Shown here: positions 1-38,245 of the stretch, one piece after another | How the letters are laid out: each line of letters opens with the position of its first letter | Position numbering within the stretch: the stretch's first letter is position 1 | DNA from: a virus | Direction: 5' to 3' (one strand) | IMG/VR virus record: IMGVR_UViG_3300027828_000016 | DNA: 38,245 nucleotides | Position numbers and translations under genes: made by a program | The notes under the pieces: model-generated | Database searches by the model: none | Told to the model about the DNA's origin: nothing | Seen by the model: only the letters and a program-made list of their open reading frames with translations

Positions 1-127
1 AAAGCGGCCTTGCGGAGGCTGGCATCGGCGGTGGGCTTGGTGCCAGTGGAGTGGTCTTCGACCTTGTGCCACCAGTAGCCGTTCCAGAATTCATATTCAT
101 GAGAATCAACTTCAAACAATTCACAAA
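1..127. repeat. Terminal overlap copy 1: nt 1-127 identical to nt 38119-38245 (circular-assembly overlap or terminal redundancy)
   Basis: Both window ends read aaagcggccttgcggaggctgg...ttcaaacaattcacaaa; the repeat lies inside an open reading frame. Confidence 0.95.
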
Positions 128-629
128 AAGTAGGCTTAACAAGCTCCCACAACTGACCGGGCTTTAGGAAGGCGGGGGGATCGGTGATCACGCTGTTTAA
201 CAGGTCCCAAACACATTTTTTGGGGTCCCAATCCGGTTTCTTAAAACTGGTGGTCGCTCCACGTTTTTCACTCATCGCCAGCCACTTATACTCCACAACA
301 TCCTCATCCGACCGGCCCTTGATCGTCTCGACGTCTGTATTGGGCTGGACTCCTAAACTTGAATAACAGTCAAGAGCAAGAGAAAGGCTCAGCATACGAT
401 CATCTAGAGCACATTCACATAGGAAGCCTGAATATACTTGCCTAGCCGCCTCAATCACCGGCGCGGGGTCGCGGTACGGTCGGCAGTCTTCTGAGTACCA
501 CGTTGTGAGATAATTCAAATTTTCATCACCTACATCGATTAACTCTTTATATTCATTGCCGTATTTAATAAATGACAGCACATACCCACGCGGCCCTTGC
601 ACCAAATCACCTTTCTTGAAATCACTCAC
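1..629 (-). CDS. 5' part of a wrap-around gene (continues at 38118->37644; 367 aa in total); Cys-rich hypothetical protein
   Basis: GTG at 629 overlaps the lysozyme stop (GTGA). AGGAGA lies about 6 nt upstream. My hand translation of the minus frame shows no stop down to nt 1, and it runs in frame into the 37644..38237 ORF through the 127-nt overlap. Confidence 0.75.
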   Translation of the reverse strand, partial: MSDFKKGDLVQGPRGYVLSFIKYGNEYKELIDVGDENLNYLTTWYSEDCRPYRDPAPVIEAARQVYSGFLCECALDDRMLSLSLALDCYSSLGVQPNTDVETIKGRSDEDVVEYKWLAMSEKRGATTSFKKPDWDPKKCVWDLLNSVITDPPAFLKPGQLWELVKPTFCELFEVDSHEYEFWNGYWWHKVEDHSTGTKPTADASLRKAA

Positions 630-1033
630 AGCCACTCTCCTGTCTTCATTTGTTCGGCTAGCTCTGTAGCCCGGGCCCCGACTTGCTTTGCCCATTTGCT
701 ATCAAGCATTTCTTCCGCTGCCTTGTCAAAATCGCCATACGCCAATGCTTCCCACATCCTTTTAAACTGCATGAGCTTACTCACACCCATAAAACCCATG
801 TTTACCAAAACGCTCTTTCTAATCTCGTCCAAATTTGGATAAACAGGTTGTTTCTCTAGTAGGCGTCTGACTTCTGCAACGTCGGCCCAGAGCATTGACT
901 CGGCCTCGCCTTCACTGATCCCCTTGTCTTCAATATTACGGCCATAACCAATCGTCAATTTGCCAGCCGTACACCGGTAAGGCTTTAGCCGCAGTCCTTC
1001 ATGTCTCTTGAGTTGGTCTATAAGCTGTTTCAC
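626..1033 (-). CDS. Endolysin, T4-type lysozyme (GH24)
   Basis: N-terminal motif HEGLRLKPYRCTAGKLTIGYGRN, typical of phage GH24 lysozymes; 135 aa. Confidence 0.9.
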   Translation of the reverse strand: MKQLIDQLKRHEGLRLKPYRCTAGKLTIGYGRNIEDKGISEGEAESMLWADVAEVRRLLEKQPVYPNLDEIRKSVLVNMGFMGVSKLMQFKRMWEALAYGDFDKAAEEMLDSKWAKQVGARATELAEQMKTGEWL

Positions 1034-1036
1034 GAC

Positions 1037-1396
1037 TTACTCCATCATAGCCGCGCGCGGCATTATATGTTCAAGCCCATTCAGCCCAGCCCTATCATCG
1101 GTCCCAATGCCACGAGCCTCGAACGTTACAAGAAATGCGGCATTACATAAAACGTGAGCCAAGTGGGGAAGGCCACTTTCAGGATCTTTATCTTCTCCGG
1201 CCTCCCACGCTGTTAAATGACGCTTTAACGCGGCAACGGATCGTCCCCAGTCAAAGCCCTTTTCCCAGTTGCGAGAATCATATTTTTTTGCTCCCATTGT
1301 AAGGACTTGACCAAGCAGCCAAGTTGCCTCTGGTGGTATCAGGTCTAAGCGCACCTTTCCACCATCAAACTTAGCACCTTCAATATTATTTTTCAT
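1037..1396 (-). CDS. DUF5664-like protein (dATP/dGTP diphosphohydrolase N-terminal-like domain)
   Basis: Motifs KFDGGKVRLDLIPPEA, GAKKYDSRNWEKG, ALKRH, GEDKDPESGLPHLAH. ATG at 1396 is preceded by GGGAGG. The longer track ORF (to 1525) overlaps the upstream gene. Confidence 0.75.
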   Translation of the reverse strand: MKNNIEGAKFDGGKVRLDLIPPEATWLLGQVLTMGAKKYDSRNWEKGFDWGRSVAALKRHLTAWEAGEDKDPESGLPHLAHVLCNAAFLVTFEARGIGTDDRAGLNGLEHIMPRAAMME

Positions 1397-1397
1397 T

Positions 1398-2393
1398 TTA
1401 AATAAACCTCCCGCATTTAACAACTTTCGGCTTGATTGCCTGTAATTTCTTGATATGAGAGTACCAAACAACTTTTTGAATGTCACCATCAAAATCGTTC
1501 GGCACATCAAAATGAACCAAGCCAAAATTTACAGTGCCGCTACAACGCTGAGCGCCGAACTTTGTGGCCGGACCCTGAAGAGGTGGTAGAGTCATTGCGA
1601 GATAATTAAGAGAATCGCCGACGTGAATGTGATAATGGACGTGTGAACGGATAAAAATATTCCCTTTTGGTGCCCCGTCGATTTCTTCCCACAGTCGGTT
1701 CCAAACGTACTCTTTTGCAAGCTGGGTTGCCCGACCGTGCGGAATAGACGATGACCCAAGGTGATGTTTTACATCAAAAACGCAACCGTTGATATCAAGC
1801 CAAACATGGTCGCCTATCGTCGCCTTTGCCTCTCTGGCTATCCAGTCCTCGCACTCTTCCCCATCGGTGGTAACATGATATCCTGTCCCGTGGGTCATGT
1901 GTACCTCAGACGCGCCAACAAACTTGATGCACTCAGAAGCCATTTCCGCTTGCTCCGTTGTCGAGGTCGTAATTAACTCAACACCGCCGCTACGCTTCCC
2001 CTTACCATCAACAGAATCACCGTTTACTATCATGACGTCAATATGCCCAAGGGACTTGACAACACTTTCAAAGTGGTCCCAAGCCTCTCGCTGCATGATG
2101 GATCTCTGTTTAAATCTTACGGGGGCGTTGTGGGCATATTGTACCTGCCAAGGTGGCGGTGTAAGACCGGCGAAATGTCCACAGTGCATATCCCCGATTG
2201 CAAGCACTCGTTTAAAATCCCTCACCACGTTTTTTGCAACTGGCCTGCGCAACTTTTCACGAGACGGCTCGACAACTTTGTCAGGAGTAGCGTCTAGCCA
2301 CCGCGTAAACGTTGTCCTTGGCATGCCCAAAAGCTTAGCCGCCTCGCGTTTGCTGCCAGCTTTTTTATACCAACCTGCAACTGTATTACCCAC
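1398..2393 (-). CDS. Calcineurin-like metallophosphoesterase with N-terminal HTH
   Basis: Motifs GDMHCGH, NGDSVDGKG, HGTGYH, SHVHYH. The N-terminus SKREAAKLLGMPRTTFTRWL is HTH-like. GTG start at 2393. Confidence 0.75.
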   Translation of the reverse strand: MGNTVAGWYKKAGSKREAAKLLGMPRTTFTRWLDATPDKVVEPSREKLRRPVAKNVVRDFKRVLAIGDMHCGHFAGLTPPPWQVQYAHNAPVRFKQRSIMQREAWDHFESVVKSLGHIDVMIVNGDSVDGKGKRSGGVELITTSTTEQAEMASECIKFVGASEVHMTHGTGYHVTTDGEECEDWIAREAKATIGDHVWLDINGCVFDVKHHLGSSSIPHGRATQLAKEYVWNRLWEEIDGAPKGNIFIRSHVHYHIHVGDSLNYLAMTLPPLQGPATKFGAQRCSGTVNFGLVHFDVPNDFDGDIQKVVWYSHIKKLQAIKPKVVKCGRFI

Positions 2394-2523
2394 GCTTACG
2401 CTCCTCGTTTATGTGGTCAGCATACGCTTGATCAACTTCGTCCAGAGTAAACCCCTCACGCAATTTCTTATTCCGCCACTCCCTGAGGGACATCGCCAAT
2501 CTGTGTTCACGGGTAATTTTCAT
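2386..2523 (-). CDS. Small hypothetical protein (45 aa; start uncertain, the track ORF extends to 2610)
   Basis: ATG at 2523 is preceded by GGAGAAAAAA; the alternative ATG at 2610 has no SD. Confidence 0.45.
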   Translation of the reverse strand: MKITREHRLAMSLREWRNKKLREGFTLDEVDQAYADHINEERKRG

Positions 2524-2625
2524 TTTTTTCTCCGTTTTAAATTTTGCGCCTAACGCATTTTTATCTTTCCGGCGGCACGACGGTGCAACTTTACCCTTAA
2601 CTTGCCTCATATCGGACGCTACGTG

Positions 2626-2826
2626 CTAAATATGGCCCTTTAGAATCAACTTCTCACGTTTGATTGCAGCCTCAACCGTCAAATGACATTCTCCACCGTT
2701 CGTAATTCGCGAATTGCAAGCCATCTGAAAACCATTCCAAGCACAGCAACCTTTGTATTGCCCTTTGCGTCCTTGCCCCTCACATATCAACGGGAAGCGC
2801 GAGTGTATGATTTCCCAATCTGTCAT
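2626..2826 (-). CDS. Hypothetical Cys-rich protein (66 aa)
   Basis: ATGA overlap with the upstream gene; operon packing. Confidence 0.6.
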   Translation of the reverse strand: MTDWEIIHSRFPLICEGQGRKGQYKGCCAWNGFQMACNSRITNGGECHLTVEAAIKREKLILKGHI

Positions 2827-3803
2827 TATAGTCCCAAAGCAGATCTCGTTTTTGCCGCGGAGGCCTCTGACTCATACAGCGACCACAAATCTGATCTCTC
2901 CTTCTCGGTAAGATATCTCCAGTCTGAGCGGCTAACGATCTTGCGCCCCCTGTCAACAAAAAAATCACGCTCCATGCCCTGCGGGTTGATTCCACCAACA
3001 GGCAGTTTACACTTTATTATTTTACACGAATTTACGCCATGGTTGTAAAACAGACTGACTGCGAGCCTAGACTTTTCTAGCGTAAAATCTCCACCCCTTG
3101 GAGTCTCTCGGCCCTTGTCTTTTTGGATACAAATAACGGCTATACCATCGTTAAGTCGCTCGTGTATCTTCTGAATCCAGCCGGCCACTAAAAAAAACTT
3201 ATCCGAAACTTCAAGATAATCGATCACGTTAAAACCGTCAGGGTCGATTACTTGGTGAAAATCTCGCGTTCTTTCGTACGCGTTTAGACCATACCAACCC
3301 TCTTTCCTGTTGTCAACGTTCATAAGCCTTTGGCGCAATTCACCGTCTCCCATCTCGGAGTTAAACAGGTTTATTTTTTCGTGTGCGCCACCATTAACCT
3401 TTAAATTTCTGTGTATTATTTCAATCACCGTTGCTGTTTTTCCGGCGTTTGTTTCTCCAGCAAGGACAACAACATTCTTTTTCTGGACACCGCAAATTGA
3501 ATGAAGTTCCAGCGGAAACCAAACCGGATAATATTCTACATCGGCGTTCTCCCAATCCATTTTACGGCAATCTTTAACGACTGACCTGTATTGTCCACGA
3601 CGATCACCACACGGCTCAATTTTCCCCATGGTTACAAGATCACGCAAAACCATATCTCGAATTTCTGGATTTTCTCCAAGCATAAGCTCTTTCCCAAAAA
3701 CAAATGCTGAAAACTCTCCAGCGGGCTGAGCATCGACCCAATCCTTTGCCTTCATGGTGAGATTCATCAACCCTTTTTCTCTCGCGTCATTATGCGGCAC
3801 CAT
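2826..3803 (-). CDS. RecA-fold P-loop ATPase, DnaB-like replicative helicase candidate
   Basis: Walker A GETNAGKT; Walker B-like FNVIDYLE; AVICIQKDKG. AAGGAG lies upstream of ATG 3803. Sits next to the initiator gene. Confidence 0.6.
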   Translation of the reverse strand: MVPHNDAREKGLMNLTMKAKDWVDAQPAGEFSAFVFGKELMLGENPEIRDMVLRDLVTMGKIEPCGDRRGQYRSVVKDCRKMDWENADVEYYPVWFPLELHSICGVQKKNVVVLAGETNAGKTATVIEIIHRNLKVNGGAHEKINLFNSEMGDGELRQRLMNVDNRKEGWYGLNAYERTRDFHQVIDPDGFNVIDYLEVSDKFFLVAGWIQKIHERLNDGIAVICIQKDKGRETPRGGDFTLEKSRLAVSLFYNHGVNSCKIIKCKLPVGGINPQGMERDFFVDRGRKIVSRSDWRYLTEKERSDLWSLYESEASAAKTRSALGL

Positions 3804-4113
3804 ATCTCTCCTTGTGTTTTTCTGTGATTACGCTTGTCAAAATACGTATTTGTGTTTCTGCCCAGCGTTTTCTAGGGACGGACGCCGCATTTTCTATCAC
3901 AGCAATTAACGCCAGGAACGTATCGTCTCCATATTTTAGCACCATGCCACGAAGTAAATCGTATTCTTTCACCTTGCCAGAGTGATACGCCTCAAGAGCG
4001 CGCCGAATAGTCATCCACGGCTCTTGGCCTGTTATGTATACGGGTGTGCTTTGAAACAACTCTGGATACATGTGCATACCTGACAATGCCCTGAGTTGTA
4101 GTTCATCAAGCAC
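3790..4113 (-). CDS. Hypothetical protein (107 aa)
   Basis: GTG start at 4113 with AAGGAG 7 nt upstream. Confidence 0.6.
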   Translation of the reverse strand: MLDELQLRALSGMHMYPELFQSTPVYITGQEPWMTIRRALEAYHSGKVKEYDLLRGMVLKYGDDTFLALIAVIENAASVPRKRWAETQIRILTSVITEKHKERYGAA

Positions 4114-4882
4114 TGTTTATCTCCTTCGCCCTGGATGCAAGTATATTTGTAAACTTGATCTCACCGTTTCGGCCTTTCTTCGTCAGAGCGGCAAGCGATA
4201 AAATATTCACAGCCCAAAAATTATTATTTCTGGCCCACTCAATCGTTTCATAAACAGTCTGCCTGTTGAACCCTTGGACCCTGATGAGGTTGTCTATGGC
4301 CTTTGCCCCGTTCACGGCCTTTGAGTGTGTTGGTTTGCACATGGCCCCCCAGCGTTCATTTTGTTTTTTTAAGAACTCCTGTGAGAAGGAAAAATACTCT
4401 TTCCAGTCTTCCTCTTTGCACCTCTTTGGACGGGGTCCGGGGAGAGCGTTAGCGTCGACCCTATTCTTATTCTTTTCATTCTTATCATTCTTGTTAGTGT
4501 CTTTCTGTGGTACTTCTGTGGGCACGTCTGTGGTACTTTCTGTGGTACTTTTTGATTGATACTTTTCGTAATTGTTCAATGTTATTAGGCTGGTGGTCTT
4601 GTTTTTCTGTTGTACTATCTGTTGTTCTTTTTTTTCGAGTTCGTTCAAAAAATTACGAACCTTAGTTCTAGACCATTTCCACCTGTCAGAAAGCTTGTGT
4701 TGGGACCATCCGACTTGTCCACGCTTCACCTCAATGCGGTTGCCTCTGACCCTAATATATCCGTCCTTGTGGTTGGCAAGCATGACGAGGTCAACCCATG
4801 CTTGTCCACGGGTAAATGGCTCCGCTGTCCAGAGTTCATTTTCGCTTATTTGGCGGAATATTTTAACGTACCCACGGTGCAT
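4106..4882 (-). CDS. Replication initiation / replisome organiser protein (DnaD- or phage O-like winged HTH)
   Basis: N-terminus GYVKIFRQISENELW...AWVDLVMLANHKDGYIRVRG...RGQVGWSQHKLSDRWKWSRTKVRNFLNELEK matches the pattern I recall for phage replication-protein N-terminal domains. Confidence 0.65.
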   Translation of the reverse strand: MHRGYVKIFRQISENELWTAEPFTRGQAWVDLVMLANHKDGYIRVRGNRIEVKRGQVGWSQHKLSDRWKWSRTKVRNFLNELEKKEQQIVQQKNKTTSLITLNNYEKYQSKSTTESTTDVPTEVPQKDTNKNDKNEKNKNRVDANALPGPRPKRCKEEDWKEYFSFSQEFLKKQNERWGAMCKPTHSKAVNGAKAIDNLIRVQGFNRQTVYETIEWARNNNFWAVNILSLAALTKKGRNGEIKFTNILASRAKEINSA

Positions 4883-4883
4883 C

Positions 4884-5405
4884 TTACCCGCCTATCGCTT
4901 TTTGTAATGTCTTCATGGTTTTTATCTCTCTTTCCCACGTCAAACGCATTTGTTGGTACATTTCGGCTTCCGCTTCTGCTCTAGCGTTCTTTTCAGTCCT
5001 AGCGAACCAGAACTGAATGCCGTTTTTTTGTGCCCAGGATCGGCAGGAATTGACGAAAGCCTTTGGGTTGCCCTTACGCCTAGGCAAAGGGTGAAAAAGC
5101 GCGTCATAAGGGGCCTCGACGATAACCGCGAAATATTCGTATCCTCTTGCTCTGTGCATTTCGCGAGAAAAGCGGTCCCGGCCCTGAAACATTGAGCCAT
5201 ACAGGTCTATTAAGCTTTTACGCTCCCACCCGAACCGATGCTCAAAGTGTTTAATGGCATAGTCTCCAGTTGTGAGCGTCCCCACCTCCACGGAGACGGG
5301 GAAACGCTCAAACGTAAATGGTGACTGCTCTCGACTGTCTATTATTATTGTGAATTTTTTCATATTTAATTTAATGTCAGTTGGTGTAGTCGCTCTCCAG
5401 TTCAT
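4884..5405 (-). CDS. ERCC4-type (XPF/Mus81-like) nuclease
   Basis: DSREQ ... GDYAI ... ERKSLIDL signature. The start could be ATG 5405 or ATG 5363. Confidence 0.7.
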   Translation of the reverse strand: MNWRATTPTDIKLNMKKFTIIIDSREQSPFTFERFPVSVEVGTLTTGDYAIKHFEHRFGWERKSLIDLYGSMFQGRDRFSREMHRARGYEYFAVIVEAPYDALFHPLPRRKGNPKAFVNSCRSWAQKNGIQFWFARTEKNARAEAEAEMYQQMRLTWEREIKTMKTLQKAIGG

Positions 5406-5429
5406 CTCCGCTGTCTATATTCATTGGCA

Positions 5430-5942
5430 TTAAAACGGAGCGTCGTCCATTCCACTGGCCTCAGACGGGAAAGCTGGACCAAGATCATCTTTTTGTTGCT
5501 GTGGCTGTTGTGGGGCTTGCTGAGTAGTCTGTTGCTGTTGATATCCTCCCTGCTGCTGTTGATATCCTCCCTGCTGCTGCGGCTGTCCCTGTTGCTGTTC
5601 TGGTGCGCGGTCAAGTCCCTGCGCGTTGAACGCCTTGATTTCAGTCATGTATCTATCTTGGCCGGTGTTTTGATCCTGCCACTTGCGAGTTTCAAGGCTG
5701 CCCTCGATCATTACAAGTCGACCCTTGCCGAGATAATTCCCGCAAAACTCTGCCGTCCGGTTCCAGGCAACAACGTTATGCCATTCGGTCTTGTCAACCT
5801 TCTGGCCTGTTTGCTTGTCCTTGTATCCTTCGTCGGTTGCCACGGAGAACTTGCAACGTGCTGCCCCGTTTGGCGTGTATGACAACTCCGGGTCGCGCCC
5901 AAGCCGACCAATCAAAATTACTTTGTTCATGCTGCCTGCCAT
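5430..5942 (-). CDS. ssb: Single-stranded DNA-binding protein
   Basis: OB-fold N-terminus MNKVILIGRLGRDPE; Gln/Gly-rich linker; acidic tip DDAPF. AAGGAG lies upstream of ATG 5942. Confidence 0.95.
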   Translation of the reverse strand: MAGSMNKVILIGRLGRDPELSYTPNGAARCKFSVATDEGYKDKQTGQKVDKTEWHNVVAWNRTAEFCGNYLGKGRLVMIEGSLETRKWQDQNTGQDRYMTEIKAFNAQGLDRAPEQQQGQPQQQGGYQQQQGGYQQQQTTQQAPQQPQQQKDDLGPAFPSEASGMDDAPF

Positions 5943-6556
5943 TACTGTAACTCCTTAATACGTTTTATTGTTTCCGCCAAATCTACGGCGAAGCGTTCAA
6001 GTTCATTGCTCAACTTTTCAATAAAGGTTTCGTCTCTAGTAACACGAACAATGAGCGCAGGCAATCCCGGGTTGAAAAACGACACAAAATCCCACCACTC
6101 ACGGCCAGTGATAAACATTGACCCTTGGACCTGTTGATAATATTTAGTCGGCAATACTCCTTTGAAAAGATATTCAAGATGAGTGTGGATTTTAGGGCAT
6201 TTAATTTCAACTCCGCCTTCATCACCCACAAGTCCGTCGGGAGAACATGAAAACAGCTTTCTCGCGTCGTGATAACAAAGCGCTACCTCTTTAACGTCAA
6301 CGTCGTTCATAAACTCGTAATAACGCCGCGCTTCTGCTTCCATTTCCACCCCACGCTCCATGGCCGCGTTACTGTATCCTTCTGTCTTTTCGCCAATGAT
6401 AGCTTCACCAGCAAGCTGATAGAGATACGCTTTGCGCTGTTTAGACGGCAGGCCCTTGCTTGTTACTATTTTATCGAAGCATGAGGCCGAAGGTATCCCG
6501 GATCGAGCCGCAAACCATTCTGGCGAACCCTGCTCAAAGTCTTCAATCGTTATCAT
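5942..6556 (-). CDS. YqaJ-type viral recombinase exonuclease (lambda Exo-like PD-(D/E)xK)
   Basis: QGSPEWFAARSGIPSAS ... SPDGLV ... VEIKCP motifs. Confidence 0.85.
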   Translation of the reverse strand: MITIEDFEQGSPEWFAARSGIPSASCFDKIVTSKGLPSKQRKAYLYQLAGEAIIGEKTEGYSNAAMERGVEMEAEARRYYEFMNDVDVKEVALCYHDARKLFSCSPDGLVGDEGGVEIKCPKIHTHLEYLFKGVLPTKYYQQVQGSMFITGREWWDFVSFFNPGLPALIVRVTRDETFIEKLSNELERFAVDLAETIKRIKELQ

Positions 6557-7131
6557 TACGCCCCCTTCTTAACCTTGGCCTTGATTGCCTTCCTGGCAGA
6601 CTTGTAATCGTCGGCGGCAATGTTCTCAACACTGGTAGAGCCAAACAAGGCGCAAAATTTGGAAATGTCTGAGCCTGTTTCCTTCAAGGCGGCATTAAGG
6701 TTTTCGGCCTGTTCCTTTGAAATAGAAACAAGCCCGATTGAATCGGCATCACGGTTGTCGTCAATCAGGAAAAGAGCATTGAGAGCGTATTTCCTTGCGT
6801 AGCTCGACGCCGCACCGGTCACTTGGCTTTCGTCCATCCCCTTTTTAGAAAGAGGCTCACGCGCCCATCCATAGCAACTCTTAGTCTCTCCGGTTGAGCA
6901 TGACACGGTTGCCGTAGCCTTTAAATAATAGCGTTCACCGACAACAATAATTTCGTCTGTGAGTGTCAGCAGCAATCCAGAGGCCAGCAAGCTAGGCTTG
7001 AGTGCCTGGAGGATATCCTCACAAGTTCGATATGCGAACCCGCCAAATTTGTTGTCTCTCATCTTTGGGGCTTTCAAGTCGTGTTGGACTTTGAGAAGCT
7101 TTTCATCAAGGGTGTGCGTGTTTTTTTCCAT
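6556..7131 (-). CDS. erf: ERF-family single-strand annealing protein
   Basis: FAYRTCEDILQALKP ... QVTGAASSYARKYALNALF motifs; AAGGAG upstream of ATG 7131. Confidence 0.85.
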   Translation of the reverse strand: MEKNTHTLDEKLLKVQHDLKAPKMRDNKFGGFAYRTCEDILQALKPSLLASGLLLTLTDEIIVVGERYYLKATATVSCSTGETKSCYGWAREPLSKKGMDESQVTGAASSYARKYALNALFLIDDNRDADSIGLVSISKEQAENLNAALKETGSDISKFCALFGSTSVENIAADDYKSARKAIKAKVKKGA

Positions 7132-7157
7132 TTCTACTCCTTTTGTTTTGTGCCAAG

Positions 7158-7186
7158 TTTATATATCCATTATAAACAAAAATCAA
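7158..7186 (-). promoter_or_regulatory. Candidate sigma70-type promoter for the leftward recombination/replication operon
   Basis: Minus strand reads TTGATT-17 nt-TATAAA, about 25 nt upstream of the erf SD. Confidence 0.3.
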
Positions 7187-7210
7187 GTTTAAAATATTTC
7201 CAAAAAAAGG

Positions 7211-7240
7211 TTGACAGTATTGCGACGCTTATGATTAGAT
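7211..7240 (+). promoter_or_regulatory. Candidate rightward promoter facing the non-coding RNA region
   Basis: Consensus -35 TTGACA (7211-7216), 18-nt spacer, TGaTTAGAT extended -10-like element. Confidence 0.3.
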
Positions 7241-7408
7241 CTATTCAACACGACAGCAAAACATCTACCACTGAAAGTGGATGTGTAAAAACTTGCTATT
7301 CATTTGACCGGCACCGTGTCGGTGGCAATCTACGGACAGCCACAGCGGGCAACCGCAGGCAAAACGGGCAAGGTTCACATTTGGAACCTTTGATCCTCCT
7401 AGTCTCCT

Positions 7409-7442
7409 GCCTGGAGAGGTTAAACCCAGGCAACATTTTTTT
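7409..7442 (+). terminator. Terminator-like hairpin plus T7 run
   Basis: GCCTGG (7409-7414) pairs with CCAGGC (7426-7431) across an 11-nt loop, followed by aaca and TTTTTTT (7436-7442). Confidence 0.35.
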
Positions 7443-7453
7443 GATCTTTGAAA
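7440..7453. repeat. 14-bp direct repeat TTTGATCTTTGAAA, copy 1
   Basis: Exact match to 7668-7681; follows a hairpin 3' arm. Confidence 0.9.
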
Positions 7454-7457
7454 ATAT

Positions 7458-7593
7458 GGTGGGGACTCGCGGCTAGAGGCAATTCGAGAAAGGTTTGCAA
7501 ACCTTGATAGGGAGTAGAAAACACACCTATTGGCGGCCTTTTTCTAGTGAGGGCTGACGGTGTGCGGAGGTTCAAATCCTCCCCCGACCACCA
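7458..7593 (+). ncRNA. tRNA-like element: canonical T arm, acceptor 3' strand, A and encoded CCA, plus a CUA anticodon-like hairpin. Not a canonical cloverleaf.
   Basis: GGAGG-TTCAAAT-CCTCC-CCCGACC-A-CCA at 7566-7593. Hairpin 7535-7555 has loop TTCTAGT. GGTGGGG at 7458-7464 pairs 6/7 with the acceptor 3' strand. About 48 extra nt carry two additional hairpins. Confidence 0.5.
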
Positions 7594-7667
7594 AATTTTG
7601 AGCGGTTGTGAAATGAAAGGCAGGACAGCAAGTCTGATAGTCAGACTAACGTAAAAATCCACCGCTC

Positions 7668-7681
7668 TTTGATCTTTGAAA
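7668..7681. repeat. 14-bp direct repeat TTTGATCTTTGAAA, copy 2
   Basis: Exact match to 7440-7453; directly follows the ACCGCTC 3' arm of the hairpin at 7600-7667. Confidence 0.9.
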
Positions 7682-7868
7682 TTCGATTTCTCATGTGATC
7701 ACACCAACCATTTGAGGTCTGTACATGCTCATCTTGATTTCTGATTGGCTCCCCACAAAGAGCCAACGCAGAATGGATGAGGTTATCGCCGGACAGCCGC
7801 TGAGAACCGAAGGCGTTTGGAGCCTTTAAGGTCCGGCGGTTGGGCCGGGAGGTGATCTAATAGAAAAG

Positions 7869-7896
7869 GCGGGTGCCGCTTGGATTCGGCACCCGC
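7869..7896. terminator. Perfect 10-bp GC-rich hairpin (terminator- or attenuator-like) ahead of the plus-strand gene block
   Basis: GCGGGTGCCG-cttggatt-CGGCACCCGC. The T-rich tail (CTTTTCTATT) is on the minus-strand reading only; the plus-strand side has an A-rich lead-in. Confidence 0.4.
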
Positions 7897-7938
7897 TATC
7901 ACATGAGACATCGAGTTTTTTTAAAAAAAAAGGTAAAT

Positions 7939-8088
7939 ATGCCAAATGATGGACGTAAAGATAGGTCAACCGGAGAGGTTTTCTACCACGGACAGTGGTG
8001 GGATGCAGAAGCCTCTTACCGGGAGGAAGCTGAAAAAGTAGCGTGTGAGCGCAATCATTTTAACCGAGAAAATGAGGAGGAGTCATGA
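7939..8088 (+). CDS. Hypothetical protein (49 aa)
   Basis: ATG 7939 follows AAAGG. The track ORF starts earlier (7873) inside the hairpin region, which is unlikely. Confidence 0.55.
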   Translation: MPNDGRKDRSTGEVFYHGQWWDAEASYREEAEKVACERNHFNRENEEES

Positions 8089-8294
8089 AAAAAACGATCA
8101 AGATGTATATTCTTTGGTCAAAAGGCGTTGGCGGCTGGCATCCTGAAATATTTGACAACGAACGCTCCATGGAAGACCAGGCGGAAAGCAACGAGCGTCT
8201 TGGTGTTGAGTGTAAGCGCACTGTTGGGGTTCGCCCTCGCCATCGTGATAATTTTTCTGACTCTGCGACTGTTCCTGGTCCTCTTGGGGGATAG
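8085..8294 (+). CDS. Hypothetical protein (69 aa)
   Basis: ATGA overlap with the upstream stop; strong SD GAGGAGG. Confidence 0.7.
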   Translation: MKKTIKMYILWSKGVGGWHPEIFDNERSMEDQAESNERLGVECKRTVGVRPRHRDNFSDSATVPGPLGG

Positions 8295-8296
8295 CC

Positions 8297-8512
8297 ATGA
8301 AAATAAACCTCGATAATCGTGTTAGCATGTGCCCTGAGTGCCTGTGTGAAAAACTTCAATGCGTGTGCGGATCAGATAGACCGGCTATAATGATGAGCCG
8401 CAGAATGTTTGATATATTTCAAGCCATGGAAGATCATAACGTTCCGGTTGAGACAATCGATTTCGGCTCGTTTATAGACACAGAGCTTATTAAAATTGCC
8501 GGAGTCGCGTAA
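8297..8512 (+). CDS. Hypothetical Cys-rich protein (71 aa)
   Basis: GGGGGA upstream of ATG 8297; CPECLCEKLQCVCG motif. Confidence 0.65.
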   Translation: MKINLDNRVSMCPECLCEKLQCVCGSDRPAIMMSRRMFDIFQAMEDHNVPVETIDFGSFIDTELIKIAGVA

Positions 8513-9063
8513 TGGGCTATGCACAGTGTGCCCTTGAAGGGTGCGAAGTAACCTTCAGGAGGGAAAAGGGCAAGCGCATGAAGTATTGTTGTCATGAGCA
8601 TGCAAAAGAAGGCAGAAAACAATCGTGGGCAAAGGCTGCAAAAAAATCAGACAGCAAAAAAAAATATTGTGAAATTTGTAAATGCAAATTCACGCCAAGA
8701 AATAAATTACAAGTTTTGTGCGGGAAAACATCCTGCAAAAAGAAAAGGGCCAAGTTGAAGGCAAAAGAGCTTTCAGACAGTGAATACCCGATGGAGAGGC
8801 GGTGTTCTATTTGTAATGAAAAGTTCATTTCAAAGGGACCCAAAAACCATATTTGTAGCAATGAAGATTGCAAATACAAAAACGGGTTGCGTCTTAGAAG
8901 AGAGTCTGGTAGACGTAATAAGAACAAGGAGAAGAAAAAGCCGGGACAACACAACGAACCGGTTATGTGGGATTGGAAAAAATTTGGTGACCCATATAAA
9001 GAGATTACAGCCCCATTATCTGGGCTTCCAGGTCGTCACGCTCAGTTCCACCCAATGTCTTAA
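8512..9063 (+). CDS. Basic multi-zinc-ribbon-like protein (183 aa)
   Basis: TAATG overlap with the upstream gene. Repeated Cys pairs (CALEGC, CCHEH, CEICKC, CGKTSC, CSIC, CSNEDC) are interspersed with Lys/Arg runs. Confidence 0.7.
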   Translation: MGYAQCALEGCEVTFRREKGKRMKYCCHEHAKEGRKQSWAKAAKKSDSKKKYCEICKCKFTPRNKLQVLCGKTSCKKKRAKLKAKELSDSEYPMERRCSICNEKFISKGPKNHICSNEDCKYKNGLRLRRESGRRNKNKEKKKPGQHNEPVMWDWKKFGDPYKEITAPLSGLPGRHAQFHPMS

Positions 9064-9116
9064 AACTAGGAGTAGCCTGCGAGGCTATCAATCAGCAAAA
9101 TCAAGAGGATACAGAT

Positions 9117-9299
9117 ATGAAACCTAAGCACACTGAAAAAGACTCTCGTGGACACCTGATCGTTGCTTGCTGTGAATGTCAGCGTGGCGGCAATGGCGAC
9201 CAATCCTGCTCGGCTGGAATGGATTCAAAACGATGGGACTATAAGTCCTGTTTCTGCGGCCAGCTCCTCGACAAGTACGACGCCAACAAGGTGCAGTAA
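9117..9299 (+). CDS. Hypothetical Cys-rich protein (60 aa)
   Basis: SD AAGAGGA upstream of ATG 9117. Confidence 0.6.
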   Translation: MKPKHTEKDSRGHLIVACCECQRGGNGDQSCSAGMDSKRWDYKSCFCGQLLDKYDANKVQ

Positions 9300-9504
9300 C
9301 AAATTTACAGACGCGGCGGCGCGGAAAGCAGACACGCAGTGGATCGGTAGCTCACGACCATACCTGAAAAATGTGAGGGCTTGCGATAATTAGGTGGATT
9401 CCCCCAAGCAAGCATGGACCACCATGAGAGAAAGGCATTGTCCGCCTTTGAGGATAGCCGGAGTAGCGACCGGCCCGCGTCAACAAATTAAAGGTAGGCA
9501 GACG

Positions 9505-9684
9505 ATGAGTAAAATTCACTACGAAATTCCAGCCATCGACGACAGGTTTATCCGCGTTGCTTGCCGGAGCCGCGAGTTCCAGAAGTACACGAAAGACCTT
9601 GGACGTGTGACATGTGCGAGGTGCCTCAAGACGGAAGTTTTCCGCGAGGCGTGGGCTAAAATGAAAGCGAAGAGTGGAGCCTAG
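9505..9684 (+). CDS. Hypothetical protein (59 aa)
   Basis: ATG 9505 preceded by AAAGGTAGG; the track ORF start (9394) is an alternative-codon extension. Confidence 0.55.
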   Translation: MSKIHYEIPAIDDRFIRVACRSREFQKYTKDLGRVTCARCLKTEVFREAWAKMKAKSGA

Positions 9685-9686
9685 AT

Positions 9687-10232
9687 ATGAGCGATCAAAA
9701 TTGCATCTACTGCGGAGAGTTAGTCAACTACTCGAGCGAACCGGAGTTCGGTGAAACTGGCGATAAAACGCCAAACGGCCCCGCTCATCATCGGTGCATT
9801 GCCAAGGCGCGGATCGAAGAACTTGAAGCCGAAGTCAAACATTTCAGGACAAAGGCCACAAGGTTTGAAGCTGAGAACGCCGCATTGCGTGATGATGCTT
9901 GCAAGCTGTTCGTCAAGCAAATGAAGGCAGACGGAGACGGCTTTCGCTTTGTGTTCGATAGCAATCCCGCTCTCCGCGCAATGTCTGAATGGGCTGTAGG
10001 TTTTCTCGCCGCCAATGACGCCCCAAATTTCATAGCAACAGAGTTAAGAGGTGGGCCATTCCCTGTCTCCATTTCATTTGAACGCATGGATGGAGAGGAC
10101 ACCCCCGCCGCCAAGCTGACCCGCTTGGATAACGCTCTGCGCTCTGTTCGTGAGCAACTTATCGAAACGGGTCTTGAACCCGGGACGCGAGTGGTTCGCA
10201 CTATTGATGAAGCAACAAAGATTGGAGGGTAG
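9687..10232 (+). CDS. Hypothetical protein with N-terminal CxxC and a coiled-coil segment (181 aa)
   Basis: ATG 9687 lies 2 nt after the upstream stop; IEELEAEVKHFRTKATRFEAENAALR heptad-like stretch. Confidence 0.7.
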   Translation: MSDQNCIYCGELVNYSSEPEFGETGDKTPNGPAHHRCIAKARIEELEAEVKHFRTKATRFEAENAALRDDACKLFVKQMKADGDGFRFVFDSNPALRAMSEWAVGFLAANDAPNFIATELRGGPFPVSISFERMDGEDTPAAKLTRLDNALRSVREQLIETGLEPGTRVVRTIDEATKIGG

Positions 10233-10236
10233 GTTT

Positions 10237-10884
10237 ATGAAAGTAGGTTGCATGCCTTTTACTGCCCGACTTGTGCGCTCCATCTTGGAAGGCCGCAAGA
10301 CGCAGACACGCCGAGTCATACCTACGCGGCTGACTTGTAATGCCGACATCGACAAGAACGACCCAACGTATTTCTTTGTCGAAGATCAGTACGGAGATTG
10401 GGAACCCGGCGAAGTGTACGCGCCTTATCAGGCTGGTGATATCCTTTGGATCCGTGAACCGGGACGTGTTGTTGATTTCAACTATTTCCCCTTACGTGTG
10501 GACGTTGAATACAACGCAGACCGTGACTTTCAAACGGTTCTCATGCCTGAACGCCTTCAGAAAGAAGATGGACTCGCGGGATTACCCCGGTGGGCATCGG
10601 AAACGAGGGGCATCCCTAACGGCATTTTTAAAGAAGCTGCTCGACTCTTCGTCAAGATCGTCAATGTTCGTGTCGAGCGCGTGGCCTGTATTTCCGAAGC
10701 GGATGCTCTCGCCGAGGGCATGGACACGCAAGACGAAGACAGGTTGCTCCCTACCCCAGTCGAACAATTCCAATACCTGTGGAACGACCTCGCGAAGAAA
10801 GGCTCCGAATGGTCCGACAACCCATGGGTGTGGGTCTACGAGTTCGAGCGCACCGACAAGCCCGCCGATTGGCCGGAAAATTGA
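10237..10884 (+). CDS. ASCH (PUA-like) domain protein
   Basis: N-terminal MPFTARLVRSILEGRKTQTRR motif, typical of phage ASCH proteins; GGAGGG upstream of ATG 10237. Confidence 0.65.
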   Translation: MKVGCMPFTARLVRSILEGRKTQTRRVIPTRLTCNADIDKNDPTYFFVEDQYGDWEPGEVYAPYQAGDILWIREPGRVVDFNYFPLRVDVEYNADRDFQTVLMPERLQKEDGLAGLPRWASETRGIPNGIFKEAARLFVKIVNVRVERVACISEADALAEGMDTQDEDRLLPTPVEQFQYLWNDLAKKGSEWSDNPWVWVYEFERTDKPADWPEN

Positions 10885-10906
10885 TAGTAGTCTTGGAGGA
10901 ATAATC

Positions 10907-11245
10907 ATGATCGAGATTTGCAATATCAGAAATGGACACCCGACAGAGGCATACGATTTTTACATTGATCGTCGCTCACCAGTTGGCAATCCGTTCCCCA
11001 TGAAGAAAGAGGCGCAACGCGACATTGTGTGTGACGCCTACGAGGAACACTTCGCCAGAATGGTCAAGCTCGGCAACCATGAATTTGTCGGCTACCTGAC
11101 CACCATGAGCAAAGCCCTTGAGATTCACGGCAAGGTACGCCTGTTTTGCTGGTGCGCCCCCAAGCGTTGCCATGGCGAAATGATCAAGCAGTATCTTGAG
11201 TCAAATACGCCGTCTCATTCAAAAGAAGTGGGCAACAATGAGTAA
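10907..11245 (+). CDS. DUF4326-family protein
   Basis: YIDRRSPVGNPF ... GKVRLFCWCAPKRCHGEMI pattern; SD GGAGGA upstream of ATG 10907. The 5' part of track ORF 10340.. lies out of frame over the ASCH gene. Confidence 0.7.
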   Translation: MIEICNIRNGHPTEAYDFYIDRRSPVGNPFPMKKEAQRDIVCDAYEEHFARMVKLGNHEFVGYLTTMSKALEIHGKVRLFCWCAPKRCHGEMIKQYLESNTPSHSKEVGNNE

Positions 11246-12002
11246 AACGCACGTAGTTATGTTTTCAGGGGGTAAGGATTCCCTCGCTCAACTCATCGTC
11301 ATGATGCAGCGCAAAGAGCCTATCCACTCTGTTGTGAATGTTGATGTGGGGTGGGAGTTCCCGTGGATGTACGACCATATAAACAAGGTTGCTGCCATGT
11401 TGGAAAGCAAGGGGATCAAGTTCGTCCGCTTCAATATCGCTGACAAGATTCGATACCTCATGTTTAAGCATGCCGTTTTTGGGCGTGACGAGCCATACAA
11501 AGGCAAGCTGCGTTACTTCGGCAAAGGATGGCCCGGCCCCGGTCGCCGCTGGTGTACCCGCGAGAAAAACGAACTCAAGGACAAGTACATCAAATCCATT
11601 GATGGGGCTGTGTCCTGCATCGGCTTTGCCGCCGACGAAGCGCACCGCGCCGAATCGAAGAACCTAAAAAAGCAGCCCTATGATGTGCGGTTCCCGCTCA
11701 TTGAGGAGGGATTAACCGAAGTCGACGCCCTCGCGCTCTGTCGTGAGCATGGATACTACCCCAAAGGCGGCTCCCCTTACGATCACTTCCGGCGGGTGTC
11801 CTGCTTTTGCTGCCCACTCCAACCGATCGAAGAATTGCGGGCCTTGCGCGTCAACTATCCCAACGAATGGGCGATAATGCTCAAGTGGGACAAGCTCATG
11901 CCGAGCATCAATAAGCCTTTCAAGGCCGGGGAAACCGTCCATGATCTGGACGCACGTTTTGAGTACGAAGCAAGCATGATGGGGCATTGCCATGTGGCGT
12001 AA
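11238..12002 (+). CDS. PAPS-reductase-fold PP-loop ATPase family protein
   Basis: VVMFSGGKDS PP-loop near the N-terminus; C-terminal CFCCP motif; 254 aa from ATG 11238. Confidence 0.75.
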   Translation: MSKTHVVMFSGGKDSLAQLIVMMQRKEPIHSVVNVDVGWEFPWMYDHINKVAAMLESKGIKFVRFNIADKIRYLMFKHAVFGRDEPYKGKLRYFGKGWPGPGRRWCTREKNELKDKYIKSIDGAVSCIGFAADEAHRAESKNLKKQPYDVRFPLIEEGLTEVDALALCREHGYYPKGGSPYDHFRRVSCFCCPLQPIEELRALRVNYPNEWAIMLKWDKLMPSINKPFKAGETVHDLDARFEYEASMMGHCHVA

Positions 12003-12111
12003 GATCAAAGATTTTTTCATCCGTAACCTTTGGAACGGGTGCCACGGCTGCAAGCATAGCGTTGACAACAAGCGCGGCCCTAATTGTTCCGCATGGTGCG
12101 GGTTTATCTAA
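11992..12111 (+). CDS. Possible 39-aa Cys-rich micro-protein (not in the ORF track)
   Basis: My hand translation gives MWRKIKDFFIRNLWNGCHGCKHSVDNKRGPNCSAWCGFI. It fills the gap between flanking genes and overlaps the upstream stop. Confidence 0.35.
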   Translation: MWRKIKDFFIRNLWNGCHGCKHSVDNKRGPNCSAWCGFI

Positions 12112-12127
12112 ACTGTTCAGCAGGACT

Positions 12128-12415
12128 ATGAACATGAAGAAAAAAGCACACCCCCGCTCTTGCCACAAGTGCCGTTATCTCGGTTCAGAGAGTGACGGGA
12201 ACTATCCTGAGTTCGCGCAGAGTTGGCCGTCTTGCAACAAGGTGGAAAGCTACCAATATCTCAGGTCGTTTCCATTCAAAAAGCGGATGCCGTGTTTTCG
12301 CAATCGACTGCGCATGTACTACGGACGTACCGGATGGTTTGAAGGCGGCGTGTACACGGGCCGGGACAACCAGGACAAGGGAAATAAGTGCATCCGTGGG
12401 TTGATCCACGAATAA
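12128..12415 (+). CDS. Hypothetical Cys-rich protein (95 aa)
   Basis: ATG 12128 follows AGCAGGA; the 5' extension in the track (11987) is low-complexity and out of context. Confidence 0.55.
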   Translation: MNMKKKAHPRSCHKCRYLGSESDGNYPEFAQSWPSCNKVESYQYLRSFPFKKRMPCFRNRLRMYYGRTGWFEGGVYTGRDNQDKGNKCIRGLIHE

Positions 12416-12441
12416 CCACTAATCCGCAATGAGGTGATGAA

Positions 12442-12660
12442 ATGAAAGGGATCATGAGTGAAATTCTGGAGGCCACCGCCACGGGCGGTTCCGACAGTAG
12501 CTCGACGGCTGTTTATCTCGGCCACGTCCAGCACCTTGCTTTGATTGAAGCGCTGGCTAGAGGAGAAGACGATCATGTCTCAAAAGTCGATGATGCGTGT
12601 TTCTTCGATGGGATCGAAATAATCCCTGTCGAAAAAGACAATTATCTCCGAGTCATTTAA
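12442..12660 (+). CDS. Hypothetical protein (72 aa)
   Basis: SD GAGGTGA 7 nt upstream of ATG 12442. Confidence 0.65.
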   Translation: MKGIMSEILEATATGGSDSSSTAVYLGHVQHLALIEALARGEDDHVSKVDDACFFDGIEIIPVEKDNYLRVI

Positions 12661-12687
12661 CCGCTTATTTGTAATGAGGTGATGAAG

Positions 12688-12918
12688 ATGGAATTAAGCG
12701 AATCTCAAAAGAAAAAGATGCGCCACGCATGTGGCGACAAGCCACAATCGGAGGCCCACCGGAACTATTACAACAGCTCCACCCCCGACCCTGATTGGGA
12801 AGAGTTGGTGGCGGCTGATCTGGCTATTAAATTCGACCGAGGAGAAGACTTAGGCGGGTTGTACTACCACCTGACCAATCCCGGATTTGAGGCCATAGCT
12901 CCTCTCCTGGGCAAATAG
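12688..12918 (+). CDS. Hypothetical protein (76 aa)
   Basis: Has the same AATGAGGTGATGAA leader as the previous gene. ATG 12688 lies 8 nt after GAGG; the track start 12679 is a GTG. Confidence 0.6.
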   Translation: MELSESQKKKMRHACGDKPQSEAHRNYYNSSTPDPDWEELVAADLAIKFDRGEDLGGLYYHLTNPGFEAIAPLLGK

Positions 12919-12949
12919 CCCACTCACTCAGCATACCACGAGGTGGAAC

Positions 12950-13225
12950 ATGAAAGAAATAAACTGCAAATACGTTGGTGTGGATTGGGACCGTGGAGTC
13001 CTGACCTGCAATGTAAGACCGGAGTGGGACGGCGCTTACTGGGTGACACGCGAGGGCTGTTCGCTCGGTTTGCTGGACCGCCAGCCGCAAGGCACGAAAC
13101 GCGGCCAGCTTTTTAAATTCGTCAAGATGCCCATGGAGCTTGATAACGGCCCAGTTGATGAGAATTGGGTTGGGTTCAGCGGCTGTTATTGGGAGTTGAT
13201 CGAGGATTGCTCCTCTGAAATCTAA
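12950..13225 (+). CDS. Hypothetical protein (91 aa)
   Basis: SD GAGGTGG upstream of ATG 12950. Confidence 0.65.
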   Translation: MKEINCKYVGVDWDRGVLTCNVRPEWDGAYWVTREGCSLGLLDRQPQGTKRGQLFKFVKMPMELDNGPVDENWVGFSGCYWELIEDCSSEI

Positions 13226-13244
13226 ACGTACATGAGAAAACACG

Positions 13245-13646
13245 ATGACACGTAAAGAAGAACGAGAGTTCCTTTTCAATAAGACTAATGGCCGATGTGC
13301 CTATTGCGGTTGTGAATTACCGAAGCGATGGCATGCCGACCACATGGAACCCGTGGTACGAAAGTTGGTTTTTCATAATGACGGATCGGTCACTTCATCC
13401 AGTGACATGTGGTACCCGGAAAACGATACCATTGAGAACAAGGTGGCGTCTTGTCCGTCATGCAACATCAAGAAGGGCAATAGCTGCGTTGAAGGCTTTA
13501 GAAATGAAATAGCCTCACGACTTGAAATGCTGAATCAATATGCCCCTTACAAACTCGCCAAGAAATTCGGACAGGTCAAAGAAACACCCGATCCGGTGGT
13601 GTTCTACTTCGAGAAAATAACCACTGATACAACCAAGGAAGGCTGA
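13245..13646 (+). CDS. HNH endonuclease
   Basis: CAYCGCEL...WHADHMEP...N...SCPSCNIKKG, the HNH beta-beta-alpha-metal signature. Confidence 0.85.
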   Translation: MTRKEEREFLFNKTNGRCAYCGCELPKRWHADHMEPVVRKLVFHNDGSVTSSSDMWYPENDTIENKVASCPSCNIKKGNSCVEGFRNEIASRLEMLNQYAPYKLAKKFGQVKETPDPVVFYFEKITTDTTKEG

Positions 13647-13647
13647 A

Positions 13648-13935
13648 ATGGCTCTCGGAGCTTTTGACCACTGCCGAAACTGTTTGTTTTGGGACCATGA
13701 GAATCAGGAAATACGATTCGTCGAGGCTGCCCAAGAGGACCGCAATTGCGCCCAGTGCAGCCATTGGAAAGATTGGTCCTCTGAAAAGGGCTGGTGCATC
13801 CACCATGAACGCCGCAATCCGATTGATACGAGCGACCCGGCTGTGCAGGTCGACATCATCATTGAGCGCGAGATGCGTAAGGCCGCTTTGAATAAATCTG
13901 ACTATATGAACAAGGACGGTGAACAGAATGTCTGA
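13648..13935 (+). CDS. Hypothetical Cys-rich protein (95 aa)
   Basis: SD AAGGAAGG upstream of ATG 13648; CRNC ... CAQC motifs. Confidence 0.65.
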   Translation: MALGAFDHCRNCLFWDHENQEIRFVEAAQEDRNCAQCSHWKDWSSEKGWCIHHERRNPIDTSDPAVQVDIIIEREMRKAALNKSDYMNKDGEQNV

Positions 13936-14134
13936 AATAAAGCAATGCGATGGATGCGGAAAGCATAGTCCGGACGAAAAAGGGCTGCACGTTGCTAACA
14001 ATTGGTATCACATTGAATACTCGTATCGGGGGCACTTTGGGATGAACCATGAGAAAAAAGATTTGTGCATAGCCTGTTTCGACAAGGCGCGTAACGCCCT
14101 GAAGTCCACGAATGAAGACGAGGAAGACAAGTGA
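13928..14134 (+). CDS. Hypothetical zinc-ribbon-like protein (68 aa)
   Basis: ATG 13928 follows AAGGACGG; CDGC ... CIAC motifs. Confidence 0.6.
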   Translation: MSEIKQCDGCGKHSPDEKGLHVANNWYHIEYSYRGHFGMNHEKKDLCIACFDKARNALKSTNEDEEDK

Positions 14135-14400
14135 TGTGGAGCCCTCTTGAAATAAAAATTCTCATGCACTCATACGGATGCCGCGCACCGTTTCCTGAGA
14201 TGGGTCTAGAGGTCGTGGCAAACGCGCATGAGAAACTGGAAATGAATGATTTAATCCTTTGCGAAGATAGAGGCGACAGCAAAATTTACCTGACCACCGA
14301 AAGGGGTAGAGCAATGGTTAATTTTATCCTTCGCATGCCAACCCCTGTCGAGGTTTTCTTGAATCCGCAGACAACTGAAACGTTCAATCCAAACGAATAG
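14134..14400 (+). CDS. Hypothetical protein (88 aa)
   Basis: TGATG overlap with the upstream stop; GAGGAAG 7 nt upstream. Confidence 0.65.
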   Translation: MWSPLEIKILMHSYGCRAPFPEMGLEVVANAHEKLEMNDLILCEDRGDSKIYLTTERGRAMVNFILRMPTPVEVFLNPQTTETFNPNE

Positions 14401-14411
14401 GGAATACCGCC

Positions 14412-14516
14412 ATGTGGACAAATGAATTTGTAGAAGCGCACTGGCGCACGGCTGGCTTAGTGATCCTTCTCCCCGGCCTTGGGGTTGTGGGCCTTCTGCT
14501 CTGGCTGTTCGGATAA
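14412..14516 (+). CDS. Possible 34-aa single-pass membrane peptide (not in the ORF track)
   Basis: My hand translation gives MWTNEFVEAHWRTAGLVILLPGLGVVGLLLWLFG; AGGGAA lies upstream. Confidence 0.4.
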   Translation: MWTNEFVEAHWRTAGLVILLPGLGVVGLLLWLFG

Positions 14517-14543
14517 TAACCACGAATACACTGAGGTGTGACC

Positions 14544-14708
14544 ATGAAGATATTTGTCTCAATTGAAGATGTGGCCGACTGCATACACTGCCAAGGTCAA
14601 CCCAAATACCGGCTTGTTGAAATCAACCTCACGGAAGAGCAGGAAAAGAAACTGCGTAGGCGCAAGCACGAAAGCTATAGTCAGTGCTACGTCCAAACTG
14701 ACAAGTAG
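14544..14708 (+). CDS. Possible 54-aa protein (not in the ORF track)
   Basis: SD GAGGTG upstream of ATG 14544. My hand translation gives MKIFVSIEDVADCIHCQGQPKYRLVEINLTEEQEKKLRRRKHESYSQCYVQTDK. It competes with the 5' part of track ORF 14554. Confidence 0.45.
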   Translation: MKIFVSIEDVADCIHCQGQPKYRLVEINLTEEQEKKLRRRKHESYSQCYVQTDK

Positions 14709-14718
14709 GAGAGAGGCA

Positions 14719-14970
14719 ATGGTTACCGTGAAAGTCATTGAGTACACCGCCGAAAACGATCTGGTTTGCCAGTTCCCAACAGGGACGATGCATCGAGTTG
14801 ATCCTTTCGTTGGTGAGGTGATCCATCAAACCGAAGAGAACGCCTGCGAAGTTGGTGAAAGTCTTGTTGGAAAAACGTTTGAGATGGACACCGATTGCTT
14901 TTCCCATGGTGCATATCTCCCAGACGTGTTCCGTGAAATATCAACCTACGAACGAAACGCCCATGAGTAG
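14719..14970 (+). CDS. Hypothetical protein (83 aa), last gene of the plus-strand block
   Basis: ATG 14719 preceded by AGGAGAGAGG. Confidence 0.6.
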   Translation: MVTVKVIEYTAENDLVCQFPTGTMHRVDPFVGEVIHQTEENACEVGESLVGKTFEMDTDCFSHGAYLPDVFREISTYERNAHE

Positions 14971-15211
14971 CAAATTTATCCCCTCCCCATCGGGTTCCCC
15001 GGTGCCTTGTCAAAATATGGGCAAGCATCGGGAACCCGGCCTCGCGTGAGTTGTCGCCGGGACAATCCCGACAGAAAAAACATAAGCGAAACGAAAACTG
15101 AAGTATAGCCCTGAACCGCCGCGCCCTGGCTTTAAACTCCCCCCGGATTGGGCCGGGGTGCGGCAATAAACCAAATAGGACTGATAATGCTACCGATCAA
15201 AGGACCATTTT

Positions 15212-15577
15212 TCACCCGCCAGAAAGCCGCGTCATATTGCGGCGTTTCTGCTCGTGAATTTGATCGGTGGCGCCTGCGGCGTGTTTGAGGGTGACCGCTC
15301 TTAATGCATTCTCACAGCGCAAAATAACAAGCCGCCCGTCTGGGTGGTTGGTCACTTCAAGTGTGTTAAGCGTGTCGGCAGGGGTGTCGCTTTCCGTGTC
15401 AACAGAATGGAACGCACCCGTCGGCGTAATCACGCCAGAACTGATGGTCAACTCAGTTATTGGCGCACCGCCGACAGACTCAGTCAGGACAGCGAGAATC
15501 GGGCTAAAAAGCCCACTTTTCAGCGCGCCTTCGTTTCGGGGCGAGTCAAGATAAGATTGAAATGGTATGCTTGTCAT
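15212..15577 (-). CDS. Short paralogue of the tail-fibre N-terminal module (121 aa)
   Basis: GGAPITELTISSGVITPTGAFHSVDTESDTPADTLNTLEVTNHPDGRLVILR aligns by eye with aa 57-110 of the 502-aa fibre protein. Confidence 0.65.
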   Translation of the reverse strand: MTSIPFQSYLDSPRNEGALKSGLFSPILAVLTESVGGAPITELTISSGVITPTGAFHSVDTESDTPADTLNTLEVTNHPDGRLVILRCENALRAVTLKHAAGATDQIHEQKRRNMTRLSGG

Positions 15578-15579
15578 GG

Positions 15580-15768
15580 CTATTTACCGGTCTGTTCGGT
15601 TGCTTCTGGGTCAACATATTCTTCGACCGGTGTGCCGGCTTGAATGGCCTCTTCAATTTCAGCAAACCAACGGTGTTCCTTGCTGGCTGACCGGAACTCT
15701 CCTGTCTCAGACACAATAGCTGATAAATCTGTTTTATCTTCGTTTTGCCATTTAATTTCAGTATACAT
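15580..15768 (-). CDS. Hypothetical acidic protein (62 aa)
   Basis: ATG 15768 preceded by a G8 run; operon packing. Confidence 0.55.
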   Translation of the reverse strand: MYTEIKWQNEDKTDLSAIVSETGEFRSASKEHRWFAEIEEAIQAGTPVEEYVDPEATEQTGK

Positions 15769-15779
15769 ATCCCCCCCCT

Positions 15780-17288
15780 TTAGAGGTTACGATCAAATCT
15801 AATATATCCTGACGTGTTATTAAAAATCAGCCAAAGAGACTCCCCTGGAGTTAGTCCAGATGCTACTTGAGCTTGAACAACTCCCATCCCGTTGGTTGCA
15901 TCCAACAAAGACAAAGAGGTTGGCGTAATGGCTGTTCCATTCGGCTTATAAATTGATATGTCAGAAAGATTACTAACAGACATCGCCGTATCAATTCTGT
16001 TCATTGCCCTTGGCAAAACAACCGGAATTTCTGCCGCAGTAGAGACTAAAGCTCTTCCGAGGTGGAGCCCAAGACGATTTGAATAAGCCGATGGCCCAAT
16101 TTGCCAGAACCAATTAGTAGCCTTTTCTGTCTCTGACACCTTGTCAGGCTTGACTGTTGCAGTTACAACAGTCCCTTCCGCAAGTTTCGGCAATGCAAGA
16201 GCGCCTATCCCCCATTCAACTGAGGCATTTGTGCCACCCGTCAAAGTTCCAGTTATTCCGCTGTCACCATATGTGCCAGAATCGATCCTAGCCTGCGCTG
16301 TCCCTGTCCATGACAGGATATGTGTGCCGGACTTGAATTTATCACCGGGAACGATCTGCAAAAGTGTTCCTGCTGTGATTGTGATAGTGTTGATCCCTTC
16401 CGACTTGGCGAAAGTATACGTACATCCAGACGCCCCTGCCTTAAACCTGTCATGGCCGTATTCCCCTGAAGATAGTGATACGGTGCCTGATACCGCCTGT
16501 TGATTTATGCCAAAATTAGCATTGTCTATTAGGTTCGCGCTAGTTGCAATTCCTTCTGGGGACCCCTCTATTGTCCCGACATAAAGGCTTTTCCAACCTT
16601 TTAATGCTGACCCCAAATCAGCCCCGTCATCAGAAATTGGAGTTGCGTTACTGTCAAAAGTATAGTCACCAGTACCAGTTGTTTCAAAATTAACGTCGAC
16701 TCCATTGAATGTTTTTCTATGGTATGTCCCAGATGTTAACTCCGACAAGCGGTTATAGGCGAATCCAGCCCCTACGGTGTTGACAGAGTCATTAAAGACT
16801 GGCTCCTGTTTGTTCTGTAAGTCGTCTCCAATGCCAACCCAAGAGCCCGAAACGAGTTGTAGGTGAACAGCGTTGACAAGGAGTTTCAAGCTTGTGTCTG
16901 GGTCTACTGAAACAGCCAAGTTCCCAGCGAGTGACAAATAGACGTCTCGGAACTTAGACGCCGGACGCAAAATAATAATAGACCCGTCTTGATAATTTGT
17001 CGTGACGATAGTATCGAGGGTATCGCTTGACGCCGCCCCCTCAGTATCAACAACTTGGGCGGAACTTCCAAGCGGCGTAATCGATCCGCTGGAAATGGTA
17101 ATATTCTGTGGCGCCCCACCGCCCGGGACACCATGAGCATTGGGATTTTCAGTTGTTACTAGGTCTGCATTTACGTCTTCTATCAAGTCATCAATGGCGT
17201 CGCTGTTCTTAAATGCAGCTTCTTTTACAGTGTCGCCACCGGGGACAGAAGGGTCAAGTACTGTCGCTGTATTTCTTTCTATTGTCAT
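15780..17288 (-). CDS. Tail fibre / receptor-binding protein candidate
   Basis: Last large gene of the structural operon. Gly/Ser/Thr-rich beta-type sequence. GGAAGG upstream of ATG 17288. Confidence 0.6.
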   Translation of the reverse strand: MTIERNTATVLDPSVPGGDTVKEAAFKNSDAIDDLIEDVNADLVTTENPNAHGVPGGGAPQNITISSGSITPLGSSAQVVDTEGAASSDTLDTIVTTNYQDGSIIILRPASKFRDVYLSLAGNLAVSVDPDTSLKLLVNAVHLQLVSGSWVGIGDDLQNKQEPVFNDSVNTVGAGFAYNRLSELTSGTYHRKTFNGVDVNFETTGTGDYTFDSNATPISDDGADLGSALKGWKSLYVGTIEGSPEGIATSANLIDNANFGINQQAVSGTVSLSSGEYGHDRFKAGASGCTYTFAKSEGINTITITAGTLLQIVPGDKFKSGTHILSWTGTAQARIDSGTYGDSGITGTLTGGTNASVEWGIGALALPKLAEGTVVTATVKPDKVSETEKATNWFWQIGPSAYSNRLGLHLGRALVSTAAEIPVVLPRAMNRIDTAMSVSNLSDISIYKPNGTAITPTSLSLLDATNGMGVVQAQVASGLTPGESLWLIFNNTSGYIRFDRNL

Positions 17289-17291
17289 TGT

Positions 17292-18650
17292 CTACCTTCC
17301 GTACTCTTCACTTCTTTCTATGTTTGTAAGCAACGCACGAGTTGCAGCACCACCCGTTCCGATATTTGGCACTTTTCTCGCCCTCGCCAACGCTATGGCG
17401 AGTCTTGATTTCACCTGAGGGTGGCCCAATATTGACTTCCCAATCAGGGCAGAGGCCCCGGCGAAAGGACCACCAGCAATGCCAGCCCCGCCCATGAGGG
17501 CCGCCGTGTCGAGGCCTAAAAGGTTCCGATTCTCTATGCGGCCAACGGAATCTTCTATAGCCCTTTTTAAATTGATTAATTCTGCTTGGCCTTCATTGAG
17601 CTTCTTCAACTCAGGATGTAAATTTTCAAGCTCTTCTTTCAAGCCACGAACAATTGCTTTGTTTGCTTCAACTTGTGAAGACTTCAGTTCTCCATACTGC
17701 TTGTGCAGGGCCTTGCCTGTGGTTTGCTTTATTGCCTGAGCCCTTGATGGTGTAATCTGTTCAGGGACTGACTCTATGAACTCAGAAACTACACCGGCAG
17801 CTTGTCTTGTCGGCCTGATTGGAGCGACCTGTTTTCCGGCCTCTTCCATGACGGGGATAGCTCTTTCAACGACTGACTTTCTAGAAATCCTTTCCCCTGC
17901 GGTTGTTGCATCTTCAACAACTTGTCTGGCCTGTTGTGCAAGTGGCTCAATACGCTCCCCGAGGAGTCCGGCACCTCTTGCCGTCGGCAACGCCTTTTCT
18001 CTGGCTGCCGTTTGCATCATTTGAGCACGTTGCTCTGGCGAAAACTGTTTCCCCGGCTTAATAACTCCCATATACATGCGTTCAGGAAGAGAGGTGCCAC
18101 CGATTGCCCTAAGCGGGGCTGTAACGGTCTGTCTAGCTATATTCAACGGATCCGCAATCTCTCCGGCTCTCTGTATTGCTTGGCCGACCCTAGCAACCTT
18201 TGGCGTCATCCCAATCCCCTTTGTAAGGGCGCCGGCACCAGATACCAAACCAGAGGCATCCGCAAGGAAACCAACCGGATCTTCTACCATGGTCTTTTTC
18301 ATCGCCTGAGGTGACCCGTAACGGTCTTTCATAACGTTGGCGAACCCCATAAACGCCGCTCTGTCCTCTTGCGTCCTTGGGATCATCGATAGCCCCCCAG
18401 GCAGAGGAACGCCGCTTCCCTTGACCATGTGGTATAGGCTCGACAAGGTTTCAAGCGGATTTGCCACGGCGGCACCAAGATTTTTCACATAGTCGATGGC
18501 GCTACCAGCTATGTTGCTTTTTACGTCTGCCCACTCTGGCTGCACATCCTCTTTTTGAACGCTCGTCACGCCACCCGCTTTGACAGCATGCTTTTCCCAA
18601 GGCATTTCTACGACGTCAGGTGTCTTATATTTTTCCCAAGGCTTCGACAT
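17292..18650 (-). CDS. Virion structural protein (internal virion/ejection or tail-associated), 452 aa
   Basis: Position in the tail/internal-protein run; Ala/Gly-rich helical sequence; TAATG coupling. Confidence 0.5.
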   Translation of the reverse strand: MSKPWEKYKTPDVVEMPWEKHAVKAGGVTSVQKEDVQPEWADVKSNIAGSAIDYVKNLGAAVANPLETLSSLYHMVKGSGVPLPGGLSMIPRTQEDRAAFMGFANVMKDRYGSPQAMKKTMVEDPVGFLADASGLVSGAGALTKGIGMTPKVARVGQAIQRAGEIADPLNIARQTVTAPLRAIGGTSLPERMYMGVIKPGKQFSPEQRAQMMQTAAREKALPTARGAGLLGERIEPLAQQARQVVEDATTAGERISRKSVVERAIPVMEEAGKQVAPIRPTRQAAGVVSEFIESVPEQITPSRAQAIKQTTGKALHKQYGELKSSQVEANKAIVRGLKEELENLHPELKKLNEGQAELINLKRAIEDSVGRIENRNLLGLDTAALMGGAGIAGGPFAGASALIGKSILGHPQVKSRLAIALARARKVPNIGTGGAATRALLTNIERSEEYGR

Positions 18651-19633
18651 TATTTAGGCTCCCAAGATTCTTCTTTAGAAGGATCACCACCAATATACTT
18701 ATATCCGTCTTCCTCTGTTCCAATTGGCATCGTTGCCCATGGCTTACCTGTTTTTTGGTCCCAATTACCCGGGCCGTGAATGGTGTCAAGATACAGGTTT
18801 TTTACCCTGTTCAAATTGTATTTAAACATTTCAGGAGACAAGGATTGATCAAGAGAGCCAAGGGCTGATTGCAAGAGAACGTTCTCTCTCTCAGAGACCT
18901 GTCCGAGCGCCCCTCCAGTCGGGGAAGAATCTCTCATTTGCTGTAGAGTGTCGAAGCCAACGCTTGCTTTCAGAGTCTCAAGCGTCCTTGCAATATTTGC
19001 AGCATCTGTTTGTGGGACAAAACTTAACATAGAGCCAAGCCCAACCGGTGGGACGTTAGCCTTATCCATGATACCAAAGATTCTATCAATATCCTCAACA
19101 ACAATGCCTTTTTTTACTTCTGCCTGTTTCTTCCCGGCCGCTGTTTTTTCTTGTGCCGCTTCAATTTTAGCAGCCTGAGGCCCCCCAGGAATAGGCTGTA
19201 GGCCCGTCATTTGCCCTTGTGGCCCAAATGTTGGCTGGAAGCCTGAGGGAATAGACATTTGATATTGACTAGAAACAGGGCGCTTGCTTTTAACAAACCC
19301 TATATATTCCTGAGGAGTTGGCTTGCGTCCATAAACATCAACAAATTCTTTCACACCTGCTGCCATTTTAGGCTGTTTATATTGACTTGTTATTTCTTGC
19401 TGTTTCGCAAACAAATCAAGCGCTGCCTGCTGTTTTTGTGCAGGAGTTTGAAAGGCCTGTTCTTGCATCGCCATTTGACGCTTTGTTATGTCGTCAAGCA
19501 TGGCCTGCCGTGCCGCTGTCCGCTGACTCTCTTCTTTCCTCATAGCCAATTCTTCCATTGGGAAGTATGCGCCCTTAAAACCCTGCGCGAGCGCACCGGC
19601 ACCGACTCCGCCATAATCGCCAAGCAATCCCAT
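18650..19633 (-). CDS. Virion structural protein candidate (327 aa)
   Basis: AAGGGGGA upstream of ATG 19633; Gln/Ala-rich N-terminal half. Confidence 0.5.
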   Translation of the reverse strand: MGLLGDYGGVGAGALAQGFKGAYFPMEELAMRKEESQRTAARQAMLDDITKRQMAMQEQAFQTPAQKQQAALDLFAKQQEITSQYKQPKMAAGVKEFVDVYGRKPTPQEYIGFVKSKRPVSSQYQMSIPSGFQPTFGPQGQMTGLQPIPGGPQAAKIEAAQEKTAAGKKQAEVKKGIVVEDIDRIFGIMDKANVPPVGLGSMLSFVPQTDAANIARTLETLKASVGFDTLQQMRDSSPTGGALGQVSERENVLLQSALGSLDQSLSPEMFKYNLNRVKNLYLDTIHGPGNWDQKTGKPWATMPIGTEEDGYKYIGGDPSKEESWEPK

Positions 19634-19642
19634 AATTCCCCC

Positions 19643-20593
19643 TTACACGAACAGGTCGCCAATGTCGCTAAAAGTCCAACCACCATTGCCGTATGTACTG
19701 CCTAGAACGCCAAGTCCAGTGCCGGCCAGTCCCATCCAACCAGCCACATTCGCGGCCTCTGCTTGCGTTTTAGCTGCTTGTGCGGCCGTTTGTGCCGCAG
19801 TAGCAGATGTAGCCGCTGGCATTGCCCCAGTAGCCAACCCGAGATATTGCTGATAAGGCTCAAGGCGAGCTTGTTCCTGTATGGCCCTCTGCTGAAGGTC
19901 GTAGGCCTCGCGACGTGCGGCTTCCTGGTTAGCCCAGTCTGCCTGTTGCTGCTCTTGTCCGTATTCCCACCCGAACTGCTGCTCACCATATTGCTGTCTG
20001 CGCTGCGCTTCTGCAAGATCAGCGGAGTATCTTGCCTTCTCCTGCTCCTGTTGCATTTCGATTGCGGTTGTGTCGGCACCAAGCAACCCGCGCCCATAAG
20101 CTTCACCGGCTCTTGTCAGCGTGTCGCCGTGCATGCCATATCCAACGCTTCCCATCAAACCAGTCCCGCCCATTTGGGCCTGGATGTCTCTAAGGCTCTG
20201 TTCATAGGCTTGTGTGACGGGCTGTCTTAATTGTTCGCTGTATTCTCCCCAACTTGTGGCCCTCGGGACTTGAGCAAATGGTTGTCCCGTTGTCGGGTCT
20301 GTCCCTGGGAGTGGACCACCGGCCGGTCTAGGCTGTCCTGTTGTCGGATATGTTCCCAACAATGGACCGCCAGCCTGTGGTTGTGTGGCCGCAGTCTGGA
20401 ATGACGTCTGATAAGGAGACACACCTTGATATTGGACGTCATAACCCATTTGTACTGGGCCTGTTCTTTCTGTGTATGCCGGTAGCGGAGTTATAGGCGT
20501 GGCTCCTTCTACCTGCTCATATGCTTTTTCAAGAGCCGAACCAACGACCTGCTTACCAACCGTTCCGTATGGAGTTGTTGTATAATCTGCCAT
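19643..20593 (-). CDS. Gln/Gly-rich virion protein candidate (316 aa)
   Basis: ATG 20593 preceded by AGGGG. The track start 20614 is a TTG overlapping the upstream gene. Confidence 0.5.
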   Translation of the reverse strand: MADYTTTPYGTVGKQVVGSALEKAYEQVEGATPITPLPAYTERTGPVQMGYDVQYQGVSPYQTSFQTAATQPQAGGPLLGTYPTTGQPRPAGGPLPGTDPTTGQPFAQVPRATSWGEYSEQLRQPVTQAYEQSLRDIQAQMGGTGLMGSVGYGMHGDTLTRAGEAYGRGLLGADTTAIEMQQEQEKARYSADLAEAQRRQQYGEQQFGWEYGQEQQQADWANQEAARREAYDLQQRAIQEQARLEPYQQYLGLATGAMPAATSATAAQTAAQAAKTQAEAANVAGWMGLAGTGLGVLGSTYGNGGWTFSDIGDLFV

Positions 20594-20601
20594 TTTTACC
20601 C

Positions 20602-21813
20602 CTAAAATCCCCAAGAGAATGGGATGTCATTTTCAAATCTTTGTGTAAATAGACGCCCAAACGGTGGGTATCCAAGCATGCCGGCCTGCTGTTGTGCTGC
20701 ATTTATGTCGTCTCGTGTTATAGACTCCACTCGCTTTTCCGGCTCACTTCCAAATATATCGCGAAATCCTGCGCTCGGTGCCCGATCCCATCCCGGGACA
20801 CCGCCATAGTCAAGGTCTGCGGCCCTGCCAATCATCCCGGATACCATCCCGATTGGTGTGCCAAGACCCGGAGCCGCAAGGTTGATAGCCATGGCCGGGG
20901 CCATACTCAACGCTTTTTCTGTCAACCTTTCTCCAAACCCTGCCAACTTCCCTTCGCCGTAATCGACATCAACGTCTATTCCAAAATCAGAGGGCTGATA
21001 ATGTGACGCCACCCCAGAAAGAGCCGCTTTTGTCAGACCTCCGGCAACCACAGCCGGGCCAAGCCTGCTTATGTCTTCATCCATTACGGCTTCTGCCACC
21101 TTGGCCGGGGCTATTTTAGATGCGAAATAAGCACCCATTCCAGCTGGAACTGCTACCCCAGTTGTCAGGGCGTCCCACAGGCTGCCAATGACTGGTTTTT
21201 CAAGCATCCCTGTATCAGGGTTTACGACGGCCAGGCCGCTAGATGTCAGTTCGTCGGCAACTTCAGACATTGTCTGAACATCATCACCGGCCTTTCCATA
21301 ACCGAACATTCCACCAAGGATACCGCCTGCATGGTGATACTTTTCCATCGGTTCAGTGTTTATGTTGTATGACCGGAGCTTGTCTAGACGTCCGGCCTTG
21401 GCATAGTCCATGATTTTGTCTTTTGTCGGGGCGTCATATGGAGATTTTTCTATTTCAGCAGCAACAACCTGTTCACCGGCTATGCGACCTAGGGCCTCCA
21501 TCTGGTTGGACCGTTGTCTTTTTTCATAGTCAAGCTGTTTGTAATATGCTTCAACGTCACCGGCTGAGCTGCCCATCATCATTTCTCCAAGACCAGAGCC
21601 TAAAATGCCGCGCCTCTGTGACGGCGTGAATCTGGAGACCCTTGGATCTGATAACGCACTACTCCCACGGGTTGTGCCGAATCCCCTGCCAAGGCTAGAT
21701 TGTATCCCCATGCTTGATGGATCATACCCACTACGGCCCCATGAACCGGCAAGACCATAGCCGCCACCGGGGCCGCCTCCGGTTCCTCCTGTTGTACTGC
21801 TTAGACTTGCCAT
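20602..21813 (-). CDS. Gly-rich virion protein candidate (403 aa)
   Basis: TAAATG junction with the upstream gene; Gly-rich N-terminus. Confidence 0.5.
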   Translation of the reverse strand: MASLSSTTGGTGGGPGGGYGLAGSWGRSGYDPSSMGIQSSLGRGFGTTRGSSALSDPRVSRFTPSQRRGILGSGLGEMMMGSSAGDVEAYYKQLDYEKRQRSNQMEALGRIAGEQVVAAEIEKSPYDAPTKDKIMDYAKAGRLDKLRSYNINTEPMEKYHHAGGILGGMFGYGKAGDDVQTMSEVADELTSSGLAVVNPDTGMLEKPVIGSLWDALTTGVAVPAGMGAYFASKIAPAKVAEAVMDEDISRLGPAVVAGGLTKAALSGVASHYQPSDFGIDVDVDYGEGKLAGFGERLTEKALSMAPAMAINLAAPGLGTPIGMVSGMIGRAADLDYGGVPGWDRAPSAGFRDIFGSEPEKRVESITRDDINAAQQQAGMLGYPPFGRLFTQRFENDIPFSWGF

Positions 21814-23364
21814 TTACCCCCCCAACGGGCCTTCGATTTCAGTTTGGATGTAATCCATTTCATAACTTGCTCCGTCAGCAGACCATTCAATCTGGATGCC
21901 CTTTGACCTCGGTCCACCCCAAATAGATGAAGTCTGTAGTTTCGCCCCGTCATCGCCAAGAAGTTCGTCGGCCTCTCCTAACAATCCATCAGCCAACCCG
22001 AGCAGACTAATCCCGCCCTCAAGGGCTATATTCCCGAGTGGGACGTCAGAGCCGTCTGAAATTATTGCTTTTAACGCTATAACCCCGGAGACCTTTGGCG
22101 TTGTATATATTGTTGACCTTCTAAGCCTTATGTCATATCCGCGATTGACAATTCTTTTTGTCCTGCCGTAGCTTTGAATGTTTATCTCTGTTCCGCCGGG
22201 CACGACCTCATCAGATGCAACATTTTTACTTGCATCGAGCTTCCATGTTATCCCGTTGTTGCCAAATAGATAAATTACCTCGTCGACCGTCGTTATGGAG
22301 TCAATTATGACTTCCCCCAAACGCCAAAAACACCACGCATTGTTTCGCGGAAAATATAAGTATTGTTGAGCATGATTTTTTATAAGGACGATGAAGGCTG
22401 TAAGACTCGGCAAGTATGTGATTTCTTGCACTTTGGCGTCAAATAAAGAAAATTGTTTATTAATTCTATCGCCAAATATTGGGCTACTCTGCAAATCACC
22501 ATATTGGTCCGTCGGCTCAACGCGTTTGATTCCAGTCTCGTCAAAAAAGAACACGCTGTTTGATGTGTTCAAGATACCATGGGCGTTTTGTGCAGCCTCT
22601 TTATTCACAAACGGGTCAGAAACGCTCCAGTTTGCCGCTGTGTTGTCCGTAACGTCTATTAAGCGCAGTTGGTATTCACCTTGATCATTGTTTGCTTTAG
22701 AAACGACAACTGCGTTTCCGCCTGGAGCGATGGAAAGGGCGTTCACTGACAACCCATCGCCAAATCCAGCCTTCAAAATGATAGACCCACTTCCCTGATC
22801 AAAGTCTATTCCTGTGAACTCGGCCGTAGAAAAATAAACACTGTCTGCGAATGACGAGTTTGCAACGACTCTGTTTCTGGCCTCAAGTAGCGCCGTCGTT
22901 CCGCTGGGGCTGTTTGTTAGGACTCCATAAGTAGACCCATCCCAATACCTGATATCTGAGCCGCCATCTGCAATCAACAATTGGCTATTGAAAGTCAGCA
23001 TGCTAGGCTTGGTTGTAGAATCTGTTAGGGCACCAATAATAGTCCAGGTTGGCGTTGCCCCTTCAAAAATGGCTTTTGTCATCTGATACAGGTTTCCACC
23101 ACTTGCACAAACAACGTATTGAGTTGTCCCATTATAATAGCTTGTGGCCTTCAAGATTGGGTCGTTGAGGCTGTTCGCGACAGATGTAACAGCGGACATT
23201 GGCGGCCTTACTGTCCACAGCCTCGATTGGCGCGGATAATACCCGTTCATTGACCTTGAAAGCTCTTGGTCTGTCAAATTAATTGGCGAATCACCGATGT
23301 TCACACCAGCGACAGGGGCAAAGTCACTTATTGACACCTCGCCTTTTCTTCTTGCTCTACTCAT
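21814..23364 (-). CDS. Tail tubular/nozzle-type protein candidate (516 aa)
   Basis: Immediately downstream of the adaptor gene; beta-rich sequence; 1-nt overlap coupling. Confidence 0.45.
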   Translation of the reverse strand: MSRARRKGEVSISDFAPVAGVNIGDSPINLTDQELSRSMNGYYPRQSRLWTVRPPMSAVTSVANSLNDPILKATSYYNGTTQYVVCASGGNLYQMTKAIFEGATPTWTIIGALTDSTTKPSMLTFNSQLLIADGGSDIRYWDGSTYGVLTNSPSGTTALLEARNRVVANSSFADSVYFSTAEFTGIDFDQGSGSIILKAGFGDGLSVNALSIAPGGNAVVVSKANNDQGEYQLRLIDVTDNTAANWSVSDPFVNKEAAQNAHGILNTSNSVFFFDETGIKRVEPTDQYGDLQSSPIFGDRINKQFSLFDAKVQEITYLPSLTAFIVLIKNHAQQYLYFPRNNAWCFWRLGEVIIDSITTVDEVIYLFGNNGITWKLDASKNVASDEVVPGGTEINIQSYGRTKRIVNRGYDIRLRRSTIYTTPKVSGVIALKAIISDGSDVPLGNIALEGGISLLGLADGLLGEADELLGDDGAKLQTSSIWGGPRSKGIQIEWSADGASYEMDYIQTEIEGPLGG

Positions 23365-24020
23365 TAGTAGCTATTCCATTGGTTTTCGCTAGGGAAAAAT
23401 CCTTGAGTTGTCGCTTGGGCCGGTTCGCTCGTCCCATATATATCGAGGTAATCGTCTGCAAGGTCAGAAAGTAAACGGATGTCCCATTGCAAATCTTTTT
23501 CATCAATGTTCTTACATCTAAGCGCAACGTATTCGGCTATAACCTCATCCATGCGTCCAGCCCATGGCATTATGCTATCAGTGGCCCATGCGCTTGTGTC
23601 AATTTGTGGCCAATAATAAAACCTGAGAGAGACAGCACTTTTGGGGATATCAAACAACTCAATATTTCCGTTCCAAACTCGCCAGTTTGTTGTTTCTGTG
23701 GCGCTAATCATGCGTTCCCATTCGTCATCATTACGAAAGATAACCGTTTGCGCCCATCCGGTCTTATCTTCCTTTCTGACACGGTAAAGGCTGTCAATTG
23801 CCATGTAATCAGATGGCAATGCGTATTGGTCTTGATCAGCCACTGTATCAAAATCATAACTCGATTTTGCGAATTTGATACCGCTTTTCATCAGGACCTT
23901 ATTCATGCGATCAACAGACTTTTTGATAAGCACCAAGAGCTTTGCGTCTGTCCATCGTGCGTCCTGTGCGTCTTCAAGCTCTACGCGGATTTTTTCTATT
24001 GTGTCGTCTACTGTGCTCAT
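23364..24020 (-). CDS. Head-tail adaptor / connector protein candidate (218 aa)
   Basis: Position after the capsid genes. N-terminal helical ...W(T/S)D..L... pattern is common in gp6-like adaptors. Confidence 0.5.
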   Translation of the reverse strand: MSTVDDTIEKIRVELEDAQDARWTDAKLLVLIKKSVDRMNKVLMKSGIKFAKSSYDFDTVADQDQYALPSDYMAIDSLYRVRKEDKTGWAQTVIFRNDDEWERMISATETTNWRVWNGNIELFDIPKSAVSLRFYYWPQIDTSAWATDSIMPWAGRMDEVIAEYVALRCKNIDEKDLQWDIRLLSDLADDYLDIYGTSEPAQATTQGFFPSENQWNSY

Positions 24021-24556
24021 ACTTCAACCTTGCTGTATGGACTGTGATTATAAAATTTTACACCGCACGACTTCATATCATTGATTGCCCTATTCATCGT
24101 CGAGAGCATTTGCGGCTCTTTCCTTTCCCTAAAATAATGCCCACTCTTATTTTTATTATAAAAATAGATATATCCGTCAGGACTTGGAGAAAAATCTATT
24201 CCAATGAGGTGGATTTCAGAACAGCCCATTTGGAATGCAGCAGTTATGGCCGTCAAACCTATCGTGTTAATGCTCAAACAACCAGTCTTGAACATGTCGA
24301 CCTTATTTGCTCGCCTGTTCCAGTCAAACCAGATACGTTTACCGGCGTGGCACATACTGTCTTGGATAGTGTAAATGTTGAAATAATATGTAGGATCATC
24401 AAACCAATATCTGATTCTGTTCACCCCGTATGTGGGGCCATCCCACCCGTAATAGAACCCTGGGTCCTTTTCGCGGATGGAATAGCCATTCCCACATACT
24501 AGGGCCTTTTCACCCTTGTGCAGGTCTACATAGCTGCCAAAGGTGACATTCTTCAT
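24017..24556 (-). CDS. DUF115 / MptE-like (Maf or sialyltransferase-like) putative glycosyltransferase
   Basis: ALVCGNGYSI (compare the GNGPS motif) and TIGLTAITAAFQMGCSEIHLIGIDF (compare G..A..LA..LG...I.L.G.D). ATGA overlap with the adaptor gene. Confidence 0.55.
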   Translation of the reverse strand: MKNVTFGSYVDLHKGEKALVCGNGYSIREKDPGFYYGWDGPTYGVNRIRYWFDDPTYYFNIYTIQDSMCHAGKRIWFDWNRRANKVDMFKTGCLSINTIGLTAITAAFQMGCSEIHLIGIDFSPSPDGYIYFYNKNKSGHYFRERKEPQMLSTMNRAINDMKSCGVKFYNHSPYSKVEV

Positions 24557-24559
24557 GGT

Positions 24560-24991
24560 TTAGGAATAACGCTCAACGTGGACAGCCTCAGCCTCAACAA
24601 TTACGACAGCGGTGTCGAGGGCTGCGGACACGACCAAGTCAATGGTATCTGCGGCGGTGTACAGCTTGCCTGCGGTTGCATAGGCGTCTGTGCCTGCCAA
24701 ACCAGCCGTTACAGTCCCGGCCGTGGCGTTGAGATTGGTGGACGCATCCCAGGAATTGGCGCCGTCTCCGTCTCCAACGGTTGCGGTGGCCGTTGCCCCC
24801 TCAGGGGTTACGACAATAACACGTACGTTGGTGACAAGCATGTCCTTTGCAACCTTAAGGCACTGGACGGTATCACCGGAACCAACATTGAACTCAGAGA
24901 AATCAATCTTTGCGCTCAGCTTTGTAACGCGGTGTCCAAGCTCCTGCTGGGCGGAAGCATAATCGACAAAATGGGTCTGGGTAGAAGCCAT
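24560..24991 (-). CDS. Head decoration / minor capsid protein candidate (143 aa)
   Basis: Directly downstream of the major capsid gene; strong SD AAGGAGG; Thr/Ala/Gly-rich beta-type sequence. Confidence 0.5.
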   Translation of the reverse strand: MASTQTHFVDYASAQQELGHRVTKLSAKIDFSEFNVGSGDTVQCLKVAKDMLVTNVRVIVVTPEGATATATVGDGDGANSWDASTNLNATAGTVTAGLAGTDAYATAGKLYTAADTIDLVVSAALDTAVVIVEAEAVHVERYS

Positions 24992-25005
24992 ATTACTCTA
25001 CCTCC

Positions 25006-26055
25006 TTATGCCGCGTCGCTGATCTGGGTACGAGACACATACATGCCTACAGAACCGTAATCGAGCGAGTCGAATTTAGGTTTAGCCACGCCACAAATGA
25101 TTTCCCATGCGTGACCGATTTCATTTCCATAGTCGAAGTCTTCGGTTACGGTCTTTCCGCGTTTGCCTTCGGCCCACAAGAGGGACTGCTGACCCATCAA
25201 AACGCATTTGGTCCACGGGACATCGGAACCAGAACCGGCATCTGTCGCGATCAGAGATCCCCCAGGCTTTTCCGCGTAACCTTCATGTTCGTGGATGACC
25301 ACACCGTCCCATACGCCGAGAGCGCCGGAGAATATCGGATTTTCCTTGGAACGTTCACGGGCCTCGCGCTGTGCCTGTGTCCATGTTGCGTCGGTCTTGA
25401 GGTCATAGCCGGAATCAGGATGAATCAGCAGGACGTAATACATCTTGCCGTTGATCTTGATTGGGCGAATCGGGGTCTGGGAACGGTTACCGCCTGTCCG
25501 CGCCCATGCCTTTGCATAGGAAATCAGGGACGGAGTGAGCTTGGAGTCAGTAGCAGTCAAGGCACTCTTTGCTGTGGCCGCTGTTCCGGTTGTCGCGTTG
25601 CCGCCTGAAGTGCGATAAAAAACACGGGTCGGATCTTCCAAAATGGTCTGGAAACACAAAGAATCAATTTTCTCAGTGCCCCATTCCTTGATGGCATCAC
25701 GGCTTTCCATGTTCAGATCCCAAGCGGGGCGCTGGCGGTCAAGTTCCCCGGCGTCACGGACGGCGTGGCGATACTGTTCAAGGGATACGTTGTAGTTGGA
25801 GTGAGCAAGAGCTTCTTCGTTGCCCTCAAGGGTCGTCCCAGATGTAACTCCAGCACCTTCAAGGCGCTTGCGGAGGGCAAAGGTAATGTTGTCGCCCTTG
25901 CTCTTGGCCAACTTGGTGTTTGTCTGACAGAGAGAATTAGCAGAAGTTCCCATGAACTTAGAGAAATAACTCTCTTTGACGGTATCTCGATAGAGTTTCT
26001 CTTCCCACGCTTTTTTCGTGGTAGCATCGCTCGTGGTAATAGTAGTCTTAGCCAT
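25006..26055 (-). CDS. Major capsid protein (resembles the N4 gp56-type family from memory)
   Basis: KKAWEEKLYRDTVKESYFSKFMG ... KGDNITF ... LEGNEEAL ... QYRHAVRD. Sits between the scaffold and decoration genes. ATG 26055 lies 8 nt after GGAGG. Confidence 0.8.
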   Translation of the reverse strand: MAKTTITTSDATTKKAWEEKLYRDTVKESYFSKFMGTSANSLCQTNTKLAKSKGDNITFALRKRLEGAGVTSGTTLEGNEEALAHSNYNVSLEQYRHAVRDAGELDRQRPAWDLNMESRDAIKEWGTEKIDSLCFQTILEDPTRVFYRTSGGNATTGTAATAKSALTATDSKLTPSLISYAKAWARTGGNRSQTPIRPIKINGKMYYVLLIHPDSGYDLKTDATWTQAQREARERSKENPIFSGALGVWDGVVIHEHEGYAEKPGGSLIATDAGSGSDVPWTKCVLMGQQSLLWAEGKRGKTVTEDFDYGNEIGHAWEIICGVAKPKFDSLDYGSVGMYVSRTQISDAA

Positions 26056-26087
26056 ATAGACGGCCTCCATGACCGTTTATTGTTGTT

Positions 26088-26963
26088 TTAGTTTCTGGCA
26101 GCTGCAAGGATTGCATCAAGGTCGGCGTCTGACAGCTTGCTGATGTCTTGGGTTGACATGTTCTTAGGGAATGATCCCTCACCATTGGCCGTTGCGCCGG
26201 TCGCGGCGTTGGTCATCGGCTGATGTTGTGCGACCTGTTCTACCCTTTGAAGCTGTTCTGTCCCCCGAGTCTTGTACCGCTCAATCTGAGCTTGCAATTC
26301 AGCGTTTACTTTTTCCTTTCGGTACATTTCGTTGATTGCATGCACCTTGTCTGCCGGAAACATTGCCGGATTATTTCTAAATGCCTGAATGGCATCAGGG
26401 GTATCGCCAAGACCTTTTAGCATTTCGACGATCCCGTCCATATTGTCTTTGAGGTCTGGAGCTACTGAGTCAATCTGATAGGCGTTTCTCATCACTGCTT
26501 GACTGTGCTGATAAGCCTGCTCACGCTGGCCTATTTGTTCAGACTCCATTGCAAGCTTTGCGCGCTCTGCGGCCACGTCCATCATCTTCTGGGGATCATC
26601 AATAAACAGTTGAGTCGGGTCTAGTGATCGATTTGCCTCAATCCGTTTTTGCAATTCCTCTTTGGCGGCGCGGATAGCGTTGGCATTTTGCTCCTGATCT
26701 GTCCGCACCTTTTGCCAGTGGTCGCGCTCACTTGTAACTTGTTCTGCGCGCTTATTGGCCGCTTCAAGTTGGCTCTGCAACTCATCGATGGTCGGCGGTA
26801 CTACGGCGGTCTCATCAGGTCTTTCCTGTTTGACTTGTTCGCCGGGTTCTGAATTTGCCGAGTTGTCTTCCGGTTCACTTGATGGGTTAACCATTTCTTC
26901 AAGCTGATCGTCTGACAAAGTTTCTATTTCAACTACCTGTCCGTTGGTGGCTTCTTCTGCCAT
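26088..26963 (-). CDS. Scaffolding protein
   Basis: Acidic, helical/coiled-coil 291-aa protein between the portal and capsid genes; AAGGAG upstream. Confidence 0.7.
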   Translation of the reverse strand: MAEEATNGQVVEIETLSDDQLEEMVNPSSEPEDNSANSEPGEQVKQERPDETAVVPPTIDELQSQLEAANKRAEQVTSERDHWQKVRTDQEQNANAIRAAKEELQKRIEANRSLDPTQLFIDDPQKMMDVAAERAKLAMESEQIGQREQAYQHSQAVMRNAYQIDSVAPDLKDNMDGIVEMLKGLGDTPDAIQAFRNNPAMFPADKVHAINEMYRKEKVNAELQAQIERYKTRGTEQLQRVEQVAQHQPMTNAATGATANGEGSFPKNMSTQDISKLSDADLDAILAAARN

Positions 26964-27018
26964 TGTTCCAACTCCTTAATATGTTTGTGCCGCCACTGGA
27001 TTGTGGTTAATCGGCGTT

Positions 27019-29148
27019 TTATCCAACCGGGGGCTGGCCTTGCGGTTGCATAGCCTGCCTCATTTTGATTTCATCAGGCTGAGACTTTTCAATCTCCGTA
27101 CGCTGCTTCTCCTGTTCTGCTTGGGCGGCTGCCTGTTTTTGTTGTTCTATCGACTGCATTGCTTTTGCCTTTTGATCTTCACTCATCGGACTAGACGCAA
27201 TCAGCATTTCTACTGGGATGGCGCCGCCTGTGACACGGGCCATTTCAAGATTCATAGAGAAGTCTGCAAGCTGCTTGTTCGGGCTGTGAGAAGTCTCTCC
27301 GACGACCAGGTCGAGCTTGGTGAGTTCGTTGTTGTCAAGGGCCTGTTGGATACGTGATTCAATTGCTTGCCGCTGCTGAATGTCCTGCGGATTGACAGGC
27401 TGACCCCCAACCTCAAGCGGCCTACGCTGTGCGCTGCTCATCAAAATCCGCATAATGCGCTCTGGAGTGTAAATTTTCTGGATGAGATGAACCAAGCGGA
27501 CACCAAGACGTTTTTTACTCTGGGCCATGTTGTCATAAAGATATTCCGAGCCCAAAAGGGCCATCTTCTGCCCTTGGATCAAAGCCAATCCGCTAGTTGA
27601 TTTGCTGTTCAAGACTTCCGGGGTGACATTCAGCACCTCTTTAATCTCTGCTCGGCTTGTCTCCATGGCGTTAATTAGGCCGCTGGGCAAAGGGCTTGTT
27701 TCGGCTCTGATTGGGGCCTTAGAAAGGTCATTGAGTTCAGCCATAAATCCACCAGCTGAAGACTCTTTCTCAAATTTCCTTTTTTCTTGCGGGGAAGAAA
27801 AAGTATTCCGGTCGTGGAACCAACCGTTAACCGTCATCTTGTTAACGATGTCGATTTGCTGGCTCCTGAGCTTGTTAAGTTCTCTCTGCGGGTCTTTTGC
27901 GGCCTCTACCTTGCCATACCACGTATCTTTGCGCTTTTTGGCGTAGACTGGAGTTATAGAGAAATCACGCTCGTCCTTGACATAGTCATCAAGCAAAACA
28001 TTGCCCGCGAACTTGGTGACGCGAACCTTGTGAAATGGTCGACGGATAACACTAAAGCCAAGACTTTTAGCCCCTACGATGTCTTTAGAATCCCAATCTT
28101 TGGCATTAACTGGATCATCAACATCAATTCTTGTCAGAACAGGCACCCGCATATACTGCTTCTGTTCTGTCTCAATAACGCGGTATTCCTTGCGCTTTAA
28201 ATCAACGAAGTCCGGAACAAGGGTATTGCTTGATTCATTGTCTTCGTTGGCGAATGCTCTGGCATATTGCCGACCAGGAACGCGGACATTTTCCTTGTCA
28301 TCATTTTCATAAAGTTCAAAGTCTGCCTGAATGTCATCGGCCTTGTCAGGATATTCATTTTTAAGTTTTTCCTTTGAATACCACTTTGACTTGCTCATGT
28401 GTTCGGCGTCTGAAGCGTCAGCCTTATTATGTTGGCTGAAATAGCAATCATCCCATTCATAGCGTTCAATTCTGATGTCGCCCTCTACGTTGTCGTCAAA
28501 ATTGACATATGAGTGGAACAATCCGCGGCCGGGGACTACTTCGTCCTCGAAAACGCAAGTCTCAACGTGTGCGAATTCATTTCTTTCGCAGATGTTCCGC
28601 ACAACCTCTGTGACAATGTCAGCGACCACGTTGTCGCTCTTTTCAACTCCGTAGAATTTGAAATCTGTACGGTTTTGCCTAAAATATCCACTGAGTGTAT
28701 CAACGGCGTTCTCAATATGATTGATAGTTAGGACCACCCGACCCTTACTTGACAGTGCATCTCTGTGCTTGCGCTCCCACTGATGGCCTTCATAAAAATT
28801 GACGCTCTCTTCTGCCTTGCGCCTTGCGTCTCGCTCGTATTTTCTGGCTGACTCAAACATTCTCCTGAGATCGGCCACCTTGTCTTCATCACTTTTCTTT
28901 GGCGGCTTTGTTTGTTTTAATTCAACTTCGCCACCTATTTCGTGCGTATGTTCATCCTCTTCTGAAAAAACAACAACCGGCTCAGGAAGTTGGACCTCCA
29001 TAAGAGATATAGGGTCAATCGTTGTCTTATTCACATCAACAATATGCGTATGGCCTTCTGCCTCTGCGCATTCTATGCCGCCGTTCGCTATGAAAAGCAG
29101 ATGATAGTGGCCTTTGCCTTGGCCGTCTGTGGAGGATATGCGAAACAT
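27019..29148 (-). CDS. Portal protein (709 aa)
   Basis: Size and position next to the terminase side of the module; FYEGHQWE...LSSKGRVVLTINHIENAVDTLSGY portal-type motif. ATG 29148; the track 5' extension runs into the divergent promoter region. Confidence 0.85.
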   Translation of the reverse strand: MFRISSTDGQGKGHYHLLFIANGGIECAEAEGHTHIVDVNKTTIDPISLMEVQLPEPVVVFSEEDEHTHEIGGEVELKQTKPPKKSDEDKVADLRRMFESARKYERDARRKAEESVNFYEGHQWERKHRDALSSKGRVVLTINHIENAVDTLSGYFRQNRTDFKFYGVEKSDNVVADIVTEVVRNICERNEFAHVETCVFEDEVVPGRGLFHSYVNFDDNVEGDIRIERYEWDDCYFSQHNKADASDAEHMSKSKWYSKEKLKNEYPDKADDIQADFELYENDDKENVRVPGRQYARAFANEDNESSNTLVPDFVDLKRKEYRVIETEQKQYMRVPVLTRIDVDDPVNAKDWDSKDIVGAKSLGFSVIRRPFHKVRVTKFAGNVLLDDYVKDERDFSITPVYAKKRKDTWYGKVEAAKDPQRELNKLRSQQIDIVNKMTVNGWFHDRNTFSSPQEKRKFEKESSAGGFMAELNDLSKAPIRAETSPLPSGLINAMETSRAEIKEVLNVTPEVLNSKSTSGLALIQGQKMALLGSEYLYDNMAQSKKRLGVRLVHLIQKIYTPERIMRILMSSAQRRPLEVGGQPVNPQDIQQRQAIESRIQQALDNNELTKLDLVVGETSHSPNKQLADFSMNLEMARVTGGAIPVEMLIASSPMSEDQKAKAMQSIEQQKQAAAQAEQEKQRTEIEKSQPDEIKMRQAMQPQGQPPVG

Positions 29149-29169
29149 AATTTTCCTATGAAAAAATTG

Positions 29170-29197
29170 TTGACTTATTGGCTTTGATTCTTTAAGT
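29170..29197 (+). promoter_or_regulatory. Candidate promoter for the plus-strand two-gene insert
   Basis: TTGACT (29170-29175)-16 nt-TTAAGT (29192-29197), about 30 nt upstream of SD AGGAG (29221-29225). Confidence 0.3.
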
Positions 29198-29230
29198 GAA
29201 AGGTATGCGAACCAAAAAAAAGGAGAAAAA

Positions 29231-29614
29231 ATGGAACTTGATGAATTGACAATCGGGCAGGCAAGGGAATTGGCTAAACTTTTTACTGGCACAAATGATA
29301 GAGAAAGTGGATGCGTTGATAATGGTATGATTGATCGATATGTAATTGTCAGGTGTCACGATGCTGGTGTTCATGCTGGCTTTTTGGACAGCTACAATGG
29401 TCGGTCTTGCGTCCTTAGCGAGTCCCGTCGGCTTTGGTACTGGAAGCCAAAAAACAAGGCGTCGAACTTGTCAGGGGTAGCAACAGAGGGGCTGCATATT
29501 GACAGCAAGGTTGGCGCACCTGTCCTGATACACCTCACCGAAACTTGTGAAATTATTCTTTGCACAGGTCGAGCAAAAACAAGCATCATGGAGAAAGAAT
29601 CGCATGTCCAATAA
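29231..29614 (+). CDS. Hypothetical protein (127 aa), first gene of the opposite-strand insert
   Basis: Strong SD AGGAG 5 nt before ATG 29231; globular-looking sequence (RYVIVRCHDAGVHAGFL ... SRRLWYWKP); no family assigned. Confidence 0.75.
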   Translation: MELDELTIGQARELAKLFTGTNDRESGCVDNGMIDRYVIVRCHDAGVHAGFLDSYNGRSCVLSESRRLWYWKPKNKASNLSGVATEGLHIDSKVGAPVLIHLTETCEIILCTGRAKTSIMEKESHVQ

Positions 29615-29792
29615 CTCCGGCTCCGGCTACGGCTCCGGCTACGGCGACGGCTCCGGCTACGGCTACGGCGACGGCTACGGCGACGGCTCCGGCTACGGCT
29701 CCGGCTACGGCTCCGGCTACGGCTACGGCGACGGCGACGGCGACGGCTCCGGCTCCGGCGACGGCTCCGGCGACGGCGACGGCGACGGCTAG
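29604..29792 (+). CDS. 62-aa peptide: MSNN followed by 29 perfect X-Gly dipeptides (X = Ser, Tyr or Asp)
   Basis: ATG 29604 preceded by GGAGAAAGAA; overlaps the upstream gene by 11 nt. The reading frame and strand rest on start context, because all frames are open across the repeat. Confidence 0.55.
   Translation: MSNNSGSGYGSGYGDGSGYGYGDGYGDGSGYGSGYGSGYGYGDGDGDGSGSGDGSGDGDGDG
29616..29789. repeat. Tandem hexanucleotide array, 29 x [T/G][C/A]CGGC (TCCGGC, TACGGC, GACGGC)
   Basis: Read directly from the sequence; 174 bp with no interruption. Confidence 0.95.
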
Positions 29793-31342
29793 AGCCCCAT
29801 CCAACTCAAACCGTCAGGAACTTCAACGCGCTGCCTTTGATATTTATCAAGGGCAGCTTTTTTTCTATCTACTGCTGAAGTCCCACCATAAACGAATGTA
29901 TGCATAAGAGAATCTGCTCTGTTTGGACTTTTCAAGCCTTTGGCCTTCATCTTCTTTTTGCTTAACACTTTTTTAGGATTGTCCCAAGAGTCCACCTTCA
30001 AAGAAGACAACTCAAGGGCCAATTCTTCATCGCCAGGCGGTATTGCAATTACACCACGTTCAAACTCTGTGCGAACACGGAACCAAAGTTCATCACGAAG
30101 CCTGTGAAATTCTTGGTTGTTTGCGGCTCCTGTGCCAACATTCAACTCTGTTATGTCTGAGTAATAATGTTTCCTAAAGAAATTACAAAAAGAATGGCCC
30201 ATACCATTCGAGTCTATAACAGTTAGGTCAGGTTCATACGTCTCGATGTCATCATTTAGCCAGTCAGCTAAAATGGTAGTATCTCTTGTGGTCTTTGCCT
30301 TTGTATCAACTACCTTTCCACCAACACGTCGACATATCGAACTGTCATCAACCCCACCCCCAACATCAACGCCAAGATATGTCGGATCGACTTCAACATC
30401 AACATCCATATCGTCCCAGCGGTCTTGCGCTGTAAGAATCCAAATCCACGGAATGAGAGCATCTTCCTCTTCAGCTGGGGGCAAGCCTAAAACGTTCATA
30501 CGATATGCGTTTGACTCGATACCATATTTTGTTTTTATTCTTTCAATGGCAGCGTTCAAGCCAGGCTTGATAAGGTCAAGGTCACTTTCTTCTGCATTCC
30601 ACCTGACTGGTTCCCACAATGTCCTGTCTAGTTTACCATAATGGGACTGGTAAAAATATCCGTTGGAGCGCATTACGTTCCCAATCATAATGGCGAAGTT
30701 GCAAAGGCCAGTAAGGGTTGTCTCTAGCGGCTTGAAAACAGCGTCAGGGACACCGCTAGCCTCATCAACAACCATCATCATAAAGTCTTCATGATATCCC
30801 TGAAGCGTGTCGGCATTGTCTTCCGCGCTTGCCTTGACGTTGGCTGTGCGCTTAGACATGAAATTGTTTCCTTTTTTTCCGTCTTCTCCTTTTTTGTAAA
30901 TTCCACCCTTATCGACTATAAAACTTTCACGAATAATAGGATTTGCGTTCTTGATGAGCTTTTTTACTTCGGTTGAGAGGACGTCTTCAAGCTGCTTGCT
31001 GCTATTGGCTGTACAAATCCCCTTAAATGGCTCAAAAAGGAACATGACGCAAATTATTAGGCCTGCGACAGTAAAATCCTTTCCAAGTCCCTTCCCTGAA
31101 TGGACTGAAATGCCAACCTTTGAGGCCAACCGCTTCTCGTCCTTTGTGAGGGCTTTCCCCTGGGCCTGATGGACCTTGGCCCATACCATGGCCTGGGTCG
31201 TCTCTAGCAACTCTCGTTGTTGGTTTGACAACACAATGCCAAGCCCCTGCTCAAAGAAAGCCGGAAAATCGTGGCGCCAGGAATATAGCAGGTTGGCTAC
31301 CTGCTGATTTTGCGTCAATTCTTGTGTTTTTTTATTCGCCAT
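29789..31342 (-). CDS. terL: Terminase large subunit
   Basis: Walker A-like HSGKGLGKDFT; Walker B MMMVVDEASGV; C-terminal nuclease-type region. ATG 31342 is preferred over the GTG at 31396. Confidence 0.9.
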   Translation of the reverse strand: MANKKTQELTQNQQVANLLYSWRHDFPAFFEQGLGIVLSNQQRELLETTQAMVWAKVHQAQGKALTKDEKRLASKVGISVHSGKGLGKDFTVAGLIICVMFLFEPFKGICTANSSKQLEDVLSTEVKKLIKNANPIIRESFIVDKGGIYKKGEDGKKGNNFMSKRTANVKASAEDNADTLQGYHEDFMMMVVDEASGVPDAVFKPLETTLTGLCNFAIMIGNVMRSNGYFYQSHYGKLDRTLWEPVRWNAEESDLDLIKPGLNAAIERIKTKYGIESNAYRMNVLGLPPAEEEDALIPWIWILTAQDRWDDMDVDVEVDPTYLGVDVGGGVDDSSICRRVGGKVVDTKAKTTRDTTILADWLNDDIETYEPDLTVIDSNGMGHSFCNFFRKHYYSDITELNVGTGAANNQEFHRLRDELWFRVRTEFERGVIAIPPGDEELALELSSLKVDSWDNPKKVLSKKKMKAKGLKSPNRADSLMHTFVYGGTSAVDRKKAALDKYQRQRVEVPDGLSWMGL

Positions 31343-31422
31343 AGATAAATAACGGGGCCGGGAAAAGGAGAGTAACCCGTTTAACCAGATAGGCACCCCG
31401 TTGAGAGGAAGTTTTTTATAAA

Positions 31423-31770
31423 TTAAAGAGCTTTAGCAATCTCAATAAGCTTTTCACGCTTATTCATGTGGTGGAAACTTCCACCCTTTAAGGTGATGTA
31501 TCCTTTCAATTCCTCGTCGCCCATTTCTTCAATACTTTTGGACCACACATTTTCCGGCCCACCAGGAGTTTTGACGTCAAGAGTAATTTTTTCTTCTCCG
31601 GTCGTATTTCCAGCCTTAACAACTGGTTGTTTAAGACTGTCAACGTCTTCCATCAACTGGTTCAAAACAAAAAACAACTTATCATTTGCAACCTGGGCCA
31701 TCGAGTTGGGGCTGATCCCTGTTTTCTTGCACCACTTCTGATATTCGACACTGTTCGGGTCAAAATTCAT
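31423..31770 (-). CDS. Hypothetical protein (115 aa); small terminase candidate by position only
   Basis: Immediately upstream of terL; AAGGAG SD. Confidence 0.35.
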   Translation of the reverse strand: MNFDPNSVEYQKWCKKTGISPNSMAQVANDKLFFVLNQLMEDVDSLKQPVVKAGNTTGEEKITLDVKTPGGPENVWSKSIEEMGDEELKGYITLKGGSFHHMNKREKLIEIAKAL

Positions 31771-31780
31771 TGCTTTCTCC

Positions 31781-31993
31781 TTAAAAATATTCGTTTATGT
31801 TGTATGTTCCGTCATCGCGCTTGACACATTCAAGTAAGACGGTGTTTTTATAGATATATCGGTCAGTATTTTTTCCGTCTTCGCAATAAAAGTTTTTATC
31901 CTTGAGAGGCGAACTCCTAGCGAATCCAGCCGCCCATATTGCATCATGAAGGGCCGATAGAACCTCTTCCTGTACAAAACTAGGTACATCCAT
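31781..31993 (-). CDS. Hypothetical protein (70 aa)
   Basis: 1-nt overlap coupling with the upstream gene. Confidence 0.55.
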   Translation of the reverse strand: MDVPSFVQEEVLSALHDAIWAAGFARSSPLKDKNFYCEDGKNTDRYIYKNTVLLECVKRDDGTYNINEYF

Positions 31994-32553
31994 TAACCGA
32001 CCTCCTCCTCATAAAAATAAACCCAGAGAGAAGCCCCGAGAGCAACGTCGCCACTCAAGTTGGTAATTCTGAAAATGTAGGTTGTGTCCTGCTTCAAAAC
32101 AATTTCAAGAGATGTATCTCTGCCGGTTCCGGCATTGCGCCCACCGTTTCCATTCCCGCCGCCAAAGAAATACGCGTCTACGACTGTCCCGCCGCTTATG
32201 CCGGTTGGGTTCGTCTTAACAACCGACTCAGCCGTGTTAGAAGATGGCCTAAGCCTATTAATTGGAACAAATGGCGTAACCCCAGTAGTAACAGTCGGAG
32301 CCTCAATGATCTCAAGAAGCCAAGGGGTCCTGTCTGCAAAAGCTTCGAATCTCTTCATGTGAACCCAGCAATCTGAACCGGTGATAAGCTCCAGAGCCAA
32401 AGAACCGTTATCTGCTATTCCCTCGGCGTAATTCCAAGCCGCATATGCAACGCCATCATGGACCTGCATATGGTCGTCATTCATACTGACACCAAGGCCA
32501 GTAAGGCGATCCTGCTTCAATTGGGCCGCAGGCTTATCAAACGAATTAACCAT
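31993..32553 (-). CDS. Hypothetical beta-rich protein (186 aa)
   Basis: Gly/Asn-rich loop GGGNGNGGRNAGTGR and beta-strand-like C-terminus TTYIFRITNLSGDVALGASLWVYFY. Confidence 0.6.
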   Translation of the reverse strand: MVNSFDKPAAQLKQDRLTGLGVSMNDDHMQVHDGVAYAAWNYAEGIADNGSLALELITGSDCWVHMKRFEAFADRTPWLLEIIEAPTVTTGVTPFVPINRLRPSSNTAESVVKTNPTGISGGTVVDAYFFGGGNGNGGRNAGTGRDTSLEIVLKQDTTYIFRITNLSGDVALGASLWVYFYEEEVG

Positions 32554-32555
32554 AT

Positions 32556-33083
32556 TTACACATCCACCTTGACCATGCCGACGCGCGAATAATGCGTGTT
32601 CACATAGCTAGTCATTTTATCGTTTATTTTTACGCAATATGAATACCCAGGATTCAAGACAATAGGGGCTCCGTCGCGGATAAAATCATATACAAACGTC
32701 AAGCTCTGATTGTCGTTTTTCAGGGTCAGCGGAAGAACGTCAAAACTATAAGCGCCCCAGTTGCTGTTGTCCTTGATCGGGAGTTGGAAAAGGGCGTTCC
32801 GCGTCACATCCCCATCCTTGTTCTTCTCATAGATACTCAAGCCATTAGGGAGGGCGGTGGCAGCAGCGCCATAACCAATATCAAGTTTTCCGGTCACAGC
32901 ATAGTTGATCGTGAGAGAATTTACCACATAGGCGTATCCAGCTGGGGCAGTAACACAAAATTCGACAGGCGTAATACTGCCGTCAACAGCCTGCTCAACT
33001 GTCCCGGAACCATCTCCAACCGTGTCCATGAAGCGGGAAAAATATACACCGCGCCGGTTTAATTCGTCGTATTTGTATCTCAC
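32556..33083 (-). CDS. Hypothetical beta-rich protein (175 aa)
   Basis: GTG start in a GTGA overlap with the upstream stop; alternating-pattern, beta-like sequence. Confidence 0.6.
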   Translation of the reverse strand: MRYKYDELNRRGVYFSRFMDTVGDGSGTVEQAVDGSITPVEFCVTAPAGYAYVVNSLTINYAVTGKLDIGYGAAATALPNGLSIYEKNKDGDVTRNALFQLPIKDNSNWGAYSFDVLPLTLKNDNQSLTFVYDFIRDGAPIVLNPGYSYCVKINDKMTSYVNTHYSRVGMVKVDV

Positions 33084-33394
33084 TTGTTGAACGTCCTCTC
33101 GGCTAGCATGCTAACAAGATTCTTTGTAGACTGGTCGGCCCCATACTTTTCACAATGATAAAAGCCACAGATAGGAACACATCCGCAGTCATCAATAATA
33201 TGTTGAATGGCTATTTTCTTAGCGGCATCGCCCCACTTTTTGAAAACAAAATCAACACCAGAAGCATTGTGTCTTACGTCCCGATGGAAGACGTTGTGGA
33301 AGTCTTCAAAACAAGCGTCAAGCCACTTGTGGACATGCAAGCATTCGTCCCCGTACTCTTGGCGGCTCCTGTTGGCGTGTTCTGATACGTGCAT
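33080..33394 (-). CDS. Hypothetical His/Cys-rich protein (104 aa)
   Basis: ORF track; operon packing. Confidence 0.55.
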   Translation of the reverse strand: MHVSEHANRSRQEYGDECLHVHKWLDACFEDFHNVFHRDVRHNASGVDFVFKKWGDAAKKIAIQHIIDDCGCVPICGFYHCEKYGADQSTKNLVSMLAERTFNK

Positions 33395-33446
33395 TCGGTT
33401 ACCCTACTTAAATCCTTCGTTTTCATATCGCAGGTGGCGAACTCAG

Positions 33447-33671
33447 TTATAAAAGATGGGTGGACATTAAGCCAGAGTCGTGTGACATCGAACCTGGAAA
33501 AAAGGCCTTGGCGCAAACCTCAAGTGATTCAGCCATATTGCTAGATCCAATATCCTCAAGGTGAGAATGTAACACACGAAGCTGCTCTAAAAATAACCGA
33601 CAGCTAGGCCCTGAAAAGGAACAATACGCCTCGCCTGTGGATTCGATGAAATGTGTGGGAATTTCTGACAT
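33447..33671 (-). CDS. Hypothetical protein (74 aa)
   Basis: ATG 33671 preceded by AAAAGG. Confidence 0.5.
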   Translation of the reverse strand: MSEIPTHFIESTGEAYCSFSGPSCRLFLEQLRVLHSHLEDIGSSNMAESLEVCAKAFFPGSMSHDSGLMSTHLL

Positions 33672-33775
33672 GGGGGCCTTTTATTTTTTTACCCGAATAA
33701 AATGGGGGGTGTATAAAAAATGCCATCCGGGCGCCAGGAGTCCCCCCTCCCCTCCCCCCTTGTCCTGAGCAGTCA

Positions 33776-33850
33776 TCAGGCTCGGCGGCCGATCAGGATG
33801 CCAAGGATCATCGCCACTCCGACAACCAGGAACAATATTGTTGGGTCCAT
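33776..33850 (-). CDS. Possible 24-aa transmembrane peptide (not in the ORF track)
   Basis: My hand translation gives MDPTILFLVVGVAMILGILIGRRA, with SD GGGAAGGA 9 nt upstream. It competes with track ORF 33681..33890 in another frame. Confidence 0.35.
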   Translation of the reverse strand: MDPTILFLVVGVAMILGILIGRRA

Positions 33851-34045
33851 ACTCGTCAGTCCTTCCCAGCGTGTTACCGCTGATAATCAAAGTTTACACA
33901 ATCACCATTACGGGACAACGCCATGTTGCTTAATCCATCGTAATTACTAACAATTCACGATATGCCAAATATTATCCATTCTCAACTAGGCGTTTGTGCT
34001 ACCGCAGTTACACGTTAACGCCAATAAGTATGCACTGACAGTATA

Positions 34046-34480
34046 CTAAATGCCGTCCTTCTCGTTCGCCAAATTCATGGCCGACTGTAGCAGGGTCTGC
34101 ACGTTTTCGGTGGATTTCCCCTCGGCTAGGCGGGACTTGTCAAACATGATGCCGTGCATGCCAACCAGCTGATACGCCGATGAGTCTTGAAGCTTTTGGT
34201 CAGTGATGCTGGTTAAGATGCGGCTCTTCAAAGCTGCAATCAGGTCAGCCTCATTATCTTTGTAAACCTTGACGTCTAGCGCATCTGGGCACCACTTCTT
34301 AATTTTCTGGTATACTGCGGATTTTGATACGTCGAACTGGTTCCCGATCTCCTCAAGAGTCAAGCCTCTAAGCCTCATCTGCACGGCCTTTGCAATGTCG
34401 ATTTTCGAGTTGCTGGCCGGTTTTGGCTCGTTAAGCGTGACGGTAATCTGTTTCGGAGTTGTTTTTTTAGGCAGTCCCAT
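34046..34480 (-). CDS. HTH-domain protein (144 aa): transcription regulator or small-terminase-like
   Basis: IDIAKAVQMRLRGLTLEEIGNQFDVSKSAVYQKIKKW helix-turn-helix. The C-terminal MFDKSRLAEGKSTENV reminds me of TerS oligomerisation regions. Confidence 0.6.
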   Translation of the reverse strand: MGLPKKTTPKQITVTLNEPKPASNSKIDIAKAVQMRLRGLTLEEIGNQFDVSKSAVYQKIKKWCPDALDVKVYKDNEADLIAALKSRILTSITDQKLQDSSAYQLVGMHGIMFDKSRLAEGKSTENVQTLLQSAMNLANEKDGI

Positions 34481-34508
34481 GGCGTGTAGAGTGTATTTAT
34501 TGGTTAGG

Positions 34509-34523
34509 GTGTCAATCTGACAC
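34509..34523. promoter_or_regulatory. Inverted repeat GTGTCA-atc-TGACAC (site 1 of 3)
   Basis: Perfect 6+3+6 palindrome in the 42-bp gap between the two HTH genes; shares a roughly 25-bp extended match with site 2. Confidence 0.6.
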
Positions 34524-34957
34524 TACTGGATATCCTCTTTCGACAACCCAGTAGATTCAAGCAACTCTAGTTTCCGTTGGGCATATAGTTTGTCGTTCCA
34601 CTCTGGGTGATCTAAAACGTCTGCCCTGTTATATATTGGTTTGGGTGTCAGCCTGACACCGGTATGCTTGTGGTGTCTCTGTGACACTACCCCGTCGATG
34701 ATTGTATAGTGGTTTGCTTTCCCGAGTTCCTTACGAGAATCAAGTAGCCCCTTATCTCTCAAGGACTTGGCTGTGCGGATAACGGTTGATCTCGAAAGAG
34801 ACATCAGCCTTGACAAGGTGTCATATGATGGGAAACAAAGGGCTGTCTGATTATTCCGAAATTGCAAAAGCGTTATGAGAAAGAATTTCTCGTTTGCACT
34901 GAGTCCCTCTTGCCCATAGACCCAGTCTTTGAGACGAGCATTGTCTGTCCTTCCCAT
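34523..34957 (-). CDS. Winged-HTH protein (HTH_36 / replication-organiser-like), 144 aa
   Basis: LSANEKFFLITLLQFRNNQTALCFPSYDTLSRLMSLSRSTVIRTAKSLRDKGLL pattern; AAGGGG SD. Confidence 0.65.
   Translation of the reverse strand: MGRTDNARLKDWVYGQEGLSANEKFFLITLLQFRNNQTALCFPSYDTLSRLMSLSRSTVIRTAKSLRDKGLLDSRKELGKANHYTIIDGVVSQRHHKHTGVRLTPKPIYNRADVLDHPEWNDKLYAQRKLELLESTGLSKEDIQ
34644..34660. promoter_or_regulatory. Inverted repeat GGTGTCA-gcc-TGACACC (site 2 of 3)
   Basis: Perfect 7+3+7 palindrome inside the wHTH gene. The preceding ATTGGTTtGG matches the ATTGGTTaGG that precedes site 1. Confidence 0.6.
34673..34687. promoter_or_regulatory. Inverted repeat GTGTC-tctgt-GACAC (site 3 of 3)
   Basis: 5+5+5 palindrome 28 bp from the centre of site 2. 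Followed by TAC, as in site 1 (GACACTAC). Confidence 0.45.
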
Positions 34958-35070
34958 GTTCGCCCCTTAAACACATACACCGGTTGTCGCGTTGAACAAC
35001 AGTCGCCACCGTTCAGTGTTCCCGGCGATGGAACTGGAGCAATCAGACTTGTCTGCGTTGCGTCCTAAAT

Positions 35071-35146
35071 TGGAGCCAGCGGGACGACTTGAACGCCCTG
35101 CCTGGTGGTTACAAAGCACCGGCTCTACCTGATGAGCTACACTGGC
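35071..35146 (-). tRNA. tRNA-Thr (anticodon UGU), CCA encoded
   Basis: Hand-folded 76-nt cloverleaf: GCCAGTG/CGCTGGC acceptor, U8, GCTC-ATCAGGTA-GAGC D arm, anticodon loop TTTGTAA, GGGCG-TTCAAGT-CGTCC T arm, U73, CCA. The one weak point is a C31-C39 mismatch. Confidence 0.85.
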
Positions 35147-35201
35147 AAAAAAATAACCAACCCAGCCCTTACGAATTACGGGCCCATGTCCCGGCCGGGT
35201 T
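35147..35201 (-). terminator. Rho-independent terminator candidate after the lysis-cassette genes, abutting the tRNA 5' end
   Basis: Minus strand reads CCAACCC...(inner GGCCC/GGGCT hairpin)...GGGTTGG followed by TTATTTTTTT; starts 10 nt after the stop of gene 35211..35474. Confidence 0.5.
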
Positions 35202-35210
35202 GGTGTTGTG

Positions 35211-35474
35211 TTAAAACGAAAACTCATCAAGCCTTGTGATAAGCCTATTATTGTGTTTGATTCGGTCCTCCATGATTTCGGAGTCTGCCGAGACCTCAGC
35301 AACAAGCTCAGCGTTCTCTTCAATCTTTTCGACCATCAACTCATTTGCGTCAGCCAAGCGGTTAGAGGCATCATTAAACATGCTCACAGCGTCGGTTGAC
35401 ATCTTCTCAGCTTTTTCCATACGCCCCAAGCGCATACCGAACAAACCACAAAGCCACTCAGTAAAAAAGTTCAT
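35211..35474 (-). CDS. Hypothetical coiled-coil protein (87 aa), lysis-cassette associated
   Basis: AAGGAGAG SD; hydrophobic N-terminus followed by a helical acidic region. Confidence 0.6.
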   Translation of the reverse strand: MNFFTEWLCGLFGMRLGRMEKAEKMSTDAVSMFNDASNRLADANELMVEKIEENAELVAEVSADSEIMEDRIKHNNRLITRLDEFSF

Positions 35475-35564
35475 CTTGCTCTCCTTGCTTTAATGAACGT
35501 TGATAAATTTAAGCTCGCCCTTCAACAGGGTAAACCTCAAACCAAAAATTTCTTACGATGAACA

Positions 35565-35795
35565 TCACTTCAGCGCTCCCTTAATCCATTTGACGTCTGT
35601 TTCGATCCTTGTCACCGCTTCCATCATGTGCTCGTATCTGGCCTGCTCAGCCTCTACGGAAAGCATCCTCGCCGACAAATCAGACGCCCACCAAATAGAC
35701 CCGGCGAATTGTAAAAGGAATACGAGGACGACCGCCGTTGATATCTTGCGGTCTAACTGCCAGCATGAGCGTGTGTGTTCATTTGGTTTGGTCAT
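35565..35795 (-). CDS. Membrane-anchored coiled-coil protein (76 aa), spanin-like or holin accessory
   Basis: One predicted TM segment (STAVVLVFLLQFAGSIWWA) followed by a helical region; directly downstream of the holin. Confidence 0.5.
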   Translation of the reverse strand: MTKPNEHTRSCWQLDRKISTAVVLVFLLQFAGSIWWASDLSARMLSVEAEQARYEHMMEAVTRIETDVKWIKGALK

Positions 35796-35799
35796 ATAG

Positions 35800-36243
35800 T
35801 TATTTGATGGAGTTTGTTGCTACACCCTTGCCCCTCTCATAAGAGCGGGAAGCACCAAGGCCGAGCATGCCTGTAACCAGCGTCACGATAACGCCAAGGC
35901 TCAATTCTGGGGGGTATGTTGCGGTTGATGGGATAACTTCGAACGCGATAAGCAAAGACCAGCTCCAAGTAAGTAGAGGATAAACCAAAAATTGATATGC
36001 AAGTCCAGCCCCGCAAACCCAGCCGATAAAAGGTCTCCACCCGGCAACAAAAATAGACTTGTGGTTTGCTTCTGCCTTATTTACTTCAAGCTGCCCAACT
36101 ATAACCTGTATGTGGGCTGTCAACTCGGCCATGAACTGATTATACTTACGCTTCTCTGTCTCATCAGCGTCCGGCCAGATCTTGTCGATTATAGTAGTGC
36201 CGACACTCGCTATGCTACTTATGGCATCATCGAACCCGAACAT
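35800..36243 (-). CDS. Holin, 3-TM family (GTA-type holin of 3 TMs)
   Basis: SIFVAGWRPFIGWVCGAGLAYQFLVYPLL motif plus two further hydrophobic segments. Confidence 0.7.
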   Translation of the reverse strand: MFGFDDAISSIASVGTTIIDKIWPDADETEKRKYNQFMAELTAHIQVIVGQLEVNKAEANHKSIFVAGWRPFIGWVCGAGLAYQFLVYPLLTWSWSLLIAFEVIPSTATYPPELSLGVIVTLVTGMLGLGASRSYERGKGVATNSIK

Positions 36244-36404
36244 TACGACAGCCCCAATTTCTCACGCCACGGTTTGCGCACCCAGCCCCAAAACCTTGAC
36301 CACTCAAAAGCCAAAGACTTGGCCCTCTTGTCAGAAAGACCAAGCCATTTGAGGCGGCAGTAGACGTGCAACGGGTTGCAGTGGTGTTGTAAAAAGGGAT
36401 GCAT
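36243..36404 (-). CDS. Possible 53-aa protein (not in the ORF track)
   Basis: My hand translation gives MHPFLQHHCNPLHVYCRLKWLGLSDKRAKSLAFEWSRFWGWVRKPWREKLGLS. TGATG overlap upstream and TAATG overlap with the holin start. Confidence 0.45.
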   Translation of the reverse strand: MHPFLQHHCNPLHVYCRLKWLGLSDKRAKSLAFEWSRFWGWVRKPWREKLGLS

Positions 36405-36562
36405 CACGGAACTTCCGTCACGTTGTAGCCGTGGCAGTCATCGCCAAGCCCATGGTCGCGAAGTTCGTCTTCGTCAAACCACTCACGAGCGGCGGCTGAA
36501 TTAAACCCGCGATCCGGGTCAAGCGCCTCATCAAGAGGGACATTAAACAGTTCGTCATTCAT
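36404..36562 (-). CDS. Possible 52-aa acidic protein (not in the ORF track)
   Basis: ATG 36562 lies 5 nt after AGGA. My hand translation gives MNDELFNVPLDEALDPDRGFNSAAAREWFDEDELRDHGLGDDCHGYNVTEVP. Confidence 0.45.
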   Translation of the reverse strand: MNDELFNVPLDEALDPDRGFNSAAAREWFDEDELRDHGLGDDCHGYNVTEVP

Positions 36563-36617
36563 AATAATCCTGTTATAGCCTAGTTCAGTGAACCAGGTTA
36601 GACAAAAAACGTCACCA

Positions 36618-36830
36618 TTATTGCTTCACAACCCGACAAACCCAACTTTTTGAACAACCAACCCGCTCAGCTATTAAATCAATTGTAGACCCAGCGCCCC
36701 ACATCGATAAAATTTTTCCTCTTGTTGACGCCTTGTTCACCGGGATATACACGGTATCGCCTCCAAGCTCGTCGCATATCTTTTTTGCCACATCATGTCC
36801 AAATGAGTCTTCTAATTCTGTAAATTTCAT
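36618..36830 (-). CDS. Mor-family-like transcription activator (70 aa)
   Basis: ELGGDTVYIPVNK ... ILSMWGAGSTIDLIAERVGCSKSWVCRVV matches the Mor/C pattern (GG..iYIP followed by a C-terminal HTH). Confidence 0.55.
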   Translation of the reverse strand: MKFTELEDSFGHDVAKKICDELGGDTVYIPVNKASTRGKILSMWGAGSTIDLIAERVGCSKSWVCRVVKQ

Positions 36831-36835
36831 TTTTT

Positions 36836-37114
36836 TTAAACCTCCTCGGCTTGCTTGTAGAGGGCGGCGGCTTTTGTTCTGAGTCTTAAGGCCACTTTAT
36901 TATAGCGATATTTTACATCTTCATCTAACGCGACGCTTGCCACACACTGCCACGTGTAAAATATACACTTATCAAAGCATTTGTACGCCTTATCAAGCAA
37001 TAACACGCGCTTGGCTTGCTTCTGTATCGGGTGGTCACCTTCTGGGTAGTGTTCGCAATACCACTCATCAGGATCATTAACGTGGTACTCAGCCTCGTCC
37101 CTGATCTTACTCAT
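36836..37114 (-). CDS. Hypothetical protein (92 aa)
   Basis: GGAGG/AAGGAG upstream of ATG 37114. Confidence 0.6.
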   Translation of the reverse strand: MSKIRDEAEYHVNDPDEWYCEHYPEGDHPIQKQAKRVLLLDKAYKCFDKCIFYTWQCVASVALDEDVKYRYNKVALRLRTKAAALYKQAEEV

Positions 37115-37433
37115 CTCCTTGTGCCTCCTTGTATTCCTTGTACTCGGCTAGCACCTTGCCTATCGAGCATTCATCGCTGTGACCGTCACTTGCGTCACAA
37201 AGGCACTCAGAGCAATATGGATCACCCCATACACCGTCATTATTAAATTCAAGTGATTTCAAATTGTCAGCCAGCCTATCGCACAACCCCTCAAGCTTGG
37301 TGTAATCGTCATGGGTGAATGGAACATAAAAGTACTTACATTCCTCTCTCCCGACCTTTGGGCAAATAGAACACCTGTTAGCAAAGCAATCTACAACATT
37401 CATTTCATCGTAGTGACACATACGCTTAATCAT
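37107..37433 (-). CDS. Hypothetical Cys-rich protein (108 aa)
   Basis: Overlapping start and stop with neighbouring genes; about 10 Cys residues. Confidence 0.6.
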   Translation of the reverse strand: MIKRMCHYDEMNVVDCFANRCSICPKVGREECKYFYVPFTHDDYTKLEGLCDRLADNLKSLEFNNDGVWGDPYCSECLCDASDGHSDECSIGKVLAEYKEYKEAQGDE

Positions 37434-37644
37434 CGTTCACCTCAACCAACTTAAACTCTTTCCGACATTCATCGCACACTAGCCGTTTAACGCACTCAAC
37501 AGTTCCGTTAGGAAGACCCACACCACCAGCCTCACGAATGATATCTCCGCCGCAACTTGGACACTTTGAGACGAACGTTCCTGCTAGTACCGGATCAGGT
37601 CCACCACTACCACCTTCGTTTGTGTATATGATTGTATAATCCAC
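37426..37644 (-). CDS. Zinc-ribbon protein (72 aa)
   Basis: CPSCGG ... CDEC pairs; GTG start overlapping the upstream stop. Confidence 0.55.
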   Translation of the reverse strand: MDYTIIYTNEGGSGGPDPVLAGTFVSKCPSCGGDIIREAGGVGLPNGTVECVKRLVCDECRKEFKLVEVNDD

Positions 37645-38245
37645 TACTTCTCCTCCTCCTCAGCGTGTGGGCAACCGGGCATGCCGTAGGTGGGATAGAA
37701 CGAACGACAAGAATAGCAAACCGAAGCCGCCTGTACTTTATCGTAATGCTCGCACCACTCGCCGCATTCCTTGGGCTTATCCCACGCATCCATACAATGC
37801 TTGTACATGTAGTTCATTGTAACATTGCTAATACGTGCATCGTTATCTGCCTTATCAATAACTCGGTCCCAAAAATCTTGAAAAGTCTCGGCTGGCTTGG
37901 AGTTGTTGACCGAATCGCGTAAATCAGCACAGGAGCAACCGAGCGAAGTAATCGGGCAACCTTTCTGTTCCCATTCGTAGACGACTTCCTTCGCCGCCTC
38001 GTACAGCCCCGCGTCCACGATAGCAGGCTTCTCCACCTCAGCTCGCAGGTCCGCACTCATGGTGTTAAACGGCGGCATACATCGTGCCTGACTGTTGTCG
38101 ATGTAGTCACACAGGGCCAAAGCGGCCTTGCGGAGGCTGGCATCGGCGGTGGGCTTGGTGCCAGTGGAGTGGTCTTCGACCTTGTGCCACCAGTAGCCGT
38201 TCCAGAATTCATATTCATGAGAATCAACTTCAAACAATTCACAAA
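37644..38245 (-). CDS. 3' part of the wrap-around gene (same gene as 1..629)
   Basis: The track ORF 37644..38237 begins at a TTG only because the window ends. The frame stays open to 38245 and continues at nt 128 of the start copy. Confidence 0.75.
   Translation of the reverse strand, partial: CELFEVDSHEYEFWNGYWWHKVEDHSTGTKPTADASLRKAALALCDYIDNSQARCMPPFNTMSADLRAEVEKPAIVDAGLYEAAKEVVYEWEQKGCPITSLGCSCADLRDSVNNSKPAETFQDFWDRVIDKADNDARISNVTMNYMYKHCMDAWDKPKECGEWCEHYDKVQAASVCYSCRSFYPTYGMPGCPHAEEEEK
38119..38245. repeat. Terminal overlap copy 2 (identical to nt 1-127)
   Basis: See copy 1. Confidence 0.95.

Follow-up and report, generated by a model that had tools for sequence, protein, structure and literature searches.

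The question raised by this locus is whether a short stretch of phage DNA that ends exactly as a tRNA does, and presents CUA where an anticodon would be, is a tRNA at all. The window, meaning the whole stretch of DNA that was analysed (IMG/VR record IMGVR_UViG_3300027828_000016, 38,245 nucleotides), is the ~38 kb genome of a marine phage. Its leftward operon specifies ERF (6556-7131), a YqaJ exonuclease, SSB, an ERCC4 nuclease and a DnaB-like helicase, the portal, major head protein and large terminase are found at 25-31 kb, and a lysozyme and a holin are also encoded. No integrase was identified among the window ORFs searched. The tRNA-like element lies within an 808-nt gap (7132-7939) that contains no convincing genes and separates the ERF operon from a rightward operon beginning with a 49-aa gene at 7940. 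The phage also has one genuine tRNA, tRNA-Thr(TGT) at 35071-35146, which both ARAGORN at default settings and Rfam at its gathering threshold identify; as stated in the first-pass annotation, this gene encodes its own CCA.

Read from the sequence, the element is made up of the following parts.

7458-7593, + strand: tRNA-like element, 136 nt
7457, + strand: T, which would be U(-1) of the element
7458-7464, + strand: candidate acceptor 5' strand GGTGGGG, forming six of seven pairs with 7583-7589, with G:G at position 4
7466-7488, + strand: D-arm-like hairpin CTCG/CGAG (7466-7469 and 7485-7488), with a 15-nt loop containing GAGG
7490-7534, + strand: 45 extra nt with no tRNA counterpart, in three pieces (two hairpins, then TGGC)
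7490-7505, + strand: palindrome AAGGTTTGCAAACCTT, part of the extra 45 nt
7507-7530, + strand: ATAGG...CCTAT hairpin, part of the extra 45 nt, with TGGC after it
7535-7555, + strand: anticodon-arm-like hairpin GGCCTTT/TTCTAGT/GAGGGCT, with CTA at positions 34-36, U33 and G37
7556-7565, + strand: variable-region-like spacer GACGGTGTGC, 10 nt, between the hairpin and the T stem
7566-7582, + strand: T arm GGAGG-TTCAAAT-CCTCC, with five Watson-Crick pairs and a consensus T loop
7583-7593, + strand: acceptor 3' strand CCCGACC, discriminator A and encoded CCA

When the sequence was re-read, every string and coordinate given for the element in the first-pass annotation proved correct, and its description as tRNA-like with no canonical cloverleaf was borne out. 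Positions 7566-7593 provide the T arm, 7-nt acceptor strand, discriminator and CCA of a canonical tRNA, and the 7-nt anticodon-type loop TTCTAGT at 7542-7548 has the canonical U33 together with a purine at position 37. A fully paired 7-bp acceptor stem is absent: GGTGGGG reaches six of seven pairs with its G:G, and the alternative strand chosen by ARAGORN, GATAGGG, reaches five of seven. A canonical D arm is absent as well, since the CTCG/CGAG hairpin is connected to the acceptor strand by 1 nt, its 15-nt loop exceeds the usual length of a D loop, and 45 extra nt precede the anticodon-like arm. ARAGORN did not take this hairpin as a D arm. In the minimum-free-energy fold, CACACC at 7522-7527 pairs with GGTGTG at 7559-7564, which lengthens the anticodon-like arm.

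The detector programs made no call on the element at their normal thresholds. ARAGORN in default and intron modes detected the tRNA-Thr and no gene on the element, and its tmRNA mode at default was equally silent there. A search of the window with Rfam at gathering thresholds returned the tRNA-Thr only, with neither the tRNA nor the tmRNA models matching the element. Both programs had been named in the first-pass annotation as checks on its tRNA-like reading, and neither gave it a positive result at these settings. When the Rfam limit was relaxed to E≤10, no tRNA-clan match to the element exceeded a partial one of 10.7 bits, compared to an RF00005 threshold of 29 bits. All that this limit returned for the element was fragments, of RtT (13.9 bits), beta_tmRNA (10.7 bits) and tmRNA_permuted (9 bits), and the T arm (7566-7582) weakly matches the RtT and permuted-tmRNA models at their 3' ends. 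Relaxed ARAGORN proposed a poor 88-nt tRNA(cta) at 7506-7593 that uses 7535-7555 as its anticodon arm; in this cloverleaf the acceptor is mismatched at two positions and the D stem, of two bracketed pairs, is very weak.

In a deletion scan, each internal segment of 15-74 nt was removed from the element and default ARAGORN was run again. A tRNA(cta) at the default threshold was produced by 78 variants, most of them starting at 7458, and the deletions that rescued it were about 51-58 nt in length. For the controls, the last 28 nt were held fixed and the remainder was shuffled (n=120); at least one tRNA call was obtained in 25 controls (21%), and two gave as many calls as the real sequence. The scan hints at a tRNA carrying a large insertion and falls short of proof. 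Rescue by deletion was rejected as proof of an intron or insertion at any position, as it also occurs in 21% of the shuffled-5' controls. The suppressor tRNA with an intron that the first-pass annotation had listed among its possible identities finds no support in this result, in the null result of the ARAGORN intron mode, or in the use of TAG as an ordinary stop codon in this phage.

A comparison with shuffled sequence separates the two ends of the element. The window has two sites at which a 5-bp T stem and TTCRANY loop are followed by CCA at tRNA spacing, the element and the tRNA-Thr, where dinucleotide shuffles give an expectation of 0.007 per window. In 2.2% of shuffles, a stem of 5 bp or more closing a 7-nt YU...R. 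loop lies 4-21 nt upstream of the T stem. A partner for the acceptor 3' strand with at least six of seven pairs is present in 36% of shuffles, so the GGTGGGG pairing constitutes no evidence. The folding energies of the element are unremarkable, with z-scores of -1.2 to -1.5. Of the element as first annotated, the T arm with its CCA and the CUA hairpin stand beyond chance, whereas the GGTGGGG acceptor partner does not. Because the shuffle statistics are uneven along the element, the 3' 59 nt (7535-7593) are clearly tRNA-derived, and membership of the 5' 77 nt in a tRNA fold is not demonstrable, with no cloverleaf completed. The region 7535-7593 corresponds to a class II (long-variable-arm), tRNA-Tyr-like tRNA from which the 5' third is missing.

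The likeness to tRNA-Tyr can be made specific. E. coli tyrU begins with GGTGGGG and ends with CCCCACC-A-CCA, as given in the first-pass annotation, and over its last 28 nt the element agrees with this gene at 24 positions. The element shares with E. coli tRNA-Tyr/supF its GGTGGGG start, most of its 3' end and A73, and the presence of CUA rather than GUA is the supF change. The element differs in having G:G at 4:69, a G at position 37, a variable region of 10 nt in place of 13 nt, a non-canonical D arm and 45 extra nt. The RtT RNA of the tyrT operon, which carries a copy of the tRNA-Tyr 3' end, is the source of the 13.9-bit match noted above.

The surroundings of the element were compared with those of relatives found through neighbouring proteins, with ERF, ERCC4 and the 49-aa protein as queries. 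Two relatives were informative. The first (L083/L084) consists of marine metagenome contigs whose ERF, YqaJ and SSB proteins are 54%, 68% and 66% identical, respectively. The second (L129/L132) is a prophage of Pseudodesulfovibrio profundus with an ERCC4 protein that is 89% identical, and this prophage is the only indication of a host for the window phage. The features that flank the element are listed below.

7300-7445, + strand: leader domain A+B, a conserved non-coding block with 77-86% nucleotide identity to L083/L084
7408-7432, + strand: terminal hairpin of domain B, UGCCUGG...CCAGGCA, from the fold, terminator-like in appearance
7436-7442, + strand: run of seven T after the 7408-7432 hairpin
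7440-7453, + strand: direct repeat copy 1, TTTGATCTTTGAAA, 14 nt, the left boundary, overlapping the T run after the domain B hairpin
7454-7667, + strand: segment unique to this phage, 214 nt, comprising the tRNA-like element and the trailing hairpin
7600-7667, + strand: trailing hairpin GAGCGGT...ACCGCTC enclosing AGTCTGA-TAG-TCAGACT, 68 nt, from the fold
7668-7681, + strand: direct repeat copy 2, TTTGATCTTTGAAA, T-rich, the right boundary
7683-7914, + strand: leader domain C, structured, with 79% nucleotide identity to L084
7683-7698 and 7899-7914, + strand: long-range helix closing domain C, also found as an inverted repeat

The marine contigs share the non-coding blocks 7305-7369, 7406-7444 and 7667-7847 with the window at 77-86% nucleotide identity. 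The P. profundus prophage has the upstream block only, and domain A+B aligns to it directly before the homologue of the 49-aa gene. The domain B terminal hairpin is kept in all three phages, with an exchange of T-A to G-C that can be read from the alignment. For domain C, an RNAalifold analysis of two sequences produced 63 pairs, 11 of which carry compensatory double changes. A 34-codon ORF at 7725-7829 is equally long in L084; it overlaps the covarying helices, and its middle shows no conservation at the protein level.

Transcription of the leader from the + strand may be supposed because a shared GGTTGACAG motif is located upstream at 7209-7217, T runs are present 3' of hairpins on that strand, and genes follow downstream. 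A consensus promoter scan found nothing. In the window, L084 and L132, the leader domains matched no Rfam family and no GOLLD or ROOL covariance model, and five patterns made from the leader blocks recovered no further members in viral, metagenome and genome collections. The leader RNA family is new and very rare, its phages having sulfate-reducer-like and marine hosts, and with no Rfam family for its domains it may be a more novel object than the tRNA-like element itself.

The 214-nt segment is missing from both the marine contigs and the P. profundus prophage. At the insertion point, L084 has an unrelated 29-nt hairpin; this linker was considered as a remnant of the insert and rejected, as the alignment was not significant. 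The linker between the leader domains is therefore 214 nt in the window phage, 29 nt in L084 and absent in L129. A repeat search identified two exact copies of TTTGATCTTTGAAA placed 228 nt apart at the boundaries of the segment, and L084 has one copy that aligns to copy 2. The trailing hairpin with the T-rich repeat copy directly 3' to it forms a second terminator-like module. From this arrangement, the tRNA-like element is part of a lineage-specific cassette composed of the element, the 68-nt hairpin and the T-rich repeat. Since neither relative has the segment, a gain in this lineage would be more parsimonious than the alternative, a loss in the relatives. Because the flanks are structured and covarying, the insert occupies a tolerated linker of an early-right leader RNA.

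Copies of the element elsewhere were sought with exact patterns drawn from its two ends and its anticodon-like arm, and in IMG/VR these matched the same phage only (L001 and L082); all copies found there are identical and none is a variant. A 22-mer of the T loop and acceptor end had no exact match in 185,579 representative genomes. A blastn search of the element against phage genomes gave matches limited to the T-arm regions of real phage tRNAs, and a search against E. coli genomes gave nothing useful. A tRNA as a recurrent neighbour of ERF modules was also considered and rejected: any tRNA at all was present in three of 97 ERF-linked loci scanned (98 with L128, an unrelated tRNA-cluster locus), and none of the 97 has a tRNA at this position.

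In the best explanation, which has a probability of about one half, the element is what decay or rearrangement has left of a phage tRNA cassette and is not a decoding suppressor. A degenerate tRNA was among the identities listed in the first-pass annotation, and of those it fits best. Whether or not the element was once a canonical tRNA, it is not one now. According to this explanation, a class II, tRNA-Tyr-like tRNA cassette would have decayed or been rearranged and would now be carried in the linker of the early-right leader. It may have arrived as, or be the remnant of, a small accessory cassette (7454-7667) consisting of a tRNA-like part and its own terminator-like hairpin.

The fate of such an element in the transcript can be proposed from its structure. 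It would be co-transcribed with the leader once transcription passes the domain B hairpin and T run. The features of an RNase P substrate, taken as stacked acceptor and T stems of about 12 bp, a T loop, a 3' RCCA and a favourable N(-1), have their counterparts in the sequence as six of seven plus five of five pairs, ACCA and the T at 7457. An acceptor stem of six pairs in seven stacked on the T arm, with the T loop, 3' ACCA and U(-1), could be recognized by RNase P and the 3'-trimming machinery. Because these recognition features are present, RNase P would probably cut at 7457/7458, with trimming to the CCA. A stable, CCA-ended RNA of about 136 nt would be released, and with its excision the upstream leader would be cut off from domain C and from the mRNA that follows. 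Aminoacylation of this RNA and reading of UAG by it are unlikely, and it would play no part in decoding.

Two observations count against a decayed cassette. The perfect T arm, intact CCA and clean 7-nt CUA loop are more orderly than one would anticipate in a long-dead pseudogene. Furthermore, removal of about 51 nt gives a default tRNA(cta) starting at 7458 in 78 deletion variants, which only two of the 120 controls equal.

The same observations are the starting point for the rival that survives best, in which the element is a functional, non-canonical tRNA-like RNA under selection, acting as a suppressor or other aminoacylated RNA whose D/anticodon region is expanded, as a decoy for a host anticodon nuclease, or as covalently linked cargo of the leader. 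This rival is unlikely. It draws on the perfect T arm, ACCA, U33, purine at position 37 and CUA triplet, and on a tRNA(cta) from 7458 that the deletion scan recovers at a frequency exceeding that of 118 of the 120 controls. A likeness to tRNA-Tyr, on which the classic amber suppressors are built, is seen at the 5' end and in the D-loop core. It is unusual for tRNAs to have G37 beside A36, as the element does, and this speaks against the rival, as do the lack of any detector call at normal thresholds, the G:G mismatch in an acceptor stem whose pairing is at chance level, and the absence of the element from both relatives. A precedent is provided by the tRNAs of GOLLD linkers, for which a cargo role has been proposed (PMC12286853).

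The use of TAG in the phage genes also counts against the reading of UAG. TAG terminates 18 of the 71 ORFs, including the terminase, and with the standard code 96% of the window is taken up by ORFs. Among the longest in-frame continuations past a TAG, three were examined. The junction from 17292-18650 into 15780-17288 is ordinary and has a ribosome-binding site; 34523-34957 and 34046-34480 are adjacent ORFs between which no similarity could be detected; and 9163-9393 is not a gene. Amber recoding was rejected, as TAG is an ordinary stop and the three continuations, being ordinary junctions or non-genes, give no recoded gene. A working expanded tRNA-like RNA that is charged, UAG-reading or a defence decoy, and is carried as a covalently linked passenger in the linker of an undescribed structured leader RNA, as linker tRNAs are in GOLLD, would be somewhat less probable again. 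A decoy for a tRNA-targeting defence, or a processing handle, is a possible role.

A second rival, which is improbable, is that the segment is the relic of a recombination site, with the 3' part of a tRNA gene left as an old attP or as a scar of integrase-mediated or illegitimate recombination. Integrases that target tRNA genes carry in their attP the part of the tRNA from the anticodon stem to the CCA, and the tRNA-like statistics of the element are confined to the part from the anticodon arm to the CCA. The segment is flanked by direct repeats, and the P. profundus prophage has an excisionase and integrase beside the 5' half of a tRNA-Arg(CCT) that is cut at the anticodon loop. However, the integrase and att site in L132 are about 6-7 kb downstream of the leader according to the gene table, and the direct repeat in the window phage lies outside the tRNA-like part. 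To our knowledge, no natural host tRNA other than tRNA-Pyl is expected to have a CUA anticodon, and the element does not resemble tRNA-Pyl. An attP was rejected given the lack of a host match to the 22-mer in the 185,579 representative genomes, from which the true host may be missing, and the lack of an integrase among the window ORFs searched.

Chance resemblance in non-coding DNA has a very small probability as an explanation: the acceptor pairing, total folding energy and 5' hairpins of the element are all inside chance expectation, but the T arm with CCA (0.007 per window) and the anticodon-like hairpin (2.2% of shuffles) are jointly very improbable. A tmRNA-like identity, either the mini tmRNA suggested in the first-pass annotation or the acceptor piece of a two-piece, permuted tmRNA, is effectively refuted because the defining features are missing: the weak Rfam matches over the T arm, CCA and trailer (beta_tmRNA, 10.7 bits, E=0.12; tmRNA_permuted, 9 bits) are far under the gathering scores of 84 and 47 bits, respectively, U3-A70 takes the place of G3:U70, there is no tag ORF and there are no pseudoknots, the ARAGORN tmRNA mode is null at default and at an 80% threshold makes a spurious call on the opposite strand only, and the GGTTGGG of domain C that could pair with CCCGACC belongs to a domain conserved in L084, which has no acceptor piece. 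For scale, a one-piece tmRNA is about 360 nt in E. coli.

Returning to a decayed or rearranged tRNA cassette, several known systems offer points of comparison. The T arm, acceptor 3' strand and encoded CCA are like those of phage tRNAs and their pseudogenes, and of the phage's own tRNA-Thr, which likewise encodes its CCA. In phage 933W, tRNAs are located downstream of pR'/tR'. The position of the element resembles that of phage tRNAs that follow a leader terminator, as a terminator-like hairpin precedes it in non-coding DNA and a hairpin of its own comes after it. Stx2 phages carry tRNAs around stx2a (PMC7946995). Unlike these phage tRNAs, the element has no cloverleaf, is 136 nt long with ~45 extra nt, and fails both ARAGORN at default and the Rfam tRNA model.

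An architectural parallel is offered by GOLLD RNA, where phage tRNAs are sometimes found in the linker (PMC12286853). As in GOLLD, a tRNA-type element is placed in a variable linker between two conserved, structured phage RNA domains: domains A+B and C are conserved, domain C covaries, and the linker between them varies. The differences are that the leader domains are not GOLLD, ROOL or any Rfam family, that the embedded element is not an intact tRNA, and that one of the three known members carries it. RNase P cleaves a number of RNAs that are not tRNAs, including phi80 M3 RNA, the precursor of P1/P7 C4 RNA, and tmRNA (PMC11143913). The RtT RNA of the tyrT operon belongs with these non-tRNA substrates. 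The element is like these substrates in presenting an acceptor/T-type stacked helix with a 3' RCCA inside a longer phage transcript, and unlike them in having no homology beyond its tRNA-Tyr-like 3' end.

From this study, the element is best classed as an insert of tRNA origin that is non-canonical and specific to its lineage; neither an amber suppressor nor a mini tmRNA is supported. It also serves as a caution that a perfect T arm and a CCA do not by themselves make a tRNA. If the element is a decayed tRNA cassette, it would be a small example of how phage leaders gain and lose tRNA-type inserts. If it is instead processed or charged, it would show that a structured phage leader RNA can be cut up or decorated by means of a tRNA minihelix, and the GOLLD type of arrangement would extend to a new and very rare RNA family.

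A conserved leader block and a structured RNA domain lie on either side of the tRNA-derived element (7458-7593), and the marine metagenome phage contig L084 and the Pseudodesulfovibrio profundus prophage locus L132 (LT907975.1) serve for comparison. The features of the leader region are as follows.

7300-7445: conserved leader block; about 1385-1565 (minus strand) in L084 and about 9800-10000 (plus strand) in L132
7683-7914: structured RNA domain with a long-range closing helix, 7683-7698 / 7899-7914
7725-7829: 34-codon ORF (MLILISDWLP...GVWSL), of equal length and with conserved ends in L084
7869-7896: strong 10-bp hairpin; only on the minus strand, where its tail is CTTTTCTATT, does it score as an intrinsic terminator

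The leader block is found in three phages, each time upstream of a homologous small gene. The product of this gene carries the motif [ST]GE..(F/Y)..G.W and is 49 aa long in both the window and L132, and 66 aa long in L084. Its 3' end is a hairpin followed by a T run and is terminator-like in appearance. A conserved CUCCUC within the block has potential to pair with GGGAGG of the hairpin, which would provide an attenuator-like alternative fold. Neither the leader block nor the domain at 7683-7914 matched a family in Rfam.

The domain at 7683-7914 is retained in L084, and 11 of its 63 predicted pairs show compensatory double changes between the two phages. The 34-codon ORF overlaps covarying helices, its middle shows no protein-level conservation relative to L084, and it is probably not a gene. 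Near the end of the domain, no minus-strand gene terminates at the 10-bp hairpin, and the equivalent position in L084 is occupied by a different hairpin.

In L132, a tRNA-Arg(CCT) gene fragment covering the 5' half (16860-16970, minus strand) directly follows the prophage integrase and is adjoined by a transposase gene. The fragment stops just beyond the anticodon loop and continues into a terminator hairpin; ARAGORN called no tRNA there.

Within the window, two gene pairs (17292-18650 / 15780-17288 and 34523-34957 / 34046-34480) have a TAG-terminated upstream gene with the downstream gene in frame. In the first pair, a normal ribosome-binding site is present where the two genes meet. The members of the second, both 144-aa ORFs, have no detectable similarity to each other.

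Other genes and gaps in the window are listed below.

1037-1525: dATP/dGTP diphosphohydrolase N-terminal domain gene
9300-9505: gap of about 200 nt between small cysteine-rich ORFs (9117-9299 and 9506-9684)
10340-11245: DUF4326 gene
11196-12002: PAPS-reductase-like domain gene

Both cysteine-rich ORFs have good ribosome-binding sites, and the mechanically called ORFs across the gap between them look spurious. Taken jointly, the three domain-bearing genes hint at nucleotide-pool or DNA-modification functions.
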